In this document: in pieces, positions 1 to 64,000 of the stretch
Numbering within the stretch: the first letter of the stretch is position 1
Layout of the letters: each line of letters opens with the position of its first letter
Assembly (NCBI GenBank): GCA_000934665.2
Contig: KZ538184.1
Span: 1 to 64,000 of the forward strand
Length of the DNA stretch: 64,000 bases
Origin: Catajapyx aquilonaris
Taxonomy: Eukaryota
Reading direction: 5' to 3'
Notes under the pieces: model-generated
The model's input: the letters and a program-made list of their open reading frames with translations, nothing else
Database searches by the model: none
Told to the model about the DNA's origin: nothing
Program-made: the position numbers and the translations under genes

Positions 1-308
1 GTAAGTGTGAAATGAAGTGTGATGCAATGTACTCAAATCAACTGGAGCAACTTGTTTGCTTCTAACCAAATAATGTTCAATAAGTAAACAATAAGTATTG
101 CTCGTGGACTCAATAATATTCCTGAAATCAATTTCGTTGGCTGACAGTACTGTTGATAGTCGTTTAACGTCTGTAATTGGTAGCCTATTTGTGCTTCAAT
201 TGTTGTCGGATTAGGAGCAACTACTAGCAAACCGTTTTGACCTTTTATTGCTGTACAGAGCAAATCGGTGCAACATTTGACTTTAACCCAAACTTTAACT
301 ATTTTACA

Positions 309-601
309 CTAGCAGTGGACCCGTTCTTCGCACGGGGATTGATAAATGAGAGAAGTTTGTAAAACGCAGAAGAGCCAATGGTGGCGCAGATGAAATATCA
401 AAATTCACTTCAAAAATTTAACAAATCCTACGTTTTAATTATTTAAACTGAAAAAGGTGCAGGGTTTTCGCACTTTTACCTCAATCAGTGGCACATAAGA
501 CATCAGGACTCTCAGAGGTGTGGAAGTGGGTTAGGTAGCCCGGACAAACATACATAGATATGTAGCTTACAAACTTTCACTTTTATAATTATATATAGAG
601 A
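309..601 (-). mobile_element. Non-autonomous Helitron-like element
   Basis: On the minus strand it starts 5'-TC(TCTATATATAATTATAAAAGTGAAAGTTTGT) and ends with the hairpin CCCGT-GCGAAGA-ACGGG followed by CTAG. It is inserted between A and T. These are the Helitron hallmarks. Confidence 0.75.
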
Positions 602-725
602 TAATAAATCGGAAAGTTTGTCTGTATGTCCGGGCTACCCAACCCATTTTATGACTACTGAGAGTGCTGAAACGTGGCCATTGATTGTGGGAAAAGTTCG
701 GAAACTGCACTTGTTTATATTTATA
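602..725 (+). mobile_element. Truncated second copy of the same Helitron-like family, head-to-head with 309-601
   Basis: gaaagtttgt...tgtccgggctacccaaccca...ctgagagtgctga...ccattgattg matches the reverse complement of about 455-580. No 3' hairpin or CTAG was seen. Confidence 0.6.
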
Positions 726-3700
726 AACTTTTCAAGCGGTATCCAAGTTCAGTTACGTCCAACATATTGCTTTATCAACGTTGGGGCTGTCACATATTCC
801 TGACCGGTACACCTTATTTAACGGTAAATAAACAATCGGGAGTACCGCACCCTCTGCCATTTAGAAATGAAGATGTTTTCGCCAGCAACATATTGTGTTA
901 CATACACTGTTGTCATCAAGTACGTCACACTCATAACATGACTTTTGCACGCTACACATAACCCGTTTTACAAAATTGAAAATTCAACACACACACAGCC
1001 ACCGTACAACAATTTAATAACAATATTAGCAATACCTGCAACAATTGGGGTGGATACCTGTCATTATTTGCGCCACCTATTTTCACGAGATGCCCGATTT
1101 AATAAAAGGCTACGCCCTAAAACTGGGTCCTAAAAATTCCGCGCCCTTCAGTGGGCTGGAAAAGAGAAGAGGCGGGTTTATTATCAATCGGTCAATGGAT
1201 CTTTTTAGTTTTTTTTTTTACCGAGTGGGAACTGAGCCTCTTTGTTTCTTTGACCCCGAAGCCACTTGCCTTTGTTTCCATCATCCAAATTAAAAGCAGG
1301 ACAGAAAATATTCCACTAACGGGACACTTGTCTTTTTTTTTGCGTAAAAAATATTATAATAAGAAACCAGTAGGAATAAGGGACATTGTATTTCGCACGA
1401 AACCTATTTGAATACGACATGTCCTACTTTCAATAATTGCGGTCGGTATTTGGTTCAGAAAATAATTGGCGGAAAATGTTGCGGAGAAAAGGATATTCAT
1501 TAGGACGTTTCATTAGTTTTTTTTCACAATTTTGATGTCGGTTGACACAAATAGTGGAAAAACTTTCTTTGACGAACTTTTTCTTTGTCAGGAAGGTCAT
1601 ACTGTGGACAATATTCTGAGTCAGTTTCAGCTTAGATGGATTTAAAATTTTGATAATAAGTCCTCGACTTATTTAAAAGGAGGACACATATTCCGGTTGC
1701 ATCAGGTGTTTTGCCATTTCAAATTGCGGAAATTTTGCACACATTTCCATATTAATGATCTGGCAATTTTCCACATAATAATGTATGCAAATATCTAGTG
1801 ATAAATAAATGAGTGGAAAATGTACACGTTTAAAAGAGGAGGTGGAACAAAAATAAATGGAAATTTGCCCACTAAATTTAAAAAAAACAATGAATAATAA
1901 TTTTGACATAATCGGAGATTTTGTTTAAAATTTATGTCATGGCAGAAAATGCTTAATTTTTTATTCACCTTACAGTAGTAAGTGGAAAAGCGGTAAGCAG
2001 GATAGTGCTCTGTTGTGTAAATTAGATTACAAGCCCGTTTTTCTGATGTAATTACACACGACCCCGCCTTGTATTACCTGAGTTACCATGATAATATGTT
2101 GTTTTTTTGCACATAAATGAAAGGGTGAGGATCTCGGACGACCCCGGAAATTTCACCCCTGCCATGTTAGACAGGTTTCACTCGCGGGTTACGAAACGAT
2201 CCTTCTCTGGAAGCTCGCAATTTCCGGGCCCATGGAAGACACTGCCAGAGAAAGTGACCTCGTCCGGTTTTTCCGCCAGCGTTGAATAATTATATCAAGT
2301 CACTGGAAGGGCGATTTCATTTGCGCAGGTTATGTGAAAATTTGCAAAAAATCAGCAAAGTTTAATTTTGTCCAAATTATGAGGAATGTTCACAGAGACA
2401 ATGCTTTTTTTTTCGTAAAACAACAATTGAAGTCAATTATTACAAATGTCGTTGAAAATTGTTGCATGTGCAAGGCTGTGTGCGATATATGGATTATTAT
2501 AGCGAAAATTTGTGTGGCATAAATATTTAAAAATCGACAGATCCCAACCAATATCGTATATAGGGTCCATGAAAAATCGTCAATGAGCTATATCGGCATC
2601 TATCGTTAAAATACTGCATATTGCTACAGCATGTGAAGAGAATGTCGTTCACACGTGAGATATTATTTTAGGTGTCTATTTTTAAATATAAGAATCATAA
2701 ACAATTTGATGCAATCTGATATTATCTATATACTGGAAGATCGATAGATTTTAAAAATTGACTTTAAAAAATATCTCTCGATATTTTCACATTTTATTGA
2801 CATTTTTATACATTTCGATATCTCATACATTCCTATATTTTCATATATTCGATGTTTAACTCATTTTGACACTTTATTAATTTAATTGATAATTATTTAT
2901 TCAATTTTATACCCCTTTTCCTTTTGATATTTTTATACATTTCGACACTGACACATATTAAATACATATTCGATATTTAATTCATTTTGATATTTGTATA
3001 CATTTCGATACACTGTATATTCCGATACGTCATACATCATTACGCATACGCAAAGGGCCAGACGTATTGTTTCCGTTTCCGCTCGTCGTTTCGCACAGTG
3101 TTGACACGAATATCATCGCGCCACAAATGGCATCATTAAAAATGGCTAACCGCTCCTCCGAGGTGAATATTAGACACTAGTTGTCTCACGCATGGCCAAC
3201 CCCCACACAAATCTTTGTCCCATTGCCGTCTGGACATATGCTTGTTGACGGAAGTCAAGAAGCTACATTCTTCAAGAGACTGGACAACAACTGGACTCCG
3301 CTTTTGTTTATCCCATCCACAACTTTTCAGTGGGTGAAGCTGCAAGGACGTTACATAAAAAAGTGGTTGTATTATTCATCCTTCTTCCGGTGTACCGTTA
3401 CACAGAGCTATACAAATCCATTTAGAAGAGTAATTGGCAGTTTGTGCCGTCCAGGGACGATTTTTCTGTGGCGCCCGTTGACTTCAGGGGAGCTGAATCA
3501 CCTTGAGACCCAAATAGTGTTATAAATACTACGTTGAAAAGGACGACAGATGGGCGAAGGGGACAATAGTGCACTGGAGCCACGTGTACCACATGTTTGC
3601 ACGTACACAAAAGTTGTATTTCTCGATTTTCAAGTGTCTGGACTGCCTAACGGGAACTGCCTTTTTTTTTCTTCAAATCAATTCAGAATATTTGGGGTTT

Positions 3701-6019
3701 GAAAAATATGCGGTGCCTTCGACCCCAAAAATCATCCGGGGAAAAAAGGTCGTTGCCTTTTGATCCACCTGGCCACACCCTACGTATTGCACCTCCAGTA
3801 AAAACAGGGGAAAAAAGAGTACGTCCAATAAACAGGAAGCAATTACCCTCGATTTGTTCCAGTCCAACGATAGCTACAAGTTATGTGACTGTGTGTATTA
3901 ACCCGACGTAAAAATGAACGATAAAGTGTGACCAAAACAAAAACGTCTAAGAGTCCCAGTGACCCCTGTTTTTATGACCCAGCCATTTGATAAGGACTTG
4001 TCGAGCTGGCAATTACTTTGATGTCACTTATAGCATTCGAGGGAGTTTGTACAGTGTTGTAATTGCGGGTCTAACGACCCTGATGCGTTACGTCACACGG
4101 TTATGGTTTCCGATTCCATCATGATTGCACTTGTGGTATTCACGTGGGTGTGTGTATACAAGCTTGTTGCATTCTTGTGGCTAAAAATTCGCACAAAAAA
4201 TAATTCGTGTATTAGTTTGCAAATAAACAGCAACAATGTTTTCATAAATAATAGTTCATTAATTTATATCGAAATCAGTCAAATATGACTCTGATAAGGT
4301 TTTGACATTATTTTTATGATAATTAAAAATTAATGGCAATTATTCGCACATATTGTGCTGGGAAAATATTCTCCGGTATATACGTTTCATGTACACCAGT
4401 TGCACAAGAAGCCCGTACAGTACAAGTGGACAACATAATGATTGGGCAAAGACTGGCCGAACAAGATCTGAGCATTTTTGACCTGTTTCACAGCTCGCCA
4501 AAATGTAAGGAAAAAAAAAATAGCAAAATCCTGGAGAGGGTATGACCTCGGCCTGCATTTTCTCACACATATGCAGCCAAAGTCATGGAAGCCATCATTT
4601 TAAGCCTTAAGGGAGAGCAAATTTTTTATATATATTATGAATTGAATATGATAAGTAGTTAGAACAGGTTTTTCTCACCCCAACAATCCAGAGTGAAATT
4701 AAAGGGTTTACTTCACTGCAATGAACGGATGTGCACGTTTGATTGAGAACAAGGCCAGATTATGTGAAGGACGAATTTATTTTATTGACAGCGCGAGTTT
4801 TAAAACAAAGACTGGATCTAACTAATCATAATGTGATAAGTGTGTGTGTGAGGGAGAGATGTCTGAACCATTTCATTGGCTCTTTATGGCAATTTCAAGG
4901 CTCGAAAGATAGCTGGGACGTGACAGAACGTTTCACTTTATATATTTTTTTCTTGAAGGAAAAGTGTTCACGAAGCATGTACTTGTGACATGACCGTGCA
5001 ATAAATGAGACCAATTTGGACGGCGGGACTTAATAGTGTAGGCGGGTTAGGTCAATCGGAGGAATAAATTATAACAGTTAATTCGATCGAGTTAACACTC
5101 ACTTTACAAGTGAGAACACATGAATGTGTTGCATTACATGCAGTAAAATATATTGCACCAAAATTGCAATAAATATGGGGTTGTAATATCCTGTTTAATG
5201 AGAATGAGGTAATTACTGGGGAGTAACCTTAATGTGCCTCGCAATTATTTTTATATAGCTCTGTAACATGCGCACTGAGGTTTGTATACTACAATGCTCC
5301 AAATAATTATTATACCAATATTACATCCGTCACGCGACATGCACGGGAGTGACTTCAAACAGCATCATTGTTTCTCGAAGAAATTAACTCATTGTTTCGT
5401 CATTATAATCTAGCATGTGACGTATACATGACCTCTCTCTTTGGACACACACACACACTTTTTTTTTTTTCTCCTCGACTCAAAATGTTTGCCTGCCAGG
5501 GTACAACGTACACCGAACAAAAGTCAGGTACAATTCACTTCCGAAGGCCTTGTTCACTTCCTACGCACACCATCAGCGAGGGATGTTGCAGGACATTAAA
5601 CCGCCCTACTTATGCAGCCAAGCCCCTCAGAAATTACCATCCGCTCTGCAGGGCATCTGAATATGAAAACGTAAGGCTGTCGGTCGTTGCCGATAACTAT
5701 CAGTAATTATATTTAAAACAAACATTGGAACTGTGGAGTTGACTAGTTGTTTAGTCCTATATATACTAACCGTACATACAGTTCAATTTCCTGATGGGAC
5801 AGCTGATTGAATAATCCGACAATAAATAAACAAACAAACAAACAAACAATAGCCTATATTTATACAATAAATACCGTATATTCAATGCAATCTTTTATTA
5901 GATGAGTAAGTAAATAAAACAGTTTATGCTTATTTATTTATTTACACAGATTACGATTTATCTATACATATTGATATATTTACACATATTACTATTGTTT
6001 ATACATATTTATAATAGAC

Positions 6020-6170
6020 CTACCGTATATACTATTTATTTATACATATTTATATACCGTATATACTATTTATTTATACATATTTATATACCGTATGTAC
6101 TATTTATTTATATACATATTTATATACCGTATATACTATTTATTTATTTATTTATTTATTTATTTATATA
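6020..6170. repeat. AT-rich minisatellite (~35-bp unit) grading into (TTTA)n
   Basis: Repeated unit taccgtatatactatttatttatacatatttata, 3-4 copies. Confidence 0.85.
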
Positions 6171-7539
6171 CTATATCGTATGTCAGAACCTTGGTATAAA
6201 TTAGAGGTTATTCCGTTTTACATATTTAAATAAAAATTTTAATTCGTAAACAATCTCGTGTATTTTAAATAGTGGCATTGGATCAGTATAGTTATGAAAA
6301 GCATTAACTGCTAATTTTCTATTAAATCATTAATTGAATTGCAATGAATTTCCTACTGGAACCAATATATTTTTCAAACTGCAGACATTAATTTAATGTA
6401 GGCCTATATATCAGCAATTAAAGTTAGGTAGCTGTTTCAAAATAACTGTTTGAAATGGGGCAAAAAATTTCTAAGCTATAGGACACGTTGTGTTTAACAA
6501 CCGGAAATCGGATCGTACGTTTCGTAACGATGCGTGAGACAATGCTGGAATACTTTCTATTTTTGTGTGTGTAACATACTTGTACAACATACATCAAGGA
6601 TAACCACAACACTCTTGATCCTCTTCATTCTGCGGGGGACACTGCGTATAACTCATCAAAAAACCTCATGTCAGGCGTGTCTCCAAATCTGTCACTTGCT
6701 CCAACTGCTCGGTTACTTTTACCTGGATAATTCCACCTACATGTTGACGATACAAAAATGCGTGCCAAACCCAACCTCCCCTGGAGCCAACGGACCGTTA
6801 GATAAACGCAATAATTACACGTTCGAGAGTTGACCTGATGATCGAGGGGGGAGTTGGAGGACCTTCGACATTCACCGGAAACCTGCTTTTTTAGAAGGAT
6901 AACCTGGCCTTCTATGGAATGCTCCTTTTTGCTCTCGACTCTCTGAATAGCAAAAACCCTGAAACAGACCGGTTTTTCTGCGTATGTATACACCAGTACA
7001 CGATCGAATTGCAGCGATTTATTGCGTGCGGGAATATTCGCGCACTGGATTACACGAATTGAATTATATCTGGAGAAAATTTTTCGTAGGGGGAGGGGGA
7101 GCCGGGTCTTCCATGCAAATTGTCTTGGCAAAAAAAAACATTGCTTCCGTTCCTTCACTTTTACTAGCTGAAGGCATTAAAACACTTTCCAAGCATTGGA
7201 ATGGAGGAGAATCGTGGGAAAATGTAATTTGCATACAAATGCGTTATCAATTTATTTCTGAGAGAGGTGTCGGATAGCTAGCATTGTTTCAGAGTTAAAT
7301 TTACAACATCTGCATGATCATTGGACAGGGTAGGCATTTAAACAGTTATTGTCTAATCAACAATGCCACCATTTTATACAAGTCACCACGTTATAGCCAA
7401 GGCGCGGTTTTTAAAATAAATGCCGGCAAATTGATAAATAAACAATCAATCAATCATTTAAAAAAACAAATAAAAGTCACACTTCTAATGGTTTCTAGAT
7501 AATTATGTAGGTATGAAAATTGAAAATTGAAGTGTAATT

Positions 7540-7850
7540 TCCGCTAAAAAATTTCTTGAGTATTATTATACTTGCTTATTTATAAATAAATAAATAAATT
7601 AGCAAAACTCATAAAACAACAAAACAATTAAAATAGTGAAGTATACAGTAGTTTTTGCTCACAAATTTTTCGAGTGTTATTAGTTTTGCTTATTAATGAA
7701 TTACATTAATGTCATTTGTTTTACTTATTAATAAATAAATAATTAATAAGCAAAACTAATAAAACTCGAGAAATTTTTGAGCAAAAACCGTGTTTCATTT
7801 TTGTTGTTGTATTACAGTTTTATTAGCTTTACTTTTTGAGCAAAATTTAT
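7540..7850. repeat. AT-rich imperfect inverted/tandem repeat cluster
   Basis: gtttttgctcacaaatttttcgagtgttattagttttgcttattaa pairs with ttaataagcaaaactaataaaactcgagaaatttttgagcaaaaac. Confidence 0.6.
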
Positions 7851-8127
7851 GCTTCAAGTTTCAATATTCGAACTTACTTAATTAACTAAGGAATCATTAC
7901 AGTGTAATTAATTAATTAGAAAAACAAACTTGACCAAAAAAAAGTACGCTTCGAGCACTATTTTTATGAATTTGTTTCAATGCCCCTTGATCCATTTCGT
8001 GGGAATGCAAATGAGCTTAAGAAACATTCACAATGTAATTACGAATGACCTTTTTCTGGCCTACGTGCACACGAGTAAACATCGTAAGCTTGACCTTGCC
8101 CCGGAACCATAAAACCAGGCTGGGCAC

Positions 8128-8130
<3 letters not shown>

Positions 8131-8161
<31 letters not shown>

Positions 8162-8188
8162 GTTCGAGAGATCCAGAGAGAGAGAGAA
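8131..8188. repeat. (CA)n and short (GA)n microsatellites
   Basis: Direct reading of the sequence. Confidence 0.9.
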
Positions 8189-9467
8189 AAAAAGGGGGGC
8201 AAATCTGGTTAACTTGGACACGACTGGCCGCTGACCTTCCAGACGTTGCCCACACTCAAGAAAAGGTCATGCGACCAAAGAATTTTTCTGGTTTCGCAAC
8301 TGTGATCTTCCCAACCCCTGGGCGTGGAACTGGACATTCACACATATTTGACACGGAAATCCACATTCTCCTTCTGCAATTCTTTTTCATTCATACTATA
8401 GTTTCACTTCCTCTGTCTACATATAAGGTCAACTATAAGGTCGCAGATTTCCGCACGTAAAGGTAACCGTTGTAGCTGTTATTTTTCTTGATTGGGCTCA
8501 AGTTCGAGGAAAAAGTTAATATTTTCCGGATGTGTCGTTGCCTCCAGCCCATGTCAAAAAATGTGCCCACAGCTTTTTCGGCGTATTGAAAAAGAGGTAG
8601 GAAAAAAAAGTGGGCTAACGGTGGATATAGTCATTACAAGTGGTGCGGGTCGTGGAAAAATGATTTCCAATTTGATACATCCTGATAACTGCACAACTTA
8701 GATACTGAGTAATTGCATAGTTTCTCTCCACTAGTTCGCATCCACTGTCATTAAACATAATTAAAATAAGTTGAAAGAGTTGCAAGAAAAATGAATATCT
8801 CCTAAAAATCAACAGTGAGCTTTCTTTGAAATATTATTGAAAAGTGTTCTACTAATTAATATTGTGAATATCACTCATTCATTAAAAAAGGTTCAAAGGT
8901 CAAGGCTGACGCGAATATATTTTTAAACAGAGATGAACCAACAACCATGAATGTCAAGACATAATATTCGACACACTTGGTCAATAGTCGATCTTTAACA
9001 TTGATACCAGACACGCACAGATGAGGCAACGTTTTCCCACGACACGACAACACTAATTAACACGCGACCTTGCACATATGCCACAGAGCTAACACCTCAT
9101 AAGTAAACAAACTCCGGAAACAGGCAGTATTTTTTTTGGAGGCCACAATATTTCTCAACCCACATAAAACACCTTAATAATAATTGCTGATCGTCTGAGA
9201 AATAAAAGACAGAAATGCACCATACATGTAACTGATTAAGTCAAATGTAAAAAAAAATGTGTTAAAATATTTGAGCAATTCAATGACATTACACATAAAC
9301 TAGTGTTTCATTATTATTTCCTCAATACAATAATAATTTATTATGGACATGCTTTAGCTTCTGGGCATTTTCTTGTAATTAAAGTCCACATAGCACCATG
9401 CAATAAGACACAATTATCGTTAGGCTAATTAATTAAGGAAATAATACTTACCTGCTAAATAATAATA

Positions 9468-9789
9468 CAGTTGAATTCGGATATAATAGACTTCAAGGGG
9501 CAGCGGAAAAAGTAGCCAAATCTCCACTTTTGCTTACCATATGCCTATAATGCACCCTACTATACATACGGTACTGATCAATGAAATCAATCAAAACTGC
9601 AATATTAGCTCACCCAAACCCATTTTCCCACCGAGGGGGCCAAGAAATTGTCTGTTATACCCGATGTGATGCGAAAATGAGTAGGGCATACGTTATATGA
9701 GGAGTAAAAAAATACACAGCCGCGGCCTTTCGAGTCTGTTATAACTGAAAGTATGTTATAACCGAGGCTGTTATATCCGGATTCAACTG
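9468..9789. mobile_element. Tc1/mariner (pogo/Tigger-like) MITE
   Basis: TA target-site duplication on both sides. TIRs are CAGTTGAATTCGGATATAA and TTATATCCGGATTCAACTG. Confidence 0.8.
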
Positions 9790-10444
9790 TAATAATAAAT
9801 AAATTTACATGAGGCCATCATTACGACTTTATTGATAGCTCTGCGGATGATTTTTTTTTAAAATATTGGGGAACAGAACTCCGAGAAAACCCACATTTAC
9901 ATGGAGAGAACACTCTGCATTGCTTGCTTATTAACGAATTTGCTAATTTATTTTACATGCTCCAAAATTCGTTTTATCATCCTGGTACTACCTGGCCTTC
10001 CTCTAAAACTGACCACCTGGACTGAGCAAACTGGGCTGACCCAGACCCTGAGGGCCTTAGGAGGAAGCTCAACCACAAGGAGCCGGTCCACCAACTCCTC
10101 CCCACCTTCCCTTCCTTCCAATCCCCCTCCTTCTCCTCCTTCCCCCACCTCCCTTCATCCCTTTCTTTTTTTTCTCTCTCTCCACCTTCCTTCGTCAATT
10201 GAGGTCTGGGGTAAGCACGGGGAAGTCCTCCATTCACAAAGGTGGCCTTCTTCCTCTGGGAAGAGGAATAGTGACCTGTGACATGATGGGACGACTATCC
10301 AAAAAAGGGGACTGTCGCGACTTCAATTTAGATCGGACCAATTATTATCAGTGAAGTGGTTAGAAACAACAACAACAAAAAAGAGGGGGACAAAACTAGG
10401 GGGTTGTTTGTCGTAAGGGGATGGTGTCTAGTGAGTGAGAAGCA

Positions 10445-10546
10445 ATGGATGAGTTGGTGTTGCAAGGGAACAAGACTCTCAAGAAGTCTTCGGTGTGGAA
10501 GAAAAACTACTCCAAGTTGCAAAAGAGGCTCAAGTTGTACTTTGAG
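10445..10546 (+). CDS. Candidate first coding exon of the MISP/AKAP2-like gene (MDELVLQGNKTLKKSSVWKKNYSKLQKRLKLYFE)
   Basis: gcaATGg start and 34 open codons. The GAG|gttggt donor is in phase 0, matching the phase-0 acceptor at 14801. A CT-rich leader lies upstream. Confidence 0.55.
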
Positions 10547-13500
10547 GTTGGTACTCTAATTGCAAGAGGAAAAAAGTGCAATTGACAAGTGCACAGAAAT
10601 TTTGGATTTTTTTTTCTTCTTCTTAATTTGTGCTGGTGTACTAAGAGGAACGCTGCATTACTCCTTTATTTATTTACTTACGTACCTATTTATTTTACGT
10701 GCTCCAAAAGCGTTTTATATTAAACATTATTTCAAAAAGAAATTAGGCAAAACGTTTGACACAACTGTTCAACAATATAAGCTAAGTACTTATCAGATAT
10801 TGTAGTTAGGGCCCGGACCTAATATTTGCTGACATTTTTGTCTCTAATTATTAGTATTATTAAGCAGCTTAGTATAGGCCTATAAATATTTCGGCTTTAC
10901 TTTTCCGTCAGACGAATGCAGGAGGTGGTTAGCACATCACCCGCTTGTAGCTCATTAATATTAATTCATATGAGCTAAACGACATTTGCATATCTATTGG
11001 GAGGCCGGAAGGTTTTGAGGTGCTAAGCCTTGAAGGGTCTCAGCAACTTCCTTCCAAGTCGGTTATAAATTATCGATGGTTTCCGTGTCTAATAATAGTG
11101 GCAAAGGATGAATGACTGGGCAATAAACGGTGTTAATGAGCGGATGGTATTTTCCAAATTGAGCTGTCTAGGTCAACTGTATAGGTGACGGTGTTAATAC
11201 ACAGTATTCGCATCCGGATGCGTCAGGCAAATATGATTACAATGTTACATCGCGTTATTTAATATTCGATTAAATTTTATACCACATGGTGTTCCCACTA
11301 ACTGTCCCTTTACAAAAAAAAAATCCAAGCGTGCAACCGTGAAGCCGCAACAATGTTTATATTTGACACCAATACATACAACTCGACACGACCTTTCCTC
11401 GCAGCATTTGGAACGCGACTTATTCAAAAATCCGGACAAATTTCCCTTCCATAAAAAAAACAACCAAAAACAAACCTAGAAATTCAGACGGACACGCACT
11501 CCAAAAGCCTACTTTTATCCTCTAAATTCCAAGGCCCCCCTTTGGCCAATGTCCGGAAGCCAAACTTTCCCTCCACCATTTAGATGTGTCTAATAGGCGA
11601 TTTCGGGTTTCTCAAATTAAAGCCCGATAGGTAGAGGACTGGAATCAACAGCATCAAACTTCCTGCTTGGGAAGTGTGTCGGAATTTTGTGTGGAAGTCC
11701 GTCCTATAGAGGAGGAAAAGGACTTTCTCCTCTTTCACGGTCATGAAGGAGGGTAGCCGTGCCTTAGCCTTGACTTATTCGTCGTGCAATATCTCCAGTA
11801 GAGGTCAAAACTACGTGTGCCACTTAACCAACACACACGTGCTTCTGCCGATGGGAAGAAGAAAAGTGGATAATTGGTTGTCGACACAAAAAGAAAAAAA
11901 TTGCGGAAGGAATGTGACCAGAATCATTGCAACTTGGCTAATGAACGTAATGAAATTAAATAAATTTTTTATTTCTGTCAATTTGTTCATAAGCTCGACA
12001 GGTAATGTGCAGTGTAAGAACGATTTTTGAACAAAATTTTACACTTGTGGTGCTTCAGAGCAAAATGACAAATTAAGTTTCCATTTCATTTCATTTTACA
12101 CTAAAACCTGTGAAGTTGGACACCTTAATAATATTATGTTGGCCACCTCCTTAATGCTGGACATTATTTTTGGAACCGTCAGTGTACAGCCATGGAGTTT
12201 TATTTCATTTTATTTATTAAGCTTGGTGGACCTGCACTTTACCTTTTTGTTACGCAACAGCATTCAGACTGAGTGGACCAGTTTATAGGATCATACGATA
12301 TCGGCCTACATCTACAAATGGATGAAAATTAGTTCATAACAAAGACTTAATGCCAATGTGCGATTCTCCACATTTCCTTTAGTTTATTGGGGAACTTTCA
12401 AAATATTGTCAGCTTTCTACTAAAGTTCAATTTATGTAATTATTGAGGAAATTCTGAACCACTTCCTTGAATTTTACATGCCTTGGTAATTAACTGACTT
12501 CAAATCAAGTAATTTGTTCTAACTTCTTCATACATGTTCTTGTATTTTGCATTTTATTTAATTATAATTATCATGATATTGTAGCCTATTGAAATGACGC
12601 GTTACACATGTAATTACTAATTAGCAAAAACTGTGACCTGTATTGCAACTATTAATCGACAATGACGCGATTTTTGCAAGCAGAGAATAAGGCCTACATT
12701 AGAAACTCTGTGAAACAGTCTTAGATTCATTACAATAATATTCATAATTAATCAACATCATTGCCATTATTTACACACTTGACTTTGTATCACACAAGTC
12801 CTGTATGGGTTCTTCGCCTATGAATTCGGTCATCTGTTAGTACAACACGGATGTAGACCTTGACCACAGGCGGTGTAATAAATAATCATTTGTTCCCCTT
12901 TTAAAAACTCTTCCAATTTTCCCAGCAATTCTGACTCACCCTGTTATATCCTCAGGTGGTATTTCCAGATCAGGCCTAATTCTCATCCCGAATCTTCCGA
13001 AACGGTCACTGACCATAGCACTCATGCATGGGAAGGGTTGACACAGGGTCGTGCAAAGAGTGTGAATTAGCAAAAATCATCTAAGGGAAAGGGCGTGGCT
13101 ATGTTTTCCACGGTTCAACGAAAGCGAAAATCGCGATGAATATCTATGTGATTTACAGTCTGTTAATTGACAGTACGGAAGAATAATTATCAGGAATTTT
13201 TTTGTATACGGCCTTGCTCATTGCTCCCTGCAAGGTCAATGGCAAATGCTGCTATCTAGAGAATTTTCTCAGATCGTTAAAAAAAACGTGACCTTCCGTC
13301 TGAACGATGTGATGAGTAAATGACAAGGAATGCAAGCTTGTCTAACATGGTTCACGGGAGGGTCAAACTTTTTTTTTTGCAATTAATTCGCAATGGAAGA
13401 GAAATTGCGGAGACAGGAAGTTATTGTTGATAAACAGTGTCCAACATTTTGCATTCAGCAATATATGTAAGGTCATCAAAGTGTCGTGTGAACATTTGAT

Positions 13501-16500
13501 AAAAATGCAGGGTGTTCCTATATATGAGACTGGATATACATTAATACATACAATAGTTAGCAATTAATATTGGTAAAAATTAGCAATTGTTTGAGTCTTC
13601 CTGCAATCTGTTATAATAATGTCACTAACCTCTAGTTATCTGAAACTTGACACATCAGTGTAAAACCCATATCATTACAGAGATCTTCCCCAACTTTTTC
13701 CTCCCAAAGGCAACTTCTCGTGACATGTCCTTCAAAACACTGCCACTCTCATTAGCTCGAAACACGAAAGCACAACAAACACAAAATCAACTAAAGCTGT
13801 CCCTCCAGGAGCTGACTGTCTCTGATTCCATTAGGTAACGTGTGTCACGACCAACCCCTGAAGGGCACTGGCCCTTTCATCTATTAGATAACACACTCTC
13901 TGTGTGATAGACATTCTAAATCCTTATACGACAGGATGAGCACACAGGTCGTGAGGATCCAATTTCTTCAATTTTTTTTGGACGGTCCTATACCCTCCTA
14001 AAAAGGCGGTGTTGTTTAACCCTTTCTTGATTCAGTTTTTTTTAAAGAGAGCAGCAATTAAGATTCCATTGCGGCAATAAAAGTTAGGGTTGGGAGAGTT
14101 AACGGCTCGCTGCTTGCTCTACCTCAACATAACCATAACAAGAAGCCGACACTTGTTTTTTGCCAGCAATAACTGTGGCCCATCATCATACATCATTCGA
14201 GGCGTGGGAGGCATGCATGTCGAGAAGAAACAAAAAGTTTCTTATGTAATAACTCGATTCATACTTACCAGTTCCTTGTGTTTCATCTGGGGCGAAACAA
14301 AAAGAAGGGGAAAAAGTTAGAAAGTAGTATTGACCTACCAAAAAAATAACAACTCAAGGTGGTCAATTGCAACATGTGTTTGCATAGGTCAGGAATACAT
14401 TAGCACCCTATTAGGACATGTTAGACTAATTAGCACCTTAATGTGGGGCTGTAGGCTGGCGTAAGGTAAACTAGATTTAAGAGATGCAGTATGTCACGCC
14501 AAATTGTAGTTTAAAAAAAGTTAATCTGAGAACAACCTGGTTTAATTGGTGGTTACCTGTCCTATTTTCGTTTTGAATGTACCAGATACTATTTGGAGAA
14601 AATTACTGTAGGTCATGAACAAAATATGTGTGTTTCAACCAGGTCGAAACAGTGACAGAGACCTACCCATGATCTTGGCCATCGTAGGGTTTAAATTTAA
14701 TCCCACCCCATTTTAAAATTCCCAGCACGTGGACCACCTTCCCGGCGGGTATCCAAAAAAGACTTGACGAGAACTGCATTTTCTCCTTTTCCCTTCACAG
14801 AGCGATCACGCAACGGAGAGGTCAGAAGGGGAAGTAGTCGAATCCGCCTTGAGCCCTACCCATCAGGTGGGAGGTTCCCTCCAACCTGGCCACACCATAA
14901 TCAAACCAGAAGAGTCTCCAGTGTACCAGAACCTGCCAGTGTATCAGAACCTTGTCCATGAGCCAATCTACGCCAACTCCGAGCAGGACGAGCACATCTA
15001 CGAAAACGTATATTTCGACAGCCCCATACCACGTCTTCCGCCCAAACTCCGGGTGATGGACCCTCTTCACATCAACCCGTACCTGGGATCGGACCAGAAG
15101 TGTCATCAATCACCCAGTCCAGACTCGGGGATATACGACGTGCCTAACACGACTGCTAACAACTGCGTTGGACATGTCACGCTTGATGACACCGAGTCAT
15201 CCGTCAGCCTGGACAGCCTTAATGCTGAGGAGGTAAAACCAGACTTAGACTTGGGCCTAAGCGTCAAATCAGGATTAGATACTAGAGGAATCTTAGGGAT
15301 AGAGCTAGGCCTAGACTCTAGATCGGATCTAGGACTGGAGCTGGGCCTAGTCTCCCGACCAGACATATGCATGGACCTAGGCCTAGTCACCAGACCGGAT
15401 CTAGGCCTAGCAGTGGAGACAGGGCCCATGCTGGCCTTAGACCAGAAGATGTCCCCAGAAGATCCGACTAGTCTCAGCAGCGATTTCACTCTGAGAGATG
15501 ACAGTCTGGAAGCATCCAACACTAACGCGACAGGTTCGATGAGCGCTGATAGCCTCAACAGTGTCCATCATAATAGCCTTCTGGACAGCTTAACTGAGGA
15601 CGCCCAAACGGCCGTTATTGCCATTTCTGAAGATGGTACTTGGGAGACCATGAACCCTGCAGTGGAAGACCTACAAGAGCAGCAGGTCGTGAACGAGAGG
15701 CATTTCTCCGAGGGTGGCTCGACCGAGGCAGTTGTGGAGCTGCAGCCATCAGAAGAGGAGGAAGACATGGAGGATGGAGGTCTCAAGCAGCGGAATCTGG
15801 GTGCACAGATCATGGAGAAGTACGAGCAGGATCAACAGAAGGTTAAGGACAGCCTGAATCTTCCGGAGATTTGTCTTCTGGACATGGATGAATCGCTGGA
15901 GGATATTGAGAAGGAGAGGAGGAAGATCATCGAGAACCAGGCAGTGCGTGTTAAAAGGATCAGTTCGTGGATACGAGGCCAGGAAGAATCGGAAATAATG
16001 GTCACCGAAGCTGAGTTGGAGGATTTGGAATTGAAGAGGATGGAACATCTGAAGAGGCAGCAGATGATGAAGGAACAAGGAAGGACAAAGGTGATGACCA
16101 TAGGGAAGGAGCTGCAAGTATTCACCCAGGATCAGGAGGTGACAGACATTGCCGATGGTAAGATATATCACTCTTTTATTCACTAACGCAATACTCCGTA
16201 ACAAAAAAACATGATCCAGTTTATATAAGTCATTAAACGCTTCTGTCATGTGTAAATTACATACTTGAAACGCTCTGAAAAATTTCTCGACCCAAATACT
16301 GCCAATTTTTGAGTTGAATGGTCAGGAAACAAACAAAATACAACCGTTTGGCCGCTGGCTCTTAAGAAGGTGGTGTCACAGCAGAAGTGTGCAAATAATT
16401 CACAGACGTACATTTCAGTCACCAGGAGCCCAACAGAGCGGTAAGATGCAAAACAATAGCACACATGCGGTGTAAGTGGGTCAAACAATTTCGCTGCCCG

Positions 16501-19500
16501 GAACTAACGCAACATCTTGAGAAACGAAACGAAAAAAAAGAGAGAGAATGTTAACAACTCATATGTTGCTCGGAATTTCATCCGCTTCAGGGCTAGGCAC
16601 AATGGAGCACAAAAACAGTTTTTGATATATTGGCACACATTTTCGAGTTCGCCAGAGATTGTGGGGATGAGGTCAGGGGTTTGTTGTTGTGTGCTCAGTC
16701 CCTAATAATTGCTGGAGCCATGCAAAGCAAGCGGTCCATCAAAAAAAAAGGGCATTCCGCTCCACATACCTATTTTCAGGAGAAAATGCTGTGACATGAG
16801 GATGTTTTTAGCCGCATGGGAGGAATCGTATTTGTTCAAGTTGGGTGGCCGAGAATGAAATGTTTTTTTTTCCTCCAGTACTATATCAAAAGTTATTTTC
16901 ATAAGCCAACACGCAGGTTTAAAAATATTGGCCAAATTGAGTTGCAGTCCGTGACTGTTTTGAAACGTTTTGGCGCAATTTTTTTTTCGCCTCTCGAGAT
17001 TTAACATGTGACAGGGAAGCAGCACCATGCAGAAAATTGCAGAACGCAGCCGCAGTAGGCGAAGTTGGTAAGGGTTGTTTACCCAAGCAACCGGTTTTTA
17101 GGATAACCAACAAATTGTGGCTTATATGTTGAAAACATATATCATTCGAACTTGTTTGACAAGATATTACAGACAAAACTGTGGCATTGTATGCACACTA
17201 TGAAATATGTAAGAACTGTTAGGTATTTATCAACAATGAGCATGGAATATACAGGAAACAGCAATATCTGATTAAAAAATTACACAATATACTACATTGC
17301 ACAGTGAAATTCCACAAAAAAATGATTGTGCCATAATTATGTCACATTCCTTCTATTCATAGCTTGCTAACAGTAAGAAGAATCCAGGTTACGCGAAGCT
17401 CGAAAAGATGAATCTTTAGGTAGACTATAAAAGGCAAAGTTTGTTCGTTCGTTTGCTTGCTTGTTTGTCCATGGCAACAACGACATTTATCAATTATTGG
17501 TGCCATGATGTCAACAGTGATTGGTTGTTTTCATTCCATTACCTTGTAATTAGGCCATAATAAAACAAAAATCAATCACCTATTAATTAGATAAAGCCAA
17601 CATGGCTGCCCAATTTTTTTCTGGTGATGTGCATTTTTTTTGTTATCAAAGTTGGCAATCGTATATGACTGAATCGCACTGTACACGTCTTCTTCAAGTT
17701 TGCATTCAGCTCTAGAGATGGCGCAAAAATTCGCGAACAAAACCAAGTGTACCAAACCTTGCATGTAGGCCACCCTCCTTACACAAACGCCATGGGTGTT
17801 GCCTGAACTCCAGGAGCTGAGAGGCCAATTTGGACACGAACTTTACCTAGACTCCAGAGAGACCGGTTCCACAGGCTTGAGAATTGGGTAGAATCTGGTA
17901 GAATATATTTCACAAAGACTTTCATGCTGAACTGCAGTAACTCTCTTTAAGGTATTTATTTTATTTTCCTTCAGAGATTGCGCGGGTCATTGCTGCACCA
18001 ACACACATGCACACGCATCATTTGACCTCTTAGCAGGTCAATTCACAAAACGGGGGTGTACGAAATGTAACGGTTCGAAAAGGAGCCCTCCCCCGCCTGG
18101 ATGCCGAACCGCATTCCTGAACCATCACGTGATTTTCCTCAGGAAAAACCTGCACCAAATGCGTCGTTACAACAATCCTCAGAAGAAGAAAAAAAGTGTG
18201 CAGGATGTTCCTTTAATGATTCTGACAACATTTTACGAACCGGCAATTAGCATGAATAGCACCGTATATGACGAGGACACAGCATATATACGACACTTCC
18301 ATCTCATTGCCAATATGGCAACCTTGCGTTTGAAGCCAATTATCTCAATAACTATGATTCGCAAACCAATTGACACCTCGACATAAAATGATCATCTGGT
18401 CCACATCTATCATTATGGAACATACTTTATAGCCGTGATATTGAGCCGGACACGCCCTACATCCGACTGTCATCTGGGTGAAACCATCTGTTAGTTGAGA
18501 TGGTAATAGCTCGTCTCCATGGGGGTGGGACCAATTTTAAAAATAATAATAAAAAAGAGAGAGAGATAAGCAACAATGGAGTCCTCTGAATACTTCCGCC
18601 ATCTCGTTACCGCTGCTCTACTTGCGGATTAATTAGAGAGGGATACACTTTGGCGGCTGACTGGTTTTTTTGATATCTGGCCATATATTTCGATCGTAAA
18701 ACTGATGGAGGGAAAGAAATATAGGTCAAGATGACCATATGTTCACGTTTTAGATGGATCCGGAGATTTTGGCAGGACGTTTGGCATGAAACGGGCCAGC
18801 CACTGATTGGACGACGAAAATGTGCAATCCATCAATTATTATCGGTAGTTAATTATAGCCAGACCGTTATTTCTCATAATGTATCAATTGGTCAAAGTAA
18901 TGTACAGTCATTTAATATCAACAGTTGAGAAACCCGTTAGTAAATTCTAATTTAGCAAATAATCACTAAGGTCTAATAGTTATCTATTGTAATATTATAA
19001 AAGGCAAAATTCGTTTGTTTGTCCAGGTTTGATTTAATTATTTTATTCGGTTCGACCATTCACTTGTAATTTATAAATTTATAATATATTGTCATATCCT
19101 TTGCCTTTTATTACTAGATCTAGTATTATAAATGGCAAAGATTGTTTATTTGTTTGCTTTCTTGTTGGTCCAGTTTTGGTTTAATTTTATTCGGTTAAAA
19201 TTGATATCATTTGCATAATTTATAAATTAATTCACTGTTGGATTTGAAGTTTTGACTTATAATTTGCAAGTGAATTCAGTTGAACCGAGTAAAAAAACCA
19301 AACCTGGACGGACAAACAAACTTTGCCTTTTATAATAATAGCTAAATGATGCAAATTACAAATTATAGAATGTAAATATTACAAATTATGGAATATAAAA
19401 ATCACAAATTATGGAATATAAAAATCACAAATTAGTTTAAAAATTGCAGATATAATAAAATTTCCAGATAATACAAGATTGTCAATATTTTACGACAGGT

Positions 19501-22500
19501 TCATGGCGAAAAATATTGCGAAACTTGTGGTTATTATCGCAATAAAATCGTCGGGGTATCGAACCCGGTACCTTCCAAATGACCATCCAGGTCATCGAAC
19601 TAACGTACATTGCACACGTTAATTAACCAAATTGTGTGAAGACACTGCCCAGTAATGATCACTTTCAAAAATCAAGGTCCGAATCTGTGTCACTTCGGTA
19701 TGTCCAAACGGTACATCGCCCAAATGAGTCTGCACCGGAAACATTGTGGGGGTGAAGAAGAAAAAAAAAGTGACGCAACTATAGTTATCAAAACACGCGA
19801 AAAAAATGTACCGTTATTTCTTTTTTTTCATTACGTCTATACTATACGTATATACTACCTGGAATCATGCACGACATGCTTCTGCACTATACCTTCTGCT
19901 GGCAGGTAAATCGTGACCGTGCATTGTACTTTGTGCTTTCTATTCAACTTTTTTTTTTCCTCTCTTCTTCTTCCAAGCCTCTTGTTTACTTCCGCTCCTC
20001 TTCACACCACCGCGTTTTTGTCACGTCCAGAATAGTTTAAACGAAGAAAAAAAAAAGTCGATCTATTCCCAGCTAGATCCCTTTGTCTTATGAAAATCAG
20101 GAAGAGTCAGTGACACAATTCGTGACCGAAAATAAGGTCTGATATCATCACACCTTTTTTTTGTGTGTGTCTGCCATATTTAATTGGGCATAGTTGCCTG
20201 ACCCGCCTGGAGGTCATAATTCTGACCTTTGACCCTCCAACTATAATTTGCGCTGTTATTTTCTCAGCTGTTTTTTTGTGTGAGGGATGACCAATTTTGA
20301 TGCCGCCTGGCCCCATAATTAATTGAAGAAAAAATTTGCGGGTTTGCAAATAAAGTAAAATTTACGTGGTGTCCCCTTTGAAATTATGCATCAAAATCGT
20401 TTTTGCAAAATTAGCTTGTGTTATTAGTGTCAAAATATGGTCACGATGGTGTGTCATGTCGATTAAATATATTTTTGTTGGATATTTCATGACTTTTTTT
20501 TCTTTTCGAAATGCAATGAACACAATGTATCTTCTGGTATGTTAGCCCCTTCCCAGTGAACCAAAAAAAATATATTTTTCTAACGGGTTCATTAATTCCG
20601 AATCACACGGGAGGCGTCCCCAGAACCGTAAAAATGCAAGTACGTCCTCTTCAGTCACGCATTGCTTGTTCCTTCGAATTTTTATAACCAGCTACCCATC
20701 GACGAGCACGTCCGTCGACCATCACAAATTCCGACGTGGGGAGGTCTTCAGACTTCTCCCAGCACGGAATCCCATGAATAACATACACATCGAAGGGCTG
20801 GGAGAAAATTACATGGGGACTCATAGAGAGGAAGCGTCTCCATGCATAAAGTATTGTAAATCTGTACACATTCGGAGGTCTAAACAATGGGAAGACAGGC
20901 GTGGAATCACTGGGGCGAACACAATGGAACGAATTAATCAGATTGATCTAGTAGCACCACATTCCTCATATAGATGGCGCGTCTGGACATTACTGTCACT
21001 GTCAGGGTCTGCGCACAACAGTTCGCGCAGCTTGCATGGTTGGAATTATCAATGACAACTGGTAACCTCCCTGTGTAGTTAGTGTATTGCGCTGCACTTA
21101 TTTCCAACGCTACGTTTGGGGGGAGGGGCACAAAATGGCCGACGTTTGGGACGTTCCCAAAAGCTCTGGAATGAACCTCAGAGGATACGGATGTGAATTA
21201 TTAATTAATCAATTTAATTCGATTCAATATTCAATCATCATCATCCTTGACATTTTCCTCCAAAAAAATTGGAGTTGCCAGCGGATAACGAGGATTTAAT
21301 TCGATTTATTTTATTTTATTTCATTAATATCGGTATTATTCATTAATTGGCCTCTGAGGAGTAACTCTGGCAACGTTGTCACCACAACAGAGGAGCTGCG
21401 TGAATGAGGGTGCGCACTCGGTTGTGCTGATGACTGACTCTGGACAAACAGAGGCACAGACATGCCAATTATATACGTGATATATTTGACATCAGCTGCT
21501 GATTCTATGTTACTCACATGGCTGGCTTTAATTACTGTTTTGGTTCGTTAGCGTCTGAAGTGATATATGGTGGTAGGTAAAATCTTATTGCAATTCCTTG
21601 TTTTATAGGCGTCGTATAGAGCAGGTTGAATAATTTCGCAACTATTCAGAAAACGCATGACTGAATCGACCTGCAAAAGCAACACGCTTGCCACGACCTG
21701 ACTTTCGCAATTTTTTTGACCATATATATAAATTGGGGGGTGTCACGTGAGGGTCACCAGCCCTTGTTGCTTGCATAAAAAAACGACACGTGACGGAAGT
21801 GACAGCAAAATTACTTCCATAGTCATCACTGCAATTTCTTTTCCCAACCTCCGTCCTTGCACTTGCTGCGTTTTTGTCACGTCATGACATGTGTCATATG
21901 CACCTGCTAGACCACCGTGACAGACCAGAAGAATAGACGTGACTTCCTATTACATGGTGGTCGCATTGCAATAAAAAATACTATTATTGCTGAACTGCAC
22001 TCTGGTCCAGGATTTTTTTTAGAACTTTTTTTTGTGCTTCCAATGTACGGTATAATATGTTTGAGGTACTGTGCCGTACTGTTCCTGACCTATTTGAATC
22101 GAACCTAACGGCATAAGTGCACGTTATGCCATCTGGAATGGTATGAACAAATGGACGGTATTTGTTTTACTTGTTTGTTCTGATCGGGAACAATTGATAA
22201 ATATTTGTACACCCTGTATGACTAATTGAAGTACTCAGGAGAAAAACATGTTAACTCCACTGTTTTTTTCCTCCCGAGCCGTTCAATTAAGATACATTTT
22301 TTTTGATTTTGTATTGTGAATGTCTAGAGTCTAGACGGAGATTGTCTTGTAATTTCGACATACAACCGGTCCTAATAGGATTAAACATGGATTAACGGGA
22401 CAGTGTCCCCTTCTGAAGAATGCAGTCGACATTCTTGAACTCGACGCCCTGTGTCTTTGTCCAAATCGCATTATTTTAAAATTTAAATACACTTATAATT

Positions 22501-25500
22501 GCAGACAGTTTGGGGACAGTTTTGGACCAAAAAATTGTCAACGTTTTTGTAAATGCCTCGAATTCTTTCGGATTATTATCCTTACCCTAATCCTGAACTG
22601 AATGCATGTTGTGCTAGTTCGTTCTTTCATAGTATATGTAGGGGGAAGTCTAGAGGCAAATGCCCAGGAGGGTGAAACTCGGTGTCCTTCAAGGGCTTTT
22701 TAGAAAATCTCTCAGAAGTCTCAGGGTCATCCTCTTTTCGCATGCATTGCCATGGTCTTCACGACCCAGACTTCTCTTCACTAGGTCACACACACAAAAA
22801 AAAGGTAAGAAGAAGAGAGAAAGAGGATAGAGATACTGTAGGCGCGGCTAAAATGAAGTGCAGCTCGATTACACTATGGACATGCTGCGGTGAAAACTCA
22901 ACTTTGCAGTTCTAAAAAGGCCAGCAACCTTTACCGGTTCACTGGATTTACCGGATTCATCCCCAGCTCATCACTTCATCAAGCTCCAATTTCTTTAGTT
23001 TTTTTGGAGGAAGGAAATGCAAAAATTTAGCAACTTTCACTATTCAGGACGTGTCATTTCGTCTATACATATTAATTCGACGCCATAAAATGACACGCCC
23101 ATCCTTTTAGGAAATTGGATGGTCCAGATTTCCCTATGCACAATTAAGACTCTGTTTTGATATCAGATAATAAAATCACTTCATTAGAAGAAACTGCTGG
23201 CCCAATTTAAAACCTGTATGCATCCACTTTCGTTGTTGTGACGGTTTTTGATACACTGGTTTTTCTAGCTGTTAAATTTAATTTTAGTTACTGTTCATTT
23301 CCTCGTTAAAAATATTTCAACAAATTTACACAAAAAATAATTTAGGCACATCTGAGTTAATGAAAGATTGAAATAATATTCATAATAAAATAAATGCGTA
23401 TTATATAGAAATTACAAATATTATAAAATGTATATTTCACCAACTTCAAACCAATGTTTATTACTCTGGATTGTTAATATAGTGTCATCCATTATTTATT
23501 TATGACTATAATTTAAAGCACCAATGGCCAGATCGCTTTTGCAACGTTAGGGGCCAATAATTGCACGACATTAGCCCGTAAAATATTTGCGCCCATTCCT
23601 TTTTTTAAAAAGCGCAATTTATTTTCGACATTCCAACTTCATTTCCCTTGTAAGGAAACCAGCACACCTCCATTGTTGTCCTGTCTCAAGCTCCTTCAAT
23701 GCATAGTTATTTGAACCTGTCACACCCAGCAGGTACACATGATCCGTTCCTAATTCATAAATCGGGGCTATACATTGCTCAAGGCATCCAAAAAAGAAGC
23801 ATCTTCACTTTAAAAAATGTAATGTTCTTTTTTTTTGCCAAGATGTCAACCCTTTTGTTGTTCAAGAAGGAAACCAGCACACAATCTTCGTGGCAATGTC
23901 TCACACGATGCGTTAAAAAGAAGTCCTGGCCAGCTCAGCTCAAGACTGAGAAACTTTACCCCCCTCCTTTCTTCAAACCCCCCCCNNNNNNNNNNNNNNN
24001 NNNNNNNNNNNNNNNNNNNNNNNNNNNNNNNNNNNNNNNNNNNCCCTCCACCCCCCCCCCCCTAAACCACCTCACCTGGCCGCAGGTGGTAGTTGGTAAG
24101 GCCACCTTCTACCTTTTTTCCCACAAGTGCTTGCTCACTCGCTTGTGGACGTTGCTTCAGCTTAGGTCTGGCTGCGGCTCAAGGAGGACGGTTTTTTTCT
24201 TAAAGGAAAGAAAAAAATTTAGGCAAACTTCCGGTGTTGAAGTGTAGTGTCTTAAGATGGAGGTGACCAGTGGTCAGTGAAAAAAAAGGGTGTCGAAAAA
24301 AAATATTACTGGAGAGGATATCCGTGATACTTGGAAAAAAATACAGGTTGGTGTCATTTTTATTCTTGTGAAAATAACAATGTGTTTCGTTAAATACTAC
24401 TGACGGCTATGTAATATAAAATTTTGCGAATTTTCGACCAATGACTGTAACCGTTTTTTTTACATACAATACCCAAGAATATGACGTCCGTATTGAAATA
24501 TTTCTGCAACAAAAGTGGTTATTTTTGTCGACAAATGTTCAAAGCATTTAACAATTTAGCAAAAAGCTCGATGCAGCCATCTTGCCAGACGTTGTTGAAT
24601 TGTGCAAATTCATGTTCATTTGACTACATTTTGCTGAAGGAGGAAAAAACGGTTGGTGATAGTGTCACGTTCGAACATACTATTTTTTTCTTCTTTAAAT
24701 TGTACTTACTCCTTCACAATAATAACCCTGTTATAATAAGGAAGCAAGCCACTTCCGTCGCAAAAATTCCTCATACGAAAATATACGTTATATAAGCCTT
24801 CTTTTTTATCGTTGTTTCTCAACATGCGTTTTTTTTTCATTCCGGTATTTACTGCTTTATTCGAATTCTCCGTGTTTTACGTCGTGAAAAATATGTTTTC
24901 CACCATTGTTGGCGTGTCTGTGTCGTAACTGCCAGCATTAACAATACGATTATTCTGATTTACAAAAGACAAGCTGAAAATTCACCAAGTGCATTCCAAC
25001 CTTCAAGAACTGGAACCTGCATAATCTGGAAGCCGTTAGATACGTGGCAGTAATATTTACATGTTCTCTAGAAAGTGTAGCCGGCGGATGAAAAAAAAGT
25101 ACAGTTAAAAATGCGCCCTGCATATACTTACATAATTCAAGAGCCCCAAAAAATTTCCGAGACGGTATTTGGCTGACAAAAAAAATAAATGTCCAGAGTG
25201 AATCCTCCATTGCGGCTTTTTTAGAAAGCCAGTTGAGCGTTTCTTTTCCGAACAAAGAAAAGCTTTACCAGACGTTGGTCCTTGAATGGGCTGTAAAAAT
25301 GTTCTCTGCCCATTTTTTTTGAAGGACTTTAAAATATTTTGAAGAAAAATGTTAACTGAGCTGAAAGAAATTGGCGATAATCATGCGCCTCTTGTTTCGA
25401 AATTGTGAAACTGATTTGGCACGCTTGAACGGAGAAAATCAGCTCGTGTTCCTTTCACGAAACAATCTAATTTTCTCTTTGATGGAAACCAAACGCTTGC

Positions 25501-28500
25501 ATTTTCTCACTGTTGAAGTCCACGCAAAATTCGAGTAGTTCTCTAGCACGTAAGAAAATAATTTTAAAAAAAAAATCGTGTGGAGGTTACGTCGGGTTAC
25601 AATTTCTAAGTTTCCTGAGATTAATATGATAAAAAAAAGGGAAACAATGACCCGTATCACCTTGTTTAAAACAACTTTCGGCTCTATGAATCCGTTTTTT
25701 TTTGTGTGCTGTTACCCATACCGTGCGATTTTTTTTTGGATTAATCTAGATTAAAATTTGAAATGTGTGGCATCCGGTCAATTATCCAGAAATGTACTCA
25801 TGTGTATAGTAAATTGGTCGGAGTATTAATCATATGCGCGGTATGAACAAAAAAATGCATATGGAGCAGAGTTCACGCCCTGATAAGACCGGAAATCAGC
25901 ATGAACGGATTACTTCATATCGCGAACACACGCAATGAGCATTACATATATGATGTTAGTACATTTTACAACTTTTATTTTTAACCTTCTTACTGGGCAG
26001 ATAATGGCATATGGTCTTCACCATTATCCAGGTGTCTTCCGGAGGTTCAAAACCCTCCCCGGATAGCCTACCGTTTCGTGTCACCGGAAATGCCGTGAAA
26101 CCATGCATGGAAGCCCCTCTTCTTTTGTTTGTAGAAAAAGGAAGGCGGGAAATAATAAGGGCTACCAATCTTTCAAAAAAAAAAATACTGTTCACCTAAC
26201 GCTACCTAATCTGTACAAAAATCGGGGACTTGCACTGTTATAATGCTGGACATGTAGAGCACACGTTTAAAGAGGTAGGTTCGGATTCTAAGTATGACCG
26301 ACTCCCAGAGATGTAACGGTCCTCATCCTAATTTGAGATGGTCGTGACGGTTATTGCCTGGGCGTTACATACATAGAAATGAGCTGACGTGATCACAAAG
26401 TAGCTGATGGCCTGCCTACGACGAGACAGATGGGTGTCTATACATAGAAGTTTCAAGGAGCGATTAATAAAATAGGCTCACAAGCTACCACCTGACGGCT
26501 CTTGGGGGTCGAGTATATAGAAAAGTAATGTCCTAGAAGAGATTCGTTCACCTCTCTTGGAAAAAGGTTCATGACGCTTTGAAGAAGAGGAATGAACTGG
26601 CTTTCAAGCATGAAGAGCACCAACACTCTTTGGATGTTGTGCGTGTTTTTGTTTGTTACACAGCAGGGTGTGACCCAGTACCCATGAGTTGTTACTGGGA
26701 TGTTGAATTACTCTATTGTCATCTTACCATGCAGATGTCTAATTTTGTACTAGGAGGTAACCTCAAAGCTGGTTGTATCAAGCAAGGAAAAACATGTTCT
26801 AATGTGCATTACGCGAAGACCGGATCAGTGTTGCAGTGGAATTATTCTAAATGTAAGGAATTGTGTGGGACACTTGAAATATTATCAAAATTTAATTGGC
26901 CTAGAATGAAACTCATTTGACACTCAACAATTTAGACGAAAATGTCCGTAGTACCATACATTTTATCCGAGTAATCTGAATTTGTGTTTTGTCAGAAATG
27001 GTACTTGCAGAAAATATTTCAAGAGAGTTTCGAGAGAAAGAACGTACCGAATTATTGTCGTAGATATAGGGCAAGCTACGTGCAGCAGTCGTTGAACCTT
27101 CAGTACATTTGCCAGATGGCCCAGTATCACACCTCTCCAGACAATATTGTGAAGCAAGTTGGGAATCCGGGCCTTGCAAAAGTGTGTCAAAGGTACGGTG
27201 GTGCAGCATTAATTATTGGGTCATATCTCCGGACGATTCATTAATGGCCACTGCTCGTTAAAAACTGAACACCAAATGAGAAAAAATGCACATTTTCAAT
27301 GAAAATGTAACGAATTTGTGCACAAATATGAATTTAAGTCAGACACAATCAATCTTGACTTGTTGCTTCAGGTACTGTGATGCATGTCCAGGTTCAGCCC
27401 CCAATAATTACATACCCCATGCGAAAAGATTACCCAGAAATGCAAATTGCAAGAAAATCATCCCCTCGTGCCATAATCATGATGCAAGAAATCCTTAGGG
27501 GGAAAAAAACAGTTGATTCGAGCGAACTATGAGAGGTTAAGGCAACAACTTTCACCGTAAGCTGCTTATTCAGCTTAGGAAACTGAACTCATTACCATGT
27601 TGAGGCAGCTCGATCGAGAAAAGAAATAAAAACTAAATGAGGCCAAGGTAATGATCAAAATCGTACAATAACTTTTTCCCCACCGTTTATTCTCACATCC
27701 CAATAATTGGAAACTTTCGATTTATCAAAAAATTGTCACGCAATCACTTCAAAAAAAATAATTCTTGGGTGACAGGTAGCCCTGTATAGTCACAAAAGGA
27801 CTTAGCCATGGCCCTAAAATGCGCCTATGACCTCCGCAGTCTTACAATAATAAACGATAATTCTTGCGTGGGAGGATGCTGCGTCTGGAGCAAGGACGAT
27901 TGCATCTAGTGCAAGCTCCGTGTCCATCAAGTGTACTTCACGTACCACCAGGTCTTATAAGGATGGACTGCGTTAAACCACGAGGTAAGTTGCCACTACT
28001 GACACTGTGACAGTGGTTCAATGTCCTCAGAAGTTTCCGCACGGAAGAAACAAGCCGTGGTCCATAGTTCCGTCCGCGGCTGAGTGTGAACATTAAGAGA
28101 GGACAGTGATGATGACCTCAGCCGAATTACGTATTTTTGCAGTAATCAACAAGGCAATTTTCGCCTTCTGGTGTCAAGGAAAACAAAAACAACAAAAAAA
28201 AATCCCTTTCTCTTTCTGGAAGGAAATGCCAAGTCTCTCGTAATGGTTCTCTCTCTCTCATTCAAAACGTTAGATAGTTTAGAAAGTAGGGCTCGTGTGC
28301 TATCCGTCATTCGCAGATACTTTCCGAATTAGTCAAGGCAAATGATATTCTAGTAGAGGTCCTGCCAGTATTATTTCCAACCGTGGCCAAAAAAAGAGCC
28401 GGATGGTCAATCAGTCTTCAAGGAGCCGAAAATTATATGGCATCCGCCCTTCACGATGGTCACGGTATCATCCTGTTTTTCTAGGGGCGTTGTCCAAAAA

Positions 28501-31500
28501 AAATAATAGGAAGCTTCCTTAATACTCACACTATCGATATTAGCTCGATTAGTGGTTGAAGCTTCAATCGTAGCCGAAAATTGGATTGGTCTGGGTGTGG
28601 AAACGCCCAAAATTATTGGCCCGCATTGGCCTTGACACCGCCCATTTTTCAATCCCCCCCATGTTACAAACGGTCACACTGACACTACTTGAACTTCAAT
28701 TAATTTTTTACTAAAGATATTCAAAGATGGAGACGATTTTGCATTTGGTTTCAATGCAAAATCGTCTCTTATATTTTTGATAGATACATACCCGTATTGT
28801 CTAGGCCCTAGGGTACGTACATACCATCTGGTCTTCAGTGGTCAAGAGTGTGGGAGTAACCACGACGTGACCACTGAGGATAACGAACCCTGCGACCAAA
28901 GGAGAAAAAAAAGATTAAGTCATTTCCTATGGAGTGTCGACCATCAAAAGGACCAAACAGGTGTCGGGAATTTTCGCCCAATTAATGATGGTGAATTCTC
29001 ATAAAGTGCCATGACTTTGTGTTTTCTGCGCAAAGTTCGCTGAACTTATTATCCTAACATGCGAATGGCCTCCACAGGTTTTATCAATTCAACTGAATCA
29101 CCTTGAGCGAAGTACAGCGTGAAATTGGTTCGTCTTTAAAAAAAAAAGGCATTTTTTCTCATATTGGCGTTATCTCTTCAGCAATATAACAGTGCAAAAA
29201 ATATATATAAATGGCTGATGGCTCGGAATCTTTTGGCTATAGTTCTGAGAGCGTCCTAATTGGTCGGATGTTACAGTACGTGACGTGCCAGCACAATGGT
29301 TAGAGGGAAATGCTGTCGTGACAAATAACCAACGGTTAACTTCGTTCCCTACATTCAATGTTGCAGTTCCGGTCACGTGATAACGACGTCAGGTATCATT
29401 AAGGGTGTATGTTCTTTCCGGATCATCACTTCCTACCGATAAAAAATGAAGAAAATTTTGTTAAAAACTTGTATTTCGACCAAAAGAGAGGAATTCAGAG
29501 AGGTTTAAACACCATGTTTAAAATGTGACGTCACTGCCTTTTTTAAACGGCATGTTTAAGTAAGACAACCGGAGAAAACATTAGATTTTGGTCAGTTGTG
29601 TCAGAGCAAATTAGTGGGGGAGAACTTCCTGATCATATTAGACTAGTAGTGAGCCCGTTTCCAAAATTTGGCAACACTGCCCAGCTCACCCCTCATTTTG
29701 ACGTAGTACGAAATTCCACTACCAGGTGCCAGGCTGCTCTGTGGAGGAAAGTAGTACCACAGTACATGCACGTTGGTGATGAGTCGCTACGTGTAGGGAC
29801 AAAGTCACGCCTAGCCACTTTTATGTATGATTTGAATGACAGTCTACAAAATCGGACATTTTTCTTAAATGAAACTGTTACTTTGTACTAATAGGTTTAA
29901 ATTTGGGCGAAATTTTATCAGACCAAGTGTTACATAACCAACCCGTTATATGCACAGTCAGCGATAGCTGTGTATCTAATAAACTCATTTGCAAATAAAA
30001 AAAACTGGTTTCCTAGATTAAATTCGTGACTCATGACCTCGTCTAAATTGCCCTTCCTTGAACCTGCATGTATTACAATCCAAGCGCACACACAAAAAAA
30101 TAATAATGCAGATTTCCATAACGATGCAAATGACATCGGATGACCGAATCACAAGCGGGCCGGTATAATAAAAAGGCAGAAGTTGAAGCTGCCTTTTTGC
30201 CAGTCGGTTTAGCTTCACGTCTGACTATTGAGAGAGAGACCCGGATGCACGTGCTGTTTGCAACAAAAAATTTGCGGTCGTTGACATATCATATAAGGGG
30301 CCCTGAGAAGCACGAGGGCTCCACTTGCCTATTTCGACCGACAAAACCTACTGTTCCACTTGCGCATCCAATTTGGCAACGGTGCCACCGGTGTTGCGAA
30401 AATTTTTAAAAATGTTCCGAATATTGAAGGGTAGAATTTTTAGCGAATTTTATTCCATCATAAGATATGCTAAAGAAGTGCCCTGTAGCAGTTGAATTGC
30501 AAATTTTAGGATTGGGAAAATCCATTGCAAGAATTTGCATTAAACGTCTTGAATATAATTTTGTTGCTTACATTAACGTAATCTAACATTAGCATATGTG
30601 ATATTTTGAAAGCATATAAAAGTAGATTATATTGCTAAAAATTGTCCCATGAAATACAGTAAAGTACGGGCGGCAAAGGATGGTATAATACAGCAATATT
30701 AAAATATCAACAATTGATATTTTTGTTATTTCGTTTTTACTTGTACAATTAATGTATTCATTCAGTGATAATAATTACTGTACATTTATTTTATAAATGA
30801 AATAATGAAAATCAACATATAGCAGCCAACACAAACAAACAAACAATCTTTGCCTTTAGTAATATTTAACAGAAATCAAAATCAAAATGACTTATGTGGA
30901 GTTGTATAATACAAGTACCATTTTAACGGATTTTTTCTACCCATTGCAAAAATATCACTAATTGACTGACATCTCAACTAAAATCACTATATTGAAATTG
31001 GCAATAAATATGTCGGTAGAGCAAACCAATGAATGTCAATTTGCGAACCCTTGCGTAAATAAACGGTTTTAGGAGCACGTATGAGACAGTCGCGTGTGCC
31101 TTATCAGCAACTCAGCAAGTGCTGAAAATATGCGAATACTAGTTTGGCACGTGAAATAAAACCCACGTGTGCGAATTTGTGAAGAAGTGAGTGGGCGGGG
31201 TGCATTGACAAACACGACCAACGATTGCACGAGGACACTTTCTCCGAAGTGGTTTTATAGATCACATCAGTGATAGCTACTGTTACGACAGATCTAGTTG
31301 TGCAAAAAGAGACAGTCAGTCAAGAAGAAGATTACTTACAGTAGTTAAGACTTAGGTTTTAGCACAGAACATTACCAATGAATATATTAATAAATATGTT
31401 CTTCGCAACATACCGCGTGTTGATCATTTGACTGCTGATAAAATATGATCATATTAGAATCAACCATGTTTTTATTAAAATCATGCGAAACATATTGCTT

Positions 31501-34500
31501 GACATGTTCATTCATGATGTATAAGTTTTTGCAAATATGATTATATTTCCCTATGCAAAAATTTTTGACTTCAGGCTTCAAATCCACAAGGGTGAACTCA
31601 CAAATATTTTTGTAGGGAGCTGTAATATTATTTGCGAAAACTTATACATCAGAATGAACGCGTTCAGGAAAATGTTTCGTACTATTTTAATCAAAACGTG
31701 ATATGATCAGTACGTTAGATATGACTTTACATTAGTTATTGGCGCCAATTGATGATTTTTAGTCGATGCACTTATCTCCCCTTAATCGTCCGAATCAGCT
31801 TTAATCATAAAATGTAACCGATTGATAAATCTGGTGAGCAACATAAATGATGAAGCAGATGACACAATTTCACATGCCTTATCGTCCAAATGCTCCAAAA
31901 ATTGGTGCTCATTTCCACTCCATATGTTGACATCACTTTTTCGATTGTTGTGTACCGTTCGGGGGTTCAAAGTTCGAAGCCAGCGTTTGCAACTCTGACT
32001 CTTTTTTTTATCACGTAATCAGACACCTACTCGCGCACACACGCACTCGCAGTCTTCATCGTGCAACCGAACACTTTTGATGCACATTTGACAAGCCAGG
32101 TGTTAAGTAGCAGTCACTGACGGATTTACTGATTACACGTACCCGGAATAATGCCAGGTAATGGATAAGCGCACCCGTTTTGTAGTCATGACAATTATCA
32201 AGCGCGCACATAACGAGGAAAATGCTATTTTTAATGTTAACAATATTGTTTACTTTCAGGCGAGGTGGTGTCCGAATCCATCATCGACAACAAGGAGAAG
32301 ACCAAGTCGTACTGGGAGACAATGATGATGGCAGCGGCTGCCGAGGTACAACACAGACAGCTGCAGTTTCCACCTGAATACATGGCAGAGACAAAGTCGC
32401 CGCCTCCACCAGAGGAATTTCAAGTGGGTAGTTGAGAAGAATAACAAGTTGAATCTGATTACAGACAGAGCAATACCGATAACAACCAGCAGTGTTAGAC
32501 TTGCTTGAAATTAATTCAAAAGCTATCGAAGAGCTATCGAACATCAAAATCGTTTCTGAAGCCTACATGTTACACGTCTCGAGCGCGTCTAACCTAGCCT
32601 AACCTTAGCGTGCAATCTCTCAAAGAAGAGCTGCAAAATAAAATATTCACTATTTACAAGCTAATACTTTTTATAATAACCAAAGCTGTCAAAAGGAACT
32701 TATGATAACTATATGAAATGTAGGGGCGAAAAATGACCAATTCAATAGGATCAACATGTGTATATATTATATAAATTTATTATCGCTTCTCTCGTGATTA
32801 CTTAGCCTGCAACTTCCGCCTGCATTTCTCTATCATGTCTGCTATAGGAATGTCCTTTAGACAACAATATTTTTTTCCTCATATTTATTTGGGTTTATCA
32901 CTGGTATATGCGACAATCACTCATACATACGTCACCCTGATCAGAGTTGCACACTTTCAAGGATTTTTTAATACTTATGTTTATATGTATATAAGGACGA
33001 TACAATTAACCCCACGTTATCTCCTCACCGTCAACGAGTTGAAGTGTATACCGGACCTTTACACCCAGGCTTTTGTTTTAATCTGCAGGACAAAGATACC
33101 CACGATCCTCTGATAAGAGAAGAGCCCCCCACAGGCGACCTTCTCGACCTGTCCGAAGTGCCAGTCTCCAGTAGTGCTCCGACGGTAGTGGACACCGTCA
33201 GCAAGAAGCAGGTCTCGTCAGTGGTAATACCATCCAACATAATCGAGCAGGAGATCCGGGAACAGAAGCTGAGAGAAGCATCTCTGAGAGAAGAAGGTCT
33301 GTTGAAGAAGTTCCAGGAAGGACAGCAGATGCAACCGAAGGAAGAGACGGAGGAAGTGGTCGCAGACAGTTACCACACTGTCGTGGCTGACGATGGCGAA
33401 GAGATTATATACGACACTGTGGCTCCTGTGAATCACCATCACCATCACCACCATCACAATCAGGCGCCGAACGCGACCGAGACAAAGATAGCGATGGAGA
33501 TACGTGAGCTGAAGGAGAGAGAAGAGGAGCTCAGGCAACTCAGGCACAGGTTCAGCTCCAAAGATCAGGGTTTGGACGATGCCAACATGTACTCCAGCAT
33601 CACAACAACTGACGAAAGTGCTTTTTCGGAGTACGGAAGCGAAAAGGAGCTCATGTGCAGCAGTGACGACAGCAACAGGTGAGCATTCGTATATGATTTT
33701 CCTGGCGGGAAAGAATCCGTCCAAAAAAGTAAGGTACGGTTGCACCACCGCCAGGAAAAAAAAAAATCGCCTGGAAAATAATCAGAAAATTGTGTGACGA
33801 CAGAAAGTCAAGTGAATATTGGATTTTTCAGAATTAAATAAAGCTATTTAAAAAAACTAAAGTAGGCCTACTATTGCACCACCCCAATGAAAAATATTTC
33901 GGCTGGAAAAGAACCAGAAAACTTGTCTGGTTGTAACAAACTCAGATAAAGAAAAAAAAATCTATGATTATGTTCTTATGAATATCCTGCTATATAGAAG
34001 ACGTTTCAAATAAATTAATGGACGATTGTTGGCCATGTAAATTTTTGATTTGATTGAGGAAGGTCACTTGAAGGTAGCGGATGTGACATGAATCACTTGA
34101 GTCATGGAGAATCACGTTTTGCATATTTATTTTCGGCGAGAAACTGACAGGCGCTGAGTCATTGGTTCGAGGGCGTTAATTCGTCACACTCGTTACAGAA
34201 ATTCACGCAGTATGCTAATAATAATTGCATTACACATTGATGAATATTTTTGCCATCTTGACGCTTATCACTGTTTGACGTCGATAGCCCTAATTTTGCA
34301 TAAAAAATTGCACAATTTTGCGCAATTTTAACGAAAAAGCAGACGTTGCCTTGAAATTAACACTCAGCTTGGCAGAATTTACATTTTGGTGAAATTTTGA
34401 CATCCTATGACTACATCATTAACATGATTTTTATTAATTAAAAAAAGCATAGTGTAAATTAGTGCTCCGTTTGGATTTAATCCTGGAACGAAGTGCGTGA

Positions 34501-37500
34501 CTTCCGTGGCAACCGTGAATATTACAGGTTGTACCCATGTCAGAGCAAGACTCTGTAAAAATAATTCTGCATGTAAGTAGCATACAACGTGATTTATTTT
34601 ATTATTATAATTATTATTATGCGCGAATATTCATGACTCACTTTTTTACCACATTTTTGGGTCACGAACCAAACAAGTCACTCCCCAGAATAATATGTCA
34701 TCCAGATCAGATAGTCACACGAACTTGCATTTAACAAATTGATGCATCAAAAAGAGTTGATTTTGATCATTCCCCCCTCTTCCTGCAGCCGGATAATGAG
34801 TCCAGAGGTTCCACTGGGAGCTGGCAACGGAACCCTGTCTCTGGATTCACTCAGTTCAGGTCACAGCTCGGGGTCAGGTTCTGCGGGGTCACACGAGGCC
34901 AGCAGCAAACGCAAGACTGTTAAACCACTGGAGGAACCAGAAGAAGCCTCGCCTTCCTACACCCGGTGAGTAATTACTATCTGTCACTTGTAATTGGAGA
35001 AAAAAAAACCTGTTCTACAGGGTGGTAGGAATGTCTGCAAAGTTCTAGTGCAGCATATGACACTTCCATCGTCTCAACCATTGCCTGCTATACTTATTGT
35101 CTGAAAGATTGATTATGATTATTAATTTGAGTCAATAGGACCAGTTGTATCAACATAAATTTAAGTCATTACACATAATCATACATGTTTTTTCATCTTA
35201 TTTGTGTTAATGCAACTGCTGTCCTTTTTATTAGTTCTAGAACGCTGTCAGTATTATTAATGAACACCCTGTATAGTCCAAGAAGATCAGATAGTAACTT
35301 TGGCTATTATTCTCTTTTGAGTTTATGCACCGTGCAGCATTGTGCAAATGCTGTTGTTACTGTAATATGGTCTATGAACACACTTTCTGCTCGTGCAATC
35401 TTATCTGCTTCAGATCAAACCCCCCTCTGCTGCTGATAGGGAGTGTCACTCTTGACCTTTTTTTTTCTTTTCTTCTTCCATGCAATGAAATTGTAACCCT
35501 GGCGGTTTGTTATAAAGCAGAGTAATGAAACCTGCAACACCCAACAGGTTGGCAGAAACTCCGATCGAAAGAGAGATCCGGATCGCAGGAGAACGTGAAG
35601 AGGAACTGAGGAGGGACAAAGGACTTCCAGCTCCAGACAGCAAGACAAACTCCAAATCAGGTGTAAGTGCTGCTTCAACATTTTAAAACCAAAATTATAA
35701 TTAAATAGAAATTAAATAGAAAGCCACTCGCTCCGATCGTTTTATCTAGACCTGCGGCTTTCGATGGCCATCGGACTAATTAGTACATATTTTTTGGATT
35801 CAGAATGTGTGACACATCATTTACAAACACCATGTGCACTCAACCAGTATGTACAATAGGCTTATGAATAATATGTCTGGCTCATGGCTACGTTTTTTTC
35901 CTTATTGTTTTGGCCCGAATTATTTTATACCCCTCTATTGTTACTCACAGCTGGTAACAGCTGATTGCACCACGGCCAAATTGATTTAATTAGAGCACTT
36001 TGCTCTATCTGCAGGATGTGTGATAAAGTGTGTGCCTGTGATTTTATGTTTCAAAAATAATGTTTCTGCAGACGAAGCAACCTCAGATCAGAAACACCCT
36101 GGCTGGACCGGACTACAGGGATGTCCAACATCGACTCGCAACATCTCGAATCCAACAAGAGATCGAGGAAACAACACAGAGGGAAAGGGAGCTTCGTAAA
36201 GAAGGAACAATCCAGACAATTTCAGAAGACACTGTCGATGCCAAAGTAAGTCTGATTGTCTCAATTATTATTATTATTAGAATGTACATTCTGTCATTAA
36301 TTTAATTTCGTCAGGTCACCCGATTCACCGACCTAGCCAAGGAATCGTCGGGTGAGAAACTCGTGTTCAAACGATGGGCATCGTCGCCGTCGCAGACGTC
36401 GACACCTACAAGCGAGAGCCCCGAAATATCACGCTCTGGCACCCCTACAAACAGACCGATGCAACAAACGAAGCCATCAGAGCCGGTTGCTCGTCCCAGC
36501 AACCTTCCTCTGACCAGAAGCACATCAACTTCTTCAGCTCCTGTAGCCAATGGTAAACTCCGGTTCATCAGTCCAGGAACAGCTCAGAATAAGGGACTGA
36601 TGCAGAAGTTCATCGCTTCTCGAGGGAAGATGGGTGCCATGTCGTCCTTCAGCAGCATCCAGCCCAAGAACAATCTTCCTTCGCCTGTGGCAACAAAGGT
36701 GGTGTCACTACCTCCAGCAGTGCGAACAGTCACTAACGGAGTCACGCCAGTCGAAAATGGCGAAAAGGTGAACTTGACCTGTAGTACCAATGCAAACCAG
36801 TCCGTTCAACGAAAGAACGATCTGACGTCACACCAGCTGTTGTTTTTTGAGCATGCGCAGTAGTATGCTTGTAGAGCGATTCTGGGACATTATTGGAGAG
36901 AAGAGACCAGGAGGCGGGGATAAATGTGACGTCAGCTCGTTCTTTCGTTTAACGGACTTGTAGAAGGCGCATCATTTCCCCGGACAAACATAGTCACATA
37001 CCTGAGCCAATTTATTAGCTGTTAATGTGCCTGTTGAATGACTTAGTTGCAAACAGACGTGAATTATTCTCACATTCTCACTTCATTATGCAACGACCTT
37101 GCAGACTGCAGCACCTCGTCCTCGGCCAGTCGTGAGAAGGCCGTTTGCAACAGCTGAGGAAAAAATTCAGGAGGAGCTTGAAGAAATGAGGAAGCGAGAG
37201 CAGGAGCTTAGGTAAAAACCTGCGATTTTTTTTAAATGTTAAAAATTTATTGATATTTGTTTCACTGTCACTCGCTGCTGACTAGCTATCAGTACAAGTT
37301 GGTCCTCATTTTTGAAGGTGAAAAAAAATGCAAGGATGTGGAAATTGTCATATTTTTTCCCCTCCTATTATGTAGGATGCAACGGGCGAAGATGTTCGCC
37401 AAGTCTCAACCCAACCTCCTGGCACTGATCGACGGCGATGACGTCGACGGCGCAGGTCACGACGAGGAGGAAACGACAGGTCTTCGAAGCGCCCTTTCCA

Positions 37501-37733
37501 ATCCTAACCTCTTGGAGGATGAAACCGCACCATCTCCAACACCCTCAGATGGAGACAGTCAGGTAGAAAAATTTTCAAAGAGTATAATAGTAATTATTAT
37601 AGTGCTAAAGTTGTTGCCATGAAAATTATTAAATTATTATTATTTTTCTTCGCAGCCAAAAAATATTCGACGCCGAAGTGCTATGATAGCCCAGTGGGAG
37701 ACTATGATACAACAAAACAGGATTGAAAATTAA
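10445..37733 (+). CDS. Multi-exon gene for a ~1167-aa MISP/AKAP2(PALM2-AKAP2)-like scaffold with an AKAP2_C-like C-terminus
   Basis: Phase-consistent GT-AG exons: 10445-10546, 14801-16157, 32260-32423, 33089-33678, 34789-34965, 35548-35662, 36072-36245, 36315-36767, 37105-37211, 37376-37562, 37656-37733 (3504 nt, divisible by 3). ETPIEREIRIAGEREEELRRDKG resembles the MISP ETPIEREIRLAQERE motif. The terminal RRRSAMIAQWE resembles the AKAP2/MISP C-terminal basic-SA-x-A-x-WE motif. Confidence 0.7.
14801..16157 (+). CDS. Large exon of the MISP/AKAP2-like gene (pY motifs, DLGL repeats, acidic coiled coil)
   Basis: Polypyrimidine tract plus cacag| acceptor, 452 open codons, G|gtaaga donor (phase 1). 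Confidence 0.9.
18983..19342. mobile_element. Cluster of short Helitron/Helentron(HINE)-like elements with subterminal inverted repeats
   Basis: ATAAAAGGCAAA ... TTTGCCTTTTAT subterminal IRs, (TTTG)n tracts, CTAG at 19114. Related fragments occur at about 17425 and 30830. Confidence 0.55.
19370..19432. repeat. Short tandem repeat (~23-bp unit)
   Basis: acaaattatggaatataaaaatc repeated 2-3 times. Confidence 0.75.
21005..21430. mobile_element. Dispersed repeat/MITE family A, copy 1 (interrupted)
   Basis: Shares ggttggaattatcaat, tgcacttatttccaacgctac and gtgcgcactcggttg with 49020-49285 and 61445-61625. Confidence 0.65.
23986..24043. other. Assembly gap (58 N) flanked by poly-C
   Basis: Run of N. 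Confidence 1.
24920..27244 (+). pseudogene. Decayed ankyrin-repeat/SOCS-box-like gene nested in an intron
   Basis: Ankyrin-like fragments NAVKPCMEAPLLLFVEKGRREIIRA, AGHVEHTFKEVGSD and HSLDVVRVFVCYTAGCDP. A SOCS-box-like SLNLQYICQMAQYHTSPDNIVKQVGNPGLAKVCQRY lies at the end. Many stops and frameshifts; 5' boundary uncertain. Confidence 0.4.
27876..27984 (+). CDS. Candidate alternative first coding exon of the MISP/AKAP2-like gene
   Basis: ATG...MDCVKPR with a perfect GAG|GTAAGT donor in phase 1, matching the phase-1 acceptor at 32260. Confidence 0.5.
32260..32423 (+). CDS. Internal exon of the MISP/AKAP2-like gene (EVVSESIIDNKEKTKSYWETMMM...)
   Basis: tttcag| acceptor in phase 1, caa|gtgggt donor in phase 0. 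It bridges the flanking exons in frame. Confidence 0.8.
33089..33678 (+). CDS. Internal exon of the MISP/AKAP2-like gene (two EIRE..RE..LR repeats, poly-His)
   Basis: ctgcag| acceptor, ag|gtgagc donor, 196 open codons. Confidence 0.9.
34789..37733 (+). CDS. Seven 3' exons of the MISP/AKAP2-like gene
   Basis: Exons 34789-34965, 35548-35662, 36072-36245, 36315-36767, 37105-37211, 37376-37562, 37656-37733. All GT-AG and phase-matched, ending ...QWETMIQQNRIEN* (TAA 37731-37733). Confidence 0.85.
35018..35271. mobile_element. Mariner-like MITE (TA-CAGGGTG...CACCCTG-TA), intronic
   Basis: TA duplication with CAGGGTG termini and degenerate internal IRs. Similar ends recur at about 13508, 22211, 44620, 57944 and 63627. 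Confidence 0.5.
36799..36958. mobile_element. MITE with ~34-bp TIRs, intronic
   Basis: agtccgttcaacgaaagaacgatctgacgtcaca pairs with tgtgacgtcagctcgttctttcgtttaacggact. A partial copy lies at about 61321-61410. Confidence 0.75.
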
Positions 37734-39336
37734 ACCCTTTGTTTGGTACATGGGTTTTAAAACAGACTGAAACTACAGACTGTTCGTATGAAGAATTGTC
37801 ATATTTGAGAGTAGTGTGAATGCATCCCACTAAAGTTTGTGTAGTTGATTACCAGCTTTTTTTTTGTTTGTTTAATTGATTGGGGGAGGCAGTTGATGTC
37901 TTATTCTCTTACATTTCATGAGATGTTTTGCTGTTTTTTTTGTTATTTTTCAAGGCTAATGTATGTACAGGCTAGTTTGTAAAGTTGAAGCGATAGCTAC
38001 AGGATATATTTAATATTAATCCAGAAAAAAAAGCCTTTCAAAGCAGCTGTGGAACATGGGAAAAAGTGCAGGAGATATATCTGTTAGTGTTCTCTCTAGA
38101 TTGAAAGCACTTGATATATTCCATGTATTGTACAGTAGCCTATAATTCAGATATTTTTTTGCAAAATTGGTTGTATCTGCTACTGAAGTGGTTCTGGGTA
38201 TTTTTGTTAGCAAAATGACTTGCATCAAAGTCAATTTCAGAAATGAATATACTACTTAAAAGTGAGCTTCCTTATGGTCTTCAGCATATCTCAAAAATTA
38301 CATAGTACATATGATTCTATACACTCAAAAGCAATTATAGTGTGCTACACTTTGCGTAATAAGAGTAATGCAACGTTTAAAGTCATGCCTTATAAGCTAC
38401 AAGGTGCAATTATTTTTTGTAAAGAGAACCAATGCCTTAACAGCATCTAAAAACTTAAGACTTCACACGTGCCCTTCAGTAGTGAAATGTAATTCAAATA
38501 AGAAACTTTCAACTCATCAGCAGCTATCCATAAAGTGCATTTCATTCCTTCTGCGAGAGTTAATATATTCTCGTATTAGTTATAACAAGTTTAATAAAAA
38601 CTGCCTGTATTTGCACAAAAATTGTTAATAAATGCAAGACCTCCACATCTTAAATATTTTCAATAAATGAATCTGCCCACTACAGATCCCTAAGTTCCCA
38701 TTCCTTTTTTAACCAAATGTGTCACAATTATTGAACAGGGTGTGCTTGTGCCCTGTACAATGAGATGTTTGCACAATGAAACTGCACGTGCATCACATTA
38801 CACATGCAAGCATGAGGAGCACTGTACACAAATAAAAATGAAAATAATAAATTATCATCCTCACAAAGACTCAAAACCATAAATACATTCAATTATTTTG
38901 TTGTTTACATTCCAAGAACAATTGGTTTCCATGTAAACATATATCACTAAGAACACCAAGGTTTCTCAAGTAAGAAAGGCAGGTTGAGAAGTGCTGGACG
39001 TCTGCAATCCAGAGTTTGTGAGTATTAGTCCAATTTATCTTTTAAATTGATCACACACAGTTCCAGTAAGTCTGTAGTGGCCACTTGCCACTGGCCAGAG
39101 CAAGAAAAAAAATATGACAATAATATTCCTTATGCTTGCTTCACTCCACTTTGTTTTGACTCTCCATCAAGAATACGACAAATAAATTGGATTTTGTGTC
39201 ACTGTTAAGTAGTGATGGTTCAATTCCGAATATTATCTGAACTAGTGATAATAATATGCTGAAATCCCATGTATACGGTATGTTCTTATTTTGGATACAT
39301 TTTGTTGTATACTTTCAAAGCAAATTCACAGCTATT

Positions 39337-39380
39337 GTTGCACATGCAACTTGTTTCTTAGCAACGCCACTGTTTGTTTA
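39337..39380 (+). promoter_or_regulatory. RFX X-box pair plus Forkhead-like site upstream of the tektin gene
   Basis: GTTGCACATGCAAC (39337-39350), GTTTCTTAGCAAC (39353-39365) and TGTTTGTTTA (39371-39380), about 80-120 bp before the tektin ATG. Typical of motile-cilia gene promoters. Confidence 0.6.
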
Positions 39381-39457
39381 GAGTCACATAACACTGCGAA
39401 AAGAACAACATTGTTGTTCCAGGGGGTTTTCGTGGACAGTTGCGGTCCGATCCAACG

Positions 39458-41693
39458 ATGAGCACAAGGCGCACGTACCTCACCGCCACATCTAAATGGC
39501 AAGACTGCATGTGCAGCAGGGTACCAGGCTCAGGTCCCAGGGTCGAAGTCGAACCCTCAATGAAGTGGATTCGAGCACTCTGCCAGCAAGAGTACGGAGG
39601 CTACGGGTAAATAATAATAATAATAAAAAAACGGCAGGCCAATTTGGTTCATGTCAGATTCCACCTAAATATTTGTGTCTCTCTGAATCTTTCAGCAATG
39701 AAAATATTCGTCGGAACCCGTACGATCTCACCCAAGAATGCGCAAACTCTAAAATGGTGCCTGGAGACTGCGGCCCCCCGGAATTCCCCAGGAGAGACTA
39801 CAGGAGCCGGTACACCATCCCAGACTGGGTCCAGCACCACGGAGACCAGTACTGCAACACCGAGAGAATTCACCAGATGTCCAAACAGATCCAGAGGGAC
39901 ACAGTAGAGCTCCTCGAGTAAGATTGAAAAACTACTAACTTACTACTACTCCTACTCCTACTCTACTACTATCGTACATCTCACCATTCTTTCCTCTCTT
40001 CATTTCCCTCTTCGTTTCTGTCTCCATGTGCCCCACCTTCCAGATAGGCATAGTTGCTTTGGCTCCTTTTCCTATATAATAAACCAAACCCAAACAATAT
40101 CTCTCTCCTTTGTTATAGGCTGTCAGGAGGGCCAAACGACATGTCGCAAGACAGGGCCAGGACTGAACTTCACTTGAGAAACAGCGTGATGGAGCTAAAG
40201 CAACAGAGGGACCAGCTGACGGACGAGATCAAGGAGAACGAGGATGAATTTGGGAAGCTGCTGGAGGTCCGAAACCTACTTGGAAAGGCACATAAGGAGC
40301 TGAACGAGCCAAGGAGGATCATCAGGGAGACCCTGAGCATTCGTGAATACCGCAAAGGTATATCCAGTTTTTAACTTTTCCGATTTCCCCCCCTTCACTC
40401 CCCCATGTCAAGAATGTAACACTGGGCCCGACCCCCCCTCCCTGCCGTTACCCATCGACAGGCATAGAGAAGGTGCACGACACGGCTGAGAAGTGTCTCC
40501 TGAGAGAACTCTGCATCATCCAGAGGTGGAAAGACCTGCTTCTCCCTTTGATAGACAACGTCAATCTGCAGGTACTGTACCGGATGTATGTAACGGAGAA
40601 TAATTACAGCAATGTTTGCTTTGACTCTCATCGAAACAACTATTGCAGCTCGGTCGCGTGAGGGCCACCCGAATCGTCCTGGAGAAAGACGTGCCCAACA
40701 AGGACATGGCCATCGACGTCAACAAGGTCTGCCTGGAGAGACCCCCTTTGTTCTGCGGCAACGACTACGCCGGAGCTTCGGTCGAGGAGATAGACAATGC
40801 GTGAGTGTATACCGGTATACCCAAGAGGGAAGATCAGCCGACTTTATGCGTTTCTTATGCGTTTCTTATGCGTTTCTTATGCGTTTCTTATGCGTTTCTT
40901 GTGCGCTTGTTGATCGTTTCAGAGTAAGCGACCAATCTTCTGGTCCCGTTCTGCTCGCTGCGCACATTAAGGAGTCCCAGTGTGCCAGGGATGCCTCGAG
41001 GCTGGCCCGTGAGAACGGCAACAAGGCGGTGAGCCAGATGGTGCACGAGATCTGGGAGGCCTGGTGCTTCTCCGGGATGGCCCTGGCCGAGAGGGCAAAG
41101 GAGACCCTGAGGGCCAAGGAGCACCTGGACTACTACCTGCACAAGCTGGACGAAGACATCCAGTGCCAGGCAGACCTCCTCGGGAAGCTGACCTCCGCGG
41201 CCAGGGAGAGGCTCTGCTCCGAGAAGCTGGCCAGGGCCAGACTCGAGAAGAGGATGGACCAGCCATGCACAGAGCTGTGGAGAGACCAGGCACACAACAA
41301 GTACGATAAACCCTTGCACTTTTAACCTAACCTAACCAACCGAACTTTGAGCTGTTTCTTTTCTGCCATGTTTGGTGCGATATTTTCGAATAGTTATTTT
41401 GAACAACAAAATTATTGGGTCTGTTTTTTTTCAGCCTGGTTCTGGAAGCGCGTAAGAGCGCTTGCATGTCGTACAGGCTGTACGACAAGGCCAGCGAAGC
41501 AGAGTTCCTGAAGGAGAGGATGCAGGAGGCTCGAGAGGCGGTGAAGGACGACATAAATCAAAAGTTGGACACGGTCAGAATCGACAGGGACACCTGCCTC
41601 AGGATGAGGAGCCCCTTCCCCTTCTCCATCACTGTGTTCCAGGACAACCAGGAGGATCCAAATTGCCAGTTATTTAAGACAGAAAAGTACTAA
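39458..41693 (+). CDS. Tektin (TEKT3/5-like, divergent), 502 aa, 7 exons
   Basis: Exons 39458-39606, 39696-39917, 40119-40357, 40462-40571, 40649-40800, 40923-41300, 41435-41693. Tektin-like motifs RYTIPDW, REYRKGIEKVHD, LEKDVPNKDMAIDVNKVC, ARLEKRMDQPCTELWRD, IDRDTCLRMRSPFP. Confidence 0.85.
40844..40900. repeat. 11-bp tandem repeat (tttcttatgcg) in a tektin intron
   Basis: About five copies. Confidence 0.9.
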
Positions 41694-42291
41694 AATTGAA
41701 ACAACATGTAAAAAAAGAAGAGAAACGCGGGTTTTAAGCTCACGACGAAACATTAGAAAACATTAGGCAATTAAACATCTTTAAAAATTTGTCGAGTTAT
41801 TATATTGAGGGCTTGTCACGAATGTGTTTTTCTATCTGAAGCAGGATGGGTGCGATGTTTCATCGGTTTATCGTTGTTGTCCATCGTGCACTGTTGCAGC
41901 GCAAGGCATGTAGGCCAACCGGTAATTGCAGGATTCATTAAAAAGGAGTGTGTACAGGAATTTATTCAGCTTCGCCGCCTTTCGAAACTAGATTCAAACC
42001 AGCCGCCGTTATCAGCCGCAAGATGGAGTTGCCAGCTGCTTCATGTTCTATTTAAATTTAATTAATGTCAGGATTAATAATTCCAAGTAAGGATTAATTG
42101 CATACTTAATAACAATTAAGATTTAAATACCAGACGGGTGCTTCACCTGGCAACGTTTGTTCAGTCCGCCTATTATTACGTATCACTTTTTGTTGTTGTT
42201 GTTGTTGCATTACGACCAAATTTTTTGGCTCAAAAAATAGTTGTTTTAAATCATACAAGTGTGTACTACCACCTGCTGGCCTGGACTGGCC

Positions 42292-42546
42292 ATGTTTGTG
42301 TGGCACCATCCGGGCAGCAGCCACCAGCAGCACCAGCAGCAGCACCAGTGCCCGTCCGCCCCTGGGCCGCCCCCGGGTGTTGTTGTTGCCGCCAGATCCC
42401 GCCCTGCCTGGCTGTCCCTGATAGCCATCTTCTTCAACCCTAGGGTCCTCACCCTCTGCATGCGGCTCTCACTGGCCCTCACCTGCATGTCCAGGTCGGA
42501 CAGGCTCGGGTTCCTCATGCTCATGCTCGCAGTCACTTACTACTAG
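42292..42546 (+). CDS. Unrecognised small protein (>=84 aa, hydrophobic C-terminus) in the putative OMA1 5' leader
   Basis: gccATG start and strong C/G third-position bias (ctg gcc ctc acc tgc atg tcc agg tcg gac agg ctc ggg ttc ctc...), TAG at 42544. Followed by a canonical intron 42560-42626 leading to the OMA1 start exon. Confidence 0.55.
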   Translation: MFVWHHPGSSHQQHQQQHQCPSAPGPPPGVVVAARSRPAWLSLIAIFFNPRVLTLCMRLSLALTCMSRSDRLGFLMLMLAVTYY

Positions 42547-42666
42547 GGCCTATTAACCGGTGAGTTGTTGTTGAACAGACACATGTGTCGCAAGGTAACA
42601 CATTAATTGCCGTCTTTTCTCCTCAGGGACTATTGAGCGCCGGCTGGCCTTTTTTAAATTAAAAAA

Positions 42667-45600
42667 ATGGCGTGTTTGTTGCGAATGAGGTTGCGGACTA
42701 TAGTGGGACGTCCGCCGAGTGCGTCTCCTCTCGGACAGTATGTAGTGCGGAGATGTGGGTTTCATACGACTACGCCCAATCGGGCCGTTCCGCCATTGGT
42801 CGTGGTGCTCATGAGATATGTGGCCAAGATTGGGATGATTATATTTGGGAGGAAGTTTCGGAAGTGGTGGCAGGCCCTGCCGCCTGAGAGGAAGGCAAAG
42901 TTACTCAACGCGGCGAAGGAGAAAAAGGTGTACATTGCAGGTAAGACGTAGCACAGGTCATGTTGCTCATAATGTACGTAATTAGTATTTTGCCCCCTGA
43001 ATACCCTATAAAGGGTGGCACAGGGTAAGACAAATAAAATTAAAATAATTATTTTGCAGGCGGTGTTGGGTGCTTGAGTATAGCGTCGTATCAGTACTAT
43101 TTATCCCATCTTCAAGCAACGCCCGTGACCAATCGAATTCGCTTCCTAGCCTTCACTCCGGAGCAGATGATGGAGATAGGCCAGCATCAAACTGACTATG
43201 TAAGTCTCTAGCCCCTGAATCCGCAGGTCTGAACAGTTTTAGCGCAAAAGCTCGGCATGATAGTAACTTCAGAAAATGTCGTGCGAGGACAAAGTCATAA
43301 GTTGTTTATACATTTTATTCATGACTGTTCAAGGAGATTCTGTGTATTTAACTCCTGGCACTTTTTTTTAAAATTGCAGTACTTGGAAAAGTATAAGATT
43401 CTTATTCTACCAGATGAGGATCCTAATACGCAGAAAGTGGTGAGAGCTGCCACTCGACTTCTGAAGGCCAACAGGGACTTACCGCAGGTCGTGGACAAGG
43501 ATTGGACCATCACCGTCATCAACCTGCCGTTGGAGAGGAATGCCTTTGTGCTTCCAGTTAGTACCTGTATCCTTCGAAGTTACAGATTACGTTGCATTAG
43601 GCTATGATTTGTTGTATTGTTTGGTTCGTTTTTGTTTGCTCAGAATGGAAGCATATTTGTATTCAGAGGGATGCTGGACGTGGCGCATAACGAGGATCAG
43701 CTTGGCTGCATCCTGGGTCACGAGGTAGCCCATGCCATTTTAGGACATGGAGTGAGTTCATTCGTTTTCGTTTTGCAAAGTGCGCAATTTAATTTCGATA
43801 ATTTTTAATTGTCAAGCAAGTTAGAGCAGGTGAGCTACATGCACCTGGTGGACCTGGCAATGATCGTAGCAATAGGTGTAATTTGGGCAGTGATTCCTGG
43901 TGACATCCTGGCTCTCATCACCCAGTCGCTTGTCAGCTGGATGACAGACCTGATGCTGCATCTCCCGTTTGGACGGAGCTTGGAGATAGAGGCTGACGAG
44001 GTGGGACTCATGTTGGCTGCTAAGGTACGCAGATGTTTTCAGTTGGTTTTTGTGTTGAAGAGCAGAAGGAGGAACCACTTTTTAAAGGCCTAAATATCTC
44101 AATGGATTGGAAAACATTGTTAACCCTTAACTGGTGCAGTGAAAAAAAGGATTTTCCCGGTGCAGTGGCGTCTCGAGTGGCGACTTGGAAATTTTTCACA
44201 TGTAAACGTAAATTGGTGAATTTTAGAGGGTCTTTTTCGATTGGATTAATAATTTTCAGGACAAAAATTTCCAAGTCTGTGAGGATGGGTTAAGTGTTTT
44301 TTTCCCCCCCAAATAAAATCCAGCTTACTGCTTGCTCTGAGTAGTTTGCAGCAGTAATTTTTACGAGCCGTTCCATGCAGTACTTGAGAATTGCTCGAGT
44401 AAGACCTATGGTACAGCTTAAATCAATTGGTGAAGGTCTTACGTGCGCCTGGCTTGGTTCAGTACCTTCATTCCGGCACGGTCTTACTACCCTTTTTTTC
44501 ACTGGAGGGAATGTTTTTGCTCTTATTTCAGTTCTTTTTTTAAACCCCTTCGCAATACCAGCTATACTGCCATCCCTTTGGTTGTCACTTACACGTACTC
44601 TGATGATAAGGACAATATACAGGGTGTTTCAGAGTCACGGGTCAAGCGCGCACGAGGGGTGGGGAAAAATTGTAGGTGGCGACAACCCCAGTCAGTTTTA
44701 TAAAACAATTAGAAATACGCCAGTAATCTATTTATTTATTACTGCAGTACGGTGTGACGTCACATCCTTTCTGTTCTAATCGAGTGGCGCGGACTGGCAG
44801 GTTGAACCTGGTTGAGCTGCTTTTTAGCCTTGCGGGTTGCACCGGAAAAGGCGCTCTCATGCTATGCCGGCAGGGTACTGTACAAAGTAGTTACTACTGT
44901 ACAGTATTGTGAGCAGGTGAGCAGGATTCCTTCTTCTGCCGCTTCAGAAAATGTCGCAAGCAGTTGGCTCGATGTATGACCTATACTGTACAGTAGTACA
45001 CTACTTTGTACAGTACCCTGCTGGTGTAGGATGAGAGCGCCTTTTCTGGTGCAACCTGCAAGGCAAAAAAGCCACCGCACCAAAGGGTTGATGAAGATTT
45101 CACAGGCCGGTTAGGACAGCCCTCATCCCCTTTTCCAGGCCGGTTTAATTGCTTTCACTTGTGCAGATGCACCAAGATGTTCGTTACAAGCAGGACTGAA
45201 TGGGCCAATGCCTGTGTTTACAATTATTAATTGCAAATTGTACAGCGTTGAGTACTCCTGTCCCTTTCTGTGCAGAGCAGATACACTATGAATGCAATTC
45301 GGCTCCTTTGGTTTCTGACTCACACGTTGGTGTCTTTAAATATTTTTGCAGGCTTGCTTTGATGTTCGTGAAGTGAGTGCCTTCTGGGGCTACATGGCCC
45401 TGCAAGGGGAGCTCGACGAAGAGGAGGAGATTGAGTGGCTCTCGACGCACCCAAACAATGACAGGAGGCAGTATCATCTGGATGAACTCATTCCTAATGC
45501 CCTCAAGATCAGGAAGGATTACAGTGCAAGTGTCGTTGGTTACTTATTACTGTAAATATAATGTCTCGCACCTTCTTTGCAGACGGGTGTATTTTTTGGG

Positions 45601-45794
45601 GTTTCATTGTGATGCTGCGCAAACTTGATAACCAATAATGCTTATTGCAGTGTCCATTGTTGACGCGAGAGGATCCGAGGCAGGAAGTGGAGAGGGTGAG
45701 GGAAGCAATGCAAAACGACAGGGAAGAAGCGGTCGCCATGTACGGGCGGATGAGGACGAGGCATAACGTAACACGATCATGGCAGAGTTCCTGA
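42667..45794 (+). CDS. OMA1: Mitochondrial metalloendopeptidase OMA1 (peptidase M48), 406 aa, 7 exons
   Basis: Exons 42667-42940, 43060-43199, 43380-43556, 43644-43751, 43821-44024, 45352-45525, 45651-45794. Arg-rich mitochondrial-type N-terminus, GRKFRKWW, NAFVLPNG, zinc motif HEVAH, RSLEIEADEVGLMLAAKAC, WLSTHP. Confidence 0.95.
44124..44289. mobile_element. Possible piggyBac-type MITE remnant in an OMA1 intron
   Basis: TTAA-CCC ... GGG-TTAA termini. The terminal repeats are very short, so support is weak. Confidence 0.35.
44819..45072. mobile_element. Fold-back MITE with ~90-bp inverted arms in an OMA1 intron
   Basis: 44819-44907 pairs with 44983-45072 (gccttgcgggttgcaccggaaaaggcgctctcat...cagggtactgtacaaagtag). 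Confidence 0.8.
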
Positions 45795-45865
45795 AATAAG
45801 ATGAAATTCTAGTAGGCTGTGAAACAGATTTGTTGAAAATTGTATACCCTAGTTATTTTGAAATC

Positions 45866-45871
45866 AATAAA
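45866..45871 (+). terminator. Probable OMA1 polyadenylation signal
   Basis: AATAAA about 70 nt after the stop codon, followed by T-rich sequence. Confidence 0.55.
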
Positions 45872-47849
45872 CTTTTATTCCCATTGCCTTTTTCGTTCAT
45901 GCCGATTGGTGATATAATCTGCATCTTGTTTGATTCTGATCATTTGTGGATTTTTCGCAGGAGTGGACATGTTGCAATTGTGTAATGCGAGATTCAAGAC
46001 GAGGATGAATCTTGGATGACAAAATTTATTTTTAACCAATTTATCTACTACTGTTATCCTTTTTCATGTGCGGCTATCGAATCTTGTCCAATTTCTTAGA
46101 GGTTTCTTTTGTAACTGATGTATAAGGCCACTGGCGGCATCTTTGTGCATATTTTACTTGCCGTTGAATCCGAATCTGAAGATTTACTGTTGTTCTGGAA
46201 GCTAACACTTGTTTTATTGCAGAGGGATCAAAGAGGTTACGTGCATGGCATTTTGCAGGAGTTCCAGGCTGAAAACATTAATTCTCAGGAACTTGCAGCA
46301 TTTAATTAAATCGACAGGAACGATGTGATGCAGCGAACTTCTAGAGCAGCGAATCTACTTCAACAACAGAATCTTTGCTATTTTCAAGACGTGGTGCAGT
46401 AAAATAAATGTAAGTCTTGCAATGATCATTGAAACTTTTTTAATCCAGTGTCTTTAATAATTATTCCTGCCCTAATGCCTTTACATCTTTTCGGGTTCAT
46501 TACAATATATTTGAGTCTCCCCTTTTTCTTTTTACGTGACCTATACCTACTACTTGTCTCCATGCAAGATAAGGTATTCAGTGCCATGAGCTGGCTTCTA
46601 AGTATGCGATCCGTGGAGCCTTTTTTGTCAGCCTCTAGTTTGTCTACCTCTTCAGGAATTCTGCGCCACATCTTTAAAAGGCCAAATAGGGTCAGATCAA
46701 CATGCTCTTTAAAATTCAGCTTGTTTCTCGGCAGGGTCAACGGCTGAGTTGTTAATCCTGCTCATTTTCAAACCCCCGAGTTTTTCAAAAAAACTTGTGG
46801 CACTGTAGCACTAATAACACAAAGATAAGGCTGCTTTGATCCGCATTAACCACCAAAATTCCCTCTATAAGCATGTAGTTTATTCAAAACTTGTTTGTCC
46901 ATTTAATCCTGCGCCCCTGACTAGGTTTCCGCAACAGAGATTAAAATCTAATCGCTAAAATTTTGATGCGTCGATGATGGAGAAGCAATATTTATGAACA
47001 TAGTTAAAGTCCCAATAATACACTGTAATGTGCAGAGTGGGTCATGAATTTAATATCCGCTCTACTAGTGAAATTACCCGCACAAAAGCTGCTTGCCAAT
47101 TCATACTGCAAAACTTTGCTAAAAGAATTTGCAGCATTGTACTGTATAACTGAAAGATTAGACGACCTGTCTAAATAGAGTGGGGTTGCATAACATACAG
47201 GATAAAACCAATTCCATGTACTTATATTGCTATCTTTATTATTTCATGTTTATAATATATTGTTAGTTGGTTAGTTATAATATTTTATAATAATGTTATG
47301 GAGCCTTCCAGTTTTTTAAAAGACTTTGACCACATTTTTTTTTGTTTGTTTTTATTTAAAGTGCCACTGGTCAGAAGCGGCAATGGTGTTTTGTTGCTGC
47401 AGGACGAAACGATCCTCTCTTCTTTTTTTTCCCCACGCAGTCTGCGGTATCGAGGTGGTGAAATCTGTAATTAATGCGATTGGCGAATTAATGGAGCGTG
47501 TGTTAAATCGCGGGAGACTAATTTATTAGGTGACTGGATTCTGGAAATGACGTTGTTTCTAGTCGGAGAGATGAGGTTGCCTGAGGGGACGGGGTGGAAA
47601 ATTTTCATGGCACACATGGTTTCACTTTTGTTATCAGGGGTGGTTAGATTGGGGTTTGAATAGTGTAATGCTGAGCACACTGGCCCGGCCTCGTAGTGTT
47701 GGAAGGAAAAGTTGGTAGAAGCACAGTGTGAAAAGTCAATTATAAAATCGATTAAAGTGTAGATATCAATAAAATTGTATAGAGAACTAAACTGATATGA
47801 ATTAGCCCTAATAATTGCCTAAATTTACAATAAAAATTTAATGCTTCAA

Positions 47850-48290
47850 TGAAATTAACGTCAATTACTAAATTAAATATTATTGTTCTATGTCCTAACG
47901 AAACTAAAAAAAATTAAAACACTGGTAATATGCCATACAAATCGTTGTCCATTAATAAAAATTAATAAACAAAGTGACACGAGTTGCTAATGACCTCATA
48001 ATTACAATTTAAGCTCGTAAAAATTGAAGAGCTCAATAAATTTTATAACTCAAATTAATTTTTTCGTTAATATCCCCAAAATTAAAGATTAATTTCATAC
48101 AACTAGTTGTCGGCTGGCTATTAATCAATGTTACTAATAATGAAATTGATCAAAATTAACTGAAGGTAATTCAAATAGCAGCTTAAAAAATTTAATACGC
48201 TACTTTAAAAATTAACGAATTATTGCATTAAAATATAAACTGTACCGGATAGGCTACTGATTATGTAAAATAACAGTAAGAGTAATATTT
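47850..48290. repeat. Diverged AT-rich repeat, inverted partner of 50915-51345
   Basis: Blocks such as acgagttgctaatga, tagttgtcggctg and aattaactgaag are reverse-complemented at 50915-51345. Confidence 0.7.
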
Positions 48291-49019
48291 CAAACGAGTG
48301 TGTGTTACAACTCGGCTTTTTCTGCCACAAAATCAGAGAAATAGCATTTGTCGAAATGGACGTTACTTTTTGACTCACAACTAAATAATTACTTGAAAAA
48401 TTTTACAAGCAGTGCATTATCTGTTTTCAGGGGGGAAAAAAATCATCAATTTGTGGAGCAAACTTTATTAAGAATGCGATTGTTTACTGTTCTTAATCAA
48501 TGTAGGCAGTAATTATCGGTAAATTTATGCCAGAGATTTTTTTTTTTTCAGCTGATGCAGACAATCAATATGCATGGCGACGATTCCCCACACTCATTAA
48601 TTTTCTTCGCAGCATTCGTTAGGCTGCTGATTGAAGCCCTTTTCAAACCGGAACTAAAGAATTTCCAAAGAACTTTTTTCCCTAGCTATTTTCTTTTCCT
48701 TCCCAATTCCCTATAGATCTACATCCAGTTTTAATGGCTGCAATTTTCTGGCAAAGCGATAGTATAGTTTGATGGAATCAAAGTCCAATCCGGTTTCACC
48801 TGAAGCGCGGAGCTGCTTCTCTGTGTATTTATTTCAAGCACTTAAAATGAAGAACAAGTTCGGTCTGATTAGAAACTTTCGGACTTTTGCGATCAACAGT
48901 GTCTAATTAAAACCACTAAACAATAATAGAGAGCACATCATCGTCTCGAATTCTGCCTCCGCCTAATTAAACCACGAAACTAGATATACAGAATACCTAA
49001 TCAGTTAATCTAGTCTCTG

Positions 49020-49285
49020 CAGTGTGCTTTTTACGAGCACAACCGAGTGCGCACAATAGTTATGTAGGGTTGGAATTATCAATTATAGCTGTCTGACAGA
49101 TGTCTGTACTGCACTGCTGTTATTTACAACGCTACACTTGGGGGAGAACAAAATGGATGATATTTGCCAACATTGCCAAAGAACCTCAGAAGCTACATGT
49201 GGGGAGTAACTCTGGGAATGTTGTCACAGCTGTGTAGCTGCGCGAATGTGGGTGCGCACTCGGTTGCGCTAGTTGAAAAAAAAAA
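49020..49285. mobile_element. Dispersed repeat/MITE family A, copy 2 (with terminal IRs)
   Basis: ttttacgagcacaaccgagtgcgcac ... gtgcgcactcggttgcgctag. Confidence 0.7.
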
Positions 49286-49777
49286 TCATGCAGTCGTCAG
49301 TTCTACAAAATAAATAATGAAACCACAAGTTTATGCAAAACGTATATAGCCTTTAAACATTTTAAAGACTGTACTTGCTGAGTACTGAACATTTCCAGAG
49401 TTGACTCGGTCCGGATGATGAATTAGCTAAAGTACATAGAGGACAGGTGAACCTTTTCAGTTTTTGCCCCGTCCACTCTGCATAGTGTTTGTGTGGGTGT
49501 GTGTATTAGGAGGGAGCTGTGTGCAAAGTCTTTTCATCTGTCCTAAAACTGTCGAGCTTTAAACTTCGGTGCTCTGATGACTGGTAAGGCCTCTTGAAAA
49601 AAAACCTTCCAAAGTTGGAAGAGGCTCGAGGCAAAAGAGAGTGGTGCACATTAATCCAAGTCGGGCGTGGCCAAAAACCCAGCTTTAATGAGCCTTCAAT
49701 CAACCAACTCGCTATACACTTACCATTTACCACTATAGCGAACTTACAGATGGTAAATGCACCTCTATGGACCAAGT

Positions 49778-49827
49778 GTTACTGTGGAAACAAGGTTCTC
49801 ATGACAACCAGCAGTTGCCATGATAAC
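49778..49827. promoter_or_regulatory. Three tandem RFX X-box-like motifs
   Basis: GTTACTGTGGAAAC (49778), GTTCTCATGACAAC (49795), GTTGCCATGATAAC (49814). Confidence 0.55.
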
Positions 49828-50420
49828 TAAACCTGGAAAAACAAAGAAACAAGCTTTGCATTTTGTACACATTGGCTGTAGTGAACCCATTGCCAAAATT
49901 TGGCAACATATTTATTCTAATTCTTCATTGTATGTTTGTCCGACATGATAGTATCTCACTGGAGGCTGATTTACCACGCAGTACTATTCTTCGTGCAGAG
50001 ATGGCGCGCCCTTCCATTGCACACTCCTGCCACTCTCAAGTCGTGCGGGTAATAGTGGTACTATCAGGTCGGACAAACATCCGACGGAGAGAATAAGTGG
50101 ATTGGATTAGAAGAAGTATATTATGATCTATATATGAGTCGGTGAATACATGTATTAAAAGAGGCCAACCGAAGATTTGTTTTTTCAAGTTCTGAGTTGC
50201 CCAAACCCCTGTCGTAGTTCTTTCGTCAACACACGGAAAAGAAGCTTTGACGCACAAGTACCCCTAATAGGCCACCGAAGACTACTTCCTTTCCGCGGCA
50301 GTTAAACAACCTATACAGACTATACTCTCGGTATATACACGCTGGTATACACGCGAAAAGAAAACTTTTCTCTCCGGTTCACTCAGGCACGAGTAGCAAG
50401 CAAGGAAAGGAGTCGTAGAA

Positions 50421-50454
50421 AAGAAGAAGAAGAAGAAGAAGAAGAAAAAAAAAA
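50421..50454. repeat. (AAG)n microsatellite plus poly-A
   Basis: Direct reading. Confidence 0.9.
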
Positions 50455-50914
50455 GACGCGGACACAATAAAGTCAGGGTGCTTTACACTCTATTAGATTT
50501 ACAGCGGAAACCTGTGAGAAAAACAATGAAGTTGAAAGAATCGTCTGCTGGATCCTTCTTCCTATACACATTTTGTCGTTTTCGGTTTTCCGAGTTTTCT
50601 TTATTAAAGAGTATAGTAGTGACATTTCAATAGCTGACTTACATGGTATAATAAACCCTGTCCTCGTTACAAACTTGTCCAGCAATGTCCCCTAGCAACC
50701 ATATGCTTGAATAATTGCTGAACTTGTTACATGTTTTCTTCAGATTTTGAGGAAAAAAGTCTGATGTTGGATCCAGACATTCGGAGGAAAATTATTGATG
50801 TAGGAAATATTCCTGATGCCAATGGCAATGCAGCTTGTAAGTTACAACTTTGGTTATAACTAATAAATGAGCCAGATAGCCAGGATTCTCTGTCTTCTGA
50901 CATTTTGTTTGGCA

Positions 50915-51345
50915 TATTACTCTTATTGTAATTTTTACGTAATCAGTACCTTTTATATTTTAATATAATAATTTGTCAATTACTGTATTAAATTTTATGA
51001 TGTAAATTTAATAAACTTAATAATTTAACTTCAGTTAATTTCCAACCATTTCATTATTAGCAACATTAATAGTCAGCCGACAACTATACTTGTATGGAAT
51101 ATCACCATTACCACTTTAATTTAAGAGATATTAATGAGAAAACTTAAATACTTCATAATAATTTGCGTTAATTTATAGAGCTGTGCAATCTTTATATTGT
51201 AATTATGAGCAATCATTAGCAACTCGTTTCATTTTATTTATCAATTTTTATTAATAGCTAATTTAACAGCCAGATGACAAATATTAGCATGGAATATTAC
51301 AATGTTTAAATTTTTCGTTAGTTTAATTAGACAAATTTCATTTCA
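50915..51345. repeat. Diverged AT-rich repeat, inverted partner of 47850-48290
   Basis: See the partner feature. Confidence 0.7.
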
Positions 51346-54300
51346 ATTTAATAATTCAGTCTTAACTAGCATAGGATTTTTTTGCCATTTTGGATTACAT
51401 TGTGTGCCAACAATATAAGGTTGAAAATTTTATCATCTACGAGTAACACCCATAGCCTATCTATTTTTTTATTATTTTTTTAAAATTTTATCTATGATTT
51501 TATTTACCCCACAAGGCCACATAGCCTATCAATTTTTATGCTCTATTAAAATTTCTCGCCAACACTGATTAAGATCGAATGGACTCTATCGTACGTACTG
51601 AAGTAATGTTTGGAAAAACCTGTCTAAATGCAAACCTTGCGTCTCTTGGACCGTCTCTTTGAAGTGAGGTAAACAGCTGGTGGACTTGCCCAAATAAACT
51701 GGTGGTGCTGCTCAGCTTTTTAGCCACCGCAGGTCGTTTCCGCAGCAGTCGCGTTTTTTTCTGAGCAAGGTCACACTCGTGTTTCAGCCACAGTGTGACG
51801 TAAACAGCCCTGTTAATTACGACCCTCCATCGTGCAAAAGGTGAATCTTCTGAACTTTCTGAACTTCTGAACACAGCAGACGTTGTTTCACATTTCTGAG
51901 GCGAGTGGGCCAGTGTGTATACAACGCCAGCTCATTAACACTACTAACTTACAATCAACCTTGAGTTTGCTTTTAGCATTAAATCCACATCCATTTCCGC
52001 ACAGCTCAGCAGTACTTTTAAGTTTCTTTTTCTGTCCAGGAATAGCCCTTCGCGCACCTGGTCTGGAAAAAGTTAAGATTGATTGCTGGGTCAGCTGCAC
52101 CTTACAGAATCCACGGAGAAGAAGTAAAAACCATTCTTAATCTGTCTAAATCAACAGTGACGGGCCGGTTAATTACTCCCAAGTGCTTTATACCCTCTAG
52201 TTATTTTTTTTCCTTCAAAGTGCGAAATAACTCAATATCAAATTTTGAAGAACACATTTGGGACCCATTTGCATTCACATTTTCCTCCAGACCTCTTGGC
52301 TGAGTCGCAGTTTATCAACCAGTAGCCAATACCCATCGCACTTGCTGAATGACCAATGAGAAACTAGATCGTACCGGTTTGGAGGGGGGGGGGGGGGAAA
52401 CTGGATTGTTTTCCCTAGCAACCACACATTCACATTGGGCGCAAAAATTCTTCTTTTTAACTCTGTACAGTCTGCAGCGCAGTATTTACTGGCAGTTTTT
52501 TTTTTCTCCACAAGTTTTCTGGGTTTATACACTCTGGTGTTCATAAAGGGGAACCCGTTTGCCTCAGGAAGTGCCAAAATTCCGTATGTTTAAGGATGGA
52601 CATTATTTTTAGAGCTGCTGGACCTTTTGCGGGAGTACACGTTTCCGCAACTTTATGATCCGGCTTGAGAGAAAAAGAGAAACAAAACAAGGATATATAC
52701 AGAAGAATGTGTTGAAAAAAGTGGGTGTTGAGATCTTAAAAGTGAGTTTAAGTTTGTGAGCCATAATAGTTACTAAAATGCAATTATTAACTTTAAAAAT
52801 ATTGCGCAGATTGTTCTTCTGCAGTAGATCGTGGCATCCATGGCTTCAACTATTCTTTAAGTGTTTTACTTGATAATTGCTGTAGCACGTGGCACGATCC
52901 GGAGAAAACTCGATTTCCTCCCGAAGTAGCTTTAATATAGAAAGGAGAAAAAAAACCTAACCAATTGCATAAGACACGTGTAGGAAAAAGTGAGAACGTG
53001 TTGACTAAAAGTGCAAACTTCCTCACAAACATTCCTTGCTATAAAAATTAGTCTCATAATTCTGACGAATTTAGACTGGGTAATTATCGTATATATAATA
53101 CATCACGTTGAATCCGGAGAAAAAATTTGCCGGATTTAACAATACACGAACCATTAAAAAAGTAACATTTTGGTGGTATTAAAAGTTAAAGACTAATTTA
53201 GTGCGAACAGGTTGGTTACAATATTAATATATTAACGTGTAGCAACAGGTGTGAACAGGATGATCCACACGTTGCAAAAATTTTCACGAAAATTCGCAAA
53301 CCAAATTGCAGCATAGTATCAGACTATAATTATTTGCATTATTTACAGTTTACACTGTTGGGTGTTATATTATATATTGCATTATTACAGTCTGAGGTTT
53401 GTTTTTCGTGGTTCATTTGCTAATTATGTGCTACTCTTCTTACCTCGTATTAATGACTTGTATAGCGACTTTGTTGAGATTACGATTCTTGCTGGAAAAC
53501 ATTGTTTTGCTGGCGGAAATTAATATTATAAAGATGTTGCTGCAGGGTAGATTTTGCATACAAGATTATTCTCATGGGCATTGTAACTTTCAGCAGATTT
53601 AGCTTGTGCACATTACTTGGGCTCTCCTTTTGCTGACAGGTCTATTATGCACATCATAATGACCAATTACTTTAGATCAATATTCAGCCGCCTCTTTTCC
53701 TTATAAAGCAATAACATTTATCTTTCCTGCGGAACCGACGTCGTGTCGATGCATATCCGAAGCAGAGTAAACATCGCCAAAATTGACTGCATCCGATTGG
53801 AGGTATTTCGGTTGGAACATCTCCATCCCAACATGCTATAGGAAGACTGCTTGGGTTGCGACGACGCAGTGGAATATTTGCGAGGATTGGCGAGGCAGAC
53901 TTAGTTGTAACACGGGCCTGGGGCTGTACAGAAGACCGATGGAACACGCACCGGTAGCACGTGGACCTGGCCAGTGATACATGGTTACACAAAGGGACCG
54001 GAAAATAATTTCTTGGGGAGGGGGACATTTTCCCTTGGGTGAGTTACATGGCACGGATTCATTAAAGGAGGGCATGAAATTGCATGCGAATTAATGGGAA
54101 AGGTGGCAGCTGGCTTCGATTCTGGGTTGGTGTCATTCTTTGTTGCTTGATGGTGTCAGTACATGCAGCAAGTAATGGACAATTTCATAAGCAATCGACA
54201 GAACTTAAACTTAAATACTGTGTCAATATGGTCTAGATTTATTTCGATTTTTTTGTCAATTTAGCAATTGTATCGAAAGTTAAAATTGTTGCATTTCTTG

Positions 54301-55402
54301 CTTGAAAGTGCGGTGAATGCGTGCAAATTTTGTATGGTTAAATTTATGTGTAACAATCAGACGCTTTTCCTATGCAAAGTGTTCTCTTGGCGCCGCGGAA
54401 TTTTGTATAGGAATTTCAGTGCTTGTAGAGTGTAACAGAAACATTTGACTTCATTACAGATATGTTACTGTACTTGCTACGATGGGACGTGTAGGTTAAT
54501 TAAAAATTTCGCTTAAAATAAGCGGTGATCCACGAATTCATCATGAAGCTCGGTTTCAAACGCAACCTTCAAAATATATAGTGAGCAAACATCATTTAGT
54601 GAGTATTTGTATTTGTCAACGACTGACATCGCCCTGTAATAATGTCCGAATTGTATGACCGGAAATATCCGCTTCTTCTGTAGTCTTCCTTTGCCTAACA
54701 GGAAGCTTGTTTAAGTGAACGTAAGTGAGCTTAAGTGAACATGTGTTGCAAAGCGATAAATTCAACTACTGAAGAAATAAAAAATGTTCGGGCAAGGTCG
54801 TTTATTGTGAACAGGTTAGCAGCTATTACGTTTTTCTGTTTGAAATTGCAATGCAAATTAGAAATCACTCACTCGAATATTTCGATTAACTGCACATTTC
54901 ATAGGGGGAACTTCAAATGTTGCGAAAGTGTAGGTCACCTCATATAATGTAATAATTAACTGGAAAATTTGCGAAAATATTCGGAATAATTTTACTGACG
55001 ATTTACACTACATTTCCTGGCAAAAGTTAGGCAATAATTGCACACACTGCCCTGCATCATTAAACTCAAAATGAAGCACGTACTACCATGAATGTTTCAA
55101 AGCGAAACATTTCCCCCGCTCAATAATTATACTGTACATATTACCTCACCCACATTAATAACATCCAATCGCATTCCAACGTGTACCAAAGTATGAAGGA
55201 CATTCCTGCTTAAAATTTTTGTGACACTGGAATATATGCCAGTTAGCTCCATTGTTATTCAACTTGACAGAAAATGTGACTTTTTTCCTCCCCCTTAAAA
55301 CTTCCATCAGACCATTCTGAGCCAGCCAGCATTTGCTGGAAAAAAGGTGTGACTTATGCAGTTCTTTTTTTTGTGTGTGACTTTTCTGACCTCTGAACTT
55401 TT

Positions 55403-55406
<4 letters not shown>

Positions 55407-55454
<48 letters not shown>
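55407..55454. repeat. (CT)n microsatellite
   Basis: Direct reading. Confidence 0.95.
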
Positions 55455-55457
<3 letters not shown>

Positions 55458-57651
55458 CCTTCTACCCGCCGATATTTGTTCAAAAGTGCGGCTCCTTTCG
55501 ACTGTGAGCCCCGCATGTCTTCTCTCAAAATGGAATCTTTTAGCATGAATCACGCTGACTTGGCTCGTGCTTTGTGTAACTTACTTGAAGATAAATTCTG
55601 TAAGCCACATCTATTTATTTAAGTACACATTTATTTCCCATACGTGCCACTCAGCTTAACTGTGTTCACTTAATATCTATTCCATCGATATGAATTAATT
55701 TCATTCCGAATATTGGTCTATATACCTATATCAAAAAAATTATTATCTTTTGGATTTTTAACACACAAAAAAAGGTATCTTTATTCAATCGATGGCCTGA
55801 ATGAGGTTTTGGCTCATCTCCATCTCGGCGTGTTAGGAAATAAATCTTTCCAGCCATAAATTGTCAGGCAAAGTCCGCAAATGGAAACGGTTATAGGTCT
55901 GCAAATCCCCGTTTGAATGGCGTTCAGAACTTGCAGCTTTAAAGGACGGCATATATTTTTTCAAGCCTCTTTGCTTGGATAAACTGTGAATGAACGAAGT
56001 GTTTTTCTTGCCACAAAGTTTGGTAAAATAAGCAATTTAATGCGGGGCTAACAGGAAGTTATGCGCCAATATAATTCCGGATAATAAAATGATTGATGCA
56101 GCATCAAATTCGGTTAATCTGGCGATTATATGAGCGACAGTCTTCACCGAATTCACATGAAAATGTGCACACCAGCTTCTGTGGTTTGCTGTTTTTTTAC
56201 GAAAAAATTTGCACAAATCCGTCTGCTCAACAATAACGAATGATAATTAAACTGATGTGGTATGCGTCTCCAGCGCAATTTATGTACGATTTGCATAGTG
56301 ATTTATTGTTCGGTCGCATTGCACGATCACGCCAAATTGGATTTAAAATGATTGATAAACAGTATTGTACTGTACATCAGTGTCTGATGAGACCGATTCT
56401 ATACGTACGTAGTTCAAACGATCGATTTCCTCTTTCTGTAACCTCACCCGGAGGAGAGCATTCCGAGAAAAGACAATAGTTTAAGCAAGAAAAACTGGGT
56501 TGAATTCAATTTTTCGCGCAACTTTTCAGCCAATGTCAAGTTCGCCGAATTCATTTGCAAAATATTGCATTAAAAGGTTTCATTATAAGAAAAGTGGGTA
56601 TGAAAATGATCTTCTTGCAGAAGCCATTCAAATATTATTTTCCAGAAGAAGAACATCGTAGTTAATTATGGCAAGTTTGCATCTTTGGTATAATTAAGGA
56701 GAGACCTTTCCAGTGCATCAATATTGATGTATAGTTTTTTTTGTTACATGCGAATCATTCATGAAGTTAAGTAATGAGGCAAATTAATTCATTTATGATG
56801 TATACCTATACGCCATATTGTACAGGATCAGGCGAGCATTTCAGGACAAAGAATAATTACACAACAAGTCTGCCTGACTGAATAACGTCTGAAATAATTA
56901 CCGAGAAACTCTGATGCGTAAGTTCAGTGAAAGTTCAGCCCGCTGAATGGCCGTGTATAGATGCCAGCTTGCAATTTCCATGTAAATCTTGTAGTTAGGT
57001 TGTGAATTCATTGCAAAGTTCACAGTTCTCAGAATTCTCCCAGCTGATACAAGTTGACCCTGTAAAATGAAATCAACTCTGATCGTGATTTTTTATATCT
57101 TCAGATAGAGATATATTTATTTAGGACGTCTATGACTTATTTTCCTGACATGTTAAAAATATGATGATAAGTCCACAAAATTAAGCAAAGTTTATCGACC
57201 TCACATATTTTATTTCCCTCCAAAAAAATTCTCCTGGAATGAAAATTCTCCCCCCAAAAAAGAGGGGGGTCAATCCTGCGGGAATTCCGGGGCGAAATAT
57301 GAAGCATCCTGCCAGCACATTTTCTCTGGTCCCGAGGAAATTGATAATACAAAACATGACGTGATTTGCATACCCCTGCGGACCCTTATCTTTCCCATCA
57401 CGAAATTTTCTTACCATCACTTTTCCTGTGATCATTTTGGAGCCGCCCGCCGCGGAATTAAACTCAGGATGCAGAGTACGTCAAAAGGTGATCGTGCCGG
57501 ACATCTAATGCATGTTTTTTCCCCGCATATAACACAGTATGTATCAGAAATAAGCTGGGCAAACTTCTTAGTTTATACGTGCTTCATGCCCATTTGTATT
57601 TCATGACACCTTCACATAAAAGGTCCCCAGGCAACACTTCATGCATTCGGG

Positions 57652-57907
57652 TCACTTTTCATCCTTGTATGATGCAACCCAAATTACTAATGATGTCACA
57701 TCCTGATCATGGAAGATATCAGTAGTATCTATCCTATCAATTACGATATTTTTCATTTATTAAGTCAACATAAAACCATGGAGCTTGATGTTGACTTAGT
57801 AAATGAAAAATATCGTAATTGATAGGATAGATACTACTCATATCTTCCATGAGCAGGACGTGACATCATTAGTAATTTGGGTTGCATCATGCAAGGATGA
57901 AAAGTGA
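57652..57907. repeat. Near-perfect long palindrome / fold-back element (~123-bp arms, ~10-nt loop)
   Basis: 57652-57774 pairs with 57785-57907, with about six mismatches. Confidence 0.9.
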
Positions 57908-60900
57908 ACTTTCTCCTGTTGCTTACTGAAATCTATATGATACACCCTGTATATTTCCCTGCTTTAAATTCACGCCTGGCTTTGGGTTAAACGGCTCCAG
58001 TGAAGAATGTCGGGGGTCTGGGTTTTAAGAGGGTACAACTGAGGATGATGCCCGGGCTGGTGGTTGGTGGAATTCAATTTTCCTCGCCGTCTCTTCCTTT
58101 TTTTCTTCTTCACCACTTCCAATTCTGAAAAGGGCCAAGTGTTTGAGGCAGGAGAGAGAAGAAAATGCATGTCGAATGAAAAGTGGATTAGACTGCAGCT
58201 GCTGCCTTGTCGAATCTAGAAGGGTCGGGATATAAAAATTTTCTTAGATTCCACCACAAAGTTGGAACGTGCCAAACTTTTGTGAAAAGCTCTAGTGGCT
58301 CAAGTGCTTGAAACCGAAGCTTGAAGGCTTAATTATTTGCATGACAGTAATCTAATTAATATATGGTTCAGATCATACGTTTACAAAAAAAATGTAGATA
58401 TGTAAATATCAAACTTTGCTTCTACTTGTAGTATATAAATTCCTATGAAATAGTGTAGTGCATTAATCTTTCAAGCGATACGCAATGCAAGCTCTATTCC
58501 GTATTATCCCATCGCCATATGCTAAAAATACCTTGCTCTCCCGGAACGTATCCAACATTCTCAGAAATGGGATTACCATTTCAACGTAATGTGACATTTA
58601 AATAAGTCATAGCTCGCTAAAGGAGAGAAAAAAAAAGAAATGCAAGAGCTTATATTCTTCAGTAGACTCATAAAAAGTCCAATTCCAAATGCCTGGGAAT
58701 AGAAAAGGGAATGAAAATAGCCTGCGGATGATAAAGAGGAATGATCTTCAGGTCCCAAACATAGAAGCTAGAATTATAAATCGAGTTACAGATGGGCAAA
58801 GGGAAGATCGAAAAGGATTTTTTTTCATGCTCATCAGCCATTCAATATCTGGATTGAGGAGAAAAAAAAGGAGTGGAAATAGGGACCAAAATTGGCCCGA
58901 TTTGCTTCCTTATCTTTAACACTTTTCTCTGAACCGCTCTGTATTATCGGTGGGAGTTCACAGTTATTTGAAGGGGAAAGGTGCCAAGTTTATTCAAAGT
59001 TCTGTGTGTACTAAAGGCCATCTGGAGTTTAGCGGGACTTATAGACGCCAGTTGCAGTAATTTGCTGCCGAGGTGAATCTGGATAAAACAACTGTCATCG
59101 ATTTAAATTAATGGCCCTGGATATTTCAGGCTTTTCAACCCCCCCAAAAAAGGCATTATGATTCACAAACATTCAGATGGATCTTGAAAGGAAAGGTTGT
59201 GAAGCTTACAATAGAGACCTTTGTAGCCTCAAATAATTTATTATTCCTATATATATGGACAGCTGAATATTATCTGTGCTTTCGAATGACAGATCTATAC
59301 TTTTGGTCCATAGCATATTTTTTTTGCTATATTAAAGCAGCCATTGCGTTTTCTTCTGAGGTTGCTTTAAAAATTCATTTTTGCAACAGGTCAATTTTTA
59401 CGTCATTGTCGCCTCCTAAGATTTTCACGGGTACCAAAGTTATGAAAACTGACTACTCCTTTGCCGCTTCCTCGTTTCTTAATTAGTTCCACGCCGAAAC
59501 GGAGGACTCTTCATTTACAAGGTGAAGCCCATTTCGAAGCCTGCTTTTCTTGTGCCAAAATGAAAGGAGCTGCCTCCTCCCCCCCTTCCCTTCCTTATAA
59601 AATAATAAATTCGCCAATACGCCCCGTGGTTCATTAAGTTCCTGCACAGCTGATATTCTCACAAAGTTCCGCTCAATTTTGCGCATTCAATCGATGCTGA
59701 TATCAGATGAAGCGGTCTGAATTAATTGCTGGCCACAATAAAACGAAACTTTGGTAATAAATCATGCGCGGGTTGGTTGCACTTTGTCCTTTCCAGTTTT
59801 CCAAGTTATTTTGGGGTCAATATGAAAAGTGCTTATTTATAACCCAAGTATCGTCCCAATAGTTTTTCAGTTTACTGTCCAATAACACGAGCAGCTTTGT
59901 CTTTTATTCTGTCCAATCCAATCTGGCCTTGGACAATACCGTTCGCTTCGGAAGTATTTTAAGGTGTTTATAGGCTACTGTACCAGATATCGGTCGGTAA
60001 TAACCAAGAACACGCCTTATTGTCATTAGAAAGAATCGTAAAATGCAACACATCATATCGCGTGCGTACCACCAAACCATCAGAGGCCATAAATGTTCTC
60101 ATAAAATGAAACCACAGCATCCCGTTTACGTAACTCAAATTGTGCAGTGTACCAACTGGCACCATATCAATATTTTTTAAACCCGAACATATAAACCTAT
60201 AACTGGATTTTTTTCAAAGTTTTTCCGACTATCCTGTTCCGGAGTGTGTAGCAATCTGTATTGTTGACGAAAGTTTACACCGGAGACCCCCATTTATTTT
60301 CAGAGAGAAAATCCTGTCGATAGTGTTGTTGTATAAGATGGGTCCCCTCTTCGCAGTATTTACCGCACGAACTTGGGTTTAGATCCAATATGTCAAAGTC
60401 GCAATTTTGATCAAAACTTCAAAGAGTATAAAAAATGACAATATCCGGGGGCCATCTGTTAAAAGTTTCAAAAAGTTAGCAAGCTACTATATAGGCTTTG
60501 GAAAGTCGATCACTGTTAATTATACACGACTTAGTCAAGTATCTCTTCCCAAGATTGATTTTGCAGTGTTTCGCAATATTTTTATTGGGAGTTGTTCCTC
60601 ATATTATTATGTAAAAAAAAAGTTTTCAAATATCTGCTCCCTGAGTAGTGAAAAACAGAGCTCCAAAGTTGCATATTTGTTTGGTTCCTTGCTACCCCAA
60701 GCATTGGTCCAAACCTGGGTACAGCCTATGACACTTCCATCGTCTGATATATAGCAATTAGGCACAAAACGCATTAAGGGGCAGAGCACTATGAAATGAG
60801 CGTCGTAGCCTGGGCACACACACGAGCGTTTGTCACGCGTCCATCGATTCTCCAAGAGACTGTGTCTTCATTACTAATTCACAGAGAACACTTGCGGTAA

Positions 60901-61444
60901 TGGGACTAGTGTGAAGAATTTCCGACGAGCAATTTGAAGCTTTAATCCGATCCAAGTTCTCACTAAGCTCGAGGTGAAGACTATACAGGGGCGGAGGCTA
61001 TGGAAATTGGTGACGTCTTGTCTTGTGAAGGATTCGTTGACATTTGCAACCGATTTGAATAGGGGATTGAGCTGAAAAGGGAGGAATGTTTGGGGGGGGG
61101 GGGGGCTAAAATAATGTCAAATTCTTTGTTGAGGTCACCTTATTCATTCGAAGCTTAGGCATGGAATTTTATATTCTAAAAATCCTTGAGAAGGTAGTAA
61201 AAAAGTTTCAAATTGAATTTTCAAGCTGGTGCTATATATGAAACGGTCCTGAAGTTATGACCTCATCATTTTAAACAGGCATAGTTTGTGAATTGCACTT
61301 GTGAATTGCACACCAACCTTAGCATGCGCAGTAGTATGCTTGCAGAGCGATTCAGAATATATAATAAGAGGAAATATCTGGGCAGAGGCGGGCTGATCGT
61401 GACGTCATATCATTCCTAGTAGATGATTTTTTTACTAGTGCAAC

Positions 61445-61625
61445 AAAGTGCGCACCACATTTCGCACAGAGTGCAAGGTTGGAAATATCAATGATAGCTA
61501 GTAAACTTGTATATAGTGGGTGTGCTGGCCTGCACTTATTTCCAACGCTACGCTTGGAGGGGGGGGAGGAGCTGCGCGGGTGTGGCTGCGTACTCGGTTG
61601 CGCTCGTAAAAATTTAACTACAGTA
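61445..61625. mobile_element. Dispersed repeat/MITE family A, copy 3
   Basis: Same blocks as the copies at 21005 and 49020. Confidence 0.65.
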
Positions 61626-62907
61626 CCAAAAGTTAGCGTACTATAGAGGCTGTTTCTTGAACTGACTCGCTCAGAGAGAACAAGCTGGAAACACATCAAG
61701 GCAAACGCATTGTAAAGAATTTTTTGAATGTAGTTTCCGCCACTCGAAATGTGCCTCTGTCTGGTCGTGTGTATGTAGACATATACTGTGTGCCACCAGC
61801 ACTCAGAAAGTTTCCCTTGGCACTTTGGCAGAGTGGTGAAACTAATCCTAACTGTCACCCCAAAGATGGCAAACTCCCCAGGAGACAACCCCAAGGAATG
61901 CCAGTGTGTCGTAGATAAAGGTGACTTCATGTGCCTCCAGATAGTTACAGGGTGGTACCAAAAAAGAAAAAAAAGTGTCATTAACTGGAGTTGGCTGCAG
62001 TCAAATGTGCTTTCAGTGCCTATGAAGTGTCACAAAATCAGCAGGAGATGAATCTAGGACCGGATTTTTCAAGGTCACGTCTCTATAGCCTTCATCTGGG
62101 CCCCTTGTTTTACGAGCCTCCGGATATTCCTCCAGAACTCATCACATTTTGACTGGAGCTTTTCACCTTGCACGTGTGGCCTCCTGCCAACGCCTTTTTG
62201 ACGTGATGTCGATATTTTTTGACGGGAAGGAAAAGAACCCAATTTTGGTTGTCATGACTTGAGGACTATACTAATAACGGACCCATCCCAATATTCATGA
62301 ACAGAATGTGTGTGTTCTCTTCTAGAATATAATATAAAAAAGAATTATGTATGAGCCATCCCACTCACACGCCTACACATTGATGTACGCGTATAAAATG
62401 TGTGGGCATTATTAACGTGGTCTGCATTATATGATACGAGATCGTAGATAAATAAAATATAATGAGTCACAATGTGGGTTTGAATAATTTGTGAATAATG
62501 CTTGCTACATCATCCAAAGTAGCTCTAATCATGACAATTTCAGTGAATTTCGGACGTTTGAAGTTCGCAATTTTCTGCGAAATTCACCGAAATTGTCTCG
62601 ATTAGAGCACTACTTTTTTGGGGATAATGTAGCAGGTATTATTGAGACTCACAGTGTGACTTGTTCAGAATTTTTCATGTTATTTATTTATTTACTTGAT
62701 GCATTTTTCAAAAATTAGATTTCAGTGAATTATTTTGGAAGTCTTAAGTTCGAAGTTCGCAATTTTCTCTGAAATTTACTGAAATTGTCATAATAATTCG
62801 AGCACTATTTTTGGGGGGGTGATGTAGCAAGTTACCAAAGTCCTACAGTATAGATGAAGTGCGAGCATTTTGAAACGCTTTGTATTGTGCAAAGTTTGTA
62901 CATGATG

Positions 62908-63111
62908 CAAAGTACATGTGATATGAGGAGAGGACAACAAGTGTTGTGCAAACACTTCTTCAAAACAATGCAGTCGTGCATAATTTGTGAACTGTTTATA
63001 ACGTGCAATTATTGTTGACAAAATAATTGCATGTTATAAGCATTTCAGATATTATTGAAGAAGTGTTTACACAACACTTTTGTTGTCCTCTCGTCATATC
63101 ACATGTACTTG
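62908..63111. repeat. Imperfect inverted repeat (MITE-like), next to a diverged tandem duplication at 62537-62830
   Basis: aagtacatgtgatatgaggagaggacaacaagtgttgtgcaaacacttcttcaa pairs with ttgaagaagtgtttacacaacacttttgttgtcctctcgtcatatcacatgtactt. Confidence 0.75.
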
Positions 63112-64000
63112 TTACTTACCCAGCAACAAGTAAACTGGTTGATAGGTCTGCTACTGTTAAAAATGAATCTCCTTTTTTCTATTCTAACTGCCATCATCTG
63201 TTAGCCAGATAAGACTCCGAGCTAAGAAATCAAGGCGTCACATATTTCACCACGAAACCAGATTGGAAAAGGACAGTGTCATCAGTCAGTCAGAGAGAGA
63301 AAAAAAAGACCTTGCTCCGGAAAGACTACACAAAAGAGATCCGGAAGACATGGCCCCCGGATTCCACCCACGCTGCTTACAACACATGAATGCGAATTAT
63401 GTTCCTGACTTGTTATCCGGAGCAAAAACTGCTTTTGACGCAACCAAGGTTGGGTCTTATTAAATCTGGGGTAATCTACCCTGTAATGAACATATACTTA
63501 AATATTTGGCCCGCCCCAAAAAAGTGTGTCAATGGCATCATCACTAATTGCTGGCACATTTCTAGCAGCGTCTTGCTCAACCAACCTTCAGTTTGAAACT
63601 AATGACATGATGCCTTCAAAATGTAACACCCTGTATCTTTCACCAGTGGGCGTAATATTGCAAGTTTGATTCAAATTGTGCAAGTTGTGGAAAGACCCGT
63701 GTTTAACGAGCCATATATACGTAGGCGGGTTTTCACCCCCCCCCCCCCCCCCCCCTCTGCGAAAATTGATTCGATNCCCCCCTGCCCCCCTCTGCGAAAA
63801 TTGATTCGATATATCACCTCATCACACCCTGTGATAATCGTTGCAACTATCATTTTGCGCATTAGACCCTGATGCCTGTCACATTACCTGGGCGTTAACC
63901 TATGAGCACATTAAGGGTCGTTTCCATTTCGGCTACATCTTTTTTTTTAAATTGGCTATGACTATGACTCGTCACCAACATGCATGCAGTACTAATTTTC

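Follow-up and report, generated by a model that had tools for sequence, protein, structure and literature searches.

A conserved small open reading frame in the OMA1 leader of Catajapyx aquilonaris as a candidate second product of the OMA1 gene

MIEF1 and its upstream microprotein are a known bicistronic pair (PMC13303939), and the MIEF1 uORF has been suggested to serve translational control as well as coding (PMC7530721). The uORF of SLC35A4 encodes a conserved hydrophobic protein of about 100 amino acids and also makes translation of the main ORF stress-responsive; the protein, STREMI, is similar to MIC10 and contains two GxxxG-bearing transmembrane domains (PMC13303939). The same article names PYURF-PIGY and ASDURF-ASNSD1 as bicistronic animal genes (PMC13303939).

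In the stretch of Catajapyx aquilonaris DNA analysed here (the window: 64,000 nt, positions 1 to 64,000 of contig KZ538184.1), a small ORF lies in the leader of the gene for OMA1, a protease of the inner membrane by which OPA1 is processed and mitochondrial stress is passed on to the integrated stress response (bioRxiv 10.1101/715896). On sequence evidence this ORF represents a new protein family and the mRNA a new example of the bicistronic animal type. The locus adds a Pfam-less, unnamed small-protein family to the short list of well-supported mRNAs of this kind, a family that is invisible to standard annotation with one CDS per mRNA.

Layout and transcription of the locus

The features of the locus are collected in Table 1. 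The small ORF coincides with a GC-rich island (the flanks are 39-43% GC), as the sequence-only reading of this DNA had noted, and its translation is identical to the peptide given there. It lies in a different frame from OMA1, and TGA and TAA codons in the OMA1 frame precede the OMA1 ATG, so that the small ORF is not an N-terminal extension of OMA1; that earlier argument and the accompanying distance of 40 nt from the leader intron to the ATG are both borne out. GC at the first, second and third codon positions is 0.595, 0.488 and 0.833 in the small ORF and 0.562, 0.384 and 0.621 in OMA1. For the last 50 non-repetitive codons of the small ORF the values are 0.46, 0.48 and 0.86, a spread matched in 2 of 20000 permutations. 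No ATG occurs in the 224 nt preceding the small-ORF ATG (42068-42291; ATG-free in 285 of 20000 shuffles), and the five ATGs of the leader are all in the same frame and run to the same stop (as in 47 of 4470 shuffles). An Rfam search over the whole window gave no matches.

Table 1. Positions of features at the small ORF-OMA1 locus in window coordinates.
Feature	Positions	Strand	Basis or remark
(TTG)6 repeat in 5' leader	42190-42207	+	
5' leader, inferred contig start to small-ORF ATG	42193-42291	+	no ATG; 1683-nt spliced model
Minus-strand ORF, 96 aa	42246-42536	-	open frame only
Small ORF, 84 codons + TAG	42292-42546	+	ATG 42292, TAG 42544-42546; first ATG of transcript
Variable N-terminal part, residues 1-34	42292-42393	+	His/Gln/Pro-rich; unconserved in alignments; predicted disordered, pLDDT 47-65
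CAG/CAC-type repeat within N-terminal part of small ORF	42314-42348	+	
Conserved domain, residues 35-84, to C-terminus	42394-42543	+	alignments of homologues
Spacer, first 13 nt up to splice donor	42547-42559	+	
Leader intron between both ORFs, 67 nt, GTGAGT...CTCAG	42560-42626	+	GT..AG; absent from spliced contig
Spacer, last 40 nt (spliced total 53 nt)	42627-42666	+	TGA + TAA in OMA1 frame
ATTAAA between ORFs	42658-42663	+	
First coding exon of OMA1, start codon in context AAAAAAATGG	42667-42940	+	contig, splice sites, alignment to L001/L002/L004 OMA1
OMA1 coding exon	43060-43199	+	contig joints, splice sites, translation
OMA1 coding exon	43380-43556	+	contig joints, splice sites, translation
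OMA1 coding exon with HEVAH	43644-43751	+	contig joints, splice sites, translation
OMA1 coding exon	43821-44024	+	Peptidase_M48 E 0.0015, contig joints, splice sites
OMA1 coding exon	45352-45525	+	contig joints, splice sites, translation
OMA1 last coding exon, TGA 45792-45794	45651-45794	+	contig joints, splice sites, stop

The gene downstream of the small ORF encodes an M48 metallopeptidase domain with the HExxH motif, present as HEVAH in the 406-residue window protein. Peptidase_M48 is matched by a single exon in the window, just under the cut-off, by the OMA1 proteins of three other loci that carry homologues of the small protein (L001, L002 and L004; E = 1.4e-30 to 2e-31) and by an exon of a fourth (L003; E = 1.6e-11). 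The full window protein is 39-42% identical to OMA1 of L001, L002 and L004. Its assignment to the OMA1 subfamily is presumed from the call of the sequence-only reading and the conserved RKWW.ALP N-terminal region rather than from a subfamily model. The six distinct chain sequences that a PDB search with the L001 protein returned were all of M48/BepA (source names 'Peptidase, M48 family' and 'Beta-barrel assembly-enhancing protease'); no OMA1 structure was among them.

A 1683-nt spliced contig of one public run (X1; depth 16) contains the small ORF and continues through OMA1 past its stop. It is colinear with 42217-42558 and then with 42626/7-42934, skips the leader intron and six OMA1 introns, spans seven OMA1 exons and ends at 45849; 24 further letters upstream of 42217 fall in a skipped repeat, and the contig's length is matched to the letter by a spliced model that begins at 42193. 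The predicted 67-nt intron, from CCG/GTGAGT at 42560 to CTCAG at 42626, is removed at the joint 42558/42626 (cut +1), and the junction 42559/42627 that had been proposed as a transcript check is used. The suggested co-transcription of the two ORFs is thus matched by a contig that joins them. A suggested extension of the small ORF, by splicing out 42087-42259, to an ATG at 42065 is not supported: the contig follows the genomic sequence without a break there, and a start near 42193 suits its length. The in-species transcript evidence consists of this one contig, from a single run of unrecorded library type. The X1 contigs give no cover of 41000-42168 and are uninformative on the upstream gene and the true 5' end; a shorter OMA1 mRNA starting downstream of the small ORF would be compatible with them.

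Both this contig and those of L001, L002 and L004, which are intronless, mRNA-like and 1.5-1.9 kb long, show a mature mRNA bearing the two ORFs without overlap; the contig of L004 terminates in AATAAA and an A-run. Contigs are no proof of single molecules, and the joint ones could be read-through products or assembly chimeras of two separate genes. The two ORFs have, as stated earlier, no AATAAA between them, but they do have an ATTAAA, which would suit two genes and which the contig reads through. Cleavage directed by this signal would, however, land in an OMA1 coding exon, the spliced junction links the small-ORF exon to the exon with the OMA1 ATG with 255 letters on its shorter side, and the three independent contigs come from other organisms, with their ORFs 29-44 nt apart. 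Two separate genes are therefore highly improbable.

Homologues, selection and character of the small protein

A phmmer search of 1.84 billion representative proteins produced eight matches at E <= 1e-3, seven of them small unnamed proteins (52-109 aa) to whose C-termini window residues 32-84 align (E = 6.6e-8 to 3e-4). A profile search with the small family found 15 proteins (E = 4.6e-28 to 1.2e-6). At all four loci that were fetched (L001, L002, L003 and L004), a Peptidase_M48/OMA1 ORF follows the homologue on the same strand, and with the window the spacer is 29-63 nt in five of five cases. An indirect fifth case is P0017, a read-through ORF call whose alignment to L001 (nt 29-430) crosses the small-ORF stop into the 5' coding region of OMA1. 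The position -3 is a purine at four of the five small-ORF ATGs and A at all five OMA1 ATGs. Expression as a fusion by read-through or frameshifting was considered and rejected, given the intervening stops and the frame offset from small ORF to OMA1, which varies among the loci (2, 2, 2, 0, 1).

Between L001 and L002 the 46-codon domain is identical at 38 of 46 residues (pS 0.66, pN 0.145, dN/dS 0.10); dN/dS is 0.07 for L001/L003 and 0.05 for L002/L003, with pS at 0.66-0.75 over the three comparisons. The window shares 22-23 of the 46 domain residues with L001 and L002, and the corresponding OMA1 proteins are 41.5-42.2% identical. The amino-acid sequence encoded by the upstream ORF is thus subject to purifying selection between species. 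These comparisons indicate that the conserved feature is the peptide and not the nucleotide sequence, and that the order of small ORF, 29-63-nt spacer and OMA1 is kept across lineages in which OMA1 itself is only about 40% identical. The dN/dS values and the recurrence of the ORF ahead of OMA1 in four of four loci answer the two comparisons that the sequence-only reading had called for, and they uphold its claim of a real protein-coding unit. Linkage to OMA1 is established for part of the family only, namely among members other than the 'KREPPVWL' subgroup (P0002, P0004, P0011-14, P0018-19), of which P0002 is on a contig of 59 kb and P0012 on one of 45 kb.

The significance of the small ORF derives from these homologues. 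Its length alone is not significant: when the spliced leader is shuffled with dinucleotides kept, 426 of 5000 versions contain an ATG-initiated ORF of at least 84 codons; a stop-free stretch of at least 95 codons in any of the six frames arises in 2540 of 5000, and the leader bears trinucleotide repeats. A chance ORF in a GC-rich, repeat-bearing leader would account for these figures. It would not account for homologues with a conserved peptide, saturated synonymous sites and a conserved position, and it is considered extremely improbable. The same applies to a relic of a minus-strand coding sequence: the 96-aa minus-strand ORF has an atypical composition (GC1 < GC2) and no Pfam match, and is open, on our reading of the frames, because it has its third positions in common with the plus-strand ORF, whose GC3 is high.

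The conserved domain follows the pattern R.RP.(W/F)L.(L/F)I.(L/I)FF(N/S).RV ... (R/K)L.L....M.(R/K).(E/D)R(L/F)GF....(L)... In a 17-row alignment Leu41, Ile44, Phe47 and Phe48 are invariant and Arg51, Val52, Gly73 and Phe74 are conserved in at least 90%; the N-terminal 34 residues, encoded with a CAG-type repeat, show no conservation. Confidence in the AlphaFold2 model is moderate (mean pLDDT 66.6, pTM 0.32); it predicts helices at residues 39-47, 50-68 and 72-82 (pLDDT 70-85). The C-terminal 50 or so residues are thus, by alignment and prediction, a basic, hydrophobic domain of three putative helices that defines a previously unnamed small-protein family. The domain contains 5-7 Lys + Arg, and its net charge lies between +2 and +6. 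The Kyte-Doolittle 19-residue maximum is 1.58 for the window peptide and reaches at least 1.6 in only two of 17 members (P0005 at 1.69 and P0018 at 1.81, the latter within a doubtful N-terminal extension), where a 19-residue mean of about 1.6 or more was taken as bilayer-spanning. By this measure the small protein is not a clear transmembrane protein, and the membrane character given to it in the sequence-only reading is a possibility.

The family had not been recognized in the sequence-only reading, and the searches agree. The window peptide matches no Pfam family at E <= 1, and seven homologues gave only one sub-threshold, chance-level row. A PDB profile search with the family found no relatives at E <= 1, and Foldseek of the model against the PDB gave no matches at E <= 0.001 (best E 3.3). 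Source names of the homologues are all 'hypothetical protein' or absent. Word-index protein searches gave no match, either for the 84-aa peptide among proteins of near length or for OMA1 exon 1 among longer proteins; the ESM Atlas gave no usable match to P0001, and 200 pattern matches in prokaryote genomes included no relatives. No description of the family was found in the literature covered, a scope to which the gene lists behind PMC7530721 and PMC13303939 do not belong. An origin as a split-off piece of OMA1 was also considered; hhalign against OMA1 of L001, L002 and L004 gives a probability of 0.2%, so the small family is not such a piece of these proteins.

Proposed expression and role

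Conservation of the last 50 residues at the same position in distant relatives makes it very likely that the OMA1 gene does have the small protein as a second product. The preferred reading, with a probability of roughly 0.7, is a two-cistron OMA1 mRNA that yields a trans-acting small protein and in which the uORF limits OMA1 synthesis. The first AUG of the transcript opens the small ORF, which ends 53 nt before the OMA1 AUG once the leader is spliced. Scanning ribosomes would translate the small ORF first, and OMA1 would be made by the fraction that reinitiates after the uORF stop or leaks past the uORF AUGs; the uORF would thus both give a stable small protein and limit OMA1 synthesis, and it may couple that synthesis to eIF2 status. 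By analogy with other uORF-encoded mitochondrial microproteins, the small protein would most likely be a trans-acting component of the OMA1 pathway at mitochondrial membranes.

It is unlikely that the uORF is a purely cis-acting CPuORF, in which the nascent chain stalls or slows the ribosome at or near the stop and so sets the supply to the OMA1 AUG with no functional product. The peptide is conserved between lineages, its conserved block is C-terminal (0-2 residues short of the stop in most members, behind a variable N-terminus), and the spacer to OMA1 is short in all five cases, as would be expected of such an element. However, the most strictly conserved residues (the four invariant ones, with Arg51 and Val52) sit 32-43 residues ahead of the stop, a distance that equals or exceeds the length of the ribosomal exit tunnel, and the last residues differ among members (VAF, LALY, VTYY, VALG, IAL). 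The L004 protein retains the Leu41-Val52 motif and has lost the C-terminal half. In the domain of about 50 residues, hydrophobic and basic positions also follow a helix-like pattern, and its GC3 exceeds that of OMA1 itself. The distance of the motif from the stop, its retention in L004 and the predicted helices are pointers to a trans-acting product; a cis role may exist alongside such a product, with which these points are compatible.

The earlier inference that the small protein may partner OMA1 or control its translation is a possibility within the two-cistron reading. A more specific version, put forward tentatively and judged doubtful, makes the small protein an ancient, dedicated partner that is always co-expressed with OMA1 from one mRNA. 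A basic amphipathic peptide bound at the cardiolipin-rich inner membrane would gate stress activation or stability of OMA1. OMA1 synthesis would rely on reinitiation and hence on eIF2 status, which, if true, would link the integrated stress response and its triggering protease in a closed feedback loop. Vertebrate OMA1 has a longer N-terminal pro-region, which could be a fused or replaced version of the module. To our knowledge, how OMA1 stays latent and then becomes activated is an open question. A coding unit fixed 29-63 nt before the OMA1 start, despite the divergence of OMA1, makes a strong candidate for a regulator so far missing, with a possible action through its protein, through gating of translation, or through both.

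Comparison with known bicistronic pairs and regulatory uORFs

A close likeness is to MIEF1 and its microprotein (MIURF, MIEF1-MP or altMiD51), where a conserved small protein is likewise encoded by a non-overlapping uORF on the mRNA of a gene, in that case one for mitochondrial dynamics. The main ORF there encodes a fission adaptor, whereas here it encodes an inner-membrane protease, and the present pair is known from sequence alone. MIEF1-MP is a LYR-motif protein and so of a different family from the OMA1-linked peptide, which has no Pfam match and by sequence belongs to none of the known microprotein families.

SLC35A4 and STREMI (SLC35A4-MP) provide the dual-function uORF model that is favoured for the OMA1 leader. 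Unlike STREMI, the OMA1-linked domain has no GxxxG motif, is broken by conserved Arg/Lys residues and has a hydropathy under the threshold usual for transmembrane segments. The two SLC35A4 products act in different organelles, whereas a functional link between the small protein and OMA1 may exist. With PYURF-PIGY and ASDURF-ASNSD1 the OMA1 pair has in common an animal mRNA with two conserved coding regions, but the protein families are unrelated and the pathways different.

CPuORFs and ATF4-type leaders resemble the OMA1 leader in having an upstream ORF that translation of the main ORF must pass, at a short distance from the main AUG and, for CPuORFs, with a conserved peptide. At 70-84 codons the OMA1 uORF is long for the regulatory type, and the positions most conserved in it lie well away from the stop; the ATF4 leader has a two-uORF arrangement, in contrast to the single uORF ahead of OMA1. 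In the sequences compared, the OMA1 pair thus resembles the known bicistronic pairs in layout and belongs to none of their protein families.

Gene layout and transcript evidence

The window is eukaryotic, with GT..AG introns and a tektin-like gene (end 41693) followed by an M48 peptidase gene of OMA1 type, whose 5' leader contains the small ORF. Translation of this ORF matches the 84-aa peptide of the sequence-only reading. In the spliced leader the small ORF lies 53 nt from OMA1 and in a different frame, and both a TGA and a TAA precede the OMA1 ATG in the OMA1 frame; as had been proposed, the small ORF is not an N-terminal extension of OMA1. The same reading reported no AATAAA between the two ORFs, which holds for that hexamer, yet an ATTAAA is present there (42658–42663).

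Coordinates of features in the window and in the four related loci from metagenome contigs (L001–L004)
Feature	Position	Strand	Details
Window, tektin-like gene	40594–41693	+	Pfam Tektin, E 4.9e-14 (40594–41322) and 1.4e-6 (41415–41690); stop 41691–41693
Window, small ORF	42292–42546	+	ATG 42292; TAG 42544–42546; 84 codons
Window, antisense ORF	42246–42536	−	96 aa; overlaps small ORF, third codon positions common to both
Window, leader intron	42560–42626	+	67 nt; donor CCG/GTGAGT 13 nt after small-ORF TAG; acceptor end CTCAG/
Window, OMA1-type ATG	42667	+	start context AAAAAAATGG
Window, OMA1 intron	44025–45351		1327 nt
Window, last OMA1 intron	45526–45650	+	GC..AG; donor AGT/GCAAGT
Window, OMA1-type stop	45792–45794		
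Window, longest stop-free stretch	14768–16186	+	472 codons; ~52% GC region
Window, AKAP2_C match	32972–33679	+	sub-threshold; E 1e-4; 22.1 bits (cut-off 27)
L001, small ORF; OMA1-type ORF	47–268; 313–1509	same strand	spacer 44 nt
L002, small ORF; OMA1-type ORF	17–256; 286–1503	same strand	spacer 29 nt
L003, small ORF; OMA1-type ORF	69–284; 348–	same strand	spacer 63 nt; genomic, with introns
L004, small ORF; OMA1-type ORF	52–264; 308–1495	same strand	spacer 43 nt
L003, further ORF	2701–3024	−	107 aa; signal-peptide-like start

Transcript evidence comes from X1, the sole public run containing this DNA, with library type not recorded. One X1 contig (1683 nt, depth 16) covers 42217–42558, skips exactly the leader intron that had been predicted from its GTGAGT and CTCAG sites, and continues through six more GT..AG or GC..AG junctions in OMA1 up to 45849; it is taken as RNA-derived because seven introns are missing from it. 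A spliced model built from its joints with a start at 42193 is exactly 1683 nt long and encodes a 406-residue OMA1-type protein. In this contig the exon with the end of the small ORF is physically joined to the one in which OMA1 begins, so that the proposed co-transcription is borne out by a single spliced sequence carrying both ORFs. An optional splice (42087–42259), suggested as extending the small ORF to an ATG at 42065, is unsupported, since the contig is colinear across 42217–42291. Contigs reveal neither the true 5' end nor whether extra, shorter mRNAs exist; because the tektin-like gene ends just upstream, the OMA1 promoter must be within roughly 250–400 nt.

Several other features of the region were observed. 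The GC..AG form of the last OMA1 intron is backed by the X1 transcript contig. Within the 1327-nt OMA1 intron, many short X1 contigs pile up at 44340–45007 with a summed word depth of 30–89, compared with 16 for the contig of OMA1; many of these contigs end loosely and are just 90–95% alike, as would fit a repeat or transposon fragment that is expressed and dispersed. Downstream of the tektin-like stop, ATTAAA occurs at 41770 and 41937. The longest stop-free stretch of the window has no Pfam match at E ≤ 0.001, and the weak AKAP2_C match hints at what may be an animal-type gene.

Coding character and conservation

The length of the small ORF alone is not beyond chance, since 426 of 5000 sequences made by dinucleotide shuffling of the 407-nt leader have an ATG-initiated ORF of at least 84 codons. 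Composition is the more telling sign of coding. The GC-rich island coincides with the extent of the small ORF (flanking DNA 39–43% GC), with GC1/2/3 of 0.595/0.488/0.833 versus 0.562/0.384/0.621 in OMA1, and over the non-repetitive last 50 codons the values are 0.46/0.48/0.86, a spread reached in 2 of 20000 permutations. All five leader ATGs fall in the small-ORF frame (47 of 4470 shuffles) and the 224 nt upstream of 42292 are free of ATG (285 of 20000 shuffles), two statistics that were picked post hoc and have supporting value only. The antisense ORF, which has no Pfam match, was rejected as a gene; it is read as a by-product, open because it shares third positions with a sense ORF of GC3 0.83.

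In a scan of metagenome contigs, 450 stretches matched and four encode a relative; each of these four loci has the small ORF immediately 5' of a Peptidase_M48 ORF, with both on the same strand. L001, L002 and L004 (1.5–1.9 kb) have unbroken OMA1 ORFs and look like mRNAs; AATAAA plus a run of A close L004, and in L002 an AATAAA lies 9 nt before the end. The database protein P0017 (151 aa), a read-through ORF call, aligns to L001 nt 29–430, running through the stop and the spacer and on into 5' coding sequence of OMA1, and is an indirect fifth case of the linkage. In pairwise comparisons of OMA1, the window's protein shares 41.5% identity with L001, 42.2% with L002 and 38.6% with L004 (L001 versus L002, 71%), and identities this low to the window indicate that the arrangement is common to three or more deeply divergent lineages. 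In L003 the further ORF sits downstream of OMA1 and is read from the other strand.

Nei–Gojobori analysis over a 46-codon domain gives low dN/dS for L001/L002 (0.10; pS 0.66, pN 0.145; 38 of 46 residues identical), L001/L003 (0.07; 0.73, 0.18; 31 of 46) and L002/L003 (0.05; 0.75, 0.18; 33 of 46). Synonymous sites are saturated in comparisons with the window and residues still match L001 and L002 at 22–23 of 46 positions; conservation of the domain in these comparisons is at least that of OMA1. The low dN/dS and the matches despite saturation show that selection acts on the peptide and not on an RNA element. In L004, NRPAWLSLINLFFSPR is kept and the C-terminal half has diverged, with no frameshift.

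The small-protein family and its predicted structure

A word-index protein search with the 84-aa peptide gave no match. A phmmer search of 1.84 billion representative proteins produced eight matches at E ≤ 1e-3, one of which (1445 aa) was set aside as matched via a proline run. The other seven (52–109 aa, E 6.6e-8 to 3e-4, 38–52% identity) align their own C-terminal ends to residues 32–84 of the query, and a profile built from them matches 15 small proteins (E 4.6e-28 to 1.2e-6), all either unnamed or 'hypothetical protein' in every source checked. The 17-row family alignment comprises a variable N-terminus, which in the window's peptide is His/Gln/Pro-rich and based on a CAG-type repeat, and a conserved domain, about 50 residues long, with the pattern R.RP.(W/F)L.(L/F)I.(L/I)FF(N/S).RV ... 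(R/K)L.L....M.(R/K).(E/D)R(L/F)GF.... Leu41, Ile44, Phe47 and Phe48 are invariant, and Arg51, Val52, Gly73 and Phe74 are at least 90% conserved. Several database entries exceed 100 aa (P0017, P0023, P0032, P0004 and P0012); the ORF caller ran past the stop (P0017) or began at an upstream in-frame ATG, so that automatic calls for this family have unreliable ends.

Pfam yields no family for the window's peptide at E ≤ 1 and none for the seven homologues except one chance-level row. Searches of the PDB and the ESM Atlas gave no match, and the prokaryote genome set has 0 relatives among 200 pattern matches. The family, unrecognised in the sequence-only reading, likewise has no Pfam family, PDB relative or source name here, and the small ORF defines a new small-protein family. 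Its domain shows no relationship to the adjacent OMA1 in an hhalign comparison (probability 0.2%).

AlphaFold2, run from the alignment, predicts a disordered N-terminus and helices at residues 39–47, 50–68 and 72–82 (domain block-mean pLDDT 65–85, overall mean 66.6, pTM 0.32), and a Foldseek search with this model gave no match. The last 50 residues contain 5–7 Lys+Arg and 1–3 Asp+Glu (net charge +2 to +6). Mean hydropathy over 19 residues peaks at 1.58 in the window's peptide, and just two of 17 members reach 1.6. The protein would thus be hydrophobic and basic with no clear bilayer-spanning segment, so the earlier label of 'membrane microprotein' is plausible only.

Proposed mechanism and comparison with known systems

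The two ORFs share one mRNA on which the small-ORF AUG comes first, and both peptide and position are conserved. Under the scanning model of translation initiation, the −3 purine at the small-ORF AUG in four of five loci, together with further AUGs inside the ORF, suggests that most ribosomes should translate the small ORF first. For the OMA1 AUG, which has A at −3 in all five loci, reinitiation across the 29–63 nt spacer, or leaky scanning, would then be the main route of access. Such a scheme predicts more small protein than OMA1, and OMA1 output could hinge on eIF2 availability. A pure arrest peptide, through which the small ORF would act in cis only, is unlikely: the invariant residues lie 32–43 residues from the stop, L004 retains the motif of invariant residues alone, and the domain is long and helix-patterned. 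These features favour a trans-acting small protein with an unavoidable cis effect. The small-ORF observation is confirmed and its earlier interpretation is supported, the function of the product being a prediction only.

Literature searches on OMA1 with uORF, bicistronic, microprotein or smORF revealed, among the papers listed, no description of a small ORF upstream of OMA1, although a table-only listing is possible, and in PMC13303939 OMA1 appears solely as a protease and knock-out. The arrangement resembles the bicistronic pairs MIURF-MIEF1, PYURF-PIGY, ASDURF-ASNSD1 and STREMI-SLC35A4 as described in PMC13303939, and it overlaps the CPuORF concept as outlined in PMC7530721. The window's small protein falls outside the protein families of these pairs. 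With the small ORF and OMA1, a known kind of gene organisation gains a new and well-supported case.
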